Virus record (IMG/VR): IMGVR_UViG_3300033388_004609
Span: 1 to 64,000 of that record
Origin: a virus
Length of the DNA stretch: 64,000 nucleotides
Direction: 5' to 3' (one strand)
The notes beneath the pieces were generated by a model that saw nothing but the letters and a program-made list of their open reading frames with translations, did not search any database and was not told the DNA's origin. Within the stretch, counting starts at the first letter, position 1. The number at the start of each line of letters is the position of its first letter. This document shows positions 1-64,000 of the stretch, piece by piece. Both the position numbers and the translations under genes were made by a program.

Positions 1-615
1 TAATATTTCCGTTCTCATATAATTCCACATCCATGAATTCAATGGATAATCATCATCATCACTATAACAAGCCTCACCTGTAACATGAGTAAAGTTCGCA
101 AGTGCTGTTGGATCCTCAAATAATCCATATACCATAATGAATCTTACATACCTCGCAAAGTTCTGTACTCTCTTAGATGTAAGATAGATATAATTATTAT
201 AACGAAATACTGTAATTGTCTTTGAATTAAATTGTCCATTACCAGCAAACTTTGCCCTTTCAAGATGAACATACGAATAATCATATGCCAACTTATCAAC
301 TGATCCTACTTTAATTATTCCATCAGTATAATGCAATTCAATTGTTTTTGGTAATTCAAGTTTACTCTTAAGTACACTTACACCTGTTACCTTACTTGGA
401 CATTCACTTCTGTCTGCTACCTCTAACTCCATGCATGCCGGTTGAATAATCTGATCATCTATCGTATGATTTTTATTCACTTCGTTCCGAATCCATAATG
501 CTCTTTGGTCATGAACCCATTTTTTAATCATGCGATTACTTAACTCATCATCATCAAACAGTTCTTGTTTTCTAATGTCAAGTCTAATCTGGTATGTCAT
601 TTCATTTAACGTCAT
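1..615 (-). CDS. crAss-like tail/ring structural protein, truncated by window edge (not in ORF track)
   Basis: Manual translation from ATG at 615 gives MTLNEMTYQIRLDIRKQELFDDDELSNRMIKKWVHDQRALWIRNE...FEDP..., open to position 1. Resembles crAss-like ring proteins. Confidence 0.65.
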   Translation of the reverse strand, partial: MTLNEMTYQIRLDIRKQELFDDDELSNRMIKKWVHDQRALWIRNEVNKNHTIDDQIIQPACMELEVADRSECPSKVTGVSVLKSKLELPKTIELHYTDGIIKVGSVDKLAYDYSYVHLERAKFAGNGQFNSKTITVFRYNNYIYLTSKRVQNFARYVRFIMVYGLFEDPTALANFTHVTGEACYSDDDDYPLNSWMWNYMRTEIL

Positions 616-637
616 CTTCCTATCTTTATTTTAGTCC

Positions 638-805
638 CTAATCGAAATAAATAATAGTTCTATTCATTAAATCATATAAATTGCATTCCGTATAATTCAC
701 CTCTACAGTTGATGAGATTGATACTTCCTGAAAGTATAAAGGCAGACTGGTTGCCATCGATTCCCAATGAGGTATATACTCATAATTTATTAATAGATTT
801 TTCAT
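638..805 (-). CDS. small hypothetical protein (55 aa)
   Basis: MKNLLINYEYIPHWESM...IIYFD*; fills the gap exactly, ATG abuts the upstream stop codon. Confidence 0.45.
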   Translation of the reverse strand: MKNLLINYEYIPHWESMATSLPLYFQEVSISSTVEVNYTECNLYDLMNRTIIYFD

Positions 806-1552
806 TTACAATGCTATTACAAGAGCTACTACCGTAGCTATTCCCGTTAAAACTTTCCATATAGTTGTTTTACCTTCCGCATCATCTCTCTGATCCCTCA
901 ACAACTCTTTTTCTTCTTCGTTATTTTTAATAATTTCCTTGTATGTACTTTTCTGTTTAGAAAAACTAATTGCTTCCGAATTCTGTTTAAGAACAATCTT
1001 ATCTTGAATCGCAAGAACAGACTTACAATTATCTACCTGGCTCATAAGATTCTCATTCAATAACCATAATTCATTATTCTCCAAATAATCCAAATGTATA
1101 TTTTTAACTTGTGGTTCATTAAAAGGATATTTATATTCACCTGGATAGGGATAAGCCCTTTGTAGGAACGCGTAACTAGTATCCGAAGGGATATTTAACA
1201 AACTATCCTTTAAGGCTCGTAAATCGTGCCTAATAGCACTCTCACTGTCTTCTAATACTATTGCTTTGTTCTTCCAAAAAATAACTTCTTTCCCAAGACT
1301 ATCAATCTCAAACCTGCTTACAACATTAATACTATCAGATATTGATAAATCCTTTTGTAAAAGAAGATTTTTAAAATCCAATTCTACAAACCGCTTAGCT
1401 AACTGAACTGCCTTATTTCTTTGACAACCATTGCCACCTAAACTCAGTAAAAACAAAACAAGTAATAAAATAGAACCTATAGTCTTTACTCTCTCTACAT
1501 TTTTAGAAACAAAATCAATCAAGATTTTAAACTTCGAAAATATTGTTTTCAT
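806..1552 (-). CDS. spanin-like lysis protein
   Basis: N-terminal hydrophobic segment ending GGNGC, coiled-coil body, C-terminal TM helix; downstream of endolysin and holin. Confidence 0.55.
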   Translation of the reverse strand: MKTIFSKFKILIDFVSKNVERVKTIGSILLLVLFLLSLGGNGCQRNKAVQLAKRFVELDFKNLLLQKDLSISDSINVVSRFEIDSLGKEVIFWKNKAIVLEDSESAIRHDLRALKDSLLNIPSDTSYAFLQRAYPYPGEYKYPFNEPQVKNIHLDYLENNELWLLNENLMSQVDNCKSVLAIQDKIVLKQNSEAISFSKQKSTYKEIIKNNEEEKELLRDQRDDAEGKTTIWKVLTGIATVVALVIAL

Positions 1553-1558
1553 AATTAT

Positions 1559-1678
1559 TTAATTTAAATATTCTACCATTAAATTTTGTTCCTTATCACT
1601 TATTCCCCACATAAGAATTATCTCATCATGCGCGACTTCAAATTTAAGTAACTCTAATAATCCATCTAAGCTATCCAT
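1559..1678 (-). CDS. small hypothetical protein (39 aa)
   Basis: MDSLDGLLELLKFEV...EYLN*; fills the gap between endolysin and spanin. Confidence 0.35.
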   Translation of the reverse strand: MDSLDGLLELLKFEVAHDEIILMWGISDKEQNLMVEYLN

Positions 1679-1688
1679 ATTTCATAAT

Positions 1689-2132
1689 TTATGGATTAAA
1701 AAAGTATATTTTCTGCCCTGCATCACGGCAGTCACAATGCACCCAGTTCACACCTGCTTCAAGTCTAATCGGGTACGGTAAATCTTCCTGGTTCCTTACA
1801 AGCCAATTTCGTACTTTCTCGGCTGTCATTCCCTTGACGCTAAAATCAAATGCCTGTGCTGTCGAGTGAGCACTCATTCTTACCTTGTCTAAATTAGTCC
1901 ACATTTTAGCCAGTTGACAAAGATTACAACGAATCCCACTTTGTGTTTGATTACCTCCCCACTCGTAATTATTAATGTATATAGGTCGGTCAATATGTTC
2001 CCTGATCCAGTCTATTGTAATAATAATTCTGGGGTCAAAGAATTGCCATGCCCGGGTACCATATTTTTTGTAAATATGATTACAGACCAATTCATGCAAC
2101 TGAAAAAACTTAGACCTTATTGCCATTTTCAA
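1689..2132 (-). CDS. endolysin, peptidase M15 family
   Basis: SGIRC..C, SAH...AFD and WVHCD Zn-peptidase motifs. Confidence 0.85.
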   Translation of the reverse strand: MKMAIRSKFFQLHELVCNHIYKKYGTRAWQFFDPRIIITIDWIREHIDRPIYINNYEWGGNQTQSGIRCNLCQLAKMWTNLDKVRMSAHSTAQAFDFSVKGMTAEKVRNWLVRNQEDLPYPIRLEAGVNWVHCDCRDAGQKIYFFNP

Positions 2133-2137
2133 TTATT

Positions 2138-2374
2138 TCATTTTTTAAATGCTGACAACTCAGCTAATTTGTGTAAATATTTAGGTGTAAATACCCCTAT
2201 CAGTAATACAAAATCAAATAAGATAAAATTCATTTCAATTTTTCCTTTATTTAAGAAGAAAATTGCATTGAAAATAAAGAAGCATAACAACAATAAAAAA
2301 CTGTTCAGCCTTGTTGAAGACTTTTGTATTGTCCCGTCTTCTAATTTTTCTTGAAAAAATCCAATTGGTTTCAT
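2138..2374 (-). CDS. holin-like protein (2 TM)
   Basis: KSSTR followed by two hydrophobic helices; adjacent to endolysin. Confidence 0.6.
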   Translation of the reverse strand: MKPIGFFQEKLEDGTIQKSSTRLNSFLLLLCFFIFNAIFFLNKGKIEMNFILFDFVLLIGVFTPKYLHKLAELSAFKK

Positions 2375-2377
2375 AAT

Positions 2378-2716
2378 TTATATTTTTTTAAATATTAATG
2401 TGAATAATTGTATCAAATCAACTCTATCATAAATGAAACAAACAACATAACTGAATCCAAACAGTCCCAACATATACCATTTTACGTTATTGCTTATCCT
2501 GTTTACCTTATCGGTTGTCTTTTTGTTTTCCCTCATTGTTCCGTTAGCTATATCCTGCCTTTTAATCATTGTATCCATCTTCTCTGCTACCCTGTCTATC
2601 TCTGATATTGTCCTTGCGTTGATTGCACTTGTCATGTCCTTTTGATACTGCAAGATTGATTGTTGTTGCAAGTCCAACATTCTTATCATTTGATCATGTG
2701 TAACCGGAGTTTTCAT
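2378..2716 (-). CDS. membrane protein, possible holin/antiholin
   Basis: Coiled coil plus C-terminal TM; in lysis module. Confidence 0.45.
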   Translation of the reverse strand: MKTPVTHDQMIRMLDLQQQSILQYQKDMTSAINARTISEIDRVAEKMDTMIKRQDIANGTMRENKKTTDKVNRISNNVKWYMLGLFGFSYVVCFIYDRVDLIQLFTLIFKKI

Positions 2717-2757
2717 ATTCTAATTTTTTCACTAACATTTATATAAATAACCATCAT

Positions 2758-4674
2758 TTAATCTTCATTTGATATTACTTCTACATTAGAAATTTCAAAA
2801 GAACCATATTCAGTATCTTCATAATCAGCCCTGCTCGAAGTAGATAACATTAAATATCTATATTTCGTATTAGCTTCTTCAAGTGTGAAATCATCTTCAC
2901 CCCATGGGTTAATATCCTCTCCAATACCTCCACCATATAAAATTTTTGCTAAAGTAGTATAATCGGAATCAGTATAAACTCTTATATAAAATTTATTATC
3001 TTCCGCTCCACCAACAAATGTTCGTTCTACCTCGCAATAATAAGTTGTATTTACAAGAAATTGATTTTGTCCACTATGAGCAACATGATCACCACCTCCA
3101 CACGCAATTATATAGTTAGCTCCTGCACCAGCATCTGTATAATCATAATTGATTTCAATGTTTGGTCCTTCAACATTAAGACCAAGAGTATTTGATACTC
3201 CAATAACACCCTGTAAACTATGGTCTTCCCAGATAGTAGTAACTTTCAAAGCAAACCTCATCACAAAATTTTTCTTGAAATATTCAGCACCAAAATCATA
3301 ATATAAATATGTTGTGGTATGTTCTGGATGAATATCTGTTACAGTTAACTTATCATTTATAACTGTAAAATTAGATTCAGGATCTACTTTAGTATATGTT
3401 GTTAAATCTTCATAATCACCTGCACCACTACCATTATCTTGTCTTATTATATACCCTTTAAAATCGGTTGTGGCTGTTATGTTCCACTTGTTTGCTAAGT
3501 ACGCAGTCACTACATCTCTATCCCTATCAGAGATATCCGAATTATATATGATGACTTCCATTATTTCAGCATCGGCAAAAAGTGATGTTACATTATTATC
3601 AGCCCCTAAAATTATTCCAGATAAGCTATTGCTTCCAACATCTCCACTATCCTCTAAAATTCCATTTATCCAATATTCACCTGAAGCACCATTAAATAAT
3701 CCACAATGAATATTATCATTTGCATTTGTCGTTCCGCCAATTAACAATGAGGTGTAACCATGTATTTCAAAATTATTTCCACTATAACGGAATATGTTTC
3801 TGTTTGGATGTACAGGACTATCTAAAATACGTTCTGCATCACCCAGATCCCCTGTAATCTTATAAACCACAAAAATAGTATTCGGCTGTGATAATGCACT
3901 CCCAAATGCAGCTGATTGTAAAAACGTACTATTAGCAGCAGTAAAAGTCACCCTCCCTGTACTTGCATCGTATGTCGGACGTGTTGCGTCATCGTTCTCA
4001 TTCTTTACATGAACATTTAAACTCCCTTTCCCTTCCCAGTCATCTACATATGTACCGTCAAGTGTGAATTGTGAAGCATCTTTACCGTCAAGCCAGACCT
4101 TGCACTCAGTCGAGATGTTTAATGGTTGGTTGGCATCGTAGGCTCTTATAACCCTTCCATCAGGATACCATTCTTGTATTGACCATTCGTCTATCCAGAC
4201 TATTTCACCAGCGGACATTGCATAACAATTAATTAAACAATTAGTTGCAGAACCAGCTATTATTATATTTTCATGCCATGTAAAAGATGTTGACAGAGAT
4301 ATAGTTCCTCCACCCGAACCACCAGCAGTATTAATATTTAATCTCGGATTACTAACACCATTTCCTTTTGCTTTAATTCTTATTTTATAAGTTTTTCCTA
4401 TTGTAAGATCAGTGTTTATATCTGATAATACATTAAACCCTATATGAGCCCCACTTGAATGATCTACCCATTCAATTTTCAACGCAGAAACCCCGTCTTC
4501 TGTAACCTTTGTTATATTATTATTACTATAAGCTATCCAACTTTCAGTACCACTATCAAACGTACCTTTCCCTGCATCCATCAGAGATTTATCACCCTGA
4601 TAAGTAGTAATTTTCTGCCCCCACCCTGCAAAGGCAAACAGAGAAAAAAGAAATATTAATGCTATCCGTTTCAT
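2758..4674 (-). CDS. multi-domain carbohydrate-binding/LamG-like adhesin with Sec signal peptide
   Basis: MKRIALIFLFSLFAFAGWG-Q signal; CBM4/9-like domain; WLDG..D ... EIMEVIIYN...YLANKW ConA/LamG-type domain. Confidence 0.6.
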   Translation of the reverse strand: MKRIALIFLFSLFAFAGWGQKITTYQGDKSLMDAGKGTFDSGTESWIAYSNNNITKVTEDGVSALKIEWVDHSSGAHIGFNVLSDINTDLTIGKTYKIRIKAKGNGVSNPRLNINTAGGSGGGTISLSTSFTWHENIIIAGSATNCLINCYAMSAGEIVWIDEWSIQEWYPDGRVIRAYDANQPLNISTECKVWLDGKDASQFTLDGTYVDDWEGKGSLNVHVKNENDDATRPTYDASTGRVTFTAANSTFLQSAAFGSALSQPNTIFVVYKITGDLGDAERILDSPVHPNRNIFRYSGNNFEIHGYTSLLIGGTTNANDNIHCGLFNGASGEYWINGILEDSGDVGSNSLSGIILGADNNVTSLFADAEIMEVIIYNSDISDRDRDVVTAYLANKWNITATTDFKGYIIRQDNGSGAGDYEDLTTYTKVDPESNFTVINDKLTVTDIHPEHTTTYLYYDFGAEYFKKNFVMRFALKVTTIWEDHSLQGVIGVSNTLGLNVEGPNIEINYDYTDAGAGANYIIACGGGDHVAHSGQNQFLVNTTYYCEVERTFVGGAEDNKFYIRVYTDSDYTTLAKILYGGGIGEDINPWGEDDFTLEEANTKYRYLMLSTSSRADYEDTEYGSFEISNVEVISNED

Positions 4675-4676
4675 AT

Positions 4677-5480
4677 CTAATGTTTTACAATGGTTAATGT
4701 CATGTGATTAATATCAAACGTATCTGATGTAGTGTCCGATGTTCCGTATATCTCAATATAATCATTCGTATCCATTTCTAACATCCAATTCAACCCTACA
4801 CAACTATCCTTATTTTGATTAGTAAATTTTCGTGCCATATTTGTAGCTTCTATCGTAGTACCATTTTTTGCTATACGAAATTGGGTTAACTGTTCTGTCT
4901 CCCCACTTTGGATTGATATATTACACGTAATAGTTACATGAATCGTTGGCGTTCCTGTGTAGGTTAACCGCCCATTTGATTCAGTGAAGCTATGTAGATG
5001 CCCTGACGTATAAGCCATTGTGCCTTCGTAGAGCTTCTCGAATGTCCCGCCTGTTCCGATTGTTTGTGTCCCGCCTGTTGAAATGTAAGTTAATCCGCCT
5101 GCATGAGAATTGCTTATAAATCCGGTTACACATAAATCACCTTCAACTTTTACAACATCTTCTTTAATATAGGCAGTATCAGCATGGGTGTTATAAATTT
5201 GTAAACCGTTGTCAAATTCTATTGTATCACCAATATCCAGATCATTTGTAACATCAATAAAATTAGTGATTAATGTATCATAAGTTATCTCTGAACCGTC
5301 TGCGGTTTCTCTCACGGTTGTCCCTCCTGTTGAGGTAGGTGATAATACCTTTACATCAGGAGTTGCCAGATTCGTTTGAAATATTGAATCCGTGACTGTA
5401 ATATTTTTAAAATACTTGTTTTGTCCAAATCCTATTAAAGGAATAAACAATACCATAATAAATAATAATAACTTTTTCAT
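4677..5480 (-). CDS. fibre-like protein with C1q/BclA-CTD-like C-terminus and Sec signal peptide
   Basis: MKKLLLFIMVLFIPLIGFG-Q signal; C-terminal GRLTYTG...IAKNG...LEMDTNDYIEIY jelly-roll pattern. Confidence 0.55.
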   Translation of the reverse strand: MKKLLLFIMVLFIPLIGFGQNKYFKNITVTDSIFQTNLATPDVKVLSPTSTGGTTVRETADGSEITYDTLITNFIDVTNDLDIGDTIEFDNGLQIYNTHADTAYIKEDVVKVEGDLCVTGFISNSHAGGLTYISTGGTQTIGTGGTFEKLYEGTMAYTSGHLHSFTESNGRLTYTGTPTIHVTITCNISIQSGETEQLTQFRIAKNGTTIEATNMARKFTNQNKDSCVGLNWMLEMDTNDYIEIYGTSDTTSDTFDINHMTLTIVKH

Positions 5481-5491
5481 GTCTATAAATT

Positions 5492-6199
5492 TTAACTATA
5501 ATTAATTGCAATATATTCTACTGTACTATTAACTGCTGGTGTTATTTTAAATCCATTTTTTGTTTTATTGGTTAATGCGAAATCTACATTATTCCCGCTA
5601 CCGTCATAACATCTTATCCCTATTGCATAACTTGTTGTACCTAATGCAGAATCAAATGTTATTGCCGTACCAGTCGTAACCACTGCCTCAACTGCTACTT
5701 TTATACTTGATGTATTCCCAAGTATTGCAACATATTCTGCCGTTTCATTAACTGCAGATGTTATCGTATATCCACCAATAGCTTTACTTGTCAAAGAAAA
5801 ATCAATATTATTCCCACTACCATCAAAACACCGTATTAAAGTCCCATAACCTAACCCTGCTAAAACAGATGAGAACGATATTGCTGTCCCGCTTGTTGTT
5901 ACTGCTTCACTAGCAAACCTTGTACTAGCTGATTCTCCAAATATAACAATATAATCTATTGTCCCATTAACAACCGGGGTTATTTTAAATCCAGTAGTTG
6001 CTTTATCCGTAAGCAAAAAATCAATATTGTTACCACTTCCATCATAACATCTTATAAATACAGAATAATCAGTAGATGATAATTTTGTAGAGAAAGTTAT
6101 TGTAGTGCCGGCAGTTGTAACTGCACTACTCCCAGCTCTCCCTCTAAGCGTTACACCTACTGTAAAAGGAATTCCTATACCTATTGCGTTACCAAGCAT
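5492..6199 (-). CDS. putative head-spike fibre with three tandem H-type-lectin/gp53-like repeats
   Basis: N-terminal MLGNAIGIGIP anchor; three ~70-aa repeats each containing IRC(Y/F)DGSGNN(I/V)DF. Confidence 0.6.
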   Translation of the reverse strand: MLGNAIGIGIPFTVGVTLRGRAGSSAVTTAGTTITFSTKLSSTDYSVFIRCYDGSGNNIDFLLTDKATTGFKITPVVNGTIDYIVIFGESASTRFASEAVTTSGTAISFSSVLAGLGYGTLIRCFDGSGNNIDFSLTSKAIGGYTITSAVNETAEYVAILGNTSSIKVAVEAVVTTGTAITFDSALGTTSYAIGIRCYDGSGNNVDFALTNKTKNGFKITPAVNSTVEYIAINYS

Positions 6200-6216
6200 T
6201 TTTTATATTTTAAATT

Positions 6217-6513
6217 TCAAAATAGAGCCCATAAATCATCTGCGACATTAGTACCGGTATCACAAATAATTTTTGTTAGTTTAACCGGGTTGTATCCTAC
6301 TTGTACAGGTATTACTTTCTCATCAACATTAACAGAATCAACAATTGTTAATGCACCTTCTGTTCCGGCAAGAAGTGAAAACGACTTACCAGGATCATAA
6401 TCTGATGTAGAAACATCAATTGCTTGTATATTTCCTGATTGTAAAACTGCATTAGTAAAAGTTTTAAGAACTGTTAATAATTGTGGTGTTACTTCACCTT
6501 TATTTCCTGCCAT
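6217..6513 (-). CDS. putative head-spike base protein (RcGTA Rcc01079-like)
   Basis: Pattern S..D......L.....G.L...D.......V..G..PV....I..TGT recalls the RcGTA spike base; precedes a fibre with a G-x-G-x-G N-terminus. Confidence 0.55.
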   Translation of the reverse strand: MAGNKGEVTPQLLTVLKTFTNAVLQSGNIQAIDVSTSDYDPGKSFSLLAGTEGALTIVDSVNVDEKVIPVQVGYNPVKLTKIICDTGTNVADDLWALF

Positions 6514-6536
6514 GATATTATATTTTTAATTATTAA

Positions 6537-6830
6537 TTACGTATTATAAGGTTCTAATAATCTGTAACAATGATCTATTATTGCCTGTATATCATTCTCT
6601 GTTAATATATTATATTCATTATTTATTGTTGTATCTCCTACTATATTGTAATCTTGTAGTAATACAACATATTTACTAACAAGAATATTCTTCGTGTTTA
6701 AATGATCAACATACCAAAAATTCCCTGTATGATAAGCCATACTTTTAGCAAGATCATCACCTAACCTACCATGGAACAATTGAATTATTCCAAGATCATT
6801 ATTTAACTGCGACTGATTCAATACTTGCAT
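6537..6830 (-). CDS. hypothetical virion protein
   Basis: Co-oriented within structural operon. Confidence 0.5.
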   Translation of the reverse strand: MQVLNQSQLNNDLGIIQLFHGRLGDDLAKSMAYHTGNFWYVDHLNTKNILVSKYVVLLQDYNIVGDTTINNEYNILTENDIQAIIDHCYRLLEPYNT

Positions 6831-9192
6831 CTTCGTATAATTTTTCTTTCATTAACTCATCAAGTACATACTCTCTCTCCGGATTAAACTCTTTATCACT
6901 CTCTATCCATCCTCTAATTGCTTCTTTCTCTGCTTTCATGTTATGATGTGCACTCGGGATAACATTATCTTTAAGGAAGTAATGTGACTTCTCTGATTCG
7001 AAAAATGTAAACCCTGTCAATATAATTTTCTTAAAATGTAACCATCTTGCTAACATTATAGCCATAATTCCTACACTTGGGAAAGCATTTATCTCTTCTG
7101 CTACTACAGTAAACATCTTTGCAAATTCATCCTCATCACTATAAGTAATAACATTCATTCCTCTTGCACGAAGATCATTTGCATTTTCATTCCAATATTT
7201 ATGCATTTGTTTTGCTGTAGTGTATTTTTGGTATAATGTATCACTTATTGGCAATATACCAAATATCGGATAAGTTACTTTCTTTTGAGGAATAATCTCA
7301 TGGAATAATGAAGATATATTTAAGTCGGTTCTTTTACCTATCTTCTCGTATCCCTTACCAACCTTAAAATTATTACATCTCATTATAAATGAAAGTGTAA
7401 TCTCTTTTGACAAATTGGTTTTGAATGGTCCATTACCAACAACTGTACATGCATCCATTTCACTAATCATAGGCTTAATTACATCCCTTACAGACCTTTT
7501 AATAACACTTCTATTAACATCTGTCTTAAACCTTCTCGATGCTTGGTTATGTACTATAACGGGATTAGAAGATACTATAAGATCATTATCGAATATCTTT
7601 ATGTAGTCTGCTGGTAATGGTATGTAATCTAAAGTTGAAAATTCACTCATTATCTTTTGGAAATTCTTAGCATCAGGTAAGCTATTTGAATTATTCTCAA
7701 CAATCCACCTGTCAATAAGTCTTTGTACTCTTATGTTATTTGCAAAATACATCGTACCAGTAAGCATCTCATTCCATTCTTTAATCATATAGAATGATAA
7801 ATCTCCACTTACATTATCAAAGAACACCGGTTTCTTTAATACCTCTGCATCTGCATCAAGCCATACAACCGGTTTATTATACTTATTCATCACACTTTTA
7901 ATAACATGTGGTTTCATCTGTGTATTCTTCTCCCATGATCCCTGTGGTTTATAACCAATAAGTTCATATTTTATACCATACTTATCTAATCCTTCTTTAA
8001 GTTTCTCTATCTCTTGTTCATATGGAGTATCTACTGTAAACATGGAAGCAACAACATATCCTGTATACTTACCTTTTACCTTACCCATCTTCTCATGCGT
8101 AAATTCAAGATTCTTTTGTGCCTGCTCCCTTACATTACCAGGTAATCCATTCTGTTTATAATTCAATACTTTTTTATTAGCTCTCTCTGCTTTTTCATAT
8201 TCTCCTGTATAAAAATAACATATCCCTAATTCAAAATCTGTCATGATATCATATTGTACTTTATGAACAAACAACAAATCATTCCCCGGATAAGGCATAC
8301 TTTTTATCTTCTCGAAATACAATTTAGCCTGGTTATACTTTTTTTGCTCCCTACATAATACTCCAAGTGAATATAAACATTCAAACCTATGTGGCCGAAA
8401 ATCATATCCATCCAAGTAAGCTAACTTTGCTTTATCATTCTCTTTCAGGTTAGCAAGCATTATCCCTATTTGATATTTAGAATAATACACCTCTTCGGGC
8501 CATCCACCTTTATTTACTCTTTCCTGATAAAACTTTATCGCCTGTTTGTAATTCTTCATATTAGCATATGTCTGTGCTAAATAAAAATAACTCCTTACCT
8601 CTGATGGATTTTCCAGTATATCCTTCTCAAGTAATTCCTTGTCCCTAACAAGCTTCTCATGACGTGTACCGCCATCAAAATGATGATTAATCCACAAGCT
8701 CCGTAATTCAATTGGTTGGTTTAAAACGTCTGATGTGATGTATTCATGTGTTACTCCTTTATAATACCAATCTTTATGTCCACTAACAAATAATGCCTGT
8801 GCAAAATCTAACCCACCTTCATATCTTAAATGGTACATGTCGGCAGTTAGTTTACTCTTATCAAAATCTTTATTCCAATGTATTGTAAAATCTGCATCTG
8901 CTAATAACAAATAATCTGCTTTACCTTTTGCTTTCCGTACAAGTTCTGTCCTGTTATGTCCAAAATTCACAAATTCACTTTTATATACTTCTCCTTTAAT
9001 ATCATTTAATTCTCTATCAATTATTTCAAGAGTATTATCTGTGCTACCCGTGTCGATTATTACATAATAGTCAATAATCTCCCTACAGGAGTCAATAAGT
9101 CTTTTAATGATTTTTCCTTCATTTTTAACTATCGCACAAAGGCAGATAGTCTTTTCTATTTTCTTTTCATTCTTCATAATATACATCTCCAT
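6799..9192 (-). CDS. multi-domain glycosyltransferase (GT2-TPR + DXD GT-A/GT77-like + GT29-like)
   Basis: ICLCAIVKNE/DTGSTD/DAD GT2 motifs, then TPRs, then VVWLDAD...HNQASRR, then CTVVGNG..MRCN..GKRTD, PSVG...GF and HxxxxE sialylmotif-like motifs. Confidence 0.85.
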   Translation of the reverse strand: MEMYIMKNEKKIEKTICLCAIVKNEGKIIKRLIDSCREIIDYYVIIDTGSTDNTLEIIDRELNDIKGEVYKSEFVNFGHNRTELVRKAKGKADYLLLADADFTIHWNKDFDKSKLTADMYHLRYEGGLDFAQALFVSGHKDWYYKGVTHEYITSDVLNQPIELRSLWINHHFDGGTRHEKLVRDKELLEKDILENPSEVRSYFYLAQTYANMKNYKQAIKFYQERVNKGGWPEEVYYSKYQIGIMLANLKENDKAKLAYLDGYDFRPHRFECLYSLGVLCREQKKYNQAKLYFEKIKSMPYPGNDLLFVHKVQYDIMTDFELGICYFYTGEYEKAERANKKVLNYKQNGLPGNVREQAQKNLEFTHEKMGKVKGKYTGYVVASMFTVDTPYEQEIEKLKEGLDKYGIKYELIGYKPQGSWEKNTQMKPHVIKSVMNKYNKPVVWLDADAEVLKKPVFFDNVSGDLSFYMIKEWNEMLTGTMYFANNIRVQRLIDRWIVENNSNSLPDAKNFQKIMSEFSTLDYIPLPADYIKIFDNDLIVSSNPVIVHNQASRRFKTDVNRSVIKRSVRDVIKPMISEMDACTVVGNGPFKTNLSKEITLSFIMRCNNFKVGKGYEKIGKRTDLNISSLFHEIIPQKKVTYPIFGILPISDTLYQKYTTAKQMHKYWNENANDLRARGMNVITYSDEDEFAKMFTVVAEEINAFPSVGIMAIMLARWLHFKKIILTGFTFFESEKSHYFLKDNVIPSAHHNMKAEKEAIRGWIESDKEFNPEREYVLDELMKEKLYEDASIESVAVK

Positions 9193-9225
9193 GCTTTTAA
9201 GTTAATAATTTATTCTGTCATTATT

Positions 9226-9744
9226 TTAAGTTTTATAATCATCACATAATTTTGCTGCACTATCTGTATGTCCGGCTTGTGCTATAATTGCAGCAGTATT
9301 AGCCTTTCCTGTCCCAATTGCTGTACCCTGTGCTGCTGGCCCTATTTCTACATCATCTATATTGCTCCATATGTATTCGCTACTTTGATCATTTCGTGCT
9401 GCTTCATAATAAGTCGTACCACCATCAATATAGAAAATCAATCCTTTTTGTGGACCTGTATCTCTTAACGAATAAGCTCCTACTCCTGCAACAAATGAAC
9501 GACAAGCTCTTACCGAAGTAACATATAAAAAATATTTATAAAATATCGCTTGATTATCCAACGAAAATTGATGTCGCCAAACAACACTATTATTATATTC
9601 ACTTGAACTCCAATATTCGCCCCCACTAAAATTACCAACTTCATGTGCATAAAGATTAGTACGCATTGCTGCTAATTCATCTTTTGATGGTAAAAACCAA
9701 TCACTATTACACGTGTGATAAAATGTAGGCATGAAACGTTCCAT
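9226..9744 (-). CDS. DUF1566/Lcl (C-type lectin fold)-like protein, circularly permuted
   Basis: DWFLPSKDEL, YWSSSE, VRACRSF and GP..GLIFY...GTAIGTGKANT motifs. Confidence 0.7.
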   Translation of the reverse strand: MERFMPTFYHTCNSDWFLPSKDELAAMRTNLYAHEVGNFSGGEYWSSSEYNNSVVWRHQFSLDNQAIFYKYFLYVTSVRACRSFVAGVGAYSLRDTGPQKGLIFYIDGGTTYYEAARNDQSSEYIWSNIDDVEIGPAAQGTAIGTGKANTAAIIAQAGHTDSAAKLCDDYKT

Positions 9745-12653
9745 TATATCTTAAGTTTTACTAATTCTAATTTCATTGAAATTTTACCATATCTATCACC
9801 AGTAACTTTTAATTGTGGCCAAATTTCACCAGCAGAACCAGTCATATTCAATCTTATATCAGAATCACCAATAACCGGACTTCTAAATGTTACCGAACTA
9901 CCTCCATCAATAAACAATGCTCCTGTTGAATTAATGACACACCCTGCGTACAATTCTCTACAATAATCACCTGTGGTACCTGAATTTCCAGATTCCTGTA
10001 TCCATATAGAATTAATGTCAATAGCAAAACTAGTACCAGTAGGACAAGCAATCTTATTACTTGAATTATTCCCCGGATAAACATCATTATAATATCCTCC
10101 TGTTGTTCCACTTACATTACCATAACAATGTATAGTAGAATATTGAGCATCGCCTGTCTCACTAAATTTACCACTTGATCTTGCAAATTCACTATAATTT
10201 TCAGCTTTAGAATTTTCACCTCCTGCATTTGCATAATTATTACTTACTACATTACTCCTTCCTGACACAATACTAGAATTTCCATTCACATAATTACTGT
10301 AACCACCTACAATATTTTCGATAGAACCACCCGTTACAATATTATTATATCCTCCTACTAAATTATAATGAGATGCTTCACTAATTGTATTCTCTCTACC
10401 GCCAACAATATTATTATGTGAATAATCTATAATATTCGATTGACCACCTATAATATTCTGCGAACCAGAACCAGTAACGCTGCATGATTGTCCAAAAACA
10501 GCATTATATGCACCACCACTAATATAAGCATTTGATCCACCAATAATATTTCCTTCCGCATTTAACCCCGAACAATTACTCTTATTTCCAAAAACAAAAT
10601 TATATGATCCAACACCAGCAGTGGATTCATGACCAATTACGGTATTATATTCTCCCAAAGCTGTAGATCCCGCCCCTGTAATAACCATTGATCCTGTACC
10701 TGATGATTTCTTCCAATAATGTTCTTCTGCTCCACCAGTAGGTCCAGTAGGCCCTGTTACTGTCGAGTCGGCTCCTGTAGGTCCCGTAACTGTTGAGTCT
10801 GCCCCTGTAGGACCGGTATTGCCAGTAGGGCCAGTAACCATCGAATCAGCTCCTGTTGGACCTATTTCCCCCTGAATTCCCGTAGCACCAGTTGGACCAG
10901 TAGTATCTGAATCAGCTCCTGTAGGTCCTCGTTGTACGAATATATCCCAGTAAGTAGCTTCATTCACTCCTACTCCCGGCTCACTACCTGCAGTCGATGT
11001 ATGTGCTAATATACACACGTATCCATTACCGTTACTAAAAACACAGTCATTATATATATATGTTCCTGTTATCCATGTACCCGTCCAATTGTATGTCGCT
11101 CCAGATGATCCTGTAGGACCAGTTACAGTACTGTCTGCTCCAGTTACTCCTGTTGGTCCTATAGCTGCTTGCATAGCCATTACATGAATAGAACCTTCAT
11201 TTATTAATACTGTACCTGTATCAGTATTACTTCTCCTAAATACTCCTGTAAATCCATATGTTCCTGTTGCCAGTGCCATAGATTGATAATGAGCATATAA
11301 TGATTCGGGTTTATTATCTATATGATATTGTAAAAATTCAGGTCCTGTTACTCCATCTATGACCACCGCATATCCTCCTGTTGCTCCTGTAACACCTGTA
11401 CTCTGAACTGTAAGTGTCATTTCTGCATAAACAGGTACATTTGTATCAATTGTTATTGTACCTGTTAATCCGGGTATCTCTGTCCATACACCTGTCTGGC
11501 TCTCGATTGTAGAACTTAATTCCTGATATACATTTGGTACACTACCACCCGTTGCTGATGGTCCAACCGGCCCCAATGGTCCTGTCGGTCCAGGAGCATA
11601 TACCCCGCCGTAAAGATTCACCCACCATTCATTAAATGCACCTGATCCTGTATTACTTATTGAATTAACATTTAATAATCCACTATCAGAATCATAAGTT
11701 ACTACAGTTGCTTTAAATAATTGGCTATCTGAATGAGCAATAACAACATTCTGTCCTACTGAATAAGATCTTCCTGTACTAATAGACATACTCACATTAG
11801 TCGGGTGAGAGGAAGGGATTGTTTCTGTATCTGATGAAGTAGCAGCATATCGATCACCTAATCCATCCTCCCCATCTATCCCTGCTGTACCATCTGTCCC
11901 AGTAGATCCTGTTGGACCAGTAGGACCAGCTACTGTTGAATCAGCTCCTGTTGGGCCTCGTGCTCCAGTAGTTTCTGGAGGTCCAGTAGGTCCTGTTATA
12001 CCTGCTCCTGTAGGACCGGAAGGTCCGGTAGGCCCTGTAGATCCAGCAGCAGTTGAATCTGCACCAGTTGGACCTTTTTGTACAAACATATCCCAATATG
12101 TAGCCTCGTTTGCTCCTATTCCCGGTTCACTGCCTGCAGTTGATGTATGTGCTAATATACAAACATACCCATTACCATTGCTGAAAACACAATCGTTGTA
12201 TATATATGGTCCTGTAACCCATGGTCCAGTCCAATTATATGTTGCTCCAGACGATCCTGTAGGTCCGGTAATTGTGCTATCTGCTCCAGTAGGGCCTGTA
12301 ACTGATGAATCTGCCCCTGTTGGTCCTGTCGGTCCATCGAGCCCCTGTGATCCTGTTATCCCTCGCGATCCTGTTTCTCCTGTATCTCCCTTTGTACCTT
12401 GCAATCCGGTATTTCCTGTTGGTCCCTGACTACCTGTGATACCTGTTGGTCCAGTCGGCCCATCCACACCGGTTACTCCTACCCCAGTAGCACCAATACT
12501 TCCTGTTTCTCCTTTAGAACCTGTAACACCACTTAATGCTTTATCACCACCAAGATAGACAATATTCCCCTTCTCAGTCCTTGCAGCTTCGATATGTGTT
12601 GTACCACCTTCAATATCCGGTGATGATCCAAGAAATTTTGCTCCTGTGGCCAT
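9744..12653 (-). CDS. collagen-like (GPT-repeat) fibre protein
   Basis: Several G-P-T/G-x-T collagen tracts, duplicated CBM5/12-like module, C-terminal beta-roll (NIIGG) repeats. Confidence 0.85.
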   Translation of the reverse strand: MATGAKFLGSSPDIEGGTTHIEAARTEKGNIVYLGGDKALSGVTGSKGETGSIGATGVGVTGVDGPTGPTGITGSQGPTGNTGLQGTKGDTGETGSRGITGSQGLDGPTGPTGADSSVTGPTGADSTITGPTGSSGATYNWTGPWVTGPYIYNDCVFSNGNGYVCILAHTSTAGSEPGIGANEATYWDMFVQKGPTGADSTAAGSTGPTGPSGPTGAGITGPTGPPETTGARGPTGADSTVAGPTGPTGSTGTDGTAGIDGEDGLGDRYAATSSDTETIPSSHPTNVSMSISTGRSYSVGQNVVIAHSDSQLFKATVVTYDSDSGLLNVNSISNTGSGAFNEWWVNLYGGVYAPGPTGPLGPVGPSATGGSVPNVYQELSSTIESQTGVWTEIPGLTGTITIDTNVPVYAEMTLTVQSTGVTGATGGYAVVIDGVTGPEFLQYHIDNKPESLYAHYQSMALATGTYGFTGVFRRSNTDTGTVLINEGSIHVMAMQAAIGPTGVTGADSTVTGPTGSSGATYNWTGTWITGTYIYNDCVFSNGNGYVCILAHTSTAGSEPGVGVNEATYWDIFVQRGPTGADSDTTGPTGATGIQGEIGPTGADSMVTGPTGNTGPTGADSTVTGPTGADSTVTGPTGPTGGAEEHYWKKSSGTGSMVITGAGSTALGEYNTVIGHESTAGVGSYNFVFGNKSNCSGLNAEGNIIGGSNAYISGGAYNAVFGQSCSVTGSGSQNIIGGQSNIIDYSHNNIVGGRENTISEASHYNLVGGYNNIVTGGSIENIVGGYSNYVNGNSSIVSGRSNVVSNNYANAGGENSKAENYSEFARSSGKFSETGDAQYSTIHCYGNVSGTTGGYYNDVYPGNNSSNKIACPTGTSFAIDINSIWIQESGNSGTTGDYCRELYAGCVINSTGALFIDGGSSVTFRSPVIGDSDIRLNMTGSAGEIWPQLKVTGDRYGKISMKLELVKLKI

Positions 12654-12688
12654 AATTAATATTCTTCAAACATTCTTCAAATATTCTT

Positions 12689-13450
12689 CTAAAACTCTAC
12701 TTCTACTTCTCTAAAGTCAAGTATTTGATTAATCTCAGCAATTATATTATCAAGTGCCGTTTCGTTTGCTGATGTTATAGCACTTTTTAATGATTGTAGT
12801 AATCCATTAGCAGTTATTGCATCTGCAAGATAAAGATCTCTTTCAGTACCACTAGTCATTCTTGCAATATTAGCAAACATTGTTTCTATTCCTGCTTCTG
12901 CATTACAATAAACATATGGATAAAAAGTACTCTTGTACATTACTGTACCGGTAGATGCTCCATCATCAGCAACCCAAGTAGCAGCAACATGGAAATTATT
13001 AGCATCAACTACCGTGGCATAATAATCAGCATTATAGTTTGTAGTCCCAGTAATAGAAGCATACATACCTGTGGTAAGACCGTGTCCTGTAGCATTAATT
13101 AATACTGCACCATCAACAGTTGCACCATAATCAGCATACGAAGCTATTGCAAAATCAACAGTTTTTAATGAATAAACAAAGTTATATAAACCATCTACAT
13201 AGGTCCCTGTTATATCATTGAAATCGAATGTACTTGTTACCGGTGAACTAATCTGTGATAACACATTATTATCAGTATATGTTGCAGAGGGAGTTATTAC
13301 ACGAACTATTGCTTCTGTAAGAGTAGATGAATCCAAGCCGGATACACCATCCCATTTATCTCCATCTCCTGTATCAACACCTGTCTTCTCTTCGATACGG
13401 AATACTTTGCATCGTTGTGCTACCGTTAAATCCAGATCTGGTGTAAACAT
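12689..13450 (-). CDS. virion structural protein
   Basis: Beta-rich with HGLTTGMYASITG insertion; in structural block. Confidence 0.55.
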   Translation of the reverse strand: MFTPDLDLTVAQRCKVFRIEEKTGVDTGDGDKWDGVSGLDSSTLTEAIVRVITPSATYTDNNVLSQISSPVTSTFDFNDITGTYVDGLYNFVYSLKTVDFAIASYADYGATVDGAVLINATGHGLTTGMYASITGTTNYNADYYATVVDANNFHVAATWVADDGASTGTVMYKSTFYPYVYCNAEAGIETMFANIARMTSGTERDLYLADAITANGLLQSLKSAITSANETALDNIIAEINQILDFREVEVEF

Positions 13451-13472
13451 TATTTATTCTCCTTTCTTGTTT

Positions 13473-13510
13473 AAAAAAAGAGGGAAGAGGAAAAAATCCT
13501 CATTTCTCCT
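13473..13510 (-). terminator. possible intrinsic terminator
   Basis: GAGG-ATTTTTT-CCTC stem followed by a U-tract just after the stop of 13509..14798. Confidence 0.4.
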
Positions 13511-14798
13511 ATCCGTTTGTCATCGTGGTATAAGCATCCAGAACATCACTTACAATATCCGGAGCTTCAGCGCCTGTAAATCCTGCTTTAAAAGCAAGTA
13601 TTAATTGCTTCTTGCGTCTTGGAGTGGCACCAACACCCTCAGTTGGATGATCACTATAATAAGTCATACTTATCTGATCATAATAACCGCTTGTTGCTGC
13701 ATCACTCTTATGTGCTGACCACATTGGATCTGCATTATAAGGATTACCAGCATTACCCAAAAGATCATATTCCAATTCGGCAATCTCTGCATAATAACCA
13801 TGACCAAGAGACATTTCCGTACTTGTTGCAGATACAGTATCTCCAAATCCATCATCCAATCCTACATCAAAAGATACTTTACTATACCTTTTCTTAGGCA
13901 TACTAAACGCTCTTGCAATACCGGTAAGCTTAAGACCGAAGTCTGCAGCATTAGCAGTTGCAGCTAACAATACCTGGCAATAACCACTACCGGTTGCATA
14001 CGCACCACTCGCGGCTTCAATGGGTCTGTCAACCGAAAACTGTGTACCTGAATCAAGTGATAACACTTTATATATACCATCAGTTAATACATTCTCAGTC
14101 GTGCTTGTAACACCAAACCTTACATAGTCTCCTACTGCCAATTCAGTACCGGTATTATACTGACTGTTCGTTCCAACAGTTACGGCTTTTTCTCCCTTAA
14201 CAATAGTACATGTATGATCAAAGTCATATGCTGTATCTACTGCTACACTATTAAGTAATTCAGACTTAATAGGTTGCACTGCTTGCCTGCGAAGAGTATT
14301 TGACAATATAAGAGCTAATCCATTAGCAATCTCTGCTTGTGTTGCAGCAGCATCAGATTTATAAGCACCATTAAGAATAATCTCTTGACCAAATCCTGTA
14401 AGATCTTGTTCTTTTAACAGTAACCTTATAACATATAAAGTACTGTTATTTACTTCAATGTCATTTGCAGAACCATTATAACCGATATATGAAATCTGTT
14501 CTGCAATAGCAGTATCAGTCTGACCTTTGTAATTCAGAATATTATCCTCTGGAATCAGATCACTCTCAATCAGTTTTGAACCACTACGTTGTATAATCTT
14601 ACAACCGTATTTTTTTACCAAGTCATCTGTTAAAACAGTTGTAGCACTTAGTACGATATTATGACTATTAACAACAGCCATTTCACCATCCGCCAAATAT
14701 GTATCGGTGGCTTCATAAATTGGACTATCGGCAGAAGTTGTAGGGCTTGCTCCGATATCTTTGCCAATCAATAATTGCATTACATCATTTTGTGTCAT
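13509..14798 (-). CDS. auxiliary capsid/structural protein (crAss-like)
   Basis: Size, position after ring proteins, G.G....IAELE motif. Confidence 0.55.
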   Translation of the reverse strand: MTQNDVMQLLIGKDIGASPTTSADSPIYEATDTYLADGEMAVVNSHNIVLSATTVLTDDLVKKYGCKIIQRSGSKLIESDLIPEDNILNYKGQTDTAIAEQISYIGYNGSANDIEVNNSTLYVIRLLLKEQDLTGFGQEIILNGAYKSDAAATQAEIANGLALILSNTLRRQAVQPIKSELLNSVAVDTAYDFDHTCTIVKGEKAVTVGTNSQYNTGTELAVGDYVRFGVTSTTENVLTDGIYKVLSLDSGTQFSVDRPIEAASGAYATGSGYCQVLLAATANAADFGLKLTGIARAFSMPKKRYSKVSFDVGLDDGFGDTVSATSTEMSLGHGYYAEIAELEYDLLGNAGNPYNADPMWSAHKSDAATSGYYDQISMTYYSDHPTEGVGATPRRKKQLILAFKAGFTGAEAPDIVSDVLDAYTTMTNG

Positions 14799-14857
14799 TT
14801 TCTTAAAGTATTAAATTCAACAATAATAATTTTCTATCTTAAATATATTTAAAGGAA

Positions 14858-15097
14858 CTATTCAAAGTCCCATAAAAATCCTTTGTATTTAGTTTTGTTT
14901 TTCAAAGCACGTAAAAGATTTGGCCTATTCAATTCCAATTTCTTTACTGCATGATCAACAGACAAAAATGCATCAATCACTCCAAGGGATTCAGCATCCA
15001 GCTGAACAATTGGTGCAAGCTTTTCTTTTGTTTCTTTTGTTTCTTTAACAGGTTTTGCTTTTGCTAGCCTGCGTGCTCTTAAATATCTTTTACTCAT
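14858..15097 (-). CDS. NUMOD1/IENR1-like small DNA-binding protein
   Basis: IVQLD......F.S...A...L......I..AL......YKGFLW pattern; basic N-terminus. Confidence 0.6.
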   Translation of the reverse strand: MSKRYLRARRLAKAKPVKETKETKEKLAPIVQLDAESLGVIDAFLSVDHAVKKLELNRPNLLRALKNKTKYKGFLWDFE

Positions 15098-15100
15098 GGT

Positions 15101-15808
15101 TTAAGTGTTATTAGTTTGTAATTTTCCTTCCTGAGCTAATCTATATTTCAATGTCTCAATAGCAAGATCAACCGCTATTTTTACTATCTCATTATGTACG
15201 CTCTCATTCAACTCACAAGGAACATTAGTGATTATCACAATCTTCTGCGGTCGTTTAATATATCTTATATGATAGTTCGTAATCGTCGTATCACTATCAG
15301 AAATTAATTCATGCATTATTGTACCGGTACTATCACCCTGGTAATCCATCCGCCATATAACCTCTTTCCCGGGTTTCTTAAACGGATTATTAATATCCAT
15401 CAAGTAATTATCATGCTTTACCGGTTTAACCTTTGCCATCTTTGTTGCAGTTTCATCGTTACAATCCGTGTATTGCACCGTACAATCTTCTTTAAGAGAG
15501 TATAAAAAATCACTACTCATCTCTGCAAACACAGCATTATCATGTAATGCAGATGAACTAGTATCAAACTGCCCACCTGTATAATTAGCATCACATATTA
15601 ATTCGTTTAATTCTCTCCTTGTTTTCTCATTTGATTCAAAGAACCTTTTATCATCTGTTCTGTCTTTACTGTATCCCCCTTCAACTATTATTTCCTGTGC
15701 TCTATTTAAAAATGTCTGTATTTCATGTGATTGGAATCTTCCAAATCCATAATTATTAATTTGTCCATAAAGAACATCAAACTCATAATGCATTTCTATT
15801 CCAGTCAT
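15101..15808 (-). CDS. tail ring protein (crAss-like)
   Basis: EI..FLN.AQ, YIKRP, CEL....H.EIV..AV motifs, shared with neighbouring paralogues. Confidence 0.75.
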   Translation of the reverse strand: MTGIEMHYEFDVLYGQINNYGFGRFQSHEIQTFLNRAQEIIVEGGYSKDRTDDKRFFESNEKTRRELNELICDANYTGGQFDTSSSALHDNAVFAEMSSDFLYSLKEDCTVQYTDCNDETATKMAKVKPVKHDNYLMDINNPFKKPGKEVIWRMDYQGDSTGTIMHELISDSDTTITNYHIRYIKRPQKIVIITNVPCELNESVHNEIVKIAVDLAIETLKYRLAQEGKLQTNNT

Positions 15809-15814
15809 TTCTTC

Positions 15815-16687
15815 TTATTGTGTTGTTTGTTTTTCCGATTTAATATTCAATCTAAACTTTGCTTCCTCGATATACATTTTTACTGCTAATTGTAAAATGT
15901 CATCATGTGTATGATATGAAAATTCACATTCATCTGTTTCAGATATAGCATCGTATGGCGTACAAACAGAACCGGAAGTTAATGTATTCTGAGAAACAAC
16001 TTTAGTGATATAATCACCTTTTTGATATGTGGCACCCATATATACCGATGTTTCAAGTGCTCTCATTTTTATTCCAGTCCCTATCCCACTTAACAATGTT
16101 CCCCCTGATGCAAATGTTTCATAATTGGTATCAAAATTATATGGTCTCCTTAAATAAGTAAGAGAAACATTAGGCAAAGTAGCAGTATAAGTATCATGGA
16201 TAATATATATTCTATCACTCTCCTCGAATACTACAATAGGATTTCTTAATATAGGATAATTCCATGGAGTAGATATTAAAACATCTATCTCCGAATGTGG
16301 AACTATTCGATTAGGAACATATTTTGCTGAAGCAATCTCAATAGCATCCGATCGCGTTACCTGTGAATCGGATCTCACATAATAAACATAATCATCCAAC
16401 ATATCAATATACTTTGCTTTCCCGCTATAAACACCTAATGTTGCTGGACTAGTAGAAAAAACAACAGTCTTAATGAAATTTTTTAAATCATCCGAACGCT
16501 GTTGAATATATCTAACATTCTCTTCGGTCGTAGGCAAACTAATATATTTCTCTTTAAGATACCTTATCTGTGCTTGAGCAATAAATTTAAATACAGTAAA
16601 TGTGTCAGGTCTTTCTTCAGAAATAAATGCACTACTCATTTCCTGAATAACCCTTTCAAATTGTATTTGAAAATCAATGCCTCTCAT
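15815..16687 (-). CDS. tail ring protein (crAss-like)
   Basis: Paralogous motifs: FI.QAQ, YLRRP, CE....HDDI..LAV. Confidence 0.7.
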   Translation of the reverse strand: MRGIDFQIQFERVIQEMSSAFISEERPDTFTVFKFIAQAQIRYLKEKYISLPTTEENVRYIQQRSDDLKNFIKTVVFSTSPATLGVYSGKAKYIDMLDDYVYYVRSDSQVTRSDAIEIASAKYVPNRIVPHSEIDVLISTPWNYPILRNPIVVFEESDRIYIIHDTYTATLPNVSLTYLRRPYNFDTNYETFASGGTLLSGIGTGIKMRALETSVYMGATYQKGDYITKVVSQNTLTSGSVCTPYDAISETDECEFSYHTHDDILQLAVKMYIEEAKFRLNIKSEKQTTQ

Positions 16688-16689
16688 TA

Positions 16690-17385
16690 TTATTGTGTTT
16701 TAACTGTTTTTTCTTCAATAACCTTTGTTTCGAATCTTTGATCTTGTGATACCTGCATTGCTTCTCTAACTGCCATATCAACAATTTCCTGATGTGTATA
16801 ATCTTCCAAATCACAACCACCATCAACAATCAATGCAGTAGGTTTTTTAATATATCCTAAATGACATTTATGGTCAGTATCAAGATAACCCGTTGTGTAT
16901 GCATCAAAAATAATATAGACAACATCCCCTGAAACATAATACTTCGGTCGCTTAAAGCGTGGTTTATTAAATCCTGTTGTATCAAATTTCCTCGCATACT
17001 CTATTTTTACAAAATCACACTTAATCCATTCCTTGGTCATAATCGGTTCTGTGCGTGTTACCTGTGCTGATAAATTAATTATAAACATTAAATCAGACGC
17101 ATCAATTGAAAGACTAATTCCTTTTGACCTTGAAAAATACGAATTGTTTGAATATACAGTTGCTAATACTCCAGTCATTAGAGGTCGGAGATCAGCCACC
17201 CGTTTTTGATTATCCTCAAATGCAGGTGGTCTGAATTTCTCTCCAAACATTCTTTCTTTAATGAAATTATCTTGTGCATTATTCAGAAACAACAATATCT
17301 CACTGTCCTCATAACCTGGAGCAGCAAGATTTGTCATCTTGTCATAATACTGACTAAAACTTGTAATCATTTCATTTACCGTCAT
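16690..17385 (-). CDS. tail ring protein (crAss-like)
   Basis: EILLFLNNAQ, YIKKP, CDL...THQEIV..AV motifs. Confidence 0.75.
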   Translation of the reverse strand: MTVNEMITSFSQYYDKMTNLAAPGYEDSEILLFLNNAQDNFIKERMFGEKFRPPAFEDNQKRVADLRPLMTGVLATVYSNNSYFSRSKGISLSIDASDLMFIINLSAQVTRTEPIMTKEWIKCDFVKIEYARKFDTTGFNKPRFKRPKYYVSGDVVYIIFDAYTTGYLDTDHKCHLGYIKKPTALIVDGGCDLEDYTHQEIVDMAVREAMQVSQDQRFETKVIEEKTVKTQ

Positions 17386-17391
17386 GATAAA

Positions 17392-18279
17392 TTACTCCTT
17401 AGTATTTTCAACCTGCTGAATTAATTTCATTTCAAAATCCTGATTCCTTGAATCTTTTATAAACTCAATTACATCATCCAATACACCAATTGGCTTATCG
17501 GCACCAGGGACAAAATATAAATGTTTCTGCCTGATAAGTGCCCCGCAATTAGTTGACTTTTGAATAAGTAATTTAACCTCATAATTCTCATCCTTTAATA
17601 TCTCAAGAAATAATTGCAGATCCTCATCAATTACCTTTCCGAGTTCTGCCTTACACCATTCGATCGAAGCATCACGAGGTGGCCTCTTAGCCTCTTTCTT
17701 ATTCAAGTAATAAACATAAAGGAAATCTTTCATTTTCGTTACCGAATAATCAATCTTCCCAAATAATTTATAAGCCTCTTTAACATCCTCAACCTTCGTA
17801 ACCTTCTCTTCAATTTCTTCTCCTTCTGCCACAATAGCAAATTTGTAAGTTCCCTTTTCAAACCTGCTTTTCCAATCTTGTGCAATCCGATTAGTATCTG
17901 ATCGTAAAATTAAATACTTCACAAAATCAATTGGATTAGAGAGATCAAGTGTTAATCCGTTCTTATCAAGAGAAACCGTATTTCCAATCCAGTAATTTTT
18001 CTTAACATGAACATTTAATCTTGATTCATCATCTATACCAACTTCTGCAGCAAATTTCTTCTTATCATCATATTCGTCATCCTTCACAAAATCATATAAA
18101 GGATCAATAATTACGTTCCCGTGTGTTATCGGAACAACGATCCCCATGGTAGCTCCATCATTCATGAAAGAGCTATCATGAGATTCGGGTACCCATCCGC
18201 CTTTTCTACGAATAGGTCTTACTGTAACTTTCTTCTTCCGGAGATCCCGGATTTTTCTACTATAAGCATTTGTCTCCAT
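17392..18279 (-). CDS. conserved crAss-like structural protein downstream of MCP
   Basis: LDLSNP.D...Y..L motif; synteny. Confidence 0.6.
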   Translation of the reverse strand: METNAYSRKIRDLRKKKVTVRPIRRKGGWVPESHDSSFMNDGATMGIVVPITHGNVIIDPLYDFVKDDEYDDKKKFAAEVGIDDESRLNVHVKKNYWIGNTVSLDKNGLTLDLSNPIDFVKYLILRSDTNRIAQDWKSRFEKGTYKFAIVAEGEEIEEKVTKVEDVKEAYKLFGKIDYSVTKMKDFLYVYYLNKKEAKRPPRDASIEWCKAELGKVIDEDLQLFLEILKDENYEVKLLIQKSTNCGALIRQKHLYFVPGADKPIGVLDDVIEFIKDSRNQDFEMKLIQQVENTKE

Positions 18280-18323
18280 GCTATTTTACCTCCTTATATT
18301 AATTAATAATTCAATTACTTATT

Positions 18324-19808
18324 TTACGCAAGTACACTAGGTTTAATGGTAGCACACCTTGTAGGATCTTTAACCATTACACCACGGGTTGTAGCCCTGT
18401 GAATAGTGTATCCATCTTCCGGTGAAGCCATTGTTCTAGTTTTACCTTGTATCTGAAACGGATCACGAAGACCTGGAATATACCCCATAAAGTCTTCCAT
18501 TCCTTTTTCAAGAACCAACTTAATATTATCCTCACCACCTACACGACCAACATTAAGAATCTGATAAACATAAGACTGAGCAACCCCTTTTCCAGATGGA
18601 TGCAAAATCTTATTTCTCTCTCTGTCGTCAAATGTAGGATCGACCATAACACCAAGTTTAGTACCGTCGGGACCCATATACTCGATAAAGTTTTCATGCA
18701 ATCCCCATCCCTTACCTGTCTTATACAACATATCTAAGTTCCTAAGTGGAGTATAGAGTTGTGTATAATTTTTCAGGGATTTATGGAAATTGTATGCTCC
18801 CCATTTACCGGTACGCATAATAACCTCCCGGCTATCACCGTATCCACCATGAGAATCATCTGTAAGGTCCATAATAGCTTCTGTAAGCCATTCAATATCC
18901 AGATCGAAATCATTGTAGAAAAGCATATTTCCACTTTCGATCTGCTCTTCTAATCCTGCACCTTGTTCAATTATGAACCCGGAACTACCTTTTTGCTTGA
19001 ATGTTCCATCATCAGCTTTATTGGTAGATGCAAAATTAGTCAGTTTGTCAGCCATGTCCTGGAACTGCTGTTCAAATTCCCAGTCAGCATAATCCTGCCA
19101 TGTCTTCATTATTGTTTCTTTACCGTCAGAATCAACTGCTTTCCATGCAAATGCCACGGGACGATTAATCATATTACCCGGCCTGGTATCCTGCATACGA
19201 ATCATAGAGAAAGTGTTCTTCATAGAGAAAGGACTGGTGTAGGAAGGTGTTCCACCCTTGATGGATAGAGTCTTTTCTACAATAGACCATTCTTTTGAGA
19301 ACCGCTTACCTGCTACTAATTCAGCATATGGAATATACAGATCCGGATCACCGGTAAATAATTCGCATTCATAATCCCAATTCGTCCCGTTAGGGGTTGG
19401 AATATCTACAATACGAATAGGATATACGGAATTCTGCTCACCAACAATTAAGTTAGTGTCTGAAAAATACTGCTCAGGAAAAGTCAGTGTAAACCTTGCT
19501 CCGTTTATACCTGTCCTGCTTGTTGCAGAAATTGCAGATCCGTTAACATAACATGCGACTAAAGGAATATTCTTTTTAGAACTTCCTTGTAATCTCCAGC
19601 GGAAATCATCATCCGTTGGTAGTGTCAATGTATTAAATTTATTCAAAAATATCGAAAAATTAATACCTCTATTTGCCTTATATAGCAAACTTACTAACTT
19701 ACTCGTTTCCTGGGGTTGCGTTTGATATATCGCTCCCAAGTGGTTCTTGGTTGTTAAACCAGCCCATTCGGTAGGAAAGTACTCTTGTAATGGTGATACT
19801 TGTTGCAT
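18324..19808 (-). CDS. major capsid protein (crAss-like)
   Basis: 494 aa; GLTTKNHLG N-terminus, GAGL.EQI, G..V.DPTR C-terminus; portal-scaffold-MCP order. Confidence 0.9.
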   Translation of the reverse strand: MQQVSPLQEYFPTEWAGLTTKNHLGAIYQTQPQETSKLVSLLYKANRGINFSIFLNKFNTLTLPTDDDFRWRLQGSSKKNIPLVACYVNGSAISATSRTGINGARFTLTFPEQYFSDTNLIVGEQNSVYPIRIVDIPTPNGTNWDYECELFTGDPDLYIPYAELVAGKRFSKEWSIVEKTLSIKGGTPSYTSPFSMKNTFSMIRMQDTRPGNMINRPVAFAWKAVDSDGKETIMKTWQDYADWEFEQQFQDMADKLTNFASTNKADDGTFKQKGSSGFIIEQGAGLEEQIESGNMLFYNDFDLDIEWLTEAIMDLTDDSHGGYGDSREVIMRTGKWGAYNFHKSLKNYTQLYTPLRNLDMLYKTGKGWGLHENFIEYMGPDGTKLGVMVDPTFDDRERNKILHPSGKGVAQSYVYQILNVGRVGGEDNIKLVLEKGMEDFMGYIPGLRDPFQIQGKTRTMASPEDGYTIHRATTRGVMVKDPTRCATIKPSVLA

Positions 19809-19835
19809 TTATATAAAATTTAAAAATGGTTTTTC

Positions 19836-21104
19836 TTACATGTTTGTCGGGAAAATAATAACATCTTCTTTCTCCTTCTCACTTTCTGTCTTTGGTTTCT
19901 CGACAGTATGTATACCGGATTGATGTTTATCATTCCCGAAACTATTTAATAATTTATTTGTTGCATTACTCTCTGATTTCTTGGCAAACTTATTTAAGTC
20001 TTTATTACCATCAAAAAATCCATTCTTGATAAAATAATTTAGTTTCATCTCAAATACAATTGGATCTTTTGCTCTCACGTCCATAGCTGCACTAATCGGT
20101 ACATCTCTGCCATTCCTACTTTCATATCGTACAGGAACAGTCATCATCTCTTCAATCTTTGTCTTTTCAGCTTTAGTAACTTCTATACCAGGAAATATTT
20201 CCTTAACCTCGGAAACCTTTTTAGAAATATTCTCTCTCGTTTTCTCATTTGCTTTTTCCCTAGCTTCTTTATCCGCTTTAGCTGCTATTTGAATATCTTT
20301 TTCTTCTTTATCGATAGCTGCATTGATATCATTTAATCCATCTTTCGACTCTTCAAACAATTCTTCATCCTGTACAGCCTTCTCAACAAACTTCCCAATC
20401 TTAGCTTCAGTAAATCCTTTCATCCTTAAAGATTCCGAATAGGTTTCTTTTTGAAGTTCTTCATTATCTTTAAGATCCTTTTCACCTATAGAAGCATATC
20501 TATCTTTATAAGACATTATATTACGTACAGTTTCAAAAGGAACACCTTCATCAAGTGATTTAAGAAAATCCTGTGCCATTGGACTGAGAGACTTCTTGTA
20601 TTGATCAATGCCAGTATTGATAGATTCTTTTATCTGCATAGCAATATGTTCATCTATCTTATCAAGAGCCTCTGCCGGCTCTAAATCTTTAATATCATCA
20701 AGATTAAAATTGGGAAGTACACCTTTATCTTGAAGAGACGCAGCATGGAGATGGACAGAAGACTCTCCTTCATTTGGCGTACCCCCCAGTTTCTTGTTGT
20801 CATCTTTTATCTCTTCTGATTTTTGTTCTCCACCTGCTGCTTGTGTATTATCAACCTGAATAGTGTCAGGTTTTTTAGGTTCTTGTTTAACTTCAGGTTT
20901 ATTACCTGGTTCTGTAGGTTCTTCTTTGGTGCCATTTTGTGTACCCTGAGTACCTTCTCCTTTGTCACCTGCATCCGATTGTATCTCCGTTTTAACCTTT
21001 TCTAGTTCTTCAGAGGTTTGATCAACCGTGATCAGATTCTCCTCGATACTATCTGTGTCGATAGTGTCGAAAAGATCATCTTGACTTTGCTGCTTTTGAT
21101 TCAT
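19836..21104 (-). CDS. acidic scaffold-like protein
   Basis: Acidic disordered N-terminus, helical C-terminus; between portal and MCP. Confidence 0.65.
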   Translation of the reverse strand: MNQKQQSQDDLFDTIDTDSIEENLITVDQTSEELEKVKTEIQSDAGDKGEGTQGTQNGTKEEPTEPGNKPEVKQEPKKPDTIQVDNTQAAGGEQKSEEIKDDNKKLGGTPNEGESSVHLHAASLQDKGVLPNFNLDDIKDLEPAEALDKIDEHIAMQIKESINTGIDQYKKSLSPMAQDFLKSLDEGVPFETVRNIMSYKDRYASIGEKDLKDNEELQKETYSESLRMKGFTEAKIGKFVEKAVQDEELFEESKDGLNDINAAIDKEEKDIQIAAKADKEAREKANEKTRENISKKVSEVKEIFPGIEVTKAEKTKIEEMMTVPVRYESRNGRDVPISAAMDVRAKDPIVFEMKLNYFIKNGFFDGNKDLNKFAKKSESNATNKLLNSFGNDKHQSGIHTVEKPKTESEKEKEDVIIFPTNM

Positions 21105-21251
21105 AAAAATTTCTCCTTTGCTTTTACAAGTTTAATAATTAGAAAATAAATGCACAACAGTATCACCAATACTGCCTTTGTTTATATAAGTTTTTCCTTT
21201 ATAGAGATTTTTATATATAATTAAATTATATGTTTTGGGTTTTCCTTAAAA

Positions 21252-23675
21252 TTATTTTTGAGCTTTTGATGTTGCTTTTCTACTCCTTGCAATCTTCTCT
21301 TGTGAATTGATATTCAATTTATTAAGTTCTTTATCCTGCTTTAACTTTGCATTGAATTGTCGACTTTTCTCCTCAAATTCTTTACGTCTTTCTTCTAATT
21401 GTAAACGTAATTTTTCAAGGTCAGCACGATTCTTCTCTAATTGACCACTATCTGAACCCTGGGCCTTTAATATTTCGGCATCAATCTCCATCTGTTTCAT
21501 GGTAATCTCTGCCTGTATTTTATTCATCTCGATTGCGTATGTCTGATCAATTTTCATCTTTTCAAATTGCATCATTGCCTGCTTGGTTCTTTCTTGCGAT
21601 TCCAAAGTTTCTTTTCTTGCAGTATCTTCTCTCTGATCTCTCTCTTTCTCTGATTGTTCAAGTTTTTTAGCCATTGAAGAAACACTTGTATCACGATAGA
21701 TATTTAACACATCAGATAATTTAGCTTTATCATTCTGTAGAGCTGCATGAGCAAATTGCTTAATAGCTTGTATAAGCGCTGCATCATTTGAACTATCCGA
21801 TACATATAATCCATATTCTGATTCAGCCAACATTTTCCTATCTACAGTTACTATATTAGAAATTAATCCGTCATCAACATATTGCAATTTCTTCACACCT
21901 CCATTCTTTGCATCACCCCAACAATGTTTTGCTGTTTCAAGAATTAACATTAATACCCTTATCTTAGTATTATCATGTAACATAAACCACTCTTCCGTTA
22001 TATGAGAAGATTGAGTAACACTTCTTTCTACACCACCAAGTGTTTCACGATTACTTATTTGTCCTTCTCTCTGTGGTGATATGCCGGCAACCTCACTTAA
22101 TTCATTCTTAACATATAATGCCAATTCAAGATTTGCTTTTATGACTCCTTCAGAAGATAGATTTATCGCTTCGGATTTTCTCTGCTTAACAGTACCAACC
22201 AGTCTACCCTTAGCCATACCCTTCTTCCCTTCCTTGAATGAATCCTTAATCATATACCCATTTGCCTCGGCATACATCATAACCAGTTCTTCATCCCATC
22301 CATCAGGTATCTCTGCAAGATCCAGTTCAGCTATTACCCCTTTATTACGCGCAGACGCAAGCTCTGTACGCCTCATATAAACATTATATAGATACTTGTA
22401 AGGTTTTACCCTATCCATAAGAGATATTCCCTCACTGGTATTTATACTATATATTGTACCTACATATGGTGGTAAGCACTTAGAAGGATTACTCATTGAC
22501 GATCCTATCCTTGGTAGAGGCTCCATTCTAACATATATATCCGGGCCTATCTTATACCCTTGCCACCATTCATTAATCCAGAACCATTTAACTTTCCAAC
22601 CAAGATCATCTCTTATAGGAAAATTCTCATCAACAAACGTTTCTCTTTCATCTCCATTCTTATCTATATAAGCAAGTTTACCAACCTTCTTACGTGATTT
22701 CCATACTACACGGGAAACTCTTATATCCCCATCAGCATTATAATGACTACCGTAGCCATGAGTTGTCTTACCATCAACGGTTATGAGTTGGGAGTTTGAG
22801 TGATATGTACTATCCTGGGCACTATCAATAGGACCAACAAGTACAATATCTGCCGGATGTTTTCCAAACCGGCTTTTTTCTTCAAGTTGCGAAACCTGAT
22901 CACTGCTCAAAACATCCCAAAACTCATCGATCACACTACCCACGGATCGAAAACCGTCCTCCACTATTAGATCTGCGTCTTCTATCTTATGACTTTCCCC
23001 CATTCCCATCGTATAAATGTTTAGAGGGTTTTTTCTTGTTGTTATCGGTTCACCATGTATTGCATCTACAGCAAATATTTCTTCTGCAGCTACAAGCACA
23101 TCAAAGAATGATGAACTGAAAATATGTTTTAATTGTTGTGTATGCCAAAAATATGAAAGGATCCTACTACCCATCTTCTCAGAAGCATCTTGGTATTCAT
23201 ATTCCTGGTAATGTTTTAATTGTTCCATTCTTCTTCCTGCTTGCTCTTCCGAATAATCTGAATTACTTATTTCAGAAAACATAAGATCCCTTAATTGCAT
23301 ACCCATCGCATACTCTTTTGCACTTATGGCATCTTCATTAACTGTTCTTAACCGAAAATCAAATCTACGTTTCGCTTCTTCTCCTTTTAAAACATTAAAC
23401 TTTGATAACTCGATAGGATAATTCTGAATCTTCGCGGGAAAATGAACACCTTTAATATTCATAGGATTAAAAACCTTCTCGATCTCCGCTTCGTCAATTA
23501 TTCCAGCTATCAAATTATAATTCACCACAAGGTCCGCTTTACGTTTTCTAATTATTCCAGTTTCGGAAGTAGTAATCGTTAATCCTGCTTCGATATTTTC
23601 TTTTCCCCATGTCTTGTTTTTCTCTGTCATGGTTTTCTTCTGAGCAGGTAAATGATAAAGTTTTGTTTGTAACAT
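21252..23675 (-). CDS. portal protein (crAss-like)
   Basis: 807 aa; WINEWWQG, SLMDR.KPY, GISPQREG motifs; coiled-coil C-terminus; follows terminase. Confidence 0.9.
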   Translation of the reverse strand: MLQTKLYHLPAQKKTMTEKNKTWGKENIEAGLTITTSETGIIRKRKADLVVNYNLIAGIIDEAEIEKVFNPMNIKGVHFPAKIQNYPIELSKFNVLKGEEAKRRFDFRLRTVNEDAISAKEYAMGMQLRDLMFSEISNSDYSEEQAGRRMEQLKHYQEYEYQDASEKMGSRILSYFWHTQQLKHIFSSSFFDVLVAAEEIFAVDAIHGEPITTRKNPLNIYTMGMGESHKIEDADLIVEDGFRSVGSVIDEFWDVLSSDQVSQLEEKSRFGKHPADIVLVGPIDSAQDSTYHSNSQLITVDGKTTHGYGSHYNADGDIRVSRVVWKSRKKVGKLAYIDKNGDERETFVDENFPIRDDLGWKVKWFWINEWWQGYKIGPDIYVRMEPLPRIGSSMSNPSKCLPPYVGTIYSINTSEGISLMDRVKPYKYLYNVYMRRTELASARNKGVIAELDLAEIPDGWDEELVMMYAEANGYMIKDSFKEGKKGMAKGRLVGTVKQRKSEAINLSSEGVIKANLELALYVKNELSEVAGISPQREGQISNRETLGGVERSVTQSSHITEEWFMLHDNTKIRVLMLILETAKHCWGDAKNGGVKKLQYVDDGLISNIVTVDRKMLAESEYGLYVSDSSNDAALIQAIKQFAHAALQNDKAKLSDVLNIYRDTSVSSMAKKLEQSEKERDQREDTARKETLESQERTKQAMMQFEKMKIDQTYAIEMNKIQAEITMKQMEIDAEILKAQGSDSGQLEKNRADLEKLRLQLEERRKEFEEKSRQFNAKLKQDKELNKLNINSQEKIARSRKATSKAQK

Positions 23676-23679
23676 AATT

Positions 23680-26600
23680 TTAAATTTTTAGTTGTTTTTT
23701 TAATTCTCTCATTTTTAACATTTTTGCAAATGGATCTGCTTTCTCCATGGCTTTATATTTAAACATATCCATTCTTGCAAAAAAACCTGGTACCTCCAAT
23801 GCTTTATGTGATTCCTCCGGATCGAAATGCATCATGTCTTCTTTAAGAAGCATCAACATTCCAAATGCGCTTACTCTGTCAAAATTACCGTCTTTATGCC
23901 AATATATAAATTCCTGTAATAATGGAATAGATCGTATTGTATGTAAATTCATTAACTCACTACTACTGCTAACTTTAGTCACCAAATGTATTAATGATAA
24001 TTCTCTCGCCCATTTATTTATTCCCTGTGTACCAGGAGATCCTTTTCCACGATTAAGTACTACTTTATCAACTACCTTATCAGCTACTACCTTTGGAGTA
24101 TCACAAAGCAAGTATGAAGAGAATGTATTATTCATATAAGTCCCCATACCCTTGCAATCATTCTCGTAATTACACTTAGCATTATAATATATTAGTAACC
24201 TGCGAACATTTTCATAATACATATTCGCTGTCAGTGGCCGACCAGTATATTCTGCAACAATTCTACCTGTCACTTTATTCATGACAAATGTTGAACCAAG
24301 TGAATCTGTTGTTGAGTCATCATGGTCATATGTATCGTTACCAGCTATATAAAGTCCATACGGCACTTCTCCATCCTCTCCTGTTACTGGATGCTCATAG
24401 ATCACTATACACCCTTCTATAAGCTTCTTATCGTTTAAAGGGAATGTTCTAATCGGTCTTGCCTCAGGATCTAGTTTCCATTCAATCTTTTCAGTCTCCG
24501 GGTTAATTACAAGTTTACCAACATACTCTGTGTCTTCGAATTTTTCAGGGTGAGTTCTTACATACGCAAGATGTTCTTTAAGATCATTAATAGGAAAGAT
24601 AGTACCACCAATACGCATACATGCTTCCTGTGGTGTCTTGGGTTCTTCTGCAATGTGTCTTATTATTGCTTCGGGATTCTTTGTTTCATTTCTTACTTTA
24701 TCCCTATCAGCCTCTATTAGTTTATCTGCAAGTTCTGTATCTGAATTACCATCCTTATCCATGGTCCCTTCAAGATTCTTTAATACAGAAGAAAAGAAAC
24801 CAGACTTCGATCCAGCAGTTGTAGTATCCCATATATTAGGAACCATATGAACATTATATCCACCACCTTCATAATAAAGTTGCTCTAACCCCATAAAGTC
24901 TTGATTTTCAGTTCCTCCAGTTTGTTTGGTTATAAAATTGTTTGAGATATATGTATTTGTGTAAGCTGTATGAAGATTATAAATATTCTGCATCCCTATA
25001 TATTCAACCTTTGTAACAGATTCGGTTCTAAAATTAGTCATTCCTTTTTTGCCAATAAAAAAATGACCTTTATCATTATCAGGATTCAATTCGAAAACAC
25101 CTTTATTAATTCTGCTTCTATCTATAGAATTAGATTCATGTATCCGTCTCAAGACTTCCACTTTTTTCTTAGACAAAAGTTTAATATTCTTTTCGAAATT
25201 CTTTACATCATTTATATTTGTAATATACAATCTATAAACATATTCTTTACCACCACTATATCCGCTAGTTCTCTTCTCTTTGATTATATTACCATGAATG
25301 CCAAACTTCGTCAACTGATAATAAACCTCCTTAAGTAAAGGTTTAATATTACTCGTCAATACTACTCGAACTGTTTTCTTTTGCTTAGTCCATGTCACAT
25401 GACCATCTGCATCAAAATAGCCTGCAAGTAAATCAGAAAGTGATTTTTTATTATATTCGTGAATATTCTTAGGGAGCCTTTTATCATCTTTTACTTGTCC
25501 GTATATACCAATATCTTTTAATACATGTGAAAAGTTCTTTATTCCTACCGAATCATGCACTCCTCCATTACTCATAAATTTTGATTTGTATATAGAGGTA
25601 TCATAATTTTTCTTAACATATTTTAATATTGAATCGTCTGCACATGACAATTGAGGAGTTGCTCCTTTTGTATAATTTCCATCACCAATTAATAATCCTA
25701 TTAATCGAGCATCTTTTATATTCTTTTTCCCAAATACAGGAACTTCATCAATCTTTAATAATTGATCTCCTGGTTTTATATTTTTTGTTAATGTAAACGA
25801 AACTCTTCTTCCTGCCTGAAATTTTCCATCCATATATTTATACCATTGAGGTCTTGTCCACATTAATGGATGATCTCCTGAACATTCTATATAATTTTCT
25901 CCTGAAGTTGTTATTCTATAACATGGCTTTTTTTCAGGAGGTTTAAACCATTTTATTTTTTCTTTATAGGACTTATAACCATCGTAACCTATAATTCCAT
26001 CCTCTTGTTGTAAATCTTCAATATTTATTAGTTTTCCATCTTTCGTCCATACTTTAGTTCCTGCACAAACACAGCCGAAGGATGCTTGCAAACCAAAAGT
26101 AAGTCTTCCTTGTTGCATACTTTTTAAGGAGATGTTCCATGCTTTTAATAAGTTAGGATTTTTTCCGCTCTCTTCATACAGTATTAATTTTCCACGCTTG
26201 CCACGTGCTTTGTTCCAATTGTTTTTTAGACTTACTCCTATTATCTCTGACTTAAATCCTTTCTCTATTTTTAATCCATTCCTCTGAATATAGTAAGAAG
26301 CTCTTCTATGCATTACACTATTATGGACCTGTCGTCTTTTTCCCCATGGAGTATGATTTTCTATATGAGTCATCATATCCCATGCCTTGGTTATTATACC
26401 ATCTTCAATAAGATAATCTTTATCATCCGCAAAACAATAACTTTTACTTCCTGGAATAAGATAATAATTACGATTACACATACCGCCACCTTTAAGACTA
26501 AATCCTCTCCCCCTGGTTTTGATTACCACTGCATGTTCACCACTCTCTTCTGCATCATTCAGATAATGAAAATATGTATAATCATTATCCCAAAAATGAG

Positions 26601-26973
26601 GAAATTGATCCTCCCTATCAGCTTGTGTCTGTTTGGTTAATTCATCAAATCCCCTTTTGTTATCATCTATTTTTTCTCTCTCTACAGCAATAGGTATTGG
26701 ACAATAATTTAGATAGAAATAAAAATAACCAGGAATCCAATCTCTTCCAATATCATATCCAAAGACTGATCTCCTGGCTTCTTCTTCCCAGAATTTATAG
26801 TACATACTATTGGGGTGAGAATTTACAGGGTAATTAGTGTATCTTCCAAACTCTTCAAAATGCAGAGCAGAAGCACGCCATTCATCGGTATTATAATGTT
26901 TAGTATTCTTATAATAACCTGATGTGATTATATCGCTTTTAGGTTGCACCGGTGATAAAATGTCACTGGTCAT
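23680..26973 (-). CDS. terL: terminase large subunit containing an intein
   Basis: KTRGRGFS Walker A, LILYEESG Walker B, YIAGNDTYD and GNFDRV nuclease motifs. Confidence 0.92.
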   Translation of the reverse strand: MTSDILSPVQPKSDIITSGYYKNTKHYNTDEWRASALHFEEFGRYTNYPVNSHPNSMYYKFWEEEARRSVFGYDIGRDWIPGYFYFYLNYCPIPIAVEREKIDDNKRGFDELTKQTQADREDQFPHFWDNDYTYFHYLNDAEESGEHAVVIKTRGRGFSLKGGGMCNRNYYLIPGSKSYCFADDKDYLIEDGIITKAWDMMTHIENHTPWGKRRQVHNSVMHRRASYYIQRNGLKIEKGFKSEIIGVSLKNNWNKARGKRGKLILYEESGKNPNLLKAWNISLKSMQQGRLTFGLQASFGCVCAGTKVWTKDGKLINIEDLQQEDGIIGYDGYKSYKEKIKWFKPPEKKPCYRITTSGENYIECSGDHPLMWTRPQWYKYMDGKFQAGRRVSFTLTKNIKPGDQLLKIDEVPVFGKKNIKDARLIGLLIGDGNYTKGATPQLSCADDSILKYVKKNYDTSIYKSKFMSNGGVHDSVGIKNFSHVLKDIGIYGQVKDDKRLPKNIHEYNKKSLSDLLAGYFDADGHVTWTKQKKTVRVVLTSNIKPLLKEVYYQLTKFGIHGNIIKEKRTSGYSGGKEYVYRLYITNINDVKNFEKNIKLLSKKKVEVLRRIHESNSIDRSRINKGVFELNPDNDKGHFFIGKKGMTNFRTESVTKVEYIGMQNIYNLHTAYTNTYISNNFITKQTGGTENQDFMGLEQLYYEGGGYNVHMVPNIWDTTTAGSKSGFFSSVLKNLEGTMDKDGNSDTELADKLIEADRDKVRNETKNPEAIIRHIAEEPKTPQEACMRIGGTIFPINDLKEHLAYVRTHPEKFEDTEYVGKLVINPETEKIEWKLDPEARPIRTFPLNDKKLIEGCIVIYEHPVTGEDGEVPYGLYIAGNDTYDHDDSTTDSLGSTFVMNKVTGRIVAEYTGRPLTANMYYENVRRLLIYYNAKCNYENDCKGMGTYMNNTFSSYLLCDTPKVVADKVVDKVVLNRGKGSPGTQGINKWARELSLIHLVTKVSSSSELMNLHTIRSIPLLQEFIYWHKDGNFDRVSAFGMLMLLKEDMMHFDPEESHKALEVPGFFARMDMFKYKAMEKADPFAKMLKMRELKKQLKI
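24922..26073 (-). mobile_element. intein with LAGLIDADG homing endonuclease (384 aa)
   Basis: Junctions FG/CVCAGT...NNFITKQ/TGG; block B CSGDHP; LIGLLIGDG and LAGYFDADG motifs. Confidence 0.9.
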
Positions 26974-26979
26974 AATATG

Positions 26980-27534
26980 TTATTTTATATCTTTAAGCCA
27001 GGTGGCTTTCTCTTTATCTTCAAACATTCCTGCTTTTCCTCCACCCCGGATTATCATCTCTTCTTCTTCATGAAACACTTTCCTCTCCCATTTCTCCAAC
27101 TTCTCAAGTATTACTTCTATATCTTTTAAACTCTTCGTGATCTTTGCAGGTTCATAATCTTTTTTCTTTACTGGGTTATATTTTAAACTTTCAAGATAAG
27201 CTATAAGAGAATCTACTGTCATTCTAATAGACTTAAGGTATCTCATAGAGGAAGTAAGTTGTAATTTTTCATACTTTTCTATTGCTTCTATAACGGTATC
27301 ATCAGGAATATACTTTTTATCTTTCATGATATCTTTAGCAATATTCTCCTCTTTCTCTAAGCCAAAGGTATTATATTCTGACTTATAATCAGCAATAAAA
27401 TATATATATGCAAATTCTTGTTTAGCTTTTTTCTTGGTTTTTGAAGGATCACGATCCCATATTTTTTTAAATTCCGGCACCAACATTAACATTGGATCAG
27501 GTACCATTTCGTTATTCTCGTTATAATTAAACAT
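26980..27534 (-). CDS. conserved protein upstream of TerL (possible terminase small subunit)
   Basis: crAss-like synteny; helical; C-terminal RGG motif. Confidence 0.5.
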   Translation of the reverse strand: MFNYNENNEMVPDPMLMLVPEFKKIWDRDPSKTKKKAKQEFAYIYFIADYKSEYNTFGLEKEENIAKDIMKDKKYIPDDTVIEAIEKYEKLQLTSSMRYLKSIRMTVDSLIAYLESLKYNPVKKKDYEPAKITKSLKDIEVILEKLEKWERKVFHEEEEMIIRGGGKAGMFEDKEKATWLKDIK

Positions 27535-27537
27535 ATC

Positions 27538-27804
27538 TTATCTATTTAGTGCTATACGTTTCTGTTCTTTCAAATAATATTTGCGACTTATATATTTTAA
27601 TCGTTTTTTATTGACCTTGAATAATCCAAACAATGGTAATCTGACTGATGGCAAAAATCCCTTTTCTTCATCTGCCATATTTATTACTTCCTTCACCCCT
27701 TCAAATTGCGACATCACTATCATATATATTGTTGTCTTTCTAAGACCATGTTTCTCTGCTAATCTGGATAACTCTTTGTCTGTCCATTTACTCTTCATGA
27801 CCAT
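27538..27804 (-). CDS. IHF/HU-like DNA-binding protein
   Basis: LAEKHGL...VRLPLFGLFKV pattern. Confidence 0.7.
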   Translation of the reverse strand: MVMKSKWTDKELSRLAEKHGLRKTTIYMIVMSQFEGVKEVINMADEEKGFLPSVRLPLFGLFKVNKKRLKYISRKYYLKEQKRIALNR

Positions 27805-28201
27805 TAATCTTAAATTTGAAACTTAATAGTTGAGTTTCGTTACTATATACAATGAATGGTTTATTTATAGTTTTCCCATTAAGAATTCTCATTTTTCTTA
27901 ACATTGAAAAGTAATTATTTAATTGATGAATTTTTATTCCAAGGTCAAAACATATATTTTCTTTTATATGTTTTCCGAATACAACATCCCATTTTACATT
28001 ATCAGGTAAGTCTTTATTAAGATCATTATGATATAGTAATTTGGCATATATTTTCAACGGGATATCACTTAATCTGATTTTCTTTTTATTCACCTTAGAT
28101 AGTATAGCATCTAGTACAGGACGCTTTAACGTGAGGTATTCAAGAAAGAATTTTTCTTTGGTTGTGGGAATAATAATCTCTTCTACCGATGCTCCTAACA
28201 T
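27788..28201 (-). CDS. hypothetical, probable winged-HTH protein
   Basis: ICFDLGIKIHQLNNYFSMLRKM pattern. Confidence 0.45.
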   Translation of the reverse strand: MLGASVEEIIIPTTKEKFFLEYLTLKRPVLDAILSKVNKKKIRLSDIPLKIYAKLLYHNDLNKDLPDNVKWDVVFGKHIKENICFDLGIKIHQLNNYFSMLRKMRILNGKTINKPFIVYSNETQLLSFKFKINGHEE

Positions 28202-28283
28202 ATCCTAACGAAATTATACATTTAGTACAAATGAAAAAATACTGTTGTACAAAATGAAATTATATGTTTCAAAGATATATTAT

Positions 28284-28331
28284 AAAAAAACAACAGCCAA
28301 ATAAAAATATAATATTCTTATCTGGCTGCTA
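28284..28331 (-). terminator. intrinsic terminator
   Basis: AGCAGCCAGATAAGAATA/TATTTTTATTTGGCTGTT stem followed by U7. Confidence 0.7.
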
Positions 28332-28387
28332 TCCTAAAAGTTCGAAATCTCCTTGCTGCGTCTCAAACTTTCCTAGGTACTGCTTTA
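28284..28387 (-). ncRNA. candidate small structured RNA
   Basis: Promoter TATCTTTG (28391-28398), two long hairpins, terminal U7, no ATG. Confidence 0.5.
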
Positions 28388-28419
28388 CGTCAAAGATACA
28401 ATTTAAAAACTATTCGCAA

Positions 28420-28830
28420 CTAATAAACAATACCAAAAACTTCATGTGCTTTAATCATGTAATAAAGTTTCTTATTAACTATTACCGGTTCACCTGTACT
28501 ACCCCTATAATATATCTTCTGACCTACTTTAACCGGCATAGGCATAATTACACCTTCCTCGATAGATCGTCCGGGACCGACAGCCTTAACACTTGCCTGG
28601 TTAGGATGTTTATCCCACTTACCAAGGAACTTTGACGAAGCATCTGCATAGGTCGTATACTCTTCTCTTCGTTGCTTTTCAATCTCTAATATATTACTTG
28701 GTTTTGCTGCATCAACCGACACAAGACCAAGTTTCTGTATCTTGCTTTCTTCTTTAGACTTAATGTTTATTCTCTCAATCACTATCCAGTCCTCGACCGG
28801 GTGTAGTGGAAATTTAATTGGATCTTTCAT
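28420..28830 (-). CDS. groES: GroES-like co-chaperonin
   Basis: LHPVEDWIVI...VKAVGPG...PMPVKVGQKI...G..V....Y......EVFGIV. Confidence 0.8.
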   Translation of the reverse strand: MKDPIKFPLHPVEDWIVIERINIKSKEESKIQKLGLVSVDAAKPSNILEIEKQRREEYTTYADASSKFLGKWDKHPNQASVKAVGPGRSIEEGVIMPMPVKVGQKIYYRGSTGEPVIVNKKLYYMIKAHEVFGIVY

Positions 28831-28848
28831 ACTGCGTTTTTATTAATA

Positions 28849-29388
28849 TTAAAATGGTAAATCTGTATTTTCATTATTGCAATCCTCCGGTTCTTCTTTA
28901 TTTTCTTTTTCTACAATCTTTGCTTCGCTTACTTGTGGTTCTTTCTTACCAAACAATTCATCATCTACTGCATCCTCGTTAGCTCCACCACCCAGTATAT
29001 CATTACTCTCTCCATTCATAGATAATACCTCTCCCGGTCTTATAACATCTCCTAACGTGCTATGATTGGTACCATCAAGTAAATCTATCGTTAATACATC
29101 AAGGTTGGTAAAGTACATCATTTTCCCATCCTTATTTTCCCACTTCCTGCCGGTAAGTCTATACTCAATCATCACCTTATCTCCTTCCTTTATTTCAGAA
29201 AGCCTTGTAGTCATATTCTGTACACACTGGAACTTCACAAATTCTTCATTAGGTTCTCCTTTATAATTAAGATCCTCTATTACTAACAGAAATTCCTGTT
29301 TACGAAAAGTAGATGACACCTCTTTTATTGGTAATTTTTTCTCAATTACTCCAACTATTCTGAATTTATTTTCTTCCATTGCTATCAA
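28849..29388 (-). CDS. DUF3127 family single-stranded DNA-binding protein
   Basis: FRKQEF, GRKW, YFTNL motifs; acidic tail ending DLPF. Confidence 0.8.
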   Translation of the reverse strand: MIAMEENKFRIVGVIEKKLPIKEVSSTFRKQEFLLVIEDLNYKGEPNEEFVKFQCVQNMTTRLSEIKEGDKVMIEYRLTGRKWENKDGKMMYFTNLDVLTIDLLDGTNHSTLGDVIRPGEVLSMNGESNDILGGGANEDAVDDELFGKKEPQVSEAKIVEKENKEEPEDCNNENTDLPF

Positions 29389-29421
29389 ATTAAATATTTA
29401 TAAAAGTACAAAAAATATCAA

Positions 29422-30531
29422 TTAAGGGAAAGCTTTACACATAGAATCATTGATTATTACTTTCTCAACTATTTCATTATAACTACCGAATGTGCATCTA
29501 GGACAATCTTTTACTTTAATATCGCGTATCATTTTTCTATGAAATTCTGTATTCCATACTTTAAGTATCTCTACTGGATCCGGATCATGCTTGCATAATA
29601 TTAAATCCTTTCTTCCGCGCATGTCAAAACATGTATGAACATTACCATCAGCACCAAATGTAGGTAACAAAGGAATCGCCCAACATCGTGAGAAATTTAC
29701 TTTACGTGAGAAATCCGGATTGAACTTATGTCTTATTCCATACACTCTAAAATATTTTGTTTCAAGTTTCATCCCTTCATTTAATTGCTTATTTATCCTA
29801 TCAATTAAACTTGTATAATCCGGTTTTCTTATTACATGAGGTAGATTATCCCATCCTGCCGGTCTTAAATGAAAATCATGTACTCCTATTTCTTTAGCCA
29901 ATTTTATTGCATCATATATCTCTAATGCATTACCAGGAGTTAAAAGAAATTTGAATGCCACATCACATTTCGAATTAGTATCTCTAATCCTTTTTACAAC
30001 TTTCTTAATATTTTCTATTACTAATTTAAACATTCCACCACCATTAAGTCCCTTAAGTTTATTATATGTTTCTGTTGTTGCTGCATCTACAGAGAATCCT
30101 ATCCATCTTGCTGTACGTGCTATTGCTTCTATATGATACTCCTTCATAATAGATCCATTAGTAATAATTCCTATCTCCATACCATGATAATACATTCTAT
30201 TATACAAACTTACCAAATTAGGATTCATAAAACTCTCACCGCCACCAGCGATGCATGCTGAATTAGGAGTCTTATGTCTTGTTGAATTTCTCCAATCAGC
30301 TAAAAAATCCACTAATTTTATCATATGTTTCTCTGACATATCCATCCCACTTTCATGTATCATCTTCCAAGCATTACAATGCGGACATTTAAAATTGCAT
30401 CTATTTGAAGGATCAATATCTACGGTTATCGGTGGTAAGTAATCTTCTTTAGCACACCCTTCAAGATGTTTTCTCCACAATAACACTTTTGCACTATTAA
30501 ACGGATTCCAAGGATTAGACCATTCTTTCAT
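29422..30531 (-). CDS. radical SAM protein with SPASM/twitch domain
   Basis: CNFKCPHC, GGGE, C...ADGNVHTC...CPRC. Confidence 0.9.
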   Translation of the reverse strand: MKEWSNPWNPFNSAKVLLWRKHLEGCAKEDYLPPITVDIDPSNRCNFKCPHCNAWKMIHESGMDMSEKHMIKLVDFLADWRNSTRHKTPNSACIAGGGESFMNPNLVSLYNRMYYHGMEIGIITNGSIMKEYHIEAIARTARWIGFSVDAATTETYNKLKGLNGGGMFKLVIENIKKVVKRIRDTNSKCDVAFKFLLTPGNALEIYDAIKLAKEIGVHDFHLRPAGWDNLPHVIRKPDYTSLIDRINKQLNEGMKLETKYFRVYGIRHKFNPDFSRKVNFSRCWAIPLLPTFGADGNVHTCFDMRGRKDLILCKHDPDPVEILKVWNTEFHRKMIRDIKVKDCPRCTFGSYNEIVEKVIINDSMCKAFP

Positions 30532-30536
30532 AATCT

Positions 30537-31232
30537 TTACTTTAAAATATCATTTAAATAATGTAATGAAGTTTTTAGTTGGCTATCATCAGTATCGTAA
30601 TCGTAAATAATTTTCTTTGCTTTTTCATTAACATGTAACTTTTTAGATAACACATTAGTAATCTCTTGTACTGTTATATTGTCGCTACTATACAACCTTA
30701 TTATTTCATTCCTTTTAGAATACAAATATTCTTTGATTTTCTTTGCTACTTCTGTTACAGCAATTAATTGCAGTTTTGAATCAGGGGTTAAATATACTTC
30801 CTGATTTGTCACTATATCGTTAACTACACCTTTTCTTGCATCCTTACCTATAACAGCACAGCAACGTATCACTAACCAATTATCACAATATCTTTCAACT
30901 ATTTGTTCTGCCAGATATCTATTAAGCCCATATATATCAATATTCTTTTCTGCATCAATAGTTGATATGTATATATATTTATCATATTTGAAATGACTAA
31001 ACGAATCTATCACAGTTGTCACAGATGTCTTAAAATCCCTTTCTGGATATCTGTTTGCCAGGAACTTTGTACTATTACCATTTGCATTAATTAGTATATC
31101 AAACTCTTCGCCAACGTGGCTACGATAATTACTTTTCGTAATCTCTATTATTTCAAAATCTTTTTTAAGCGATAAAGCAATATTTTTGCCTATAAATCCA
31201 AGTGCTCCTATTATTCCTATTTTCATAATCAA
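30537..31232 (-). CDS. NAD-dependent epimerase/dehydratase (nucleotide-sugar SDR)
   Basis: GALGFIG Rossmann motif; YGLNR in place of YxxxK. Confidence 0.8.
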   Translation of the reverse strand: MIMKIGIIGALGFIGKNIALSLKKDFEIIEITKSNYRSHVGEEFDILINANGNSTKFLANRYPERDFKTSVTTVIDSFSHFKYDKYIYISTIDAEKNIDIYGLNRYLAEQIVERYCDNWLVIRCCAVIGKDARKGVVNDIVTNQEVYLTPDSKLQLIAVTEVAKKIKEYLYSKRNEIIRLYSSDNITVQEITNVLSKKLHVNEKAKKIIYDYDTDDSQLKTSLHYLNDILK

Positions 31233-31256
31233 ATAATTTCATATTTCAAAAATTCA

Positions 31257-32075
31257 TCATTCATAATTACAATTTAATTTAATCCATTCAAAAGGAATTA
31301 TATTAATATTTGAATTATTGCGATCTATTGTCCATTGATTCGGTACTATAATAATTTTATTCGGATTATTGATTAACCATGAACCCCACCAACTAAATGA
31401 ACTATTAGCAATTATTGAATGCTTACACTTACTCATAAGATATATGGTTTCATAATCCGTAAATTTCTCAAGTGTAACATCAATAACTTCTCCGAATTCG
31501 TTCTTCATCCATTGATAATCATCACTAACTCCCACAATTAATGAATCAGGAAACCATTTATTCATCATAGATAGTGCCCTTATATAATAATTTTTTTTTT
31601 TTTTTTCATGAGCTTTTCTAGCGGCAACATCCACAACTATCTCATTCCTGCGTATATGCATAAAAATAGGTTCTTTGTTTCCAGTAATACGTTCCTCCAT
31701 TGCTAGTAATTGAGTAGTTATGTACTCTTCTTTTAATATAAACTCTTTTAATATTACATTTCTATATTGTTTAAAGTATTCTTCGGCTTGCCAATAACCA
31801 TCAAGTATTACATTTTCATTACCGAATTTTTGTATTAGGTCTATATCCCATGCAAATATTCTCTCTTTTATCAATCTTGCATCCTTTGACTTTCCGCGAT
31901 TATTAGCAATATTAAATTTATCAAGAACAAATGGATAAGGGTATTTTCTGCGGGGATTATTATACGATGAAATATCCAATATCATACTTGTATCATTAAA
32001 TAAAGATAATGCTCTTGCTGTAGCGTATTGAAACATCTGATTTCCTAATCCTCCTTTAATTTTTATTGTTATCAT
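31257..32075 (-). CDS. GT11 alpha-1,2-fucosyltransferase-like
   Basis: GGLGNQMFQYA, GYWQ, HIRR, SDD, IANSSFSWWG motifs. Confidence 0.9.
   Translation of the reverse strand: MITIKIKGGLGNQMFQYATARALSLFNDTSMILDISSYNNPRRKYPYPFVLDKFNIANNRGKSKDARLIKERIFAWDIDLIQKFGNENVILDGYWQAEEYFKQYRNVILKEFILKEEYITTQLLAMEERITGNKEPIFMHIRRNEIVVDVAARKAHEKKKKNYYIRALSMMNKWFPDSLIVGVSDDYQWMKNEFGEVIDVTLEKFTDYETIYLMSKCKHSIIANSSFSWWGSWLINNPNKIIIVPNQWTIDRNNSNINIIPFEWIKLNCNYE
31591..31606. repeat. 16-nt homopolymer (A16 on coding strand) inside the GT11 gene
   Basis: T16 on plus strand; encodes EKKKKN. Confidence 0.9.
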
Positions 32076-32081
32076 TATTGA

Positions 32082-32648
32082 TTATTTTGATTTTTGAAAC
32101 ACCATTATTGTATTGGCAAACCAGGACAATGTACTATGAGTTCTTAAAAATAATGTAGTAGTGTTATCGTAGTTGAATTTATTATCGACCATTTTACTTA
32201 TAATATAATCGTTATTTCTATTATTCACATGACCAAATCCGCCTTGTCCTTCTTTTGCCCAACTTAAAATAACTCTATCTCTTGCTGAATTAATAATATT
32301 TTCTAAAAATACCGATTCATACTCTTCCGGTATATGCTCTCCAACCTCTAAACATAATACAAGATCATGTTTACCAAGATCAGTTGGAATTGTAAAATCC
32401 TGAACAAAACATGTATTACCGGATAATTCTTTCGTATAAGGATTACCATCGTAACCATAACAAACAAACCCATTGTTATTGAGATAATTGGTATAATCTC
32501 CGTTGCCACAACCAATATCAATGATTGTAAGGGGTTGCCAATTATTTAATAGTAGTATAATTGCTTTACATAATATTTCATCAAATGCATGCTCTGAATT
32601 ATCATTCATAAGCCAATACCCTTTTTTATGTATTTTATTTACTTCCAT
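32082..32648 (-). CDS. class I SAM-dependent methyltransferase
   Basis: IIDIGCGNG, LCLEVGEHI, GQGGFGHVN. Confidence 0.85.
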   Translation of the reverse strand: MEVNKIHKKGYWLMNDNSEHAFDEILCKAIILLLNNWQPLTIIDIGCGNGDYTNYLNNNGFVCYGYDGNPYTKELSGNTCFVQDFTIPTDLGKHDLVLCLEVGEHIPEEYESVFLENIINSARDRVILSWAKEGQGGFGHVNNRNNDYIISKMVDNKFNYDNTTTLFLRTHSTLSWFANTIMVFQKSK

Positions 32649-33892
32649 ACTTCCAATGCTTTTTTATTATAATTATCTATATCTTTTGAAACCTCGTTTC
32701 TCAGTATATTATAATTATTCTTAGCAATTCGTGGACAAAAATAATTATATGGACTTTGATGTGAGAACATAGCCAACTCATAGGTTTTCCCAATTAATCC
32801 ATATTCTTGACAAGTATCGTATAGTGCAGTACCTTTATATGGAGTAAAGAAACTTAACGTAATCCTGAACGGTTCAAGACTCTTAATAAATTTTATAGTG
32901 TTTAATATTGTTAATTCCGTGTCATGAGGAAATCCGATAATACAATATGCCTTCCATTGAATCTCATGCTTATTAAGTAATTCAGCAGCTATCCGGAATT
33001 GCTCAACTGTTTCTCCTTTACTTATTGTTTTTAATATATCACTATTTGAACTCTCAACACCTATACTCATTTGTCCACAATTAGCATCTTTCATCATTAC
33101 TATCTTTTCTTCAGTAAGTATATCGGCCCGGGTATCACATCTCCACTTTACCGGTAAATCATAATTTGCACAAAATTCCTGTAATCTTTTTCCGTTTAGA
33201 GTAAATACTTCATCCCAAAAGGTAAAGTAATCTGTTTTGAATCTTTTATAAATATAAGTCATTTCCGATAATAACCTAGGAACAGATTTGTATGTTACAC
33301 GTCTTTTCCACATTACCTTTGATGCACAAAAGGCACAATTGAACGGACAACCTCTTGAAGACAATAAATGTCCATAACCATTAGGAGAATATTTATCTAA
33401 TAATATATCATAATCAGCAAATGGAAGATTATCCAAATGTGATATCCGCCCTCCATTCGATTCATATTCTCCTTTGAATACTTCTACATCTTTAGGATAT
33501 GCATCTATCTCTGCCATTGGATGATTACCACCTACAATAACATCTATACCATATTGTTTGGCAATTTTAATTATCATCAGTGCAGACCGATACTTAACAT
33601 TCAAAACGTTAATACCTATCTGATCGGGTTGGATATCTTTTATTAAAGTATGGAGTTCCTGCCAAATAGGATGTTCTTCGTTATCAACATTGTCAATATA
33701 CCGATCATAATCATCAGATCTTCCGGCATAACCTTTATAATTTGTACCAGGACCAATCTCCATATTTTTTAAATAAACTTCCTTGCCTTGCTTCTTCATG
33801 AAGGATCCTACAGCAAGTAATGATAATGGTACATAATCTTGTTCAAGACCTATAAATCTATAGAATGGAGGATTGATTAATAATACTTTCAA
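32639..33892 (-). CDS. B12-binding radical SAM enzyme (class B methylase-like)
   Basis: LLINPP/VGGNHP cobalamin-binding domain; SRGCPFNCAFC; GVES. Confidence 0.9.
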   Translation of the reverse strand: MKVLLINPPFYRFIGLEQDYVPLSLLAVGSFMKKQGKEVYLKNMEIGPGTNYKGYAGRSDDYDRYIDNVDNEEHPIWQELHTLIKDIQPDQIGINVLNVKYRSALMIIKIAKQYGIDVIVGGNHPMAEIDAYPKDVEVFKGEYESNGGRISHLDNLPFADYDILLDKYSPNGYGHLLSSRGCPFNCAFCASKVMWKRRVTYKSVPRLLSEMTYIYKRFKTDYFTFWDEVFTLNGKRLQEFCANYDLPVKWRCDTRADILTEEKIVMMKDANCGQMSIGVESSNSDILKTISKGETVEQFRIAAELLNKHEIQWKAYCIIGFPHDTELTILNTIKFIKSLEPFRITLSFFTPYKGTALYDTCQEYGLIGKTYELAMFSHQSPYNYFCPRIAKNNYNILRNEVSKDIDNYNKKALEVWK

Positions 33893-34560
33893 ATTATCTT
33901 TTGTTTGAATTGTTTAACATAATCCCTGTGTCCGTGTTGTATATCACTATAATCTGCTTTTTGCCATACTAGCGGTGGATTAAATGCAAATGCCTGGCAT
34001 TCTTTCTGCATTGTACATAAAAATCCATCTGCCGAATTTGTTAAGTATGGCCTATCGCTTGTCATTCTCTTTAGTACTCTCGAAAAGATTCTGTTATGCA
34101 AAGCATATGCATGCGTTGACATCATATCAAAAACTTTTATAATATGATCATTGTTGTCATTTATACTTACTGGCCTTATGCCATTCATGTTATACAATCC
34201 TCCAAGATAAAGCATGTCCCAATAATAAGGAACTTCTTTTATTCTATCTTCAAATACCATATTAAAAAAATCAATGAATTCACAATCATCCTCAAGTATT
34301 AATATAGATTCATATTTTTTATGTATTGCTTCCTTAATGATTGTTATTTGTGTTGATGTACCCCCAGCCACTCCATCAAACCCTCTCATTGGATGAGGGT
34401 ATTTGTCTCTCATCCAGCCCCACTCATTACCTTCTATACCTCTGAATACCTTTGCTTTTATACCAAGATTCCTGAATGTCTTTTTCATAGCAAGAAATCT
34501 ATCCCTTCTTCTTTTAAGGTTTATACAATATATCTTATCAAAGTACCTGTTCAGTGTCAT
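33889..34560 (-). CDS. GT25 family glycosyltransferase
   Basis: YCINLKRR.DR, ILILEDD, WDMLYLG, STHAY motifs. Confidence 0.85.
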   Translation of the reverse strand: MTLNRYFDKIYCINLKRRRDRFLAMKKTFRNLGIKAKVFRGIEGNEWGWMRDKYPHPMRGFDGVAGGTSTQITIIKEAIHKKYESILILEDDCEFIDFFNMVFEDRIKEVPYYWDMLYLGGLYNMNGIRPVSINDNNDHIIKVFDMMSTHAYALHNRIFSRVLKRMTSDRPYLTNSADGFLCTMQKECQAFAFNPPLVWQKADYSDIQHGHRDYVKQFKQKII

Positions 34561-35008
34561 TTTGTAATCCTATTTGTTTTAAGATTATTTTCAACTCAGA
34601 AAGGTTTTTAATTGTTCCAGAAAATTGAATATAGTTAACATAGTCATCTTTTATTTCAACAAATATATTATCTCCATTTCTGACATAACGCAATCTATAA
34701 TTCCCTTTTTTAAAAACCAAGTCAGGCTTACCTGAGCCTTTACCAGTTATAGCTTCGGCATAAAAGCCCCATCCCAAACTTTCAATATCTTTTTTATCCA
34801 GATATTTAACACGAATCATTCCGAGATTATTATCGAGATTATATTTAATGAAATCAAGAGTATAAGGTTCTGACTTACCATATACTTGTTTAAACCATTC
34901 TTTAGGAGGACGTATTGCTAATGTTCCTGCAACAATATCGTTGTTTACTTCAAATTCAAATCCTGCATAGAATTCTGAAATTATTGGTGTATAGTATTTG
35001 TTTTTCAT
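34538..35008 (-). CDS. hypothetical phage protein
   Basis: Co-oriented ORF; KYYTP.ISEFY.GFE N-terminus. Confidence 0.6.
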   Translation of the reverse strand: MKNKYYTPIISEFYAGFEFEVNNDIVAGTLAIRPPKEWFKQVYGKSEPYTLDFIKYNLDNNLGMIRVKYLDKKDIESLGWGFYAEAITGKGSGKPDLVFKKGNYRLRYVRNGDNIFVEIKDDYVNYIQFSGTIKNLSELKIILKQIGLQNDTEQVL

Positions 35009-35126
35009 AATAATTAATTATTTGAGAATTTTAATTTACAAATAAATTTTTTCCCTTTAGCCACAGCATTCGATATCAATTTCAATCTAAATGCTTTTAG
35101 CATTTTTCTTAATGACAACTCTATCT

Positions 35127-35348
35127 TCATTTCAACTTTGTTATATCAATATTATTATCTGCCAACTTTTTGAACAGTCTAGCATTTTCAAGTATATTAA
35201 AAAACAATTCAATTATAGCCAGAACAAGAATCATACTGAGGTTTCTTCCGGTATCCAGATATACTATAAATGCTGATATAAACGTTACTAACATCATTAA
35301 ACTCACTGATTGAGATAGTATGTAGCGATACAATTTATATTTTTTCAT
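35127..35348 (-). CDS. small membrane protein (2 TM)
   Basis: Two hydrophobic helices. Confidence 0.5.
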   Translation of the reverse strand: MKKYKLYRYILSQSVSLMMLVTFISAFIVYLDTGRNLSMILVLAIIELFFNILENARLFKKLADNNIDITKLK

Positions 35349-35350
35349 TA

Positions 35351-35731
35351 TTAGTTTTTTATTATTGAGTAAATTTTATCAACAAGCCATTCAAGTAAAT
35401 AACATTCAGTTTCATCATTTTCTATATCAAGTTCAACCCCTCTTTCTCTAAAAATAATATTTACCATATGTTTGCATTCATGTGCAATACATCCTATTTT
35501 GATTTTCATATCATTCCTAAAGAATAATGTGAATTTATTTGCTTCACTATTCCATAGAGCTCTTCCAGATGTCATTTCGTAAAGTTTACCAAACCCATAC
35601 TGAATATTTATTTCATTTAATTCATCATAATTACCGTAATAAACTATTATCTGTACACAATATAAAGGTACTTTTACTACTCTCTTCTTCATACTACTTA
35701 GTTCTAATTGATTCATCAGGTGAAGTTGCAA
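35351..35731 (-). CDS. HExxH-motif protein (metallopeptidase-like)
   Basis: IAHECKH...E..CY motif; true start probably at an internal MKK. Confidence 0.55.
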   Translation of the reverse strand: MQLHLMNQLELSSMKKRVVKVPLYCVQIIVYYGNYDELNEINIQYGFGKLYEMTSGRALWNSEANKFTLFFRNDMKIKIGCIAHECKHMVNIIFRERGVELDIENDETECYLLEWLVDKIYSIIKN

Positions 35732-35844
35732 AGTCCGGACGGTCAGTATTATTCATACTGAATATCATTACTAACCATATCAAAGCAATTATTATTGCTA
35801 TTATAAAACATCCTATATTCTTTGTTTTTTCTTTCATTATACTA

Positions 35845-36165
35845 TTAGTGATAACCATGTTTTAAAAAATAGTTACGACAAAGTTCTATTGTTATATTCT
35901 TTCTATCGATTTTTATAAAATCATTATTTATCATGTAACTCAAATTATGTTCTATGTTAAGTCTGCTTAATATTCTATCAAGTAAACACATATTCGCTTC
36001 ACGTGATTCCGGATGAGAATGATTGCTATGATCTCTTACTTTAACAATATATCCTGAAAACAACCAATCTATTGCAGCATTTATTTGTCTTGTCGAGTTT
36101 CCATGACTTCTTCCTGTTATTTCTAAAACTCCAATTCTTGTATCTTTCGTTATTTTTTGTTTCAT
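35845..36165 (-). CDS. hypothetical protein
   Basis: Co-oriented, tightly packed ORF. Confidence 0.55.
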   Translation of the reverse strand: MKQKITKDTRIGVLEITGRSHGNSTRQINAAIDWLFSGYIVKVRDHSNHSHPESREANMCLLDRILSRLNIEHNLSYMINNDFIKIDRKNITIELCRNYFLKHGYH

Positions 36166-36374
36166 TAATTATTTGTCTTTTTTTCTAAACTAGTATAACT
36201 CATACAATTATTACACCATATATCTTGATGTGTTTCTCCGTCTGGATAACCATCGCAATTAGAAGAAGTTATTTCACCTGTTTTGAGATTTTTCCAAACT
36301 AATATTCTAACATCATCACTATTGCATTTAACACATCTCCAACTAATATTCTTAATCATTATTTTTTCTTTCAC
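36165..36374 (-). CDS. small zinc-finger protein
   Basis: CVKC...WCNNC. Confidence 0.55.
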   Translation of the reverse strand: MKEKIMIKNISWRCVKCNSDDVRILVWKNLKTGEITSSNCDGYPDGETHQDIWCNNCMSYTSLEKKTNN

Positions 36375-36559
36375 AATTGTTTCATTTTTATATGATTTAG
36401 TAATTTAAATTTGAATCCAAAAAATTGTAATATTTTTCTCCACAAATTAAACTTATACACTTTAATTACTTTATACTTTATATAATCTGCATTAGTTATT
36501 ACATCTCCCTTTTTAGTCCAATTTGGTGTTATGCGTATTTTTACAATATTTCTTCTCAT
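36371..36559 (-). CDS. hypothetical protein
   Basis: Overlapping stop/start packing. Confidence 0.5.
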   Translation of the reverse strand: MRRNIVKIRITPNWTKKGDVITNADYIKYKVIKVYKFNLWRKILQFFGFKFKLLNHIKMKQL

Positions 36560-36748
36560 TATTTAATTCATTATTATATTAAATACTAAAGGTTTCTCAT
36601 TCACCTTTTGTATACGAAGCAGGTATACTACTCCCTGGTCCCAGGTATACAGTCTACCTCGGATATGCTCTTGTATAAGAGTTCTCGGTTTTGTATGTAG
36701 TTTAAATTTCTGCATACAGTCATCACTTTTATTGATTCGGACATATAT

Positions 36749-36937
36749 TTAATTTACACTAAATGTTAAAACTCTCAGTTTCTTTTTTGTTTCCAAAGGA
36801 TATCCACTATAACATATTATTCCGGCTTGCCATGTTGAATATAATTTCATATTCTTAAATCCTTTTACCTCAATCCTTCCATCTTCAATAGTAAATGGTT
36901 CATCTCTACCCGGCATCTGGTATTTCTTTCTTTTCAT
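36749..36937 (-). CDS. hypothetical protein
   Basis: Co-oriented ORF. Confidence 0.5.
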   Translation of the reverse strand: MKRKKYQMPGRDEPFTIEDGRIEVKGFKNMKLYSTWQAGIICYSGYPLETKKKLRVLTFSVN

Positions 36938-37133
36938 TTCTAAATCCCTGTTTTCCTTTTATTATTGTTTTTGTTTTGAATAATAAATGTTTTGAATTAT
37001 TATAAAATGTTTTTTTGTTACGCAACCAATTAGATAACGTGTGATAACTAATTCCACTAAAATCTGCAACACTTTTCAAATTTGTTGCCACAATTCCCTT
37101 CTTCTTTATTTTATCAAAATATCCAAATGCCAT
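36906..37133 (-). CDS. small HTH DNA-binding protein
   Basis: LKSVADFSGISYHTLSNWLR HTH; own promoter upstream. Confidence 0.6.
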   Translation of the reverse strand: MAFGYFDKIKKKGIVATNLKSVADFSGISYHTLSNWLRNKKTFYNNSKHLLFKTKTIIKGKQGFRNEKKEIPDAG

Positions 37134-37159
37134 GTTGCTTTTTCTTTAATCTGTCGGTA

Positions 37160-37190
37160 CAAATATAAACTAATAATTTAAAATAACAAA
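37160..37190 (-). promoter_or_regulatory. Bacteroidota primary-sigma promoter
   Basis: TTTG-N19-TATATTTG, exact consensus. Confidence 0.75.
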
Positions 37191-37212
37191 CTAGCACTCT
37201 AAGAGTTTGTTA
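37184..37212. promoter_or_regulatory. 29-bp palindromic site, copy 1
   Basis: TAACAAAC-TAGCACTCTAAGA-GTTTGTTA. Confidence 0.7.
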
Positions 37213-37993
37213 ATTTCCTTAATTCCTTGTCGATTATCATATGAATAAATCGCCTTCCTTTTTCTGTCCATCGTGAATCAATAGAGGTATATATTACATT
37301 ATCTTTCTCGAATGTTGTTGTCCTAGTTAATGTGTAATCTCTATTTTGGTAAAGTGCAAATAACACCCAATGTTTATCTCTTTTATAGATTATTCTCTTT
37401 TCATTAAGAATTCTATTCAACTTTATTGCACTCATCCCAAGTTCTTTAGCTATCGTAGTAGCAGTATAACCTGTCTTGCTTTGTAGTACCTTATCATGGT
37501 ATACAACCTTTGGGTGGTATTCATAGATAGCATACTTTTGTTTGGCTATAATGGACTTACTTTTATCTACAGTGCTCTCTAATGCTCTTATACGGTCTGA
37601 GAGGATACTCATGGCCCGGTTCAGTATATAGTCATCATTCTTTAGTAATGCTTCACGCTTATTGAATTCTTTAATAAACATCTCTTTAAAACCACTTGCT
37701 TTCTTGCCGGTAAAACCCATTCCTAAAAAACTAAACCCGTCTCTAGTTATTTCATATGCTGGCATCTTTTTATTTTGAGAACTAGTATAAGAGGATAAGC
37801 CAAAATTGCGTTCTCTAAATTCCTTACTACAAGTTAGTCCACCAATATCTCGTAACACATCTCTATGGTTTTTTCCAAAGATTTTTGCAATAATAAGAGA
37901 AGTAGTAACATCTTTTCCTTTATCATTCCTAGATACTAATTGAATTACATTTTTCTGAATTACTTCTTTACTAAATAAGTCTGGTTCACTCAT
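37199..37993 (-). CDS. Rha-family regulator fused to antirepressor KilAC (ANT) domain
   Basis: TTSL.IA..FGK.H..VLRDI, TRDGFSFL.MGFTG; IAKELGMSA..LN, WTEKGR. Confidence 0.85.
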   Translation of the reverse strand: MSEPDLFSKEVIQKNVIQLVSRNDKGKDVTTSLIIAKIFGKNHRDVLRDIGGLTCSKEFRERNFGLSSYTSSQNKKMPAYEITRDGFSFLGMGFTGKKASGFKEMFIKEFNKREALLKNDDYILNRAMSILSDRIRALESTVDKSKSIIAKQKYAIYEYHPKVVYHDKVLQSKTGYTATTIAKELGMSAIKLNRILNEKRIIYKRDKHWVLFALYQNRDYTLTRTTTFEKDNVIYTSIDSRWTEKGRRFIHMIIDKELRKLTNS

Positions 37994-38448
37994 TTTGTTT
38001 TCTCCTTTATAATTTCCAATGGTGTTCTTTTATCATTTATTCCTAATTCTGCAGTCCCATCCAGTATTCCTTGTAAATCCAAATATCCTCTACCCAATGC
38101 TAAGACAGCTAATAATTGCCGGATAATAAAATCAATAAACTGGTCTTCTTCAATTTTGAGTTTTCTTTTTTCTTTTTTTTCATTTACAAAAGTACTTTCA
38201 TTTGTCAAACGAAGATATAGTTTCTGAATTGTTGGGAAAGTACCATTCTCTGATTTGTAAAAAAAATGAGATATATATTCTAAATATATCGTTTTGTGAT
38301 TCTCGTATTTTATCTTACGTTTAAAATACAATCCTTCGTATTTAAGAATAAATAGTTTCTTCGTTTTATTGGACATCTCGGAACGAAAGATCAATCCATC
38401 AATCAAACTATTAATATAATTAATTGTTTTTACGTTATCAAATTTCAT
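37990..38448 (-). CDS. hypothetical protein
   Basis: Co-oriented ORF. Confidence 0.55.
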   Translation of the reverse strand: MKFDNVKTINYINSLIDGLIFRSEMSNKTKKLFILKYEGLYFKRKIKYENHKTIYLEYISHFFYKSENGTFPTIQKLYLRLTNESTFVNEKKEKRKLKIEEDQFIDFIIRQLLAVLALGRGYLDLQGILDGTAELGINDKRTPLEIIKEKTK

Positions 38449-38450
38449 AA

Positions 38451-38717
38451 TTAATCCTCCTGTTTATTAAATAATTTCTCCATGTATTCTTTTGTGCCAA
38501 CAGAGATACCTCTTACTAATTCCTTGTCTTTCTCAATAGCTATCCCCCATCCCATCTCTAATGAAGCCAAGCTGATTAATATTAGAGGGTGTATTTCTTT
38601 GCCTTTTTTAAATTTCAATTCTTTGTAATTAATTAAAGAACTCTCAAGCATTTTCTTTAATGTTTCTTCTGGTGTTAATTGTGATGTGATATAATCATAT
38701 AATTCATCAAGTGTCAT
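38451..38717 (-). CDS. hypothetical protein
   Basis: Co-oriented ORF. Confidence 0.55.
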   Translation of the reverse strand: MTLDELYDYITSQLTPEETLKKMLESSLINYKELKFKKGKEIHPLILISLASLEMGWGIAIEKDKELVRGISVGTKEYMEKLFNKQED

Positions 38718-38731
38718 GTTTCTTTATTAAA

Positions 38732-38760
38732 TAACAAAATTACATTCGATATGTTTATTA
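38732..38760. promoter_or_regulatory. 29-bp palindromic site, copy 2
   Basis: TAACAAAA-TTACATTCGATAT-GTTTATTA; contains TAATTTTG on the minus strand. Confidence 0.55.
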
Positions 38761-38763
38761 ATT

Positions 38764-39078
38764 TTATTTACATCTCCCATACAACTCAATACCTTTAAAA
38801 GCATCGTTACCTGTATCCTCTTTAGTTAATACTTCCACTCTATAGCCATTAACCATAACAACTGTAAAAAGAGCAGATACATTTATGATTTTATCCGGAA
38901 CAGAGAAGTACTTTATTTCTGCTTTAAACATCATTTTATGAATTGGATCACAAATAATAAATTCCGGAACAAGGCCCGAATCTATAATTTTATAAAACGA
39001 TTCTTCAATACTATTACATATGATTGTTCTCCCACTATTAACTTGTTTATCGTATTTTTTTATATCTGTGATTATCAT
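38764..39078 (-). CDS. hypothetical protein
   Basis: Co-oriented ORF. Confidence 0.55.
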   Translation of the reverse strand: MIITDIKKYDKQVNSGRTIICNSIEESFYKIIDSGLVPEFIICDPIHKMMFKAEIKYFSVPDKIINVSALFTVVMVNGYRVEVLTKEDTGNDAFKGIELYGRCK

Positions 39079-39089
39079 AATATTAATTA

Positions 39090-39428
39090 TTAAATATATT
39101 CAAACTCAATTCTATTCACCAATGTATTAAACGCGCACTTCATATTCTTCATAAACATTTCAATAAAGTCCTGTCTGCTATAATCCGAGAATCCTTCTTT
39201 GACAACATCCTCTTGTGTAATCTTGTATAACCTTTCTTGTCGCACATCAATAATTCTTATCTGGCAAATCTTCTCAATTTTACCTCCTTTCCCTAATCCC
39301 TGGCATTTTACACAGGCATTAAGAACGTCACCCACTTTAAGAAATCTCCATCCTAATCTGCGGGTAACAGTCTTTGTACTATCTCTAACCTGTTGTGTAG
39401 TCAGAAAGAAACTTATATTGCGTGGCAT
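39090..39428 (-). CDS. ASCH domain protein
   Basis: TKTVTRR.GW..LKVGD...L..IT..DV.KEGF. Confidence 0.8.
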   Translation of the reverse strand: MPRNISFFLTTQQVRDSTKTVTRRLGWRFLKVGDVLNACVKCQGLGKGGKIEKICQIRIIDVRQERLYKITQEDVVKEGFSDYSRQDFIEMFMKNMKCAFNTLVNRIEFEYI

Positions 39429-39432
39429 AATT

Positions 39433-39843
39433 TTACTCTTTTGTCATTATTGCTCTTAATTGCAAGATCTTCTCATATTCTTTTGGAAAAGTCTTTTGTC
39501 GCCACTTTTCTCTTTTAGCTTCATATTCAGAATATCCATCCAGATCAAATTCCGCATATTTTAATTGTGGGTTTGTACTGAATATCCCATCTAATGAGAA
39601 GTGTGTATAATTAGGCCAACCACCATTGATTAATTTATGTACACCTATCCCAAAATGATTAGCAATCATAAATACTCGTTCTTTCTTATATGTAATCTGA
39701 ATTGCCGGAATACAAGCTTTGTCACCATATTGCAAAAAGCATTCGTAATTGTACCAATAAATAGGTTTTTCTTTATTTCTTTTTACAATACAATTTCCAA
39801 ATTTGACCTTTATATTCTCTCCTTGCCATTGATACTTTCCCAT
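39433..39843 (-). CDS. hypothetical protein
   Basis: Co-oriented ORF. Confidence 0.55.
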   Translation of the reverse strand: MGKYQWQGENIKVKFGNCIVKRNKEKPIYWYNYECFLQYGDKACIPAIQITYKKERVFMIANHFGIGVHKLINGGWPNYTHFSLDGIFSTNPQLKYAEFDLDGYSEYEAKREKWRQKTFPKEYEKILQLRAIMTKE

Positions 39844-39848
39844 ATCAC

Positions 39849-40466
39849 TTACACAATTGGTTGATTGCTTTCCTCTCCTTCATTACCATCTGGTTCTTTA
39901 TCAGCATACTGCCTTTCATTTGTATTAGCATCATCGAGATCACTGTCTTTTACATCATCCGGAATATCAACTTTTTCAAGATCAGGTTTTTCTTCTTGTT
40001 TGATTACTTGTTCATCAATCTCATCAGGATCTTCAAAGTCAAGTGTAGCTTGCTTAATCATTTTCCCTTCGAAGAGATACTTGCCAGCTTCGTTTACAAC
40101 GATATCTACAACAGTCTGCAGATCACTCTCGAATCCATAAGCATCCTTAGACAAGTCGATAGCATCTGAATTAATTGCCAGTTTCTTCTCTGATGGTGCA
40201 GTTAGTATACCTTTTAATACTACAATAGTATCTGACTTGATCGCGAACCCTGTTGAGATTACATTAGAGGCTTTCTCTTGTGGTACCAGGTGTACCTTTG
40301 CAAGATACTCATTAAAGCTCTGTATAGCGTTAATAAGGTCCGGGTGGGGTGAATTTTTCTTATCCTCGATGTTAACATTACGATCTGTTTTCATATCGTA
40401 ATAACTAATCTCGATACCTGCTTTGAGGATCTTTACTGATAAAATACTGTAATTTTTCTTGTTCAT
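39849..40466 (-). CDS. hypothetical protein with acidic tail
   Basis: PHPDL motif; acidic C-terminus. Confidence 0.6.
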   Translation of the reverse strand: MNKKNYSILSVKILKAGIEISYYDMKTDRNVNIEDKKNSPHPDLINAIQSFNEYLAKVHLVPQEKASNVISTGFAIKSDTIVVLKGILTAPSEKKLAINSDAIDLSKDAYGFESDLQTVVDIVVNEAGKYLFEGKMIKQATLDFEDPDEIDEQVIKQEEKPDLEKVDIPDDVKDSDLDDANTNERQYADKEPDGNEGEESNQPIV

Positions 40467-40488
40467 AATAAATTGTTTTAAATTATAA

Positions 40489-41082
40489 TTAGTACCATTT
40501 TTCTTTAAACTCTTTTCTTATTTGCTCCATTACATTACCACCGGCATACTTAGCAGTTTTTTCATTATGAATGACATAAGCACTACAACCAAGTGTCGGG
40601 GACATCATCTTAAAACTACAACAGGCTATAACATTTGTTTCTTTAATTATGAATTCTTCTTTGTTTAACATAAAATGTTTTTCTTGTAGCTTATCACACA
40701 TCTTAAGATAATGACTATATTTAATTGCAATCTTCTCTAGATCTTCTTTAGTTATATGTTTGTTAATACTAGACCAATCCGGATGCTTATCAATAAATTG
40801 GGTTGTTCTCCTCCATTCTTCATATATTTTCTCTCTATCATATGCTAATCTTACACGCTCATATTCCCGGTAATGTTTTTTATCTTCCACTTCCTGCTGG
40901 TGTCTTAATAGTGGGGTATCTTCTTCAAACGAAACGCGTTCTCCATTAACAATATAATTTTCGTCATCAATCTTTATGAGATCGTTTTTACTTTTCCAGG
41001 GGTTTCCCTTTTGGGTTCCTTTCTTATTGTATAAAAACCATACAAATAAGAATGTAAAAATTATTACTATTCCATATTCCAT
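40489..41082 (-). CDS. membrane-anchored hypothetical protein
   Basis: N-terminal TM helix. Confidence 0.55.
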   Translation of the reverse strand: MEYGIVIIFTFLFVWFLYNKKGTQKGNPWKSKNDLIKIDDENYIVNGERVSFEEDTPLLRHQQEVEDKKHYREYERVRLAYDREKIYEEWRRTTQFIDKHPDWSSINKHITKEDLEKIAIKYSHYLKMCDKLQEKHFMLNKEEFIIKETNVIACCSFKMMSPTLGCSAYVIHNEKTAKYAGGNVMEQIRKEFKEKWY

Positions 41083-41083
41083 A

Positions 41084-41311
41084 TTATTTTCCTTTCATAA
41101 TATCCCATTGATATAATTCATTTATCTCATTCTCTTCTGAAGGAGTAAGTAGTTTTGAAATTTCGCTGATAAATTCCTTATCTAATTCTTGTTGCTTGAA
41201 ATACATATAGGCTGCACTTGCAATATCTATCCCATAATCAGGGATTAATTCAAGGAATTCTTTTACTTCTTTTTCTGCTTTATTCATTACATAGTTTGTT
41301 AAATAAGACAT
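41084..41311 (-). CDS. hypothetical protein (start revised to ATG at 41311)
   Basis: Promoter 41333-41363 overlaps the longer predicted start. Confidence 0.55.
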   Translation of the reverse strand: MSYLTNYVMNKAEKEVKEFLELIPDYGIDIASAAYMYFKQQELDKEFISEISKLLTPSEENEINELYQWDIMKGK

Positions 41312-41332
41312 ACTAGCATTCGATAACTTTGT

Positions 41333-41363
41333 CAAAGATAACAAACTTTAATTAGAAACCAAA
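41333..41363 (-). promoter_or_regulatory. Bacteroidota promoter
   Basis: TTTG-N19-TATCTTTG. Confidence 0.7.
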
Positions 41364-41368
41364 TAAAA

Positions 41369-41397
41369 AGACAAACATACCGAGCGGCAGTTTGTTA
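41369..41397. promoter_or_regulatory. 29-bp palindromic site, copy 3
   Basis: AGACAAAC-ATACCGAGCGGCA-GTTTGTTA. Confidence 0.6.
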
Positions 41398-41829
41398 TTC
41401 GTACATGAATCGTACTTCATATCCGTCCACAAAACCAATATTTCTTGGCTTAAGATCATACGGACTATCTAATCCATATTGGCAATGAAACCCAATTACC
41501 TTTTTACCTTTCATCTTCATCATAATATTATAATCCGCAGGTTTACACCAGATCAATTGATTATCATCATCTATATATTCATATACCTTACGGAATTCTA
41601 ACTCCTTACCGCCAACAGTAAACGTAGTAGTTTTACATGATCCGAGATTCCCTATCTCTAAAAAATCTAACATAGAATATAAATGATTCGATACATGATG
41701 CTTTAAAGAATCTGCATCGACAAGGAACCATCTTATCCTCCCTTTTGTATCTGCCGGGAATAATACCGGTACGGTCATTGCTATCGCTACAGTAGTTATA
41801 CCGGCCTTAATAAATTTTCTTCTGTCCAT
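41395..41829 (-). CDS. hypothetical protein with twin-arginine-like signal
   Basis: MDRRKFIK followed by a hydrophobic segment. Confidence 0.55.
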   Translation of the reverse strand: MDRRKFIKAGITTVAIAMTVPVLFPADTKGRIRWFLVDADSLKHHVSNHLYSMLDFLEIGNLGSCKTTTFTVGGKELEFRKVYEYIDDDNQLIWCKPADYNIMMKMKGKKVIGFHCQYGLDSPYDLKPRNIGFVDGYEVRFMYE

Positions 41830-41837
41830 AACAATCT

Positions 41838-42053
41838 TTATTTTAAATTAATAATAGTATATCCATCCCGCATACTTTTATATAATCCAAAAAACATCCA
41901 GAAGCGATGCCACCTGGTTATTTTCCTATACGGATCAGAACCAATACTATACCGACCTGGTTTAGGTGCAACAAAATTAAATCTCCTGCGATTATTCTCA
42001 CCACGCAACAAATCCTCTTTGTAATTCTTCGGTGTCTCTAGTTTTTTATTCAT
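41838..42053 (-). CDS. hypothetical protein (start revised to ATG at 42053, possibly leaderless)
   Basis: ATG lies a few nt downstream of the -7 promoter element. Confidence 0.5.
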   Translation of the reverse strand: MNKKLETPKNYKEDLLRGENNRRRFNFVAPKPGRYSIGSDPYRKITRWHRFWMFFGLYKSMRDGYTIINLK

Positions 42054-42057
42054 ACCA

Positions 42058-42088
42058 CAAATATATAACAATATTCCAAATTAACAAA
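42058..42088 (-). promoter_or_regulatory. Bacteroidota promoter for left-arm transcription
   Basis: TTTG-N19-TATATTTG. Confidence 0.75.
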
Positions 42089-42110
42089 TTTACAAGGTGC
42101 TAGTTTGTCT
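42082..42110. promoter_or_regulatory. 29-bp palindromic site, copy 4 (between divergent promoters)
   Basis: TAACAAAT-TTACAAGGTGCTA-GTTTGTCT. Confidence 0.7.
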
Positions 42111-42121
42111 TTTATAAAATA

Positions 42122-42152
42122 ATTGCTTGTATCAAATATTTTATTATATTTG
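42122..42152 (+). promoter_or_regulatory. promoter of leader peptide/tRNA operon
   Basis: ATTG-N19-TATATTTG. Confidence 0.7.
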
Positions 42153-42159
42153 TACCGAT

Positions 42160-42240
42160 ATGAAAAAGAAACTACATACTCTCGTTTTATTACAGCCCCA
42201 TTTGCCACGTGGCCATAATAAGGAGAGGTATATGTTTTAA
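42160..42240 (+). CDS. attenuator leader peptide MKKKLHTLVLLQPHLPRGHNKERYMF (26 aa)
   Basis: ATG just after the promoter; 12 of codons 5-19 are Leu/His/Gln/Pro/Arg; overlaps the antiterminator arm. Confidence 0.75.
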   Translation: MKKKLHTLVLLQPHLPRGHNKERYMF

Positions 42241-42266
42241 ACAATATAAGATATTAATCAATTAAT

Positions 42267-42299
42267 GTGCCTCTGAATATTCAGGGGCATTTTTATTTT
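42267..42299 (+). terminator. attenuator terminator hairpin
   Basis: GTGCCTCTGA-ATAT-TCAGGGGCAT followed by TTTTATTTT, immediately before tRNA-Pro. Confidence 0.8.
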
Positions 42300-42300
42300 A

Positions 42301-42373
42301 CGGGAGTCTGGTGTAATCAGGTAGCATACCTGCCTTGGAAGCAGGAGGCGCAGTTCAAATCTGAGGTTCCCGA
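42301..42373 (+). tRNA. tRNA-Pro(UGG)
   Basis: Cloverleaf; anticodon arm CCTGC-CTTGGAA-GCAGG; C1-G72, A73. Confidence 0.85.
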
Positions 42374-42375
42374 CT

Positions 42376-42449
42376 GTGACTGATCCCGAAGTGGTCGAGG
42401 GGCCGGATTGTGATTCCGGTATCAGTGGGTTCGAGTCCCACCAGTCACC
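42376..42449 (+). tRNA. tRNA-His(GUG)
   Basis: GTGACTG/CAGTCAC acceptor; CCGGA-TTGTGAT-TCCGG; C73. Confidence 0.9.
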
Positions 42450-42453
42450 CATT

Positions 42454-42525
42454 GGCCTTGTGGTGTAATGAATAGCATGTAACGCTTCGAATGTTATGGT
42501 TCTGGTTTGAATCCCGCCAAGGCCT
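42454..42525 (+). tRNA. tRNA-Arg(UCG)
   Basis: GGCCTTG/CAAGGCC acceptor; TAACG-CTTCGAA-TGTTA; imperfect T-arm (TTTGAAT). Confidence 0.7.
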
Positions 42526-42532
42526 CTCTATT

Positions 42533-42606
42533 GTCCCTTTAGCCCAATTGGTAGAGGCATCAGGTTTAAGCCCTGTGTAGTCTGGGTTCGAATCCCAGAA
42601 GGGACA
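42533..42606 (+). tRNA. tRNA-Leu(UAA), short variable loop
   Basis: GTCCCTT/AAGGGAC acceptor; CAGG-TTTAAGC-CCTG; A73. Confidence 0.8.
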
Positions 42607-42612
42607 CACAAT

Positions 42613-42686
42613 GCTAAAGTGTGCTAACTGGCAAAGCAGCGATACTTAGAATATCGTGGATGTGAGTTCGAATCTCACCTTTAGCA
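42613..42686 (+). tRNA. tRNA-Leu(UAG), short variable loop
   Basis: GCTAAAG/CTTTAGC acceptor; CGATA-CTTAGAA-TATCG; A73. Confidence 0.85.
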
Positions 42687-42692
42687 CAAAAT

Positions 42693-42764
42693 TGTCCTTT
42701 AGTATAATGGTCAGTACACAAGGCTTTGATCCTTGAAATCCCGGTTCGAGTCCGGGAAGGACAT
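42693..42764 (+). tRNA. tRNA-Gln(UUG)
   Basis: TGTCCTT/AAGGACA acceptor (U1-A72); CAAGG-CTTTGAT-CCTTG. Confidence 0.9.
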
Positions 42765-42801
42765 CTATACCTATCTTAAATATAATATATAAACACTATT
42801 T

Positions 42802-42830
42802 TAACAAACTCTCCGAGTGTAAAGTTGTTA
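42802..42830. promoter_or_regulatory. 29-bp palindromic site, copy 5
   Basis: TAACAAAC-TCTCCGAGTGTAA-AGTTGTTA. Confidence 0.55.
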
Positions 42831-42833
42831 ATC

Positions 42834-42990
42834 ACCCACTATAAAAACACTCCCCACCCATAAAATTACATTAACGTCTCGGCCAAACAAACACCCACCC
42901 ACACAAATACCCCCACCCTTTACTGTAACCCCCGTAAACACCCCCACCCCCTTTACATTATACCCCCCAATACCCCCATACCTCATCCAA
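42834..42990. repeat. C-rich low-complexity tract (G-runs on minus strand)
   Basis: More than ten C3-C6 runs in ~150 bp. Confidence 0.85.
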
Positions 42991-43203
42991 CTAAAAATTC
43001 TGTGAGGGTACAGGATGTCGGGTACCACCTCATATGAACCCCTACACGGTTCGGCTCCGCCGGGATGGGCGGGTGGCAAATCGTTTTGGCTTGCAATTAT
43101 ATACTCATATTTAGAAAAAACTTTTATTGTGTACACTATATAATATATGGTGTGCAATTTTTATAATTACTTACTATTATTTATTAATTAAATTTAATTT
43201 GTT

Positions 43204-43608
43204 ATGACAGATCAAGAAATTAAAACAGCTATCAAAGAAATGAAAGCTAAAATTAAACACGCGGAAGACAATCCAAATGTATTGACAGGTGCGCCAACTA
43301 TTCCGGACGGTTCATATGTAGCAACCTTTGTATTGAATAAAGATGTGCCAACCTTTGAAGTAACACCATTACCAGGTACGAAATTTTCTAAATCATCTGT
43401 TGCAATGGACTTAACAGCGGTTGAGAGTGGAGATAAGTTACCCAAACAGGACGTTTCCTACAATACTACATTGAAAGAAATACTCTTAAATGCAAAGTAT
43501 TGGAACCAGAAATTCATGGTACATACTGAAGGGCGTATATCCTCAAAGAATAATCCTTATCAGGTTATTATCTTTGATGGTGTGCTAGAAACTGCCGGAG
43601 TTGAATAG
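43204..43608 (+). CDS. hypothetical protein, first gene of right arm
   Basis: Clean ORF followed by a strong terminator. Confidence 0.7.
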   Translation: MTDQEIKTAIKEMKAKIKHAEDNPNVLTGAPTIPDGSYVATFVLNKDVPTFEVTPLPGTKFSKSSVAMDLTAVESGDKLPKQDVSYNTTLKEILLNAKYWNQKFMVHTEGRISSKNNPYQVIIFDGVLETAGVE

Positions 43609-43627
43609 TAATCACAAATGACAAAAT

Positions 43628-43660
43628 AGGTAGGTGGTAAAACATCTACCTGTTTTTTTT
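43628..43660 (+). terminator. intrinsic terminator
   Basis: AGGTAGGTG-GTAAAA-CATCTACCT followed by T8. Confidence 0.8.
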
Positions 43661-43677
43661 AAAAAAATAAGTTAATC

Positions 43678-43708
43678 TTTGACTAAAGCACAAGCTAAAA
43701 TATGTTTG
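43678..43708 (+). promoter_or_regulatory. Bacteroidota promoter
   Basis: TTTG-N19-TATGTTTG. Confidence 0.65.
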
Positions 43709-43726
43709 TCTCCACGTACTGTAGAC

Positions 43727-43755
43727 TAACAAATTTACACGGCGCTAGTATGTCT
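43727..43755. promoter_or_regulatory. 29-bp palindromic site, copy 6
   Basis: TAACAAAT-TTACACGGCGCTA-GTATGTCT; three mismatches to copy 4. Confidence 0.7.
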
Positions 43756-44390
43756 TTTTTATTTTTCAATTTTTCATTAAAAAGGACTAAAGGAAAATAA
43801 GACAATTTTATTAAGTAATTAATAATCAACAATAAAACAAAATAAGCTACAAAATAACTACTTTACACCTATATATATAAGGCATAATTAAGGACAATTT
43901 ATCGTAGATAATCAACTATTTTTATTAGCTGATACCACTAAAAAGACTAATGGCAAAAGCTCGCAAACCCCTATGTTCACTGGTCTTTGCGCTAACTAAT
44001 ATATTGACTGCTGGCTTTTATTTTCTTATAGTATATATATTAGTATAAGTAGTAGTAGATAAGATTGATAACAATAATAATAGTGATTTTTCTATATTTT
44101 TATTGTTTGGTAAAGTAGAACATTTTATATTTTTTTACGAATATTTAAGAAAAAGTATAACTAATTCCGTTATTTGAGGGAGCAAAGATTTTAAGTCTAT
44201 CTTATAGTTATCAAACTAAATTATACAATTATGAAAACATTAATAATGATTACAAGGTACATTAACCGTCTTATAGACGATAATTGGAATACTGAACGTA
44301 AAAGAATATTAATTGAAAAACTATTAAAAAAACATCTGAACTCTTCCGAGAGTAGAACTTTTTATTATTAATCACTTAAACTAATCAATC

Positions 44391-44636
44391 ATGGAAACTT
44401 TATTATTAACTTTTGTATTAAGTAACACTTCACTCATCATCCTTGTAAGCATATTATGGTACGTTTTAGGACTACTTTATGTTTTCTTGGTAAAATACCA
44501 TAGCGATGGTATAATAAGCCTGTGTGATCTTGTATTAAGCCTATTAACAGCTTTTCTTGGTCCTCTTATCATTTTTATTTATTTAATGATTAAATACGAA
44601 TGGTTTGATAACATTATAATTTATAGAAAGAAATGA
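44391..44636 (+). CDS. small membrane protein
   Basis: Two TM helices. Confidence 0.55.
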   Translation: METLLLTFVLSNTSLIILVSILWYVLGLLYVFLVKYHSDGIISLCDLVLSLLTAFLGPLIIFIYLMIKYEWFDNIIIYRKK

Positions 44637-44908
44637 AACACACTAAAGGAGAATGGAAAATTGATAAAGGCATAAGTTATTATTTTGTGAAATCCGGAGA
44701 AAACCGTATTGCAATGATTGATAGTTTAGAAGGTTCTGCACTAATAGAATATAAAGCAAATGCAAAACTTATTGCTGCTGCTCCTGAATTATTAGAAGCT
44801 CTTAAAACAATTAAAGGAGCTTTTTATAGTGATGGGGAATCTTATAAAGAACAAGTAGATGACTTAAAAGCAATAGCAAATGAAGCAATCAAAAAAGCTA
44901 CACAATGA
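44633..44908 (+). CDS. common phage hypothetical protein
   Basis: MKHTKGEW...ANAKLIAAAPELLEALK. Confidence 0.7.
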   Translation: MKHTKGEWKIDKGISYYFVKSGENRIAMIDSLEGSALIEYKANAKLIAAAPELLEALKTIKGAFYSDGESYKEQVDDLKAIANEAIKKATQ

Positions 44909-45120
44909 AAATAACAACTAAAAATGAAATAAGGAAGTTTGCTACTAAACGTGGTGAAACATCACATTATAGCGGTAAGCTAAGAAAGTTTTTCTTCCGT
45001 AAATTCAGTAATCCATCAATGATTAATATTCCATTTAATCAAGTTCGCCACAAATCACATCTAAGTAAACAACAGCTCACACCAAGACAAGAGCTGGTTC
45101 GTAAAAGGAAAGGAAAATGA
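44905..45120 (+). CDS. basic hypothetical protein
   Basis: Coupled stop/start. Confidence 0.5.
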   Translation: MKITTKNEIRKFATKRGETSHYSGKLRKFFFRKFSNPSMINIPFNQVRHKSHLSKQQLTPRQELVRKRKGK

Positions 45121-45121
45121 A

Positions 45122-45343
45122 ATGTATCTTAAATTTATTAAATTTTTAAAAAGGCATGAAGCTTTTACGGAATTTAAAAAAAGTTGTAAAAAATATCATG
45201 GTCCTAGTAAAAAAACCGTGAAAGATATTTGTGATGAACGGTGGCCAAAATATTACCTTTTCCTTGCTTTCCCTTGGGCCAAGTCTAATAAAGGTTATAG
45301 TTTTTGGAGTAATTTAAATGAAAAATGGAAGAAATTATTATGA
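45122..45343 (+). CDS. hypothetical protein
   Basis: AF.W...G..FW..L...W motif. Confidence 0.55.
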   Translation: MYLKFIKFLKRHEAFTEFKKSCKKYHGPSKKTVKDICDERWPKYYLFLAFPWAKSNKGYSFWSNLNEKWKKLL

Positions 45344-45589
45344 GAAAAGCAATGGAATCTTGCGTATTAGCAGTTAATAAGTACCTAGAAGATAAAGTAG
45401 TGAAAATGACTGAGAGTGAACTCCTATCTAATATGCATCCCGAAGAAAGAGAATCATTTAATAATAGAATATATATTAATTCATTCAAAAAAACAGAAAG
45501 GATAAACCAATGAAAACAAAAAGCATTTACAAATGGATCTTTTTATTATATACAACATTTTTCTTAATAGCAACAGCTATAAGTATAGT

Positions 45590-45621
45590 TTTGCAAATAA
45601 TAAAATAATACTTTATCTTTA
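45590..45621 (+). promoter_or_regulatory. probable tmRNA promoter
   Basis: TTTG-N20-TATCTTTA, near consensus. Confidence 0.5.
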
Positions 45622-45632
45622 GCAAGGTAAAT

Positions 45633-45934
45633 GGGGCTGACAGGTTTTGATTTATTGTAGTAAGTAATTAATGCAAGCAGTGGTAAAACCCGGGAATCAC
45701 TTTAAACAACTCGGGGAATAAACAAAAGGCAATACCATAAGTACGCCTGTTGCAAATGAGCTTAAGTTAGCTGCATAGCAACCGGGAATGTTAAGATGCC
45801 TGGGAACAAAAAGAATTAACAGCTTTTTTGTTTTATTTTTTTCATAATTTTAGTTTAGGTGAATACTCATAAAGCTTGTAAACATTAGTTAAATACACAA
45901 TGAAAACAAAAGGGTTCGATTCCCTTCGGCTCCA
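45633..45934 (+). ncRNA. ssrA: tmRNA
   Basis: 5' GGGGCTG pairs with 3' CGGCTCC-A with G3:U Ala identity pair; T-arm GGGTTCGATTCCC; tag ORF 45728-45778 reads GNTISTPVANELKLAA*. Confidence 0.9.
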
Positions 45935-45976
45935 CTACATAAATTACCATTTAAATAATCACTTTATTAATTTTAT

Positions 45977-46008
45977 AAGAGAGTAGCAGTTCTGTTACTC
46001 TCTTTTTT
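45977..46008 (+). terminator. intrinsic terminator after tmRNA
   Basis: AAGAGAGTAGCAG/CTGTTACTCTCTT followed by a T-run. Confidence 0.8.
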
Positions 46009-46029
46009 ATCCACTAAACTATAAGTATT

Positions 46030-46293
46030 ATGAAAAAAACAATTAGATTATTTTGCTCGACCAAAGAGAAAGCAGAACAGAATTTGAAAAAACTCTCTCT
46101 TGGTCAACTACAAGCTATGATCGAGGATCAGAGTTTTGTAGATGTAATTACTTTTAATAGCGAAAAAGAATATCAAAATGCTAAATCTTCTTTAACTAAA
46201 AGGTATAATCTCACAAATGCTAAACAAGTCCTATTAGTTATAAACCATGCTCAGAGGACATTTAAGAAAGAACTGGAGGTATGTGATGTTTAA
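46030..46293 (+). CDS. hypothetical protein
   Basis: Co-oriented ORF. Confidence 0.55.
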   Translation: MKKTIRLFCSTKEKAEQNLKKLSLGQLQAMIEDQSFVDVITFNSEKEYQNAKSSLTKRYNLTNAKQVLLVINHAQRTFKKELEVCDV

Positions 46294-46510
46294 GGCAGGA
46301 TCAAAGACATTAACTGGATTTGAGGTCTTAGGACCTATCTATGGCTTTCAAGTAGTTAATGATGTAGACTATGAAGAATTCGTTAAAAAACCTTGGGAAA
46401 AGAACAAATTAAAGATTCTTAAGAACCGATACCAGAAACAATGTCGTGAAGAAGGTAAACAATACAAAGGGTTGTCAAATAAACACTTAGTAGCTAAAAT
46501 TAACTAAATT

Positions 46511-46927
46511 ATGAATAATAAAGAAAGAAGTATAGTTGCTTGCAAAAAACAAGCTAATAAATATCGCAATCCTAAAGTAGGTGATGAATTTTTCAACTGT
46601 GAAACTTGCTATATGTGTTTTGTACATCATTCTAAAAATAGACGTAGTTGTGCAGGTTGTCCTTTAGCCACCATAAATTATGGTAGTTTTGAATGTAAGA
46701 AATTTGCTACTTATGAAAAAGCATCAACAGCTCTTTTTAGAGCCAATGGCTTTTACATGGAACATGAACAAAAAATCACACACGAAACACCTATCAGTGA
46801 ATTATCCGAAGCTTTTGAGAAAAGAGCAAAATTTTATGATTGGCTTGGTATAGAACTTAAAAAATATCCATCTAAACAATTTACTAAAAAAGGATGGAAA
46901 GACTTTAATCTTGATATTAATTTGTAA
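46511..46927 (+). CDS. Cys-rich hypothetical protein
   Basis: CYMC...CAGCPL...C. Confidence 0.6.
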   Translation: MNNKERSIVACKKQANKYRNPKVGDEFFNCETCYMCFVHHSKNRRSCAGCPLATINYGSFECKKFATYEKASTALFRANGFYMEHEQKITHETPISELSEAFEKRAKFYDWLGIELKKYPSKQFTKKGWKDFNLDINL

Positions 46928-46945
46928 AAGAAAAATTTAATTTAT

Positions 46946-46976
46946 ACCCTTGGGAGATAATCCCAAGGGTTTTTTT
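46946..46976 (+). terminator. intrinsic terminator
   Basis: ACCCTTGGGA-GATAA-TCCCAAGGGT followed by T6. Confidence 0.8.
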
Positions 46977-46997
46977 AACTTTATATTATCGAAAAAA

Positions 46998-47258
46998 ATG
47001 AAAATAAATTATCAAACAATAATAGATTTAGGTTTTGAAAGAGAAGATATTAACGATTCTAATTTTTATGATCAATATGGATTTCAATACTTTGTTGTAA
47101 CTAAAAAACTAGACAAAAGACTTCATCTCGATTGGGATTGTAATACCGGAACTGTTACTATGATAAGATTGAATAAGGAACATTTTATAATAGGTAAAAT
47201 GCAAATGGAAACATTAGAGGATGTAAAACATATTATTGAATTTTTTAAAAATAATTAA
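46998..47258 (+). CDS. hypothetical protein (start revised to 46998)
   Basis: The longer predicted start lies inside the terminator. Confidence 0.55.
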   Translation: MKINYQTIIDLGFEREDINDSNFYDQYGFQYFVVTKKLDKRLHLDWDCNTGTVTMIRLNKEHFIIGKMQMETLEDVKHIIEFFKNN

Positions 47259-47260
47259 TT

Positions 47261-47533
47261 ATGAACAATAAAAAGAAAATACGAATTATTAAGCACGAAT
47301 TAATGGAACCTTACTTTATACAAGTAACTGAAAATTCCTACGATACATGTAAATTGGTTAATAGTAAAGAAGGCAAGGTATCTAAAGCATTATCTTTTCA
47401 TTCAAGCGTTACAACAGCTCTTAAAGACATAATAGACCGCAAAAGCAAAGAATTTGAAGGAGAAATTTACTTATCAGAGTATGTTAAGAAACTTGAGAAA
47501 TTAAATAATCAAATTTTAAATATTAATAACTAA
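47261..47533 (+). CDS. hypothetical protein
   Basis: Co-oriented ORF. Confidence 0.55.
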   Translation: MNNKKKIRIIKHELMEPYFIQVTENSYDTCKLVNSKEGKVSKALSFHSSVTTALKDIIDRKSKEFEGEIYLSEYVKKLEKLNNQILNINN

Positions 47534-47539
47534 AAAATC

Positions 47540-47926
47540 ATGAAAATATATTATGCAAAATCGAAACAAGTATCAAAACAACAAGCAGAAAAAGAACTTG
47601 AGTTTTTAACAAACACATTTAAAGAATCAACCATCTCTTATTATAAAGATGGACCTTATGATCCTAAAGTATTAGATAGCTCAGATATGCTTATAGTCAC
47701 TTCTACCGACTACAAATTTTTAGTGGGTAGAGGTATAGCAAATCAGGTAATAAGTGCTGAAAACGCCGGAAAACCTATTTATATACTCGATAAAGATAAT
47801 GAAGAAGGATTTTGTTTCAGACTTTATGATGGATATGATATTGTAGACCATAAAATATGGACAGATGGATACGTAAAAATTCATCCTGGAGAAATAATTA
47901 ACATCCATAAATTATCAGTAAAATGA
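47540..47926 (+). CDS. nucleoside 2-deoxyribosyltransferase-like fold protein
   Basis: KIYYA...LDSSDMLIV...GRG...(Q)V..A...GKPIY pattern. Confidence 0.5.
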   Translation: MKIYYAKSKQVSKQQAEKELEFLTNTFKESTISYYKDGPYDPKVLDSSDMLIVTSTDYKFLVGRGIANQVISAENAGKPIYILDKDNEEGFCFRLYDGYDIVDHKIWTDGYVKIHPGEIINIHKLSVK

Positions 47927-48375
47927 CAATAGAAAAAGATAAGTTAAAAGCATTTATTCATAACCTATGGATAAAGAGTCGATACTCATTTAATGAACAA
48001 ACTGCACAAAAAGAATTGGATACTTTAATTGAAGAATTACCTGTTATTCACAAAATAACTACTCTAGAAGATTTATTAAATTATATAACAAATTACTTCC
48101 AACAAGATATATCTAATATATGCTCTTATTCAATGAAAGGAGAATATGTTAGAGTAAAACAAATTTATTGTTATATGGCAAGGCAACTATTTACAAGGAC
48201 TTCTTTAGGTACAATAGGTAAAACAATACGTATTGACTATGACCATTCAACAGTATTACATGGTATAAGAACTATAGAAAATGAACTGAATAATGATAAA
48301 TTTTTACGAAAAGATATAAAATTATTATTTAATGGACTTAAAATAGTGAGAAATACCGAAAGTGAAAAAAAATAA
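47923..48375 (+). CDS. DnaA C-terminal (Bac_DnaA_C) HTH domain protein
   Basis: RVKQI..YMAR....SL..IG....DHSTVLHGIR.IE. Confidence 0.8.
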   Translation: MTIEKDKLKAFIHNLWIKSRYSFNEQTAQKELDTLIEELPVIHKITTLEDLLNYITNYFQQDISNICSYSMKGEYVRVKQIYCYMARQLFTRTSLGTIGKTIRIDYDHSTVLHGIRTIENELNNDKFLRKDIKLLFNGLKIVRNTESEKK

Positions 48376-48841
48376 ACAATGCTCTATTAAAGGTTGTACT
48401 AATATCACATTTTCGAAAGATAAATGTTTATATCATTATAGAATGGGTTTAAAGCCTCTTAGACGAACTCCATTAAAGCATGGAGATACTCGTATTGCTA
48501 AACGATCGAAGAAACGTCAATATGAAGAAGATATACTTTACAAGGAAGCCAAGAGAATACGCAAGAGAGAGCTTATCTTACTAAACAGATGGTTTTGCTT
48601 GTTTTGTGGTAAAAAGCTCCCTCAGTGTCCTACTTGGCACCATACCAGAGGTCGGGATGGAGAACTTTTAATTAAAAAAGAATTTCTTTATCCTGCTCAT
48701 TTTAAATGTCATGTTACTCAATACCATCAATTGCCAATTAGTAAAATACCATGGTGGAATAATTACGTTAAACGTATAAAAGTATGGGATCCGGAATTGT
48801 ATAAAAAGGAACTAATTAAAATAGACAAAGCAAATGACTAA
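48362..48841 (+). CDS. HNH-like nuclease
   Basis: CLFC...WHH..GR...CH...H. Confidence 0.6.
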   Translation: MKKNKQCSIKGCTNITFSKDKCLYHYRMGLKPLRRTPLKHGDTRIAKRSKKRQYEEDILYKEAKRIRKRELILLNRWFCLFCGKKLPQCPTWHHTRGRDGELLIKKEFLYPAHFKCHVTQYHQLPISKIPWWNNYVKRIKVWDPELYKKELIKIDKAND

Positions 48842-50606
48842 AAAACAAAATATAACATCTGACTTCGATATTGATAAAGTACCACCTCAAAATATAGAAA
48901 TGGAAATGAACGTTCTTGGATTAATGATAATGTATAAAGATGTAGCACTAAAATTATGTATGAGAATGAAGCCAGTATATTTCTACATAGATACACATCA
49001 GAAAATATTCCAAGCAATATTGGATCTCATTAATAAAGGTAGAGGAGGAGTTGATCTCTTAACAGTACAAGAACAACTTAAAAAAAATAATAATCTTGAT
49101 ATAATAGGTGGCCCGCATTATTTAACAAGTTTAACCAGCAATGTTACAGGATCAGGAAATGCAGATATTTATTCGATGGTTGTAACAGAAGAATATTGGA
49201 AAAGAGAATTAATAAGAATAGGGAGTGAAATGAATAATAAAGGATTTAATAATTCTTTAGATCCTCTCGATATTGCTGAAGATGCAGAAAAAGAATTGAG
49301 GGAAATATTTAATGTTACCGATACTCACAAAAATTCATTTCACGAAGCTCTCGAATCAACAATTACTGATATTCGAAGAAAAGCACAAGGAGAAACATCA
49401 GCATATCTTAAAACCGGTGATAAAGCTCTTGATAAAGAAGTATCGTTAAGAAGAGGTTTTGTAGTTGTTTTAGCTGGCGCAGAAGGCTCGGGGAAAACAA
49501 AATATGTTATCCATCTTACAAGGGGAATGTTAGATATTAAAGAAAATAATTTGTGCGTGTTATGGTTTACTATGGAAGATGACAGAAAACAAATAATAAG
49601 AAGTTTTATTTCAATGGATACTAAACTAACCACTAAAGAACTACAAAGCATCAATTATACACTTACACAAGGTGACATAACAAAAATAGATGATGTCAGT
49701 CATGGCTTTTTTGAATATGATATAGAATTCATTGATCGGCAAACAAATATTCATCAAATAATATCACAATCAAAAAGATTTGTTGATGAGCGAATAAACA
49801 AAGCACCATTAATCATAATAGACAATTTGGGATTAATAGAGGTTGAATCAGGTTTTACACCTGTCGAAAGAGATGATTATCTTACCGGTAAAATAAAGGA
49901 CTTATCAGCCGAGTTAGATGCTTGTATTATACTTGTACATCATTTTAATAAAGAAGCTTCAAAAAAAGCTAACATACGTGAAGGATATCGACCAAGAAAA
50001 GATCATATAAAAGGATCAACAAGAATACTCGATTATGTTCAACAAGCATTACTTGTAAATTTACCAAGAAAATATAAAGATCTTGTTTACGAAGAGAAAG
50101 ACAAACAAATAATAATGCCTGTACTTACTAAAATGGATGAAGAAGCATTTTTCGAGCATTTCTGGCCACTTAATCCTAAAGGTGATAGCTTTACTAAATC
50201 ATTAGCTGATGTACCTAAAGCTACTTGGAATGAACTTTTAACAACAGTCAGACATAAGAAAACAATTAAAGGAAAGCCTATCACTGCAGGATTTATACTT
50301 AAAAAATATATTGAATATATAAATTTTATTAATGATACAAATGCTGATCGGGAAAAGAAATTCCACAGTCAAAAGATAAGTATTTATCAATTTCTAAAGA
50401 AAGGTAAATACAATGAAAGTTTCGCACCCGAAAAATCATCTAAAAGCTTTTATTTATATGGTGGTAACCCAAAGTTAAAAGATAAAATAGAAGAATTATT
50501 TATTGTTGAAGCTGTTAAAAATAGAGATGGTGGTACTACTGATGACCAAGTGATATTTAGATATTTTGGAGATCTTAATTATAACATATTCACAGAGATC
50601 CCATGA
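48834..50606 (+). CDS. dnaB: replicative DnaB-like helicase
   Basis: PPQNIEME N-domain, GAEGSGKT, IIIDNL, KNRDG motifs. Confidence 0.88.
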   Translation: MTKKQNITSDFDIDKVPPQNIEMEMNVLGLMIMYKDVALKLCMRMKPVYFYIDTHQKIFQAILDLINKGRGGVDLLTVQEQLKKNNNLDIIGGPHYLTSLTSNVTGSGNADIYSMVVTEEYWKRELIRIGSEMNNKGFNNSLDPLDIAEDAEKELREIFNVTDTHKNSFHEALESTITDIRRKAQGETSAYLKTGDKALDKEVSLRRGFVVVLAGAEGSGKTKYVIHLTRGMLDIKENNLCVLWFTMEDDRKQIIRSFISMDTKLTTKELQSINYTLTQGDITKIDDVSHGFFEYDIEFIDRQTNIHQIISQSKRFVDERINKAPLIIIDNLGLIEVESGFTPVERDDYLTGKIKDLSAELDACIILVHHFNKEASKKANIREGYRPRKDHIKGSTRILDYVQQALLVNLPRKYKDLVYEEKDKQIIMPVLTKMDEEAFFEHFWPLNPKGDSFTKSLADVPKATWNELLTTVRHKKTIKGKPITAGFILKKYIEYINFINDTNADREKKFHSQKISIYQFLKKGKYNESFAPEKSSKSFYLYGGNPKLKDKIEELFIVEAVKNRDGGTTDDQVIFRYFGDLNYNIFTEIP

Positions 50607-51132
50607 AAAAACAAACATTTACCAAACATCATTACGGAAATCAGCAAAATTTATCCGATGATGAATATTACTACCAAAAATGGATAGCAGAAAATGACAT
50701 TACTGATAGTGATTATAAAAAAACCACAAATTTTGGATGTGGTAATATATTCTTGCTTGTATTTATTTTAGTAGTTTTGGCTATAATTTCACATTATTGT
50801 TAACTAAAATCAATGTTATGGATTATAATAAACTTGATGAACTATATAAAAAGACAGAAGTACTTCTTAGTGATTGTACAAACTATCTTAATAATGAATC
50901 TGACCACTATAAATCAATTTCTAATCATTTAAAAAACATAATGAAAGAAATTAATATTGCAAGAATAAAATCAATAACTAATAAAATTAATAATGATGAT
51001 TGATAATAAATTAAAACAATGAAAAAATTAGATCGTTTTGCTATCTACGTGATAGCTTGTTTTTTGGGTAGGAATTGCTGGTATATCTTTAGGTATTGGG
51101 ATTAGTTATGTGCTTCTTGTAAAAGACTAATC

Positions 51133-51336
51133 ATGAAAAATTTAATTAAAATTATTATTCTCTTATTTTTTGTTTCGTTAGCTTTTCTATTTCTGATTAT
51201 CCCTATAATAGGATATGGAGATTGGGTTATTACTTGGTTTTGGACAGAACACATAATAATAACTGCTATTTTATTTGGACTTCCATTAGGTTTTATAATT
51301 AATTGGATTGATAAAAAACTTAAAAAACAAATCTAA
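51133..51336 (+). CDS. small membrane protein
   Basis: Two TM helices. Confidence 0.5.
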   Translation: MKNLIKIIILLFFVSLAFLFLIIPIIGYGDWVITWFWTEHIIITAILFGLPLGFIINWIDKKLKKQI

Positions 51337-51354
51337 AACAACGGGAGGATTAAT

Positions 51355-51708
51355 ATGGCACTATCAGCAACAGAATTAAGAATCGGAAATTATCTGGAAT
51401 ATAAGAAACGAATTATACAGTTTGAAATTCAAGATTTTAGGGAAGCTTCAAATAATAGCCAATTTTTAGATTTATTTATAACTCCTATTTTAATAACTAA
51501 GCAGTGGTTAAAAGATTTTGGATTTATAACAGAAAATGGTCAAGATTGGTTTATCCCTGGAAATGCAGTCTACAAATTTTTATTAGAAGGCGCATATATT
51601 TATTATTCAACAAATACGCCCGGCATTAATATAAAAATCAAATATATCCACCGATTACAGAACTTATATTTTACATTAACAGGGAAAGAATTAAAACTAA
51701 AACAATGA
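51355..51708 (+). CDS. conserved phage hypothetical protein
   Basis: ELRIGN...PI.IT..WL..FGF...YIH.LQNLYF.LTG.EL. Confidence 0.65.
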   Translation: MALSATELRIGNYLEYKKRIIQFEIQDFREASNNSQFLDLFITPILITKQWLKDFGFITENGQDWFIPGNAVYKFLLEGAYIYYSTNTPGINIKIKYIHRLQNLYFTLTGKELKLKQ

Positions 51709-52265
51709 AAAAACTATTATTTCTAACAACAGCATTAATCTTATTCTCATGTGAGAAAATGGATTGGGATCATGGAACTAAATACGTTATTAAAAAAGGG
51801 CAACATAAGTCCATTGTAAATATAGTTCCATTGTATGGTGGCGGGATAAAGTCATCTTGTAGATTTGATTCATCTGCGATTTATGATCTCGGCAATGAAA
51901 ACCAGGGTGATTGGAATAAATTAATTGGATTTTCAGAAGATATTAGAATACATGATAATTCAGCACGAATATCTTGGCGTTGGAATATTGAACGAGAACA
52001 AATAGATTTAGGATACTACTGTTATGTGAACAGCGAAGTGATAAAAGGTCATTTATACTGGTTGGATATTAATGAGCCGATTCAGTTTATGATTCGGGAT
52101 GACCAGGAAAAGCAGAACTATGTAATTGATATTTTCGGAAATTATAAAACCGTACATCATGGACAAAAATTTGACGATAAGAAGTTTTGGAGTTATCCCT
52201 GGTTTGGTGGGGATGAGGTTGCTCCACATGACATAACGGTTACTTTTGGCAGATATGAACTTTAG
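51705..52265 (+). CDS. lipoprotein, lectin-like
   Basis: MKKLLFLTTALILFS-C lipobox; NKL.G, PWFGG...APH. Confidence 0.65.
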   Translation: MKKLLFLTTALILFSCEKMDWDHGTKYVIKKGQHKSIVNIVPLYGGGIKSSCRFDSSAIYDLGNENQGDWNKLIGFSEDIRIHDNSARISWRWNIEREQIDLGYYCYVNSEVIKGHLYWLDINEPIQFMIRDDQEKQNYVIDIFGNYKTVHHGQKFDDKKFWSYPWFGGDEVAPHDITVTFGRYEL

Positions 52266-52279
52266 ATAAATTTTAAACT

Positions 52280-52651
52280 ATGAAAACGATAAAATTTAGA
52301 GGCAAAAGAAATGATAATAGGGAATGGGTTTATGGATTATTAACTTTTATTGGAGAGGGATATTCTAAAATATGTGTAATTCTCTCTAATAAATTTGAAG
52401 CAGATTATCGGGTTATACCAAAAACAGTTGGACAACTTATCGGGCCTAAGGATAAGCAAGGCAAAGATATTTATGAAGGAGATATCTATATATGGTATCA
52501 GCCATTAGTAAAAAACGGGAAGCAAATATTCAAAAAACATACTGGTATTGTAGGATACACAATCCCTGAATTACATAAAGTATTATGTATCTCTGAATCC
52601 ATGAGAGGTATTGAAGTAATCGGGAATATTCATGAAAACTCTAAGCCATGA
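52280..52651 (+). CDS. YopX family protein
   Basis: IKFRGK..D..EWVYG...TVGQ..G.KDK.G..IYEGDI...EVIGNIHEN. Confidence 0.85.
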   Translation: MKTIKFRGKRNDNREWVYGLLTFIGEGYSKICVILSNKFEADYRVIPKTVGQLIGPKDKQGKDIYEGDIYIWYQPLVKNGKQIFKKHTGIVGYTIPELHKVLCISESMRGIEVIGNIHENSKP

Positions 52652-52799
52652 TGAAACATAAAGATAAACTATTGTTTATTGATTGGTTAAATAAATATTT
52701 CACATTTGCTGGTAATGATGATTTATACAAACGAAAGGATAATGGGAAAGTAGAGCCGCAGCGGAAATTATACAAGGATTATTTAAGAGCCTATAAATT

Positions 52800-52988
52800 A
52801 TGATGGGGCATAAAGAAAAATTAAAGGGAGGTATGTAATACGATGTAATATTTGCACGTAAAATTTACTGTTATTTGTTTAATAATAGCAAATTGAAAAG
52901 ATTTGCGAAAAATGCAATTAATCGGCGAAATAGGAAGAAATCAAAATTAAAATTAAATCATGAAAAAGAAAATGATTACAGGGTATAG
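52800..52988 (+). pseudogene. small phage gene interrupted by an in-frame TAA
   Basis: MMGHKEKLKGGM*YDVIFARKIYCYL...; TAA at 52836-52838, frame continues for 49 sense codons. Confidence 0.45.
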
Positions 52989-53235
52989 TTTTTATCAAGA
53001 ACCCGATGAGTACGTAATAAAGATTTTTGAATCAGCATCCATAGGTTATTATCATGTAATTATAGATTCCGCATTTCAGAATAATGAGTATTTTCACTTA
53101 ACTAAAGAGGAAATAGAAAACAGATTCGGAGGGATTAAATTATGAAAAATGTAATTAAAAAGTGGGAACTCATTTTAGATAAGGATAAAGGGAAAGATAT
53201 AACTTATGGAAGGAAAGTACTAAAAGAAATACTTA

Positions 53236-53577
53236 ATGACTTCAAAAATGAAAACAGAACTAGGGAAAATAGTAATCGGAATCGATCAAAAGATTTACTT
53301 TGAGTATTATAAATTGAAAAAACCAATCTTTGAAGCTCATCAAAAAGATGTTGCTTATTTTCAAAAAAATGTAGAAAGATATAAAGCTCCAAATATGATG
53401 CTTGAAATGGATAGATACAAAGCCTCAAAACAACAAATTGAGGTTAGTAATTTCTGGCGGGAATTTCCAAGTGGTATTCGTATGATAATCAAAAAAGGGA
53501 TGGTTCATATTAAAGATAATCAGAGATGCAAAGCAGAAGTAAACGGAACAGCAAAAATTATTGAATTAATAAAGTAA
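53236..53577 (+). CDS. hypothetical protein
   Basis: Co-oriented ORF. Confidence 0.5.
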   Translation: MTSKMKTELGKIVIGIDQKIYFEYYKLKKPIFEAHQKDVAYFQKNVERYKAPNMMLEMDRYKASKQQIEVSNFWREFPSGIRMIIKKGMVHIKDNQRCKAEVNGTAKIIELIK

Positions 53578-53924
53578 AGCTATGAAAGAATGGATTATGG
53601 ATAGTCAGCAAGAAGAGGAGATAAGGGAGGAAATAGAGTATTTAGAAGAAAAAAGATATTCTTATGGATGGACGAGGGGAGATGCGGAGCGTTATCATTC
53701 TCTAAAAAAGAAATTAGGTGAAGACGAATAATTGAATTAACTAAAGAATAAATATATGAGCAAGAAACGAAAATGGATAGATGTGGCAAAAGAACAACCG
53801 CCAAAAGGTGCTGTAATTCTTGGTAAAATATTATCAGGTTCTAAGATAATTAAAGTTGAGGTTACAGGTAATATTTGGGATTATGGAATTAGCAAATGGA
53901 AATATTTTGATAACTAACTAAACA

Positions 53925-54314
53925 ATGAAAGTAGAAGATAGAGAAATTATAAGAATGAAGTTTAATAATAAATGTGCTTATTGTGGATGTGAGCTTCAAA
54001 AGGGATGGCACGTTGATGAATTATATCCTGTTATAAGAAACTACAAATGGAACAAGGATAAAACAAGATACATTCATGATGGAACGTATATGAACCCTAA
54101 AAATCTTAATATAGACAATCAAATGCCGTCTTGTCCGAGTTGTAATATTAACAAACACTCTATGACATTAGAAGATTTTAGGCATTTAATTGAGAATTTT
54201 ATTATATCATTAAACAGAGATTCAACACAATATAAAATAGCAAAGAGATATGGATTGATAAAAGAAGAAATTAAACCAGTTGTATTTTATTTTGAAAAAT
54301 TAACTAAAGAATAA
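53925..54314 (+). CDS. HNH endonuclease family protein
   Basis: CAYCG...WHVD...N..PSCPSCN..K; the usual DH is DE here. Confidence 0.8.
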   Translation: MKVEDREIIRMKFNNKCAYCGCELQKGWHVDELYPVIRNYKWNKDKTRYIHDGTYMNPKNLNIDNQMPSCPSCNINKHSMTLEDFRHLIENFIISLNRDSTQYKIAKRYGLIKEEIKPVVFYFEKLTKE

Positions 54315-54318
54315 AATC

Positions 54319-54603
54319 ATGAAAGCAACAGATTTGCTCGAAAAGCTAAACAAACTTAATCGTATATACGGTACAATGAATGCTGAAATTGAGGCATATG
54401 ATGTAGAAATTCGTGTGTCGATTTGGGAAAATTGGCAAAAAAAGAAAGTAAAAATACAACTCAATTTAATTAACCAATTCAAAACAGATGCTTGTTTAGA
54501 TATTGCTTCAAAAGCATGGTTACAGGCATTATCGAAGATGAATGACCCATTAAAGAAACCAGGATTTAAAAAATGGTATGAAAAATACATAAAAAATAAT
54601 TGA
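54319..54603 (+). CDS. hypothetical protein
   Basis: Co-oriented ORF. Confidence 0.5.
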   Translation: MKATDLLEKLNKLNRIYGTMNAEIEAYDVEIRVSIWENWQKKKVKIQLNLINQFKTDACLDIASKAWLQALSKMNDPLKKPGFKKWYEKYIKNN

Positions 54604-55220
54604 ATTGTTATGAAAATAAAATTATCTAAAAGGAAAATGATGAGAGTATTTAGAAAAGGATTGCTAAGAAGTGCTGTTCGGAAAGGGAAAATATTTATTT
54701 GTAAATTACAATTTTCTAATAATTAAAAAAACAAAAAATGGAACCAGAAGAATTATTATTTGAAATTGACCAGCTACGGATAAAGTATAAAGGTCAAAAG
54801 TTTGATATTGAAAAAGGTAGTCCGTATATTGAAGAGTCTTGTGAATTAATTGACCAATTCAAAAAAGAAATAGAAAAAATAAATGTGAAAAATGCAGATA
54901 TAATTTCGAAGACAAAGACAAACTAAGTCCTTATCATGATGTTGAAAAATACTATTCTACTGAATAAAACAACTAACTAAACAATAAAGCTATGGAACAA
55001 ATTAAGGAAATAAATGAATGGTATAATTTGGTACATGTCAAATGGAATAATAAAATTCAACCAGGAACATATTGCCATACAATTCAAGAGGCATTAGAAT
55101 TTATTAAAATATTATCTGAATACAATAGTACTGGCACGTATCACATTATTACTCCGTATTACAAATACAGAGTAGTGAATTTATCCACTATGGAAATTAA
55201 ATTAACTAAACAATGAAAAT

Positions 55221-55532
55221 ATGATAAAAATATTCGAAAAAGAAACTCAAAAGTATTTAAAAACTTGCGGTGTTTCACAAAAAGAAATTGACAAAATTAA
55301 ATTCACAGAATTAAAGAAAGCTGTATTAGCTAAAATTGATACAGTAAGATCATTAATTACTGAAAATGAATTTGGTAAAATCAGCAAATATACTGGTCAT
55401 TCACCTGCAGGTGATGATATGGGTTGTGACAATGATTATATATCTTTTGACGAATTTTTACCAGAAGACAATTACGGAACAGATATTTCCAACGTGTGTT
55501 GCTTATTAGCTGATCTTATAAAACTTAAATAA
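55221..55532 (+). CDS. hypothetical protein
   Basis: SPAGD.MG.DN motif. Confidence 0.55.
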   Translation: MIKIFEKETQKYLKTCGVSQKEIDKIKFTELKKAVLAKIDTVRSLITENEFGKISKYTGHSPAGDDMGCDNDYISFDEFLPEDNYGTDISNVCCLLADLIKLK

Positions 55533-55554
55533 TAACCAAAAATCATTAAATATT

Positions 55555-57204
55555 ATGAAAAAAACAGATCCAAAAACAATTGAAATTCCTCTCTATTTTC
55601 ACAATTACAAGCTCTTAGAAGATAAAAGATTCTTACTTAAAGGTTCAGCTATCTATTTTGTACAAGGACCTAATAGAGTAGGCAAAACAAGCTTTCTTAA
55701 AGCATTAGCAGCTATACAGGGAGCAAAAGAAACAACTAAAGAACCGGTAACACGTGGTAAAGAAGATGGTTATAATGAATTCGTAATACCAGGAGCAGAT
55801 GGTAAAATGTACGTTATTAAACACTCGTTTGACAATAAGAAAAATAAATTCATTGCTATAGATGAAGAAGGAAACAAAATAAGTAGTGTTACTGATATCA
55901 GAAAGATATTTAATTATACTCACTTTACTGTTGATGATTTTTTTAAGTTATCTACTACTGCAGAAGGACGTAGAAAACAAAAAGAAATTATATTACAACT
56001 TTTGACTGATAAGGAAAAAACAGAATATAGCGAACTTGACGATTTAGAAACTGTAAAATACAATGAAAGAACATCTATTAATAGAGATAAAGAAGTACAA
56101 GAAGCTACATTAAAAAACTCTTTAGTAACAGATGATGAATCAAAATCACTTGAAAAACTTGAAGTAACAGAAAAAGAAATTGCCAAATGTGGATTATACA
56201 AAGCAAAACTTCATGAACTGGATAAAGATATATCTTCCTCTGATGCAAGAATTAATAAATTACATGATATCATTCTTCAAATTAAGGAAAATCTAAAACA
56301 ACACGAGGATGAACTTGCTAACGAAGAAAAAACTTTATCTTATAATATGGCTTCTTTAAAAGAAATAGAATCCAAACTTAATATACAACTTATAATTGAT
56401 AATAAGGTTCAGGTTTTTGAGTTCGATGAAATGTATGATCAATTAAATAGTAGTAAAACTTCATTGCAAAATATCGCATATAAAAAAGAAAATTATGATA
56501 AAACTACTGAAAAACTAAAAGAGATTAATTCTAATTGGAGTGAACTCAATGAAAAAATTGACAGGATAAGAAACAGGAAATCTGAAATAATATCTAAATC
56601 TAACCTACCATTAGATAATATATCGTTTGAAGAAGGTTACCTCACAGTAGATGGATTCACGTTTACCGAAGACCAGGTATGTGAAAGTGATGGGATAATA
56701 CTCATAGCTAAAATAATGTCAGAAATTAACCCAGGTCCTATACAACTAATAGGAGATGCTTCAGTACTTGATTTTAACCGCTTAGAAGAACTTAATAAGA
56801 TAGCAGAAGATAAAGGGAAGGTCTTATTTGTTGATGAAGTTGTACGCGATCTTAAAGACATTAGAGTAGTTGGTTATGAAGATATTAAAAACGGGGTAAA
56901 ACAACTAAATACACACGTGGTACCACCAACTACCGAAAAGAAAGAAAATTCTGTTCCTAATAAGCAATCGAAACCAATAGAACCAACCCCTGCCCCTAAA
57001 CCAGAAAAAAACATTTCTGAAGAAAAGTCTGGGAATAGAAATTCTAGTGAAATATTCGAAAAAGCTAAAGAAAAGCACAGACAATCGTTAGGCGAAACTA
57101 TTAAAGAAACTACCGAATATATTAATGATAAAGAAGAAGAACGAAGTAAAGAAAAATCAGAAGAACAATCGGAAGAACAATCAGAGGAAACAGATTTATT
57201 TTAA
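55555..57204 (+). CDS. SMC/SbcC-like ATPase with coiled coil
   Basis: GPNRVGKTS Walker A, long coiled coil, degenerate C-terminal ABC half. Confidence 0.75.
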   Translation: MKKTDPKTIEIPLYFHNYKLLEDKRFLLKGSAIYFVQGPNRVGKTSFLKALAAIQGAKETTKEPVTRGKEDGYNEFVIPGADGKMYVIKHSFDNKKNKFIAIDEEGNKISSVTDIRKIFNYTHFTVDDFFKLSTTAEGRRKQKEIILQLLTDKEKTEYSELDDLETVKYNERTSINRDKEVQEATLKNSLVTDDESKSLEKLEVTEKEIAKCGLYKAKLHELDKDISSSDARINKLHDIILQIKENLKQHEDELANEEKTLSYNMASLKEIESKLNIQLIIDNKVQVFEFDEMYDQLNSSKTSLQNIAYKKENYDKTTEKLKEINSNWSELNEKIDRIRNRKSEIISKSNLPLDNISFEEGYLTVDGFTFTEDQVCESDGIILIAKIMSEINPGPIQLIGDASVLDFNRLEELNKIAEDKGKVLFVDEVVRDLKDIRVVGYEDIKNGVKQLNTHVVPPTTEKKENSVPNKQSKPIEPTPAPKPEKNISEEKSGNRNSSEIFEKAKEKHRQSLGETIKETTEYINDKEEERSKEKSEEQSEEQSEETDLF

Positions 57205-57225
57205 TAATTTAATAAACATACAATT

Positions 57226-57858
57226 ATGAAAGGAACAATTGATAAAATTGAATTTAATAGAAAATTTGAAACAAACACCGGTAGAATAATCTTCTATTTT
57301 AATATTTGGATTACTGATGAAACAGGAAAAGAATTAAACGGACAATTCTCAACAGTTAAAGAGGATCAGGATAAGTTTATTATCGGCAAAGAATATGAAC
57401 TCACAATAGAAGTTAAATCTACTAAAAACGGAGAATATAATTTCTTTAATAAAGCAAAAACGGACAAGAATCCTAAGTCTCCGGTAAAAGGTAAAGCATG
57501 GAAAAGAGATGTGTCAGTAAGAAGGTCAATCATTGCTCAATCATCACTTGATTATGCCGTAGCTGCTCTTAATGCTATCGTTAATACTTGGCCAGAACTT
57601 GGAATACAAGATAAAATAACCAGCTTATCTCAAATTACTGGTATAGCTAATAATATGATGAAATGGGTAGCTATTAATTCAGGAGCCAATGAACAAATGG
57701 AAATTATTTGTCAATCATCATTAAAGAAAGCTGTTGCTGTTATTCCCATCAAAAGCTTAAATATTAAATCTACCGATGATATCCTTAAAGCAGCTGGAGA
57801 ATTTAAGAAAATTGCACTAGCTGGTGTTGAAAAATTAACTCCACTAATTCCGGAATAA
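57226..57858 (+). CDS. putative ssDNA-binding/recombination protein
   Basis: OB-like N-terminus, duplicated I..QSSL..AV motif; between ATPase and nuclease. Confidence 0.4.
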   Translation: MKGTIDKIEFNRKFETNTGRIIFYFNIWITDETGKELNGQFSTVKEDQDKFIIGKEYELTIEVKSTKNGEYNFFNKAKTDKNPKSPVKGKAWKRDVSVRRSIIAQSSLDYAVAALNAIVNTWPELGIQDKITSLSQITGIANNMMKWVAINSGANEQMEIICQSSLKKAVAVIPIKSLNIKSTDDILKAAGEFKKIALAGVEKLTPLIPE

Positions 57859-58772
57859 TGGATTTTATAAAACATCCAATCAGTCAATCATTAATAAAGA
57901 AAGTACTTTATAATGGTGAAGAAAGAGAGGTTTGTCCTTATCAATTATATAATGTTGACATTCTTCATAAATTTAAAAGAGAAACTTCATTACCTATGCA
58001 TTGTGGCAATTACTTTGAAACACAATGCATAGGTTCCAGTGCTGGTGGTAAAGCAACAAATGATTTACCTAGAAAACTTCTTAATAAAAATCAACAAACA
58101 GAAAATAGAGTACGCGAAAGAGAAGGGAAACCCTTACTTAAAGGGGAGAAAAGAAGTGATCAATTACGTATTGACGAACAAATATTAAGATTTAAGTCGT
58201 TATGTACAAAATATCAAATAATAGTAGCTAATAATAATGTTCAAATTCCTATTATTATACCATGGGAAAAAGATAAAAATATACTTCTTACCATGCAACT
58301 TGATATATTTCCTACTCCAATATTCTATAAAAAAGAATTACATATTGCAGTAATAGATCTTAAGCTTACTGGTGATCTTAATTCGTCCTATGGAGAATAC
58401 TGTTACGCTACTCCTGAACACTTAGACCTTATACAAGGGAAAATGTATCATTATGGAGTAAGACATATAGATCATGCTCTAAATCCCCATTTAAACAATG
58501 TACTATCTCCTGATGTTGAAGAAGTGATTAAACAAAGCTGTTTATTCTTTTTATGGATATTCAATTATAAGAAACCAACATTAGAAGATAAATTTATTGA
58601 AGTTGTTTGGGATAAAACAAAAGAAGCAGAACTACACGAGAGTATCCGAAAAACAATATCTATGCTTGAAATGTTTGAAGCACAAGCATGGCCATTAGTA
58701 CCATCATATAACCGATGTAAAAAATGTCCTATAAAAGAATGTGAAGGTAGAGAATATTATGAGGCAATATAA
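57858..58772 (+). CDS. PD-(D/E)XK Cas4-like exonuclease
   Basis: CP...G..F, LD...IDLK, Q...Y, C..CP...C Fe-S pattern. Confidence 0.75.
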   Translation: MDFIKHPISQSLIKKVLYNGEEREVCPYQLYNVDILHKFKRETSLPMHCGNYFETQCIGSSAGGKATNDLPRKLLNKNQQTENRVREREGKPLLKGEKRSDQLRIDEQILRFKSLCTKYQIIVANNNVQIPIIIPWEKDKNILLTMQLDIFPTPIFYKKELHIAVIDLKLTGDLNSSYGEYCYATPEHLDLIQGKMYHYGVRHIDHALNPHLNNVLSPDVEEVIKQSCLFFLWIFNYKKPTLEDKFIEVVWDKTKEAELHESIRKTISMLEMFEAQAWPLVPSYNRCKKCPIKECEGREYYEAI

Positions 58773-58791
58773 TCAATAATAACAAAATATT

Positions 58792-59007
58792 ATGAAAAAA
58801 ACGATTGTAAATTATGACAAAGAAGAAAGTATAATCATAGATTGTACAATGATTAATGAAAAAGAACATAAGCAAGCAAGAGAAGAAATTGAAAAACTTG
58901 GTTTTTCTTTTGAAACTATTGATTCAGATTCTTTCCGTGCTATTTATACAGGTAACGGATTACCAATGATATTAAAAAGATTAGAGAATATTGGATACAC
59001 TTTTTAA
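58792..59007 (+). CDS. hypothetical protein
   Basis: Co-oriented ORF. Confidence 0.5.
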   Translation: MKKTIVNYDKEESIIIDCTMINEKEHKQAREEIEKLGFSFETIDSDSFRAIYTGNGLPMILKRLENIGYTF

Positions 59008-59046
59008 ATAATCATTTTTTGTAGCTAGAAATCTAAAAATATTTTT

Positions 59047-59265
59047 ATGATAAAAGATGTAGTTTATACAGAAGAAACAACTTATACCGGTCGTAATGGA
59101 CAGGGTAAACAAATAGGATTAGCATTTACTCATAATGGTAGTTGCTTATTATTAGAACCTATTAACTCAAAAAATAAGATTGCTAAATGTCAAATGAATA
59201 TTCCTTATGAGGATATGACTGAAGTAATTGAAATGTTACAAGAAGCTTATTTAATTCAAAAATAA
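59047..59265 (+). CDS. hypothetical protein
   Basis: Co-oriented ORF. Confidence 0.55.
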   Translation: MIKDVVYTEETTYTGRNGQGKQIGLAFTHNGSCLLLEPINSKNKIAKCQMNIPYEDMTEVIEMLQEAYLIQK

Positions 59266-59275
59266 ATAAATTATT

Positions 59276-60178
59276 ATGGAAAACAGAAAATTAAATTTCA
59301 AAGACAACAAAGTAGAACATCTAACACTTGAAGAACTAAAAAGTACAGTAAGCGAAAAGAGAACAACTGGTTATCCTATACATGGAATACAACATTATGA
59401 ACTCCTTGATGCAATACAGAACAGATTGGATGTATCAGGACTTGAGTATAACCTAGCACCAATATCTGTAGTTAGTGGTGGAGAAAGAAAAAGTCCCGGT
59501 GTAACAGTGTTTGATGAACTGGTAGAGAAACATGGAGAAGGATCATTACAATCTCACTTACTCCGAAGGCTCATAACAATGTTTTTAATCACTTCTAACA
59601 ACACGGAAGAGTATAACTATGGATTAGCTGTAGCTTTCCATCAAAGTGGCATACAGGTCGCCTATGGACCTAATATACGTACTTGTGATAACATGTGTAT
59701 CCTTAATGCAGAATCAATGATGGCTACATATGGCCCAGGTAAAATGAAACATGAAAAAATGCTTGAAGTAGTTGGTGAATGGTTAACAAATTTTGAAATA
59801 CATAGAGAAAGGGATATTAAAATTCTTGAGAGAATGAAAGAAATCCAATGTACATATCGCGATGTTGCAGAATTAACTGGTCATTTAATGTTCATGAGAG
59901 TAGGATCAGCATCAAAAGAAATTGAATCAACAATCCATCAACCTCTTAACCAAGGTCAAATAACAGTATTCACAGAGAAATATTTGAAATATTATCAAGA
60001 AAAGAAAGCAATTTCCGATGAAGAAACAGAAATTACTTTATATGAATTGTTCAATCTTGCAACAGAAATGCACAAAGCCGGTAGAACAGATTTACCTTTA
60101 ATTATACAATCTAATTATGCTCTCGGTAAGTTTCTTATTGAAAAATACAGACTTGCCGAAAAACAAGTTACTGATTAG
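59276..60178 (+). CDS. DUF932-like protein
   Basis: QVAYG.N...C.N.C, LYELFN.ATE..K patterns. Confidence 0.6.
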   Translation: MENRKLNFKDNKVEHLTLEELKSTVSEKRTTGYPIHGIQHYELLDAIQNRLDVSGLEYNLAPISVVSGGERKSPGVTVFDELVEKHGEGSLQSHLLRRLITMFLITSNNTEEYNYGLAVAFHQSGIQVAYGPNIRTCDNMCILNAESMMATYGPGKMKHEKMLEVVGEWLTNFEIHRERDIKILERMKEIQCTYRDVAELTGHLMFMRVGSASKEIESTIHQPLNQGQITVFTEKYLKYYQEKKAISDEETEITLYELFNLATEMHKAGRTDLPLIIQSNYALGKFLIEKYRLAEKQVTD

Positions 60179-60200
60179 TTAGTTGTTTTTTTCAGTTTAT

Positions 60201-60235
60201 GAGGGGTTTCTTGAAAAGGAAACTCCTCTTTTTTT
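60201..60235 (+). terminator. intrinsic terminator
   Basis: GAGGGGTTTCTT/AGGAAACTCCTC followed by T7. Confidence 0.8.
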
Positions 60236-60254
60236 AACTAATAAACAAAATAAA

Positions 60255-60530
60255 ATGAATATATATAGAACATTAGACAAGAAAGAAACGAAAGAGTTTC
60301 AACAGTGGGCTAAGGAAAATTATGTACCAGGCACAACAATAAGTCCTGTATGGCACCCTGTTATTAAAGAAGAATGTAAAAAAATGAACACTAAAGAATA
60401 TCTTATAGATAAATATAAAGGAGAATTTGATGTAGAAATAATATTAGATTCAAATCCTGCATCACGTAACCAAGTAGAAAGCTTTGCTCAACAAGAAGTA
60501 GAGGAACAACCCGAAAAACAATTATTTTAA
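60255..60530 (+). CDS. hypothetical protein (start revised to 60255)
   Basis: EF.QWA..NY.PG..I...WHPV...EC motif. Confidence 0.6.
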   Translation: MNIYRTLDKKETKEFQQWAKENYVPGTTISPVWHPVIKEECKKMNTKEYLIDKYKGEFDVEIILDSNPASRNQVESFAQQEVEEQPEKQLF

Positions 60531-60532
60531 TT

Positions 60533-61396
60533 ATGGACAAATTTAACAGAACTTGGATTAAAGAAAATGCCTTAGAAGAAATACAACACTATGAAGCAGG
60601 TGTATTGACTTTAAGAGGACTGCATTACCGTCTTGTTGCCCGGGGAATGACTAATACATTACTTCATTACAAAAGGGTTGTTGCTGCTTTAATTGAAGCA
60701 AGGTGGGACAGAGAAGTATCGTTTGATACATTTTCGGATCACGATAGACAGATGTTGGGGGAAACAAGGCATGAAGAAGTTTTTTTAACTGCCGAGATCA
60801 GAAAAGCAAAAAGAGAAATAAAACTTTGGATGAATGTGTATAATAGAAATAGATGGGAACACCAAGAATATTATCCAGAAGTATTTATTGAGAAAAAAGC
60901 ATTGCAGGGAGTGTTTCAACCTATCTGTAGAAGGTATGGAGTATCACTTGGAGCATGCAAGGGATATCCTTCATTAACTTTTATTTATGATGCTTACATA
61001 AGGTTTCAAGAAGCTGAAAATACTCACAAACCACTAATCTTATATTTCGGTGATTATGATCCGTCCGGAGAAGATATTCCACGAAGTATTGAAGAAAACC
61101 TCTCAAGGATGGGAGTCGCTGTTGAAGTAAGAAGAATTGCACTGATGAAAAATCAAGTAGTTGAAATGAATTTACCTCCGGCACCTGTTAAAAGGGGAGA
61201 CTCACGTTCTGCAAAATGGAATGGATTAGGGCAGGTTGAGTTAGATGCAATAGAACCGAATACTTTACAAACCATGTGTAAAAATGCTATTGAATCTGTA
61301 TTTGATTATAATGTTTATAATAAATTGATTAAAAAACAAGAAGAAGAAACAGAAGTTTACAAATATGAATTAAAAGAATATATAAAGAGCTTGTAA
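60533..61396 (+). CDS. Topo VI-A/Spo11-like Toprim domain protein
   Basis: TLRGLHYRL (WHD Tyr), IEKKAL, KGYPS, LYFGDYDPSG, VELDA. Confidence 0.8.
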   Translation: MDKFNRTWIKENALEEIQHYEAGVLTLRGLHYRLVARGMTNTLLHYKRVVAALIEARWDREVSFDTFSDHDRQMLGETRHEEVFLTAEIRKAKREIKLWMNVYNRNRWEHQEYYPEVFIEKKALQGVFQPICRRYGVSLGACKGYPSLTFIYDAYIRFQEAENTHKPLILYFGDYDPSGEDIPRSIEENLSRMGVAVEVRRIALMKNQVVEMNLPPAPVKRGDSRSAKWNGLGQVELDAIEPNTLQTMCKNAIESVFDYNVYNKLIKKQEEETEVYKYELKEYIKSL

Positions 61397-61648
61397 TCAT
61401 ATAAATAACAACTAAAATGAAACTAAATTTTAATGAATGTAAAACAATGATGACTTTACATAACTTCGAAGGAAACATTGCTATGTGTGGTGGTAAGGTG
61501 ATTACTAAGGAACTTAACACTATTGAGAACACAGGATCTGTTACATTTGAAGTAGACAATGTAAAAGAATTCAAAGAAAAATTCAAATTAACAAATGCTT
61601 ATAAATTTTTAAGCCAAGAATTATGAAAATCTATAAGTTTTAAATGAT

Positions 61649-61945
61649 ATGGATATAGAAGAAAAAGCACTTGAATGTATTGCGGCAAAAATGTCAGCCG
61701 ATCATATACTATCACTTGATGGGGTCTATGATATTATAGAAATGTCATTGCATAATGAAATAATGGAATTACTAGAAGAATACAAAAATGCTCCAGATAA
61801 AGTAGACTATACTAAAGAAGTAAAGCACTCATTAGTACCCACTAAAATAAATAATGCAAAAATCGGAAATATAAAATATTCATGGAAATCCCCAACAAAA
61901 AAAGACAAATGGTGTGGATGGATTAAAACTGGATTCATAACATGA
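61649..61945 (+). CDS. hypothetical protein
   Basis: Co-oriented ORF. Confidence 0.5.
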   Translation: MDIEEKALECIAAKMSADHILSLDGVYDIIEMSLHNEIMELLEEYKNAPDKVDYTKEVKHSLVPTKINNAKIGNIKYSWKSPTKKDKWCGWIKTGFIT

Positions 61946-62444
61946 AATGTTTAAGTTTGTTCCCTTTCAGTAATATAATTATTGCTGAAAACATGGATGT
62001 ATATGAAGTATATGTAGAAAACAATCAAGTGTTTTTGCACTTTCCAGATGTTAATGAATCTTATGAAGAATATCTTGTAAGAAAATTACCGATGAAAGCA
62101 AATATTAATTGGGATAAAACCTATGGTGACGATGGAAATAATAATTGGTTTTGTGACTATTTACCATGGATTGATGGAGAGAATGGAAAATTAATTTGGA
62201 ATTATTAATTAATCTATATATATCATGAAAACATTTACAGTTTATGCAAACATTAAGATTAAACTAAAAGCCGAACACAGAAGCGAGGTTAGTAATATTC
62301 TTGAAAACATGGATTATTCATTTACAGACCCACGAATAGATATACCCACAGATGAAATAGAAATGGATACTGAAATTTGGTTATGGATTGATGAAAACGG
62401 AGAACCTTATTAAAAGTATTTAAACCACTTAATACTTACATATT

Positions 62445-62633
62445 ATGGAACATCTTTGTATTTGTAATAATTGCGGAAACATACTGTTTGATGAAAACCC
62501 ACAAGTAGGTGCAAAATTACACCCAATAAAAGGAAACGAACTTCATATGAAGCAAATAAAGGACGAAGTGACTGGAGAATATTTCTGGGCTTGTCCTATA
62601 TGTGAAACAGATAATTTTTTAATGGATATTTAA
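62445..62633 (+). CDS. small zinc-finger protein
   Basis: CNNC...CPICETD. Confidence 0.55.
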   Translation: MEHLCICNNCGNILFDENPQVGAKLHPIKGNELHMKQIKDEVTGEYFWACPICETDNFLMDI

Positions 62634-62971
62634 TAAAAAAATGCAAATAAAATATATGAAAAAGTAATTTTATTTATAAACTTTAATATTTAATATATTA
62701 TGAAAGAAAAAATATTTAAACAATTAGATGAAATAGATCAAACTATTTCTGAATTAAAACATTTAATAAATCAATCAAATTTTCGTATTCCAACAATTTA
62801 TTTAACAATTTATAAAGGAGTTATTGTCGAAGTACATGCAACCGAAAAAATTCTATTATCTATCCAGAATAGAGACAACTTGGAAAAAGTTGATAAAGAT
62901 GATGTTACTGTTTGGGAACATATGATTGAGCAAGGTCTTAATTCAGGTGAACTTGTAAAAATTGATACACC

Positions 62972-63460
62972 ATGAATAAAAAGGAAATGCTTAAACAAGC
63001 TAGAGATTGTTCCGTCATGTCTGTAGCTGATGTAGAATTACAGTATACGAAACGAGAAGTTACAACGAAGTTGTTAAAAATTAGCAATTCACAAAACGTT
63101 CATAAATTCTTTATGGATAATTATTATAATTCATCTTCTATGTTAGTAAAAGAGTTCTTTTTTATAATACTTTTGAATAGAAGTAATAAAGTAGTTTCGG
63201 TGAATAAAATATCAGAAGGTGGTATCAATGGTACCGTAGTGGATATAAGACTTATTGTTTCAGCAGCGTTAATAAATTTATCTTCCAGTGTGATTGCAGT
63301 ACATAACCATCCGTCAGGTAATAAGCATCCAAGTAAAAGTGACAAAGTAATAACGGATAAAATAAATAAAGCTCTTACATTAATAGATGTTAAATTATTA
63401 GATCATTTAATTGTAACAGAAGATTCTTACTATTCTATGGCAGACGAAGGAGACATTTAA
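62972..63460 (+). CDS. RadC-like JAB domain protein
   Basis: E.F....LNR.N, GGI..TVVD, HNHPSG..PS..D, LLDHLI. Confidence 0.9.
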   Translation: MNKKEMLKQARDCSVMSVADVELQYTKREVTTKLLKISNSQNVHKFFMDNYYNSSSMLVKEFFFIILLNRSNKVVSVNKISEGGINGTVVDIRLIVSAALINLSSSVIAVHNHPSGNKHPSKSDKVITDKINKALTLIDVKLLDHLIVTEDSYYSMADEGDI

Positions 63461-63471
63461 AATAAATTATT

Positions 63472-63654
63472 ATGATAAACAATTATATACCAGAAGATCT
63501 TCTATGTGTAAAATGTAATGAACAACTAGAAGAAACAGATGAAGGAGAATTTCACAATATGACATGGAGTACATATGTATGCCCAAAATGCGGAGAAATA
63601 TATTCTGATGAACCAGATTATGATGTAATAACAGGTGGAATAGATGATTATTAA
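63472..63654 (+). CDS. small zinc-ribbon protein
   Basis: CVKC...CPKCG. Confidence 0.55.
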   Translation: MINNYIPEDLLCVKCNEQLEETDEGEFHNMTWSTYVCPKCGEIYSDEPDYDVITGGIDDY

Positions 63655-63671
63655 TTAAAAACTTAAATAAA

Positions 63672-63989
63672 ATGAAAATCAAGTTTAAACAGTGGGAATG
63701 TAATGTATTTCCTACTTATTATAGTACTGGTTCTAAAATAAAAAGAAAAGCAATCGTATTAAAAGACGACGAAGGTGTTGTAACTACTGCAACAGTTAAT
63801 ATGCCTGGATATCCATGTGATGATGATCAAATATATGTAAAAAACTATTCAGAAAATGAAGGTATGTTGCAAGCTCTTATTGATCATGAGTTAGTATTAG
63901 TAGAACCGGTTAATGAATTAAAAGCTGGTTTTGTAACAATACCATTGATGACACTTACAACTAAAGCAATGAAATTATGGCAAGATTAA
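63672..63989 (+). CDS. hypothetical phage protein
   Basis: ATVN, KNYSENEGM..AL, SGFV-like motifs. Confidence 0.6.
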   Translation: MKIKFKQWECNVFPTYYSTGSKIKRKAIVLKDDEGVVTTATVNMPGYPCDDDQIYVKNYSENEGMLQALIDHELVLVEPVNELKAGFVTIPLMTLTTKAMKLWQD

Positions 63990-64000
63990 CTAAATTTGAA

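Follow-up and report, generated by a model that had tools for sequence, protein, structure and literature searches.

The closest described parallel to the locus analyzed here is the SgtA-BclA3 pair of Clostridioides difficile, in which BclA3 is a collagen of the spore surface. SgtA is a soluble protein of 358 aa, encoded beside bclA3, in which a GT-A domain is followed by about four TPR repeats (PMC7157674). In vitro, SgtA transfers beta-O-GlcNAc onto Thr of collagen-repeat peptides, and in native BclA3 the first sugar is capped by further sugars (PMC7157674). The phage locus likewise places a GT2/GT-A plus TPR enzyme beside a Thr-rich collagen-like protein, SgtA being likened here by its published architecture. 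However, SgtA comes from a spore former and has a single enzymatic domain, whereas the phage module is fused to two further transferases and is encoded in a crAss-like tail operon. A second parallel is found in the chloroviruses, where PBCV-1 A064R combines two rhamnosyltransferases with a methyltransferase and A111/114R contains three GT domains (PMC7826918). Both are virus-encoded, cytoplasmic single polypeptides whose three active domains build a virion-protein glycan. The chlorovirus enzymes differ from the phage enzyme in that they make N-linked capsid glycans of a eukaryotic virus and possess neither a TPR-linked initiating domain nor a GT29 domain.

Glycosyltransferases of phages are generally taken to protect DNA or to change the host surface, and to our knowledge very few systems for phage virion glycosylation have been described. 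Mycobacteriophages glycosylate their capsid and tail-tube proteins, and their glycosyltransferases thus decorate the phage's own structural proteins, as proposed below for a crAss-like phage. In contrast, mycobacteriophages use other enzymes, modify C-terminal extensions of capsid or tail-tube proteins, infect actinobacterial hosts, and are not known to involve a collagen or a GT29 domain.

The window consists of 64,000 nucleotides, positions 1 to 64,000 of IMG/VR record IMGVR_UViG_3300033388_004609, from an 86-kb genome that is, judged by its sequence, that of an uncultured crAss-like phage. Its major capsid protein aligns along 97% of its length with those of phi14:2, DAC15, and cr85_1, at 36-38% identity; capsid, portal, and terminase match their respective PHROG families, and PF25710 (CrAss_Ring_3_4) is matched at 5e-30. 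The structural operon runs in the order large terminase, portal, major capsid protein, crAss ring 3/4, fibre, enzyme, distal fibres, and endolysin. All of these genes share one strand, no terminator-like site was found within the operon, and a promoter scan stayed at chance level. This order, strand, and continuity agree with the preliminary description, which had placed the glycosyltransferase inside the structural operon and close to a collagen fibre; both ORFs are as it gave them, with a single 172-aa gene in between. The enzyme belongs to a block of tail genes that is conserved with two relatives, G001 and G002.

The proposed acceptor is a collagen-like tail fibre of 969 aa (P0002; 9744..12653, minus strand), which is the sole collagen-like ORF of the genome and matches Pfam Collagen as well as, in the PDB, the collagen region of BclA. 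The N-terminal 90 residues are conserved, at 49-56% identity in relatives, and five interrupted collagen segments come next. The fibre further has a C-terminal domain, a beta-roll region, and two inserts resembling CBM5/12. GPT repeats had been expected by the dozens; the GPT-repeat fibre is confirmed, but the collagen segments hold 25 such triplets, or about two dozen. Thr occupies 39 of 75 Y positions in these segments and makes up 12.9% of the fibre. A GADST interruption recurs in the fibre. The Bacteroidota O-glycosylation sequon, D(S/T)(A/I/L/V/M/T), was observed 8 times in the fibres of this phage against 3.4 expected, but it was rejected as a general signal since related fibres show no general excess.

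Two small genes flank the enzyme. The 172-aa protein between fibre and enzyme (9226..9744, minus strand) is matched by PF07603 with E 0.0017 and by the C-terminal end of the phrog_4245 profile at 4e-15. Being weakly Lcl_C/DUF1566-like, it may be a fibre-associated lectin-like protein; a homologue was found in one relative only (L006), and some relatives have none. On the other side, a 97-aa gene (6537..6830, minus strand) shares 32 nt with the 3′-end of the enzyme gene. It always accompanies the enzyme; in L002-L006, L008, G001, and G002 its position is unchanged and its identity is 53-60%, and searches of Pfam, PHROG, and Atlas gave no lead for it.

The enzyme itself (P0001; 6799..9192, minus strand) is a glycosyltransferase of 797 aa with three catalytic domains, or of 792 aa if translation starts five codons later, as set by the gene callers of the public collection. 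Its AlphaFold2 model (pLDDT 86.8) contains folded units at residues 15-175, 178-369, 379-560, and 568-790, while the pTM of 0.52 for the full model gives low confidence to the placement of the domains relative to each other. No membrane segment was found, the 19-residue hydropathy peaking at 1.5, and the enzyme is predicted to be soluble and to lack a signal peptide. The same three-domain architecture occurs in at least 55 homologue clusters. Across 39 homologues (45-76% identity), the catalytic signatures of all three domains are invariant, namely DAD at 99-101 in the first, D446 and D448 in the second, and GNGP at 586-589, H737-Y738, and H750...E755 in the third. When the locus was compared with the phage collection, megablast gave no match and tblastn returned single-domain relatives only. 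Variants of the enzyme carry added or exchanged domains (methyltransferase, rhamnosyltransferase, RmlD, or GT9), and such modular swaps are what a stepwise glycan builder would be expected to show. A methyltransferase end is also a feature that some of these homologues share with A064R. The fused methyltransferase of variant P0044 was considered as a counterpart of the phage's separate 188-aa methyltransferase, and this was rejected because only the SAM motif is common to both. The reading of the gene as a 797-aa fusion of three glycosyltransferase domains is borne out by the ORF, Pfam, the AlphaFold2 model, and structure matches, which also sustain the finer domain claims of the preliminary description, a GT2 domain with TPR repeats, a second GT-A domain with a DXD motif, and a C-terminal domain with sialylmotif L/S/VS-like sequences, as set out below.

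The first module begins with a GT2 catalytic domain at residues 15-175 (8668..9150, minus strand), identified by PF00535 at residues 20-105 (E 9e-10) and by structure matches; its D99-A-D101 is unchanged in all 39 sequences. It is followed by a TPR repeat domain at residues 178-369 (8086..8661, minus strand), where Pfam TPR_1, TPR_2, and TPR_12 match at about 185-310 and the model forms an all-helical repeat. A PDB profile search with the GT2-TPR module retrieved GmaR at 3.3e-14 and SunS at 6.8e-13. In VIA structure comparison, the GT-A fold of the module aligned to SunS and ThuS at Z 23, and the alignment spans residues 1-378, so that the TPR part is included. These nearest solved relatives all modify proteins or peptides: GmaR is a Ser/Thr O-GlcNAc transferase of flagellin, and SunS and ThuS are S-glycosyltransferases acting on Cys of bacteriocin precursors. 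Their acceptors differ from the proposed collagen fibre. No glycocin-like peptide gene was seen at the locus, and the 97-aa downstream ORF contains one Cys. The GT2 domain is proposed to be a candidate initiating protein O-glycosyltransferase and the TPR domain a candidate acceptor-binding part.

The second GT-A domain, at residues 379-560 (7513..8058, minus strand), is a putative extending transferase. It carries a WLDADA motif at 444-449, which includes the two invariant Asp residues, and its best structural match in VIA is domain 1 of PBCV-1 A64R (2p72; Z 17.9, rmsd 2.9, 177 residues aligned), with glycogenin at Z 15. PF03407 does not match the enzyme itself at E <= 1 but matches 8 of the 39 homologues, the best at 1e-7. 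The domain is A64R/glycogenin-like and only weakly PF03407/GT77-like. Of the family assignment GT2, GT77, and GT29 put forward for checking, the first and last stand on both Pfam and fold, whereas the likeness of the middle domain to GT77 is weak.

The C-terminal GT29-like domain, at residues 568-790 (6823..7491, minus strand), is matched by PF00777 at 566-760 with 33.4 bits against a Pfam cut-off of 23, and the same model matches 25 of the 39 homologues. Its four sialylmotifs (L at 582-623, S at 704-728, III at 737-739, and VS at 750-755) align with those of pST3Gal-I and ST6GalNAc2; the L/S/VS-like sequences are real, and motif III is present too. The elements C582-x-VVGNGP, IMRCNN, FPSVG...LTGF, SHYF, and HH-x4-E (749-755) are invariant or nearly so in 39-50 homologues, and the family profile of the domain retrieves pST3Gal-I at 4.6e-22 with the motifs aligned. 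The isolated domain was modeled with a pLDDT of 92. Sialyltransferases fill the top ranks of a Foldseek search down to 40, and in a wide VIA search of 48,161 chains the four best matches are GT29 (Z 13.4, 13.3, 12.7, and 11.8), with GT42 Cst-I scoring Z 11.6 and Maf Z 9.3. The subfamily is small, with 50 matches at E <= 0.001 among 1.84 billion representatives. Assignment to GT29 is supported by all the sequence and fold features checked, that is, the family model, the motifs, and the GT-A variant fold.

Two traits of eukaryotic GT29 enzymes, the type II membrane anchor and the L-S disulfide, were not found in the phage domain, in which the Cys of motif S is absent. Bacterial GT29-like proteins, found by sequence, in Proteobacteria only in that survey and with no function assigned, also have neither the anchor nor the L-S disulfide (PMC5811610). 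The phage domain shares both absences with them, but it differs in forming part of a multienzyme. In plants, GT29 includes a putative CMP-Kdo transferase (PMC11288761). Neither a CMP-sugar synthetase (PF02348, CTP_transf_3) nor NeuB (PF03102) was found in the phage genome, and PF02348 was not found in four relatives. Synthesis of the donor by the phage itself was thus rejected, and any CMP-sugar donor would have to come from the host pool.

Maf enzymes transfer nonulosonic acids straight onto protein, so that serial capping is not the sole option for such a domain. The three domains might instead modify separate sites directly, in a Maf-like manner on Ser/Thr, or the last two might alternate as a polymerase that makes a repeating acidic polymer on the fibre. 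Weak MptE/Maf-like matches, below cut-off, are present in 28 of the 39 homologues, in line with the Maf structural score; Foldseek also lists 8qoy, a TPR-containing capsule-polymerase multienzyme, and variant P0071 retains the GT2-TPR and GT29 parts with a methyltransferase in place of the middle transferase. However, GT29 chains outscore Maf (Z 13.4-11.8 vs 9.3), PF00777 is the sole model above its cut-off for the C-terminal domain, and known GT29 enzymes use glycans as acceptors. Among viral enzymes with several domains, A064R and A111/114R work serially on one glycan (PMC7826918). Non-serial action is accordingly considered unlikely, and serial action of the three domains on one glycan is the preferred reading.

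The link between enzyme and fibre is supported by synteny within the clade, by pairing of GT2-TPR and collagen genes in unrelated viruses and Actinobacteria, and by the SgtA-BclA3 precedent. Among ten non-redundant three-domain loci, a collagen ORF lies 1-4 genes upstream in nine and the tenth has no upstream flank, though these loci form a single phage clade and are not independent evidence; the upstream fibres of related contigs are of the Gly-x-Thr type. Outside this clade, GT2-TPR alone adjoins Gly-x-Thr collagens in unrelated phages, giant-virus bins, and Actinobacteria. Collagen-like ORFs account for 42 of 1309 near GT2-TPR genes vs 0 of 339 at 34 viral loci picked at random (Fisher p 1e-4), a control that is small and unmatched by lineage. 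Non-redundant viral or metagenomic loci with GT2-TPR only have a collagen-like ORF in 26 of 83 cases, the other 57 having none within the flank, and 12 of these 26 lie within two genes vs 8.3 expected, which a proximity permutation test did not find significant (p 0.08). At bacterial GT2-TPR loci, a collagen-like ORF is present in 34 of 80, mostly in Streptomyces and Solirubrobacterales and usually adjoining, and is missing from the flank in 46. Tunturi_5, a cultured phage of Tunturiibacter, has a GT2-TPR gene, gp35, that is separated by 6 genes' distance from gp29, its collagen tail fibre.

Since most GT2-TPR loci have no collagen gene in their flank, the family must have other or distant acceptors. 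Other virion proteins could therefore be glycosylated instead of or besides the fibre, among them capsid or tail proteins and the distal fibre-like proteins at 4677-5480 and 5492-6199, which are 22-25% Ser+Thr. Yet G001 and G002, which keep the enzyme, do not conserve the distal fibres, while the collagen fibre is always kept, and the collagen pairing recurs across independent lineages. Such acceptors are considered unlikely, and the collagen-like fibre remains the favored substrate.

Elsewhere in the window, six genes at 29422..34560 (minus strand), assigned by Pfam to radical SAM, SDR-like, GT11, methyltransferase, B12-radical SAM, and GT25 families, form a second glycan cluster that may supply or tailor sugars. 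It was rejected as an obligate partner of the enzyme because it is not conserved in G001 and G002, where tblastn gave weak radical-SAM matches only, and GT11 is absent from four relatives. LPS and capsule chemistry is where GT29-like, GT11, and GT25 families are typically met, and phage glycosyltransferases are commonly proposed to remodel glycans of the host envelope, be they on LPS, capsule, or surface glycoproteins, so as to exclude superinfection or to keep progeny from sticking to debris (PMC10202952). The enzyme, in contrast, is soluble without a membrane segment, its gene belongs to the conserved core of tail genes rather than to an accessory island, the characterized relatives of its first module target proteins or peptides, and pairing with collagen genes spans lineages, all of which make an envelope target quite unlikely. 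Phage glycosyltransferases are also commonly proposed to act on the DNA of the phage so that it escapes restriction (PMC10202952), and radical-SAM genes are also present in the genome. Such a role is highly improbable here, as no search run gave a sequence or fold likeness to DNA glycosyltransferases, the TPR domain and sialyltransferase fold suggest protein and glycan acceptors, and the gene is in the tail block, distant from replication genes.

The site of the enzyme gene in the tail block, one gene from the only collagen-like fibre, makes that fibre the protein the phage most likely sugar-coats. On balance, the enzyme probably serves to glycosylate this collagen-like tail fibre of the phage itself, acting in the host cytoplasm either ahead of assembly or while it proceeds; which acceptor and sugars are involved, and in which order the steps follow, is inferred. 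In the proposed mechanism, the enzyme would be expressed late and would O-glycosylate the fibre as a soluble cytoplasmic protein. The TPR repeats would grip the extended Gly-x-Thr chain, and the GT2 domain, inverting, DXD-containing, and metal-dependent like SgtA and GmaR, would put a first hexose or HexNAc on Thr. The A64R/glycogenin-like domain would then attach a second sugar from a nucleotide-diphospho-sugar donor, and the GT29-like domain would add a host-derived CMP-activated acidic sugar, either Kdo or a nonulosonic acid. Candidate acceptor peptides are (GPT)n and GPTGADSTVTGPTG. A bolder and more doubtful possibility is that this crAss-like clade caps its fibre O-glycans with CMP-activated Kdo or a sialic-acid-like nonulosonic acid by means of what would be the first functional GT29 enzyme of a bacterial virus, giving the virion a sialoglycan-like coat.

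Crassvirales are an abundant and poorly understood phage order, and the locus provides a concrete candidate enzyme-substrate pair within it. It would carry over to viruses the principle of collagen O-glycosylation seen in SgtA-BclA3, and it reveals in a phage the chlorovirus-like strategy of several transferases in one polypeptide. GT29 has long been regarded as a eukaryotic family, and a GT29-type domain is here placed in a phage. If the fibre is glycosylated, this would bear on host-range determinants, on phage antigenicity, and on enzymes with which to glyco-engineer collagen-like peptides. A sialoglycan-like virion coat, if it exists, would affect host recognition, defense evasion, or particle stability.

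On sequence grounds, the phage is assigned to the crAss-like group, since its major capsid protein aligns over 97% of its length, at 36–38% identity, with the capsid proteins of Cellulophaga phage phi14:2, Bacteroides phages DAC15/17, and uncultured crAss phages, its large terminase and portal match the corresponding PHROG families, and the product of 15101–15808 matches Pfam CrAss_Ring_3_4 (5e-30). The whole record is a single viral contig of 86,348 bp with an estimated completeness of 88% (CheckV), in which the gene order is terminase, portal, capsid, tail rings, fibre, enzyme, distal fibres, and endolysin. The 969-aa fibre ORF (9744–12653, minus strand) is tightly packed with two neighboring ORFs, and a 172-aa ORF (9226–9744, minus) separates it from the 797-aa enzyme ORF (6799–9192, minus), the end of which is overlapped by 32 nt by a conserved 97-aa ORF (6537–6830). 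Given this layout and gene order, and the lack of terminator-like sites on the coding strand between 6000 and 14000, the preliminary description was correct in placing the enzyme within the structural operon.

The 172-aa protein shows weak similarity to PF07603, the C-terminal domain found in the Legionella collagen-like protein Lcl, and to PHROG 4245 at the C-terminal end of that family, and it has a homolog in one related locus only (L006). The large terminase ORF (23680–26973, minus) encodes 1097 aa, with the terminase match limited to residues 685–1056 and a weak match to a DNA-primase PHROG at residues 344–528; this long form is shared with the relative G001, while a second relative, G002, matches the C-terminal 414 aa only. 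Outside the window, at 69574–86286 (minus), lies one 5570-aa ORF with approximately 31% identity over 3700–4500 aa to ORFs of both relatives, probably a crAss-type giant virion protein.

The AlphaFold2 model of the enzyme, built with 39 homologs (pLDDT 86.8), contains four folded units at residues 15–175, 178–369, 379–560, and 568–790. Pfam places a GT2 domain at residues 20–105 (E 9e-10) and TPR repeats at about 185–310. Units 1 and 2 align in one piece with the glycocin S-glycosyltransferases SunS and ThuS (Z 23), and their sequence profile matches SunS (6.8e-13) and the Listeria flagellin O-GlcNAc transferase GmaR (3.3e-14). Unit 3 carries WLDADA at 444–449; its closest structural match is A64R of chlorovirus PBCV-1, over the glycosyltransferase domain (Z 17.9, rmsd 2.9, 177 of 204 residues), followed by glycogenin (Z 15). 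The middle unit is a second GT-A domain as first described, but GT77 is a weak label for it, as PF03407 matches in just 8 of the 39 homologs. All three domains keep their catalytic signatures unchanged across these homologs (45–76% identity), and no membrane segment was found in the enzyme.

The sialylmotif-like sequences first noted in the C-terminal domain are borne out by several comparisons. Residues 566–760 score 33.4 bits against Pfam GT29 (curated cut-off 23). Unit 4 modeled by itself (pLDDT 92) retrieves sialyltransferases throughout Foldseek ranks 1 to 40, and exhaustive comparison with 48,161 chains returns four GT29 enzymes at the top (Z 13.4, 13.3, 12.7, and 11.8), followed by GT42 Cst-I (11.6), an MptE-type kinase (10.4), and a Maf glycosyltransferase (9.3). 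A profile of unit 4 and its stand-alone relatives of 190–270 aa matches porcine ST3Gal-I (4.6e-22) and ST6GalNAc2 (2e-20), with CstII at just 2e-9, and aligns sialylmotifs L, S, III, and VS residue for residue. The subfamily is small, with 50 matches at E ≤ 0.001 among 1.84 billion representatives. Bacterial GT29-like proteins have been reported by sequence only, in Proteobacteria, with no function assigned; like the phage domain, they lack a membrane anchor and the disulfide between motifs L and S (PMC5811610). The literature search returned no publication on phage GT29 domains or on Crassvirales sialyltransferases.

The proposed acceptor, the fibre, is the sole collagen-like protein of the genome. 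Counting runs of at least three, it contains 75 Gly-x-y triplets, of which 25 are GPT and 39 have Thr at Y. Two CBM5/12-like inserts, along with further globular parts, break up the collagen segments, which are followed by a beta-roll-like region. Other virion proteins were also considered as acceptors. An interruption, G-x-T-G-A-D-S-x-x-x-G, recurs seven times in fibre residues 110–640, as well as in fibres of related loci L001, L003, L004, L083, and L085 and of two GT2-TPR-only loci (L009 and L026), and may serve as a kink in the structure or as a favored acceptor site.

The three-domain architecture occurs in at least 55 metagenome clusters, none with a functional name. Viral and metagenome collections yielded ten non-redundant three-domain loci. 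In nine of them the enzyme gene is preceded at a distance of 1–4 genes by a Gly-x-Thr collagen ORF; for the tenth, no upstream sequence is present. Comparison with two whole genomes of relatives (capsid 78–80% identical) delimits a conserved block from terminase to tail genes that includes the enzyme and the 97-aa ORF; the distal fibres and a second glycan cluster (29422–34560, minus) are not conserved. Judged from these genomes, the enzyme gene therefore behaves as a core virion-module gene rather than part of an accessory island. Phage glycosyltransferases are commonly assumed to protect DNA or alter the host wall (e.g., PMC10202952). Remodeling of the host envelope or glycosylation of DNA fits poorly here, since the enzyme is predicted to be soluble, its gene lies within the conserved tail block, and its closest characterized relatives work on proteins or peptides.

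The second cluster encodes radical SAM, SDR-like, GT11, methyltransferase, B12-radical SAM, and GT25 proteins, bringing the phage total to five glycosyltransferase domains, and is missing from close relatives that keep the three-domain enzyme. A 17-kb contig of a Candidatus Cloacimonadota MAG (L206, JAGHCS010000009.1) carries a 93% identical three-domain enzyme at 6001–8394 with matching neighbors (433-aa and 253-aa proteins, collagen fibre, and 97-aa ORF); either this contig was binned in error and belongs to a phage, or the host may be a Cloacimonadota rather than a Bacteroidota.

Because the three-domain loci are mutually related and not independent evidence, the search was widened to 83 non-redundant GT2-TPR-only loci (35–47% identical) from other phages and giant-virus bins. 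Most show no collagen nearby; 26 have a collagen-like ORF, many of these extremely Thr-rich at Y (238 of 240 triplets in L121). Of the 1309 ORFs surrounding GT2-TPR enzymes, 42 are collagen-like, whereas a small and unmatched control of 34 random viral loci gave 0 of 339 (Fisher p 1e-4). A within-locus proximity test outside the clade was not significant (p 0.08). Tunturi_5, a cultured jumbo phage of Tunturiibacter, has its GT2-TPR gene, gp35, at a distance of six genes from gp29, a tail fibre with over 100 triplets of the Gly-x-Thr type. Between them are four tandem paralogous ORFs of ~285 aa (L205, PP885688.1, 9385–12803), and a nucleotidyltransferase gene is directly upstream of gp35. Of 80 GT2-TPR loci in bacterial genomes, 34 contain a collagen-like ORF, which in most cases is the immediate neighbor; these loci come mainly from Streptomyces and Solirubrobacterales. 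On actinobacterial chromosomes of Antrihabitans, Hoyosella, Streptomyces, and Solirubrobacterales (L209, L211, L216, L235, L252, L254, and L267), GT2-TPR genes with 36–41% identity to the phage module are immediate neighbors of Gly-x-Thr collagen-like genes; these are culturable systems suited to testing such a pairing.

Experimental precedent for a GT2-TPR module acting on collagen repeats is found in Clostridioides difficile SgtA, a 358-aa enzyme whose gene neighbors bclA3 and whose GT-A domain is accompanied by four TPR repeats. In vitro it adds beta-O-GlcNAc to Thr of BclA3 collagen-repeat peptides; further sugar caps the native glycan (PMC7157674). On this precedent, the GT2-TPR module would initiate O-glycosylation on Thr while its TPR part keeps hold of the extended chain; the A64R-like domain would then extend the glycan, and the GT29-like domain would transfer an acidic sugar from a CMP-activated donor. 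The identity of the acceptor and of the sugars, and the order in which the steps follow one another, are inferred. No gene for a CMP-sugar synthetase is present in the phage or in four relatives, one of them 97% complete, and NeuB is missing from the phage genome, so the donor would be supplied by the host. CMP-Kdo is the obvious candidate if the host is diderm, and a plant member of GT29 is a putative transferase of this donor (PMC11288761).

Action of the three domains in parallel or as a polymerase was also considered. Variant homologs support a stepwise, modular glycan builder: P0044 ends in a methyltransferase and P0055 in a rhamnosyltransferase, P0071 has a methyltransferase in place of the middle domain, P0072 combines GT2, GT2, GT9, and GT29 domains, and the 1525-aa P0067 combines RmlD, GT2, and GT29 domains. 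The nearest viral analogs in design are the three-domain PBCV-1 enzymes A064R and A111/114R (PMC7826918). Protein O-glycosylation of collagen-like repeats is already known; here the predicted activity is fused into a viral multienzyme with a GT29-type domain.

Follow-up and report, generated by a model that had tools for sequence, protein, structure and literature searches.

How are the six tRNA genes of this phage transcribed when the T-run of an intrinsic terminator ends on the base immediately before the first of them? The window analyzed here comprises the first 64,000 nt of IMG/VR record IMGVR_UViG_3300033388_004609, the 86-kb genome of a crAss-like phage. The genome encodes crAss-type major capsid protein (MCP), portal, and large terminase (PHROG hits of 1e-98 to 1e-110) and so belongs to the Crassvirales. 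The MCP is 36 to 38% identical to those of phi14:2, DAC15, and crAss001-like phages, and the phage presumably infects a Bacteroidota host. We conclude, with a probability of roughly 60%, that a ribosome-mediated (leader-peptide) transcription attenuator gates the only tRNA operon of this phage.

Architecture of the locus

The locus sits at a strand switch, where a promoter box, a 26-codon open reading frame (ORF) with a long internal hairpin, the terminator, and the six tRNA genes follow one another. The tRNAs below are from tRNA prediction.

42082..42110, plus strand: palindromic 8-13-8 operator-like motif, TAACAAAy-N13-GTTTGTyw, just upstream of the promoter
42123..42152, plus strand: candidate Bacteroidota-type promoter read from the sequence, with TTG candidates at 42123-42129 and a -7 box, TAtaTTTG, at 42145-42152
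42160..42240, plus strand: leader ORF of 26 codons plus stop with an ATG start (translation of the sequence, codon counts, and start-context score)
42168..42238, plus strand: predicted helix 1:2 (anti-antiterminator, possible pause hairpin), -14.4 to -16.7 kcal/mol
42224..42274, plus strand: predicted helix 2:3 (antiterminator), pairing 42224-42233 with 42265-42274 over 10 bp including two G-U pairs, -11.4 kcal/mol as a hairpin
42267..42300, plus strand: intrinsic terminator (helix 3:4), a 10-bp stem at 42267-42290 with a 4-nt loop, -15.3 kcal/mol, then TTTTTATTTTA
42301..42374, plus strand: tRNA-Pro (UGG)
42376..42450, plus strand: tRNA-His (GUG)
42454..42526, plus strand: tRNA-Arg (UCG)
42533..42607, plus strand: tRNA-Leu (UAA), 75 nt, without a long variable arm
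42613..42687, plus strand: tRNA-Leu (UAG), 75 nt, without a long variable arm
42693..42765, plus strand: tRNA-Gln (UUG)

These six are the only tRNAs in the genome, and as a set they decode every CNN codon plus UUR. In the five CNN-box tRNAs, whose anticodons are NNG, G36 is followed by A37 in place of G37; tRNA-Leu(UAA), the UUR decoder, has A36 and G37. The terminator, which is expected to be read, has a T-run that reaches 42300 and so abuts tRNA-Pro, and the spacers between the tRNAs are 1 to 6 nt. There is thus no room for a downstream promoter, and all six tRNAs need read-through. A promoter downstream of the hairpin had been named in an earlier note on this sequence as a finding incompatible with attenuation; none fits between the terminator and tRNA-Pro, and the terminator stands between the leader and the genes it would regulate, as it does in attenuators.

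The promoter described in the earlier note was recovered as a candidate by sequence. Its 13-mer TTATTATATTTGT also stands ahead of the tRNA operon of a related phage, represented by contig G011:C200. With the -7 box as promoter, the 5' untranslated region would be 2 to 3 nt and the mRNA nearly leaderless, which counts against an attenuator. The operator-like motif occurs six times around the strand switch; this copy belongs to a 35-nt repeat, the other copy of which lies at 43727-43761. The same interval holds a sigma-70-like TTTACA-N17-TATAAA, a possible alternative promoter.

Codon content of the leader

The ORF encodes the 26-residue peptide that had been reported, and the codon match claimed for it is borne out: 12 of codons 5 to 19 specify Leu, His, Gln, Pro, or Arg, and all six boxes of the array (CUN, UUR, CAY, CAR, CCN, and CGN) are sampled. 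Of the 409 small ORFs in the genome that start with ATG, only 2, one of them the leader itself, reach twelve target codons in 15 (p ~0.005; this and all other p-values given for the leader and the attenuator are post hoc). Cytosine is distributed 9/3/3 over codon positions 1/2/3 (p = 0.010, post hoc). The start context ranks at the 32nd percentile of the genes of this phage and among the best 4% of random ATGs, and thus resembles that of a typical gene start; we infer that the leader is translated from this ATG. The codon match is imperfect in two respects that count against the model: CGU and CUC/CCC would require wobble or superwobble by U34 tRNAs, and the leader contains AGG, a codon with no decoder in the array. 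An Rfam scan of 42100-42300 returned no known RNA family, even at E <= 1, and a T-box riboswitch, which would sense tRNA directly, was rejected on this basis.

Predicted RNA structures and proposed mechanism

Helices 1:2, 2:3, and 3:4 and the terminator before the array all lie where the earlier note had drawn them, and in folding models the geometry holds. The core of helix 1:2 spans 42176-42231, with its 5' arm (42176-42197) within the sensing codons and its 3' arm at 42211-42231. The upstream strand of helix 2:3 is part of this 3' arm, and helix 2:3 also overlaps the 5' arm of the terminator. Helices 1:2 and 2:3 are therefore mutually exclusive in silico with segment 1 inside the sensing codons, as they are in the relative described below, and the energies of the three helices resemble the textbook attenuator arrangement. 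The terminator 5' arm is predicted to form a duplex of -14.1 kcal/mol with the upstream region, a value matched by 1.65% of dinucleotide shuffles (p = 0.0165, post hoc) and 1.1% of genomic windows, and the whole leader folds better than expected by chance (z = -3.3).

Based on these features, transcription would start at the promoter at ~42145-42152, probably by the host RNA polymerase, and a ribosome would then translate the 26-codon leader. A ribosome running to the stop codon would cover segment 2 (42211-42233); with no ribosome loaded, helix 1:2 would form. Either way, the terminator stem at 42267-42290 would form and transcription would end just before tRNA-Pro. A ribosome lingering in the Leu, His, Gln, Pro, and Arg codons (roughly codons 5 to 16) would instead free segment 2, which would pair with the terminator's 5' arm and let the polymerase into the six tRNA genes. 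Judged from this layout, which one related phage shares, the phage probably makes the array tRNAs only under slow decoding of those codons. Because the array tRNAs decode exactly the target codons of the leader, the circuit would constitute negative-feedback, supply-on-demand control of tRNA.

Folding under constraints that mimic ribosome positions, as the earlier note had proposed, bore out only part of the expected switch. At equilibrium, the antiterminator is dominant only with the ribosome at codons 5 to 7, and the terminator is favored for most of the stall positions simulated. Since so few stall positions favor the antiterminator at equilibrium, the model requires co-transcriptional kinetics, in which the helices would compete as the RNA emerges.

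The earlier note took the attenuator to be an inducible counter-defense sensor, with the array switched on only when the host decoders are cleaved, uncharged, or unmodified. Cleavage would be by an anticodon nuclease, and the missing modification could be, for example, m1G37, which is TrmD dependent. We consider this unlikely, and equally so its corollary, that the phage replaces an attacked tRNA class on demand beside its own tmRNA, which is encoded 3 kb downstream. None of the present observations favors the sensor specifically, and plainer supply-and-demand autoregulation fits the evidence equally well.

Recurrence in a related phage

The earlier note had looked to relatives for conservation, and the arrangement of ORF, hairpin, antiterminator, and terminator recurs in the only comparable one found, the 99-kb contig G011:C200 (identities of 78% for MCP, 72% for TerL, 57% for portal, and 45% for helicase). 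There, a 21-codon ORF lies between tRNA-Met and tRNA-Pro-His-Gln(-Leu UAA), which places the element within the tRNA operon, where it lacks a separate promoter. The core of this leader, LLQHLQLPLLP, consists of 11 consecutive Leu, Gln, His, or Pro target codons, seven of which are exact Watson-Crick cognates of the Pro, His, Gln, and Leu-UAA tRNAs behind the terminator. Such a window of 11 target codons is unique among 79,930 six-frame windows (40 kb of G011:C200) and does not occur among 172,626 six-frame windows of the phage studied here. Cytosine is again concentrated in the first codon position (8/2/2; p = 0.0036, post hoc), and the leader fold has a z of -3.95. A purine-rich segment within the 3' arm of the ORF hairpin is predicted to pair with the 5' arm of the terminator (-13.2 kcal/mol; p = 0.02, post hoc), and the terminator ends 3 nt before tRNA-Pro. 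The array of this contig lacks tRNA-Arg, and its leader likewise lacks an Arg codon. Against the model, three of its six Leu codons are CUN, although the only tRNA-Leu of its array is UAA, and at equilibrium the antiterminator is dominant only at codon 9. The leaders of the two phages are not alignable, so what is conserved is the logic rather than the sequence: codon logic and helix logic have been retained as the leader sequence diverged past alignment.

Three more distant relatives carry a single tRNA-Gln behind a hairpin and T-run that end an ordinary gene of ~95 codons, with no matched leader. The tRNA follows the hairpin and T-run directly in L028 and by ~65 nt in L027. A hairpin abutting a tRNA thus occurs without an attenuator. 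In these two loci the hairpin resembles the 35-nt repeat, and it was considered as a promoter; this was rejected, as transcription would then begin within the tRNA. In a quick search, none of four gut crAss-like phages (DAC15, cr85_1, a Kolpuevirus, and a crAss001-like phage) showed a codon-matched ORF and U-run terminator ahead of a tRNA block. As a negative control, the codons of the small ORFs in the tRNA gaps of those four phages do not match their own arrays. No tRNA was found in phi14:2.

Alternative explanations

The leaderless hairpins before tRNA-Gln in L028, L027, and the third distant relative are what would be expected if the terminator were constitutively leaky, or were a hairpin that stabilizes the 3' end remaining once RNase P has cut at tRNA-Pro. 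It would then keep tRNA at a constant low level or insulate the array, and the ORF would be incidental or untranslated. The equilibrium preference for the terminator at most ribosome positions points the same way. We nevertheless regard this explanation as unlikely, as it accounts neither for the frame-specific enrichment of the codons of the array in two leaders that cannot be aligned nor for the complementarity that the terminator 5' arm shows, in both phages, to the 3' arm of the ORF hairpin. The codon makeup of the two leaders is equally unexplained if a protein or a switch to another polymerase sets read-through (an antiterminator of the phage, an RNA-binding protein that acts at the long hairpin, or a phage RNA polymerase insensitive to the terminator), with the array under temporal control and the ORF a bystander or a small protein. 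Such control is suggested by the palindromic operator, which is common to six strand-switch sites and lies just upstream, so that the promoter is already under protein control, and by the virion RNA polymerase that crAss-like phages carry for their early genes. On the other hand, the early transcripts of phi14:2 share no common promoter motif and host-type middle promoters tend to precede tRNA genes, and we found no candidate antiterminator in this analysis; we consider this route rather improbable.

A promoter, two hairpins, and a terminator are also the usual anatomy of a small RNA gene, and the leader folds significantly better than its shuffles. The element could accordingly be an independent gene, for an sRNA of ~140 nt or a 26-residue peptide with its own function, with the tRNAs made by residual read-through. 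We think this very unlikely: no Rfam family matches, the element of G011:C200 lies inside a tRNA operon, flanked by tRNA-Met and tRNA-Pro, and lacks a separate promoter, and the two ORFs are alike in composition and not in sequence, which is not the pattern of a functional peptide or of an sRNA that acts by base pairing.

Comparison with known systems and implications

Leader-peptide attenuation is a classic mechanism, known for amino acid biosynthesis and synthetase genes. The closest counterparts of the proposed element are the multivalent attenuators of enterobacterial amino acid operons, in which the thr leader responds to Thr and Ile and the ilvGMEDA leader to Leu, Val, and Ile; trpL, hisL, leuL, and pheL are further examples. 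Shared with these are a short leader ORF in which regulatory codons abound, an intrinsic terminator as part of the helix set 1:2, 2:3, and 3:4, and a stop codon placed so that a finishing ribosome would mask segment 2, with several amino acids sensed together. In contrast, the phage leader samples five amino acids (six codon boxes) without long homopolymeric runs, and the element is borne by a phage of a presumed Bacteroidota host on an mRNA that may be nearly leaderless. Because the regulated genes are tRNA genes rather than genes for biosynthetic enzymes, the product would feed back directly on decoding of the leader. The attenuator of pheST, which encodes the phenylalanyl-tRNA synthetase of Escherichia coli and has the leader pheM, likewise controls a component of translation that supplies charged tRNA. 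However, it is cellular rather than viral, regulates a synthetase, and senses a single amino acid.

The cryptic trn tRNA operon of Anabaena sp. PCC 7120 is induced under translational stress (PMC8421152) and is controlled by the repressor TrcR (PMC10272220). It resembles our proposal for the phage in being an accessory set of tRNA genes, ordinarily silent, that comes on when translation is impaired. Unlike the phage element, it is controlled at initiation by a ribbon-helix-helix repressor and resides on a bacterial plasmid; no leader, attenuator, or terminator is mentioned for it in its paper. Our searches of the published literature found no case of leader-peptide attenuation controlling tRNA genes, in agreement with the statement in the earlier note that such control of a phage tRNA array is undescribed.

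If the attenuator model is correct, the phage uses an expendable test gene to gauge how fast a defined class of codons is decoded, and it replenishes exactly the tRNAs concerned. This would explain how phage tRNA arrays are regulated, as opposed to being expressed constitutively. It would also provide a compact natural sensor of tRNA supply and a testable link between phage tRNAs and host defenses that target tRNA. The case widens the idea to Crassvirales of sediment or cold-seep origin.

Other relatives

Further searches for relatives of the locus gave little beyond the phages described above. Metagenome scans by protein alignment and with a 22-mer of tRNA-Leu produced no matches, and no relatives emerged when viral contigs were scanned with the helicase, the two flanking proteins, or 21- and 24-mers of tRNA-Gln and tRNA-Leu. 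MCP relatives at 78 to 96% identity are on fragments that end short of the array and hold no tRNA. A scan anchored on an HNH gene gave 80 loci, of which the best 24 lack a tRNA array; of the six best, five have no tRNA anywhere in the full record. Among GenBank phages, no MCP relative exceeds 38% identity, and DNA matches are to unrelated tRNA-Leu genes only. Helicases 79 to 85% identical were found, for example, on an 8.3-kb Logan contig, and a neighboring 144-residue protein has two homologues, at 49 to 53% identity. None of the listed sequencing runs holding the array is an RNA run. One cold-seep DNA run contains a relative of the tRNA array at ~94% identity; none of its contigs covers the ORF, and a 151-nt contig spans the terminator and tRNA-Pro with five differences.

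A probable leader-peptide attenuator at the phage tRNA operon

We conclude that the tRNA operon of this crAss-like phage is best read as gated by a leader-peptide attenuator, to which we assign a probability of about 0.6. Every element of the attenuator proposed in the earlier note is present at its proposed position, including an ORF that encodes the 26-aa peptide and, behind an intrinsic terminator, tRNAs for Pro, His, Arg, Leu, Leu, and Gln.

42160-42240: leader ORF
42267-42290, plus strand: intrinsic terminator (10-bp stem, 4-nt loop; terminator scan), then TTTTTATTTTA
42301-42765, plus strand: tRNA-Pro-UGG, His-GUG, Arg-UCG, Leu-UAA, Leu-UAG, and Gln-UUG (ARAGORN and Rfam)

These six tRNAs are the only ones in the entire 86-kb genome, and as a set they provide one decoder per CNN box, plus UUR. 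The base after the TTTTTATTTTA tract is the first base of tRNA-Pro, and the inter-tRNA spacers are 1-6 nt. A promoter between hairpin and tRNAs, which would have spoken against the proposal, thus has no room, and transcription of the entire array must pass through the terminator. A37 is found in all five CNN-box tRNAs and G37 in tRNA-Leu(UAA) only, and none of the six encodes CCA. Long variable arms are expected of bacterial tRNA-Leu; both tRNA-Leu genes (42533-42607 and 42613-42687) are 75 nt long and have none.

The leader folds at about -33.6 kcal/mol (-33.5 over 42157-42300; z = -3.3 versus dinucleotide shuffles) into two hairpins, one within the ORF (42168-42238) and the terminator. In isolation, the ORF hairpin (helix 1:2) is worth -14.4 to -16.7 kcal/mol, the proposed antiterminator (helix 2:3, 42224-42233/42265-42274) -11.4 kcal/mol, and the terminator (helix 3:4) -15.3 kcal/mol. 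The earlier note had a ribosome stalled in codons 5-19 permitting read-through. When a 30-nt footprint was placed at each leader codon and the equilibrium ensemble computed, the antiterminator won at codons 5-7, and the terminator was still favored at the others. The attenuator model therefore depends on cotranscriptional kinetics, as classical attenuators do, and the modeled thermodynamics are neither proof nor refutation of it.

The chance tests on codons, frame, antiterminator, and start context are all post hoc and individually moderate: the leader has 12 target codons (CNN plus TTR) in a 15-codon window, a density matched by only 2 of the genome's 409 small ATG ORFs, leader included; positions 1, 2, and 3 of codons 5-19 hold 9, 3, and 3 C residues (hypergeometric p = 0.010); the strongest duplex that the terminator 5' arm can form with the 96 nt upstream (-14.1 kcal/mol) is attained in 1.65% of shuffles (n = 2,000) and in 1.1% of windows from the genome; and the ATG context ranks at the 32nd percentile among real genes, while only the top 4% of random ATGs score as well (position-weight model, 65 gene starts). 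The bias of C toward codon position 1 is not what general C-richness or RNA pairing would give. The duplex maps to the 3' arm of helix 1:2, as the attenuator model requires.

Read-through into the tRNA operon would be coupled to the decoding speed of Leu, His, Gln, Pro, and Arg codons. Since the products of the array decode the leader's target codons, the attenuator would be a negative feedback loop.

Transcription and promoter control

In phi14:2, genes of the middle and late classes are transcribed by host RNA polymerase, and a middle-promoter motif lies ahead of the tRNA genes in 12 of 14 crAss-like genomes surveyed, so an intrinsic terminator is meaningful here. Clustered around the strand switch (37.2-43.8 kb) is a 29-nt palindrome, probably the operator of a dimeric regulator.

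37184, 38732, 41369, 42082, 42802, and 43727: six copies of TAACAAAC-N13-GTTTGTTA (8-13-8)

The copy at 42082-42110 lies just upstream of the predicted tRNA-operon promoter, so that initiation there is probably subject to control by a protein as well. A 35-nt direct repeat (89% identical) includes the copies at 42082 and 43727.

A relative with the same design

A helicase alignment was built and scanned against viral contigs and a genome collection. The latter yielded a contig of 99,404 nt, which had been placed in a Spirochaetaceae MAG and whose proteins are 78% (capsid), 72% (terminase, over only 286 aligned residues of our 1,097-aa ORF), 57% (portal), and 45% (helicase) identical to ours. 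Its tRNA operon has an equivalent location, between structural and replication blocks and co-oriented with the replication genes, and reads promoter, tRNA-Met, about 200 nt, tRNA-Pro(UGG), tRNA-His(GUG), tRNA-Gln(UUG), HNH gene, tRNA-Leu(UAA). The predicted promoters of the two operons have the 13-mer TTATTATATTTGT in common; the tRNAs are only 58-70% identical.

L037 (the relative's tRNA-operon locus) 818-892, minus strand: tRNA-Leu(UAA), 75 nt, without long variable arm
L037 900-1360, minus strand: HNH endonuclease-like ORF between tRNA-Gln and tRNA-Leu(UAA)

The HNH insertion may explain why the tRNA order differs and why genes for Arg and Leu(UAG) are missing.

Within the 200-nt spacer, a 21-codon ORF follows an A-rich stretch. 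Its codons 5-15 (CTA TTA CAA CAC TTA CAA CTT CCT TTA CTC CCA; LLQHLQLPLLP) form a run of 11 target codons that is unique among 79,930 six-frame windows (40 kb of the relative) and has no counterpart in our genome (172,626 windows); the second-longest run among the relative's 302 small ORFs is 6. C is distributed 8/2/2 over codon positions (p = 0.0036), and the downstream anticodons UAA, UUG, GUG, and UGG are exactly cognate to 7 of the 11 codons. A long hairpin encloses the ORF; behind it come a terminator of 10-13 bp and a U7 run, which ends 3 nt before tRNA-Pro, and the leader and terminator region folds at z = -3.95. A purine-rich part of the ORF-hairpin 3' arm includes the stop codon and forms a duplex with the terminator 5' arm (-13.2 kcal/mol, p = 0.02), and simulated stalls yield the antiterminator at codon 9 and, in part, at codon 8. 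The two leaders are not alignable; by sequence comparison, the phages have the design in common, not the leader sequence.

The relative bears on whether leader codons track the tRNA set, a check proposed in the earlier note. Arg is absent from the relative's array and leader and present in both of ours, which is weak evidence because our leader has only one CGN codon; speaking against strict tracking, three Leu codons of the relative's leader are CUN, and its array has no tRNA-Leu(UAG).

Other relatives and control phages

Conservation of the leader design in related phages, a check proposed in the earlier note, extends to this relative and not to the distant contigs and four control phages described here. 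Close relatives exist, although both metagenome scans and several viral-contig scans gave no match, and IMG/VR capsid relatives are fragments stopping short of the tRNA array. A copy of the array that is about 94% identical occurs in a cold-seep run, none of whose contigs covers the ORF. The viral-contig helicase scan returned crAss-like contigs with 41-46% helicase identity, three with a single tRNA-Gln.

L027 1380-1500 and L028 1440-1500 (contigs with 46% helicase identity): lone tRNA-Gln(UUG) behind a hairpin and T-run

The tRNA follows directly in L028 and after about 65 nt in L027. The hairpin (13 bp, 15-20-nt loop) comes right after a membrane-protein gene of about 95 aa, and neither locus has a Gln-rich mini-ORF before the tRNA. 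In this group, then, a leader peptide need not accompany a hairpin that abuts a tRNA. The 3' arm of these hairpins resembles the 35-nt repeat of our phage (AAATTTACA..GGCG).

In the control tRNA regions (DAC15, cr85_1, a Kolpuevirus, and a crAss001-like phage), small ORFs before tRNA blocks match the downstream isotypes only at background level, and in none of the four does a U-run terminator abut a tRNA after such an ORF. The arrangement is thus not a general property of Crassvirales tRNA regions, nor are the two positives a product of method bias; no cultured model phage with it was identified in the control set.

L132 (tRNA region of the crAss001-like phage PhiCrAssBcn24) 3535-3618, plus strand: 27-codon ORF in the 170-nt gap before the tRNA-Phe/tRNA-Leu block

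This ORF has 5 Phe and 3 Leu codons (8/26), a weak signal that is not significant after multiple testing, and no U-run terminator follows it.

Alternative explanations and precedent

A constitutively leaky terminator or 3'-stabilizing hairpin beside an incidental ORF is unlikely, antitermination dependent on a protein or the polymerase is less probable again, and an independent sRNA or small-peptide gene is the most improbable of these readings; none of them explains the codon bias, specific to the reading frame, in the two unrelated leader sequences. The suggestion that the attenuator might serve counterdefense by sensing damage to host tRNAs fits the evidence, at low probability.

A full-text literature search found no paper on attenuation of tRNA genes, phage or bacterial, in agreement with the view that attenuation of phage tRNA arrays had not been described. 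The nearest published case is the trn operon of Anabaena sp. PCC 7120 (PMC8421152), induced by translational stress via the repressor TrcR (PMC10272220); neither a leader nor a terminator is mentioned for it. The attenuation mechanism itself is known, and the tRNA-gene target would be the variant feature here.

Phage identity and genome layout

The window covers positions 1 to 64,000 of an IMG/VR virus record of 86,348 nt. By PHROG profiles, the phage has a crAss-type major head protein, portal, and large terminase; its capsid protein shares 36-38% identity with those of phi14:2, DAC15, crAss001-like, and other Crassvirales. Minus-strand genes extend to about 42.07 kb and plus-strand genes begin at 43.2 kb, GC skew turns here, and the leader and tRNA array lie in the divergent intergenic region at this switch. 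The plus-strand block encodes a DnaA-HTH protein and DnaB helicase.

42881-42981, plus strand: C-rich degenerate repeats, ACCCCCACCC-like, spacing 16, 31, and 32 nt
45633-45937, plus strand: tmRNA gene (Rfam RF00023, 62.4 bits versus gathering score 47; no ARAGORN call)
47923-48375, plus-strand block: DnaA-HTH protein
48834-50606, plus-strand block: DnaB
23680-26973, minus strand: large terminase ORF, 1,097 aa; the terminase profile covers residues 685-1056 only

The C-rich repeats lie behind the tRNA array and ahead of the first plus-strand gene, at the GC-skew minimum with DnaA-HTH and DnaB nearby, and may be the replication origin. The tmRNA gene shares its strand with the tRNA array and lies 3 kb downstream of it. 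Residues 344-528 of the large terminase ORF are primase-like, which, with the profile match confined to 685-1056, suggests an N-terminal fusion or insertion.

Follow-up and report, generated by a model that had tools for sequence, protein, structure and literature searches.

The tRNA array of a crAss-like phage combines two features, an inverted purine pattern at nucleotide 37 and a short upstream reading frame written in the codons of its own tRNAs. All five tRNAs that have G36, and that together read the whole C row (the CNN codons), carry A37, and the sixth, tRNA-Leu(UAA), carries G37. We consider it quite possible, if somewhat short of an even chance, that the array is a leader-gated backup operon for the whole C row and UUR-Leu in which independence from modification at position 37 has been under selection. 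As far as can be judged from the sequence, the A37 set may sustain phage translation when the host's own tRNAs fail.

The tRNA array and its leader

The window, by which we mean the whole stretch of 64,000 nucleotides analyzed, is part of an 86-kb viral contig. It is assigned to the Crassvirales by the PHROG matches of its terminase, portal, and major head proteins, and its capsid protein shares 36 to 38% identity with the capsid proteins of Cellulophaga phi14:2, Bacteroides DAC15/17, and crAss001-like phages. The strand switches between two divergent gene arms, and the array is located in this strand-switch region. ARAGORN and Rfam model RF00005 agree on six tRNA genes at 42301 to 42765 on the + strand, all with the 7-nt anticodon loop, U33, and scores expected of canonical tRNAs (RF00005, 35.9 to 66 bits; cut-off, 29); the original prediction had ended the array at 42764, one base too early. 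The features of the region are as follows, each tRNA being given with the anticodon loop of its Bacteroidota counterpart.

42145 to 42152, + strand: promoter -7 box of the Bacteroidota type (TAnnTTTG), read from the sequence, 7 nt upstream of the leader ATG
42160 to 42240, + strand: leader open reading frame of 26 codons, core ..LHTLVLLQPHLPRGH..
42222 to 42233, + strand: putative attenuator region 2, predicted to pair with the 5' half of the leader (region 1) or with the left arm of the terminator (antiterminator)
42267 to 42300, + strand: intrinsic terminator from a terminator scan, 10-bp stem plus T-run, reaching the first base of tRNA-Pro
42301 to 42374, + strand: tRNA-Pro(UGG), loop CUUGGAA (UUUGGGA in Bacteroidota), A37 at 42339; C1-G72 and A73
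42376 to 42450, + strand: tRNA-His(GUG), loop UUGUGAU (UUGUGGU in Bacteroidota), A37 at 42413; encoded G-1 and C73
42454 to 42526, + strand: tRNA-Arg(UCG), loop CUUCGAA (UUUCGGC for UCG and UUACGGC for ACG in Bacteroidota), A37 at 42490
42533 to 42607, + strand: tRNA-Leu(UAA), 75 nt, class I, loop UUUAAGC (CUUAAAA in Bacteroidota tRNAs of 86 to 87 nt), G37 at 42570; A73
42613 to 42687, + strand: tRNA-Leu(UAG), 75 nt, class I, loop CUUAGAA (CUUAGGA in Bacteroidota tRNAs of 83 to 85 nt), A37 at 42650; A73
42693 to 42765, + strand: tRNA-Gln(UUG), loop CUUUGAU (UUUUGGU or CUUUGGA in Bacteroidota), A37 at 42729

These loops confirm the reading on which the original prediction was built, namely that the five C-row tRNAs have G36-A37 and span all five C-row boxes and that tRNA-Leu(UAA) has G37, there as A36-G37. 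The two leucine tRNAs depart from the class II form: both have a 5-nt variable loop in place of the long variable arm found in host tRNA-Leu (83 to 87 nt in two Bacteroidota genomes), although A73 is kept, and they are presumably leucine tRNAs as judged from the anticodon only. Recent capture of the genes, whether from a host or another phage, is ruled out, since the best identity of any of them to any sampled tRNA is 0.71 to 0.83. The chance that a six-tRNA array containing tRNA-Pro would have four further G36 tRNAs among the other five is low (p ~0.005, a post hoc value based on a background G36 share of 18% in viral arrays). Grouping by codon row is not peculiar to the C row, as all four nucleotide-36 classes cluster within viral arrays (z 2.8 to 4.1); small Pro-containing arrays are mostly mixed in nucleotide-36 class.

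The leader core (CTA CAT CTC TTA TTA CAG CCC CAT TTG CCA CGT CAT) includes codons for all six tRNAs of the array, and array-cognate codons make up 12 of the 25 that follow the ATG, compared with a background of 16 to 18% in phage open reading frames (p 2e-4 to 7e-4). In the minimum-energy fold (ViennaRNA), a leader hairpin (1:2) forms together with the terminator (3:4), whose hairpin at 42267 to 42290 has an energy of -15.3 kcal/mol; with the run of C-row codons masked and the transcript ended at 42280, an antiterminator (2:3) of ~10 bp is predicted. The region thus has, in silico, a codon-enriched short open reading frame, mutually exclusive hairpins, and a terminator before the genes to be regulated, and the unit of promoter, leader, and terminator looks like a ribosome-sensing attenuator. 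Ribosomes would translate the 26-codon leader, and if they read through it without stalling, the terminator would form just before tRNA-Pro; if cognate tRNAs were short, ribosomes would stall on the array codons, the antiterminator would form, and all six tRNAs would be transcribed. The trpL, hisL, leuL, pheL, and mgtL (Pro codons) leaders likewise have a codon-enriched short open reading frame, 1:2/2:3/3:4 hairpins, and an intrinsic terminator. Unlike these attenuators, which regulate biosynthetic enzymes, the unit in the window would regulate tRNAs and has a leader that covers five or six codon families together. It is also phage-borne, and hardly any 5' untranslated region separates the leader from its Bacteroidota-type promoter.

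Other phage arrays share this layout, each with a leader written in its own array's families: P/Q/H leaders precede Pro/His/Gln arrays, a leader with ..QRLPEH.. precedes Pro, Glu, Gln, His, and Arg, and a Y/S/L leader precedes Tyr, Ser, and Leu. The TAnnTTTG box, a promoter type that a sigma-70 consensus scan does not cover, also precedes the leaders of other arrays. Leaders fit their own arrays better than permuted ones (z 3.7, from small arrays). The link that the original prediction drew between the tRNAs and the leader peptide therefore holds, both in the leader's use of the array's codons and in the recurrence of the design in other phages. No description of leader-gated phage tRNA operons was found in the literature searched.

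The closest parallel in layout comes from Cellulophaga phage phi4:1, a cultured phage of a Bacteroidota host with two leader-gated units. Its tRNA operon 1 (NC_021788, ~87.0 to 87.9 kb) has the promoter, leader, terminator, and C-row operon seen in the window; the leader contains ..QRLHLQELEQP.., and the tRNAs are Pro, Glu, Gln, His, Leu(UAG), Leu(UAA), and Arg(ACG). However, the C-row tRNAs of phi4:1 have host-identical G37 loops and its tRNA-Leu(UAA) has A37, the opposite purines to those in the window. A gated C-row operon can therefore exist without the A37 state.

Within the phage's own lineage, metagenome contigs aligned over the leader and array at >=80% likeness were recovered from cold seeps in three studies, and they cover promoter, leader, terminator, and array at ~90 to 95% identity. 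Their variants include a compensatory T-stem change in tRNA-Leu(UAA) (42585 G>A with 42595 C>T), and no change at any nucleotide 37 is among the variants listed. It is on these listed variants that conservation of A37 in the lineage rests, because no close relative with the array was found: the pattern of the Arg anticodon arm gave no close array-bearing relative, that of the Leu(UAG) arm matched 30 loci in metagenomes, all at 77% or below, and relatives of the capsid protein (78 to 96% identity) were fragments without tRNAs. The helicase protein had no relative in viral contigs, and a 144-amino-acid protein neighboring the array had none in metagenome contigs. Cold-seep metagenome runs contained 0.05 to 0.11 of the sampled words, which is a habitat hint only; no RNA run was among those listed for the array stretch, and one metatranscriptome had no cover of it.

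Nucleotide 37 in Bacteroidota and in other phages

Bacteroidota genomes were reached through a 16S probe, and full tRNA sets were read from one Bacteroidaceae and one Flagellimonas genome, which serve as a baseline for the likely host phylum. In both sets every G36 tRNA (Leu GAG/UAG, Arg ACG/CCG/UCG, Pro GGG/UGG, Gln CUG/UUG, and His) has G37, and the remaining chromosomal tRNAs have A37, barring the tRNAs of Flagellimonas locus L401, which is itself a phage-like array, and one odd Arg(CCU) call with U37. All six phage tRNAs depart from this pattern, five by G to A and one by A to G, and several of their loops also differ from the two Bacteroidota sets at nucleotide 32 or 38. A wider pattern search found Pro(UGG)-G37 in 179 of 201 Bacteroidota genomes and genuine Pro-A37 in 2, in both cases within arrays of short phage-type tRNAs; in one of these two genomes, a pair of ordinary tRNA-Pro genes with G37 is present as well, and the other apparent Pro-A37 matches were mostly tRNA-Gln(UUG) with G37. 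Comparison with host isoacceptors at position 37 therefore upholds the predicted contrast, with Pro-A37 confined to phage-like arrays in the 201 genomes, and in the two full sets the contrast is wider than had been assumed.

Among phages the picture is different. Viral tRNAs were sampled by sequence patterns, and the samples are biased accordingly; a first scan that required C32 overstated A37 (81 to 40) and was repeated with nucleotide 32 free. The repeated scan gave 82 G37 and 16 A37 for viral tRNA-Pro(UGG) (~16% A37). All 16 Pro(UGG)-A37 genes lie in arrays, and the neighboring tRNAs at those loci have A37 and G37 in ratios of 16:15 for Leu(UAG), so that about half of viral tRNA-Leu(UAG) is A37, 12:9 for His, 25:11 for Gln(UUG), and 12:2 for Arg(ACG). 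The A37 trait is thus not unique to the window phage, and the claim that it is atypical in tRNA-Pro and tRNA-Leu(UAG) stands against the Bacteroidota baseline and needs correcting against phage tRNAs, where all-A37 sets are not rare.

The tRNAs of one array tend to share the A37 state: Pro-A37 is associated with Leu(NAG)-A37 (OR 6.2, p 1e-4) and with Gln-A37 (OR 4.7, p 0.0035), and A37 is also associated with C32 (OR 40, p 3e-4). The mirror swap recurs as well, Leu(UUR)-G37 being associated with Pro-A37 across viral arrays (9 of 49 versus 1 of 39), which fits avoidance of identical purines at 36 and 37 rather than a single nuclease site. Of the viral arrays with at least four C-row families, 36 of 55 are mixed; 19 are all A37 and none is all G37 in this pattern-biased sample. 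In leader-matched arrays, 56 of 67 G36 tRNAs (84%) have A37, compared with 161 of 245 (66%) elsewhere (p 0.004). AT bias was rejected as the cause of A37 (GC 0.428 versus 0.447, p 0.28), and a speciality of Bacteroidota phages is not supported, the association with TAnnTTTG being not significant (OR 1.7).

Complete or nearly complete C-row sets recur. In a complete 85-kb crAss-like genome with terminal repeats (G212), a distant relative whose portal is 25% identical to that of the window, the tRNAs number exactly five and all have A37: Pro, Gln, His, Arg(ACG), and Leu(UAG). A 41-kb sequence (G211) has exactly the same five in the same order, again all A37, and despite this conserved gene order the tRNAs of the two are only 58 to 77% identical. 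Sets of Pro/His/Gln or Pro/Gln/Leu/His, with A37 in nearly every tRNA, are present on further contigs. Cultured phages have the G36-A37 combination too: it is found in T5 tRNA-Leu(UAG) (CUUAGAU), in tRNA-Pro of Pseudomonas Bruynoghevirus phages such as MR299-2 (CUUGGAA, identical to the Pro loop of the window), and in tRNA-Pro of Vibrio phage 172P1 (UUUGGAA). These are single A37 tRNAs in mixed or small sets, in phages of proteobacterial hosts whose counterparts have m1G37, whereas the window has a complete C-row set. T4 tRNA-Pro and the Pro, Gln, and Leu(UAG) tRNAs of cultured crAss-like Bacteroides phages have G37, unlike the window. The Leu(UAA) loop of the window, UUUAAGC, is shared by DAC17 and by a phage-like array of Flagellimonas. 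Our literature searches found no published comment on nucleotide 37 of the T5, Bruynoghevirus, and 172P1 tRNAs and nothing that describes A37 in tRNA-Pro or tRNA-Leu of phages.

Position-37 modification and competing explanations

TrmD needs G36-G37, and MiaA needs A36-A37-A38 in UNN decoders. In bacteria the TrmD substrate class, which receives m1G37, comprises Pro, Leu-CUN, and Arg-CCG, and in Bacteroidota it apparently takes in all G36 tRNAs. The C-row tRNAs of the phage share the anticodons, G36, and codon row of this class, but its defining G37 is A in the phage. They fall outside the TrmD class because they have G36-A37 in place of the required G36-G37, and the G37 of the phage tRNA-Leu(UAA) follows A36; this last tRNA also has A36-G37-C38, where host tRNA-Leu(UAA) has A36-A37-A38. 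Given what these two enzymes are known to require, it is all but certain that the five G36 phage tRNAs cannot be substrates of TrmD, nor the phage tRNA-Leu(UAA) of MiaA. No TrmD is encoded in the phage record, in a search for which a Bacteroides control was positive.

From these sequence patterns we tentatively infer that modification independence is the selected trait, that the phage tRNAs are charged by host synthetases, and that the attenuator operates in the way proposed above. The purine swap, G36-A37 for the host's G36-G37 and A36-G37 for the host's A36-A37, would make tRNAs produced in a burst during infection usable at once without m1G37. Such tRNAs would avoid the defects of unmethylated G37, which include poor charging of tRNA-Pro (PMC8643618), A-site stalling, seen at CCN, CGG, and CUA upon loss of m1G37 (PMC8384417), and +1 frameshifting. 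We favor modification independence because one rule explains the swap in both directions, because it fits these known costs, and because it needs no unknown enzyme. The coupling of A37 within arrays, the recurring C-row sets, the enrichment in leader-gated arrays, and the lack of a phage TrmD are also counted in its favor.

Several observations weigh on the other side. The presence of G37 in the equally gated C-row operon of phi4:1 counts against a strict TrmD reading, and the G37 of crAss-like Bacteroides phages and of T4 tRNA-Pro means that successful phages tolerate dependence on TrmD. Because host tRNAs are stable and bear m1G37 from the outset, they would not be expected to lose it in the course of a single infection cycle. 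Should m1G37 be a positive element for ProRS (PMC8643618), charging could suffer from A37 rather than benefit. The original prediction, which read the array as a replacement for the whole G37 class when m1G37 is lost or a nuclease or toxin attacks that class, stands in its host contrast and in its link to the leader and is unsupported as to cause: phi4:1 and cultured crAss-like Bacteroides phages keep G37, and A37 tRNA-Pro is found in Pseudomonas and Vibrio phages as well. More broadly, and more tentatively, the purine swap at 37 might be a general phage strategy that makes tRNAs independent of, or invisible to, TrmD, MiaA, and the readers of their products and that, combined with row-gated attenuators, would provide on-demand rescue of translation.

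It is rather unlikely, but deserves consideration, that the swap serves instead to evade a host anticodon nuclease or toxin. Such an enzyme would read the 3' side of the loop, perhaps with its modified nucleotide 37, and deplete C-row tRNAs; the attenuator would sense the shortage and the A37 and G37 variants would escape. Escape through changes of the phage tRNA anticodon loop at the sites where nucleases cut is an established proposal (van den Berg 2023, PMC10264068), made for mycobacteriophage C1 cluster and coliphage tRNAs whose changes beside the anticodon resemble those in the window, and phage tRNAs are reported to evade a retron (PMC11555353); in these systems, too, phage isoacceptors are thought to sustain translation when host tRNAs fail. 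As expected of an evader, the phage loops are unlike those of the isoacceptors in the two tRNA sets from Bacteroidota, the likely host phylum, and all six are off the pattern at nucleotide 37 itself. An attenuator triggered by shortage of cognate tRNAs suits depletion better than a slow loss of methylation, leader-gated arrays are enriched in A37, and a phage tmRNA 3 kb from the array suggests that ribosome stalling matters in infection. On the other hand, five or six specificities, or one modification-reading enzyme, must be assumed; we have no candidate enzyme; and phi4:1 has host-identical loops in the same kind of gated operon. A37 tRNA-Pro is spread across phages of unrelated hosts and has no link to the Bacteroidota promoter motif. 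Unlike the described evader systems, the window follows one rule over a whole codon row, with a mirror change in tRNA-Leu(UAA), and has no known cognate nuclease; van den Berg 2023 (PMC10264068) makes no mention of position 37, m1G, or TrmD. The phage record has no RNA-ligase repair gene, which is neutral for nuclease evasion. To our knowledge, no nuclease acts on a G36-m1G37 class, and we know of none that does so in Bacteroidota.

About as doubtful is the view that the trait is nearly neutral. Given the strong G36:C pair, A37 and m1G37 would be about equal, phage tRNAs would drift between them, sometimes with a compensating C32, and an all-A37 set would have no special function. Both states are indeed common in viral tRNA-Pro, tRNA-Leu(UAG), and tRNA-His, mixed arrays are the majority, E. 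coli His, Gln, and Arg(ACG) tRNAs have A37, and the sister systems with G37 in phi4:1, T4, and gut crAss-like phages work. Yet Pro-A37 is essentially absent from the 201 Bacteroidota genomes outside phage-like arrays and evolution has kept m1G37 in every tRNA-Pro (PMC8384417), which indicates that cells do not treat the two states as equal. The strong coupling of A37 within arrays and to C32, the lack of a GC effect, the excess of all-A37 over all-G37 arrays in the pattern-biased sample, and the enrichment of A37 in leader-gated arrays also argue against drift.

Codon use does not explain the set. That the tRNAs simply serve codons that an AT-rich phage uses more than its host, nucleotide 37 being incidental, is very improbable: UUA is over-used (30 to 39 per 1000 versus about 20), which fits Leu(UAA) and is the only codon that fits compensation, and the U34 of all four-box phage tRNAs suits A-ending codons, but the phage has fewer C-row codons (119 to 137 per 1000) than either of the two Bacteroidota genomes sampled (164 to 191), Arg(UCG) and Leu(UAG) are carried despite the rarity of CGA, CGG, and CUA, the array lacks tRNA-Arg(UCU) even though the phage prefers AGA for Arg, and compensation is silent on nucleotide 37.

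Implications for m1G37 and for tRNA supply in phages

The m1G37 made by TrmD is regarded as universal and near-essential for tRNA-Pro and tRNA-Leu(CUN), and TrmD is an antibiotic target. Natural and presumably functional A37 tRNA-Pro and tRNA-Leu genes nevertheless recur in many phages, sometimes as a complete C-row set. Such tRNAs would show how decoding can dispense with m1G37, and they are ready tools for probing the essentiality of TrmD, frameshifting, and recognition by ProRS. Since cultured phages carry A37 (T5, Bruynoghevirus, and 172P1) and phi4:1 provides a G37 control, the question is directly testable. If the swap is a counter-defense, the A37 variants imply that hosts attack a single codon row by some means not yet discovered.

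A leader written in the tRNAs' own codons and gating the tRNA genes would extend ribosome-mediated attenuation to the supply of tRNA. Gating of this kind implies that phages may monitor decoding codon row by codon row.

Leaders and their tRNA arrays in other phages

The viral contig L018 has two tRNA arrays, each with a leader; one leader, containing TFTQRPEQHTPCFT, lies upstream of Glu, Pro, Cys, Phe, Thr, Arg, and Gln tRNAs, and the other, containing QYSYSSLYL, lies upstream of two Leu tRNAs, Ser, Tyr, and a CUA-anticodon tRNA. Each leader agrees family by family with its own array. Cellulophaga phage phi4:1 (NC_021788, 86.9-89.7 kb; locus L608) likewise carries two leader-gated tRNA units in succession: the first is the C-row unit, reading codons that start with C, and the second comprises Ala, Lys, Ile, Gly, Met, Asp, Thr, Val, and Arg(UCU), with a leader that starts at GTG and is abundant in T, K, G, I, V, D, and A. 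Phage phi4:1 is a cultured system in which the predicted attenuator could be tested.

Other features of the window

Four further features of the window are as follows.

42533-42607 and 42613-42687: two putative Leu tRNAs, class I, 75 nt, without a long variable arm
42830-43000, + strand: C-rich stretch, nearly without G, with numerous CACCC and CCCCACCC repeats
45633-45937, + strand: tmRNA, Rfam RF00023, 62.4 bits (cutoff, 47), E value of 9e-24
23680-26973, - strand: large terminase ORF, 1,097 aa

Comparable short Leu tRNAs occur in phages of Mycobacterium, Gordonia, Streptomyces, and Pseudomonas and in the cultured crAss-like Bacteroides phage DAC17, and among these tandem pairing is frequent. 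The C-rich stretch lies immediately 3' of the tRNA array, within the strand-switch region, and could be an origin or regulatory region. The tmRNA, a phage-encoded ribosome-rescue RNA, and the gated tRNA operon are 3 kb apart; ARAGORN did not call it, though Rfam RF00023 matches there. In the terminase ORF, the terminase PHROG match is limited to residues 685 to 1056, and residues 344 to 528 weakly match a DNA primase family; the ORF may represent a fusion or insertion.

Position 37 and phage-type arrays in Bacteroidota

Large arrays on gut metagenome contigs (L570, L574, L577, and L587-L599), which include a CUA-anticodon (amber suppressor-like) tRNA, show a further non-host-like pattern at position 37: G37 is found in Pro, His, Leu(UAG), Leu(UAA), and Phe and extends even to Ile(GAU); Gln and Arg are A37. 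Phage-type arrays of short tRNAs were also found in Bacteroidota genomes, with 11 tRNAs in Flagellimonas (L401; G002 C1:2620285-2621249) and 14 on another genome contig (L340; at position ~514 kb of G196 C2). In the latter, His, Gln, Leu(UAG), Pro, and Arg are all A37; the former shares the Leu(UAA) loop UUUAAGC with the window. Both arrays probably represent prophages or islands and link phage-type tRNA arrays with Bacteroidota hosts.
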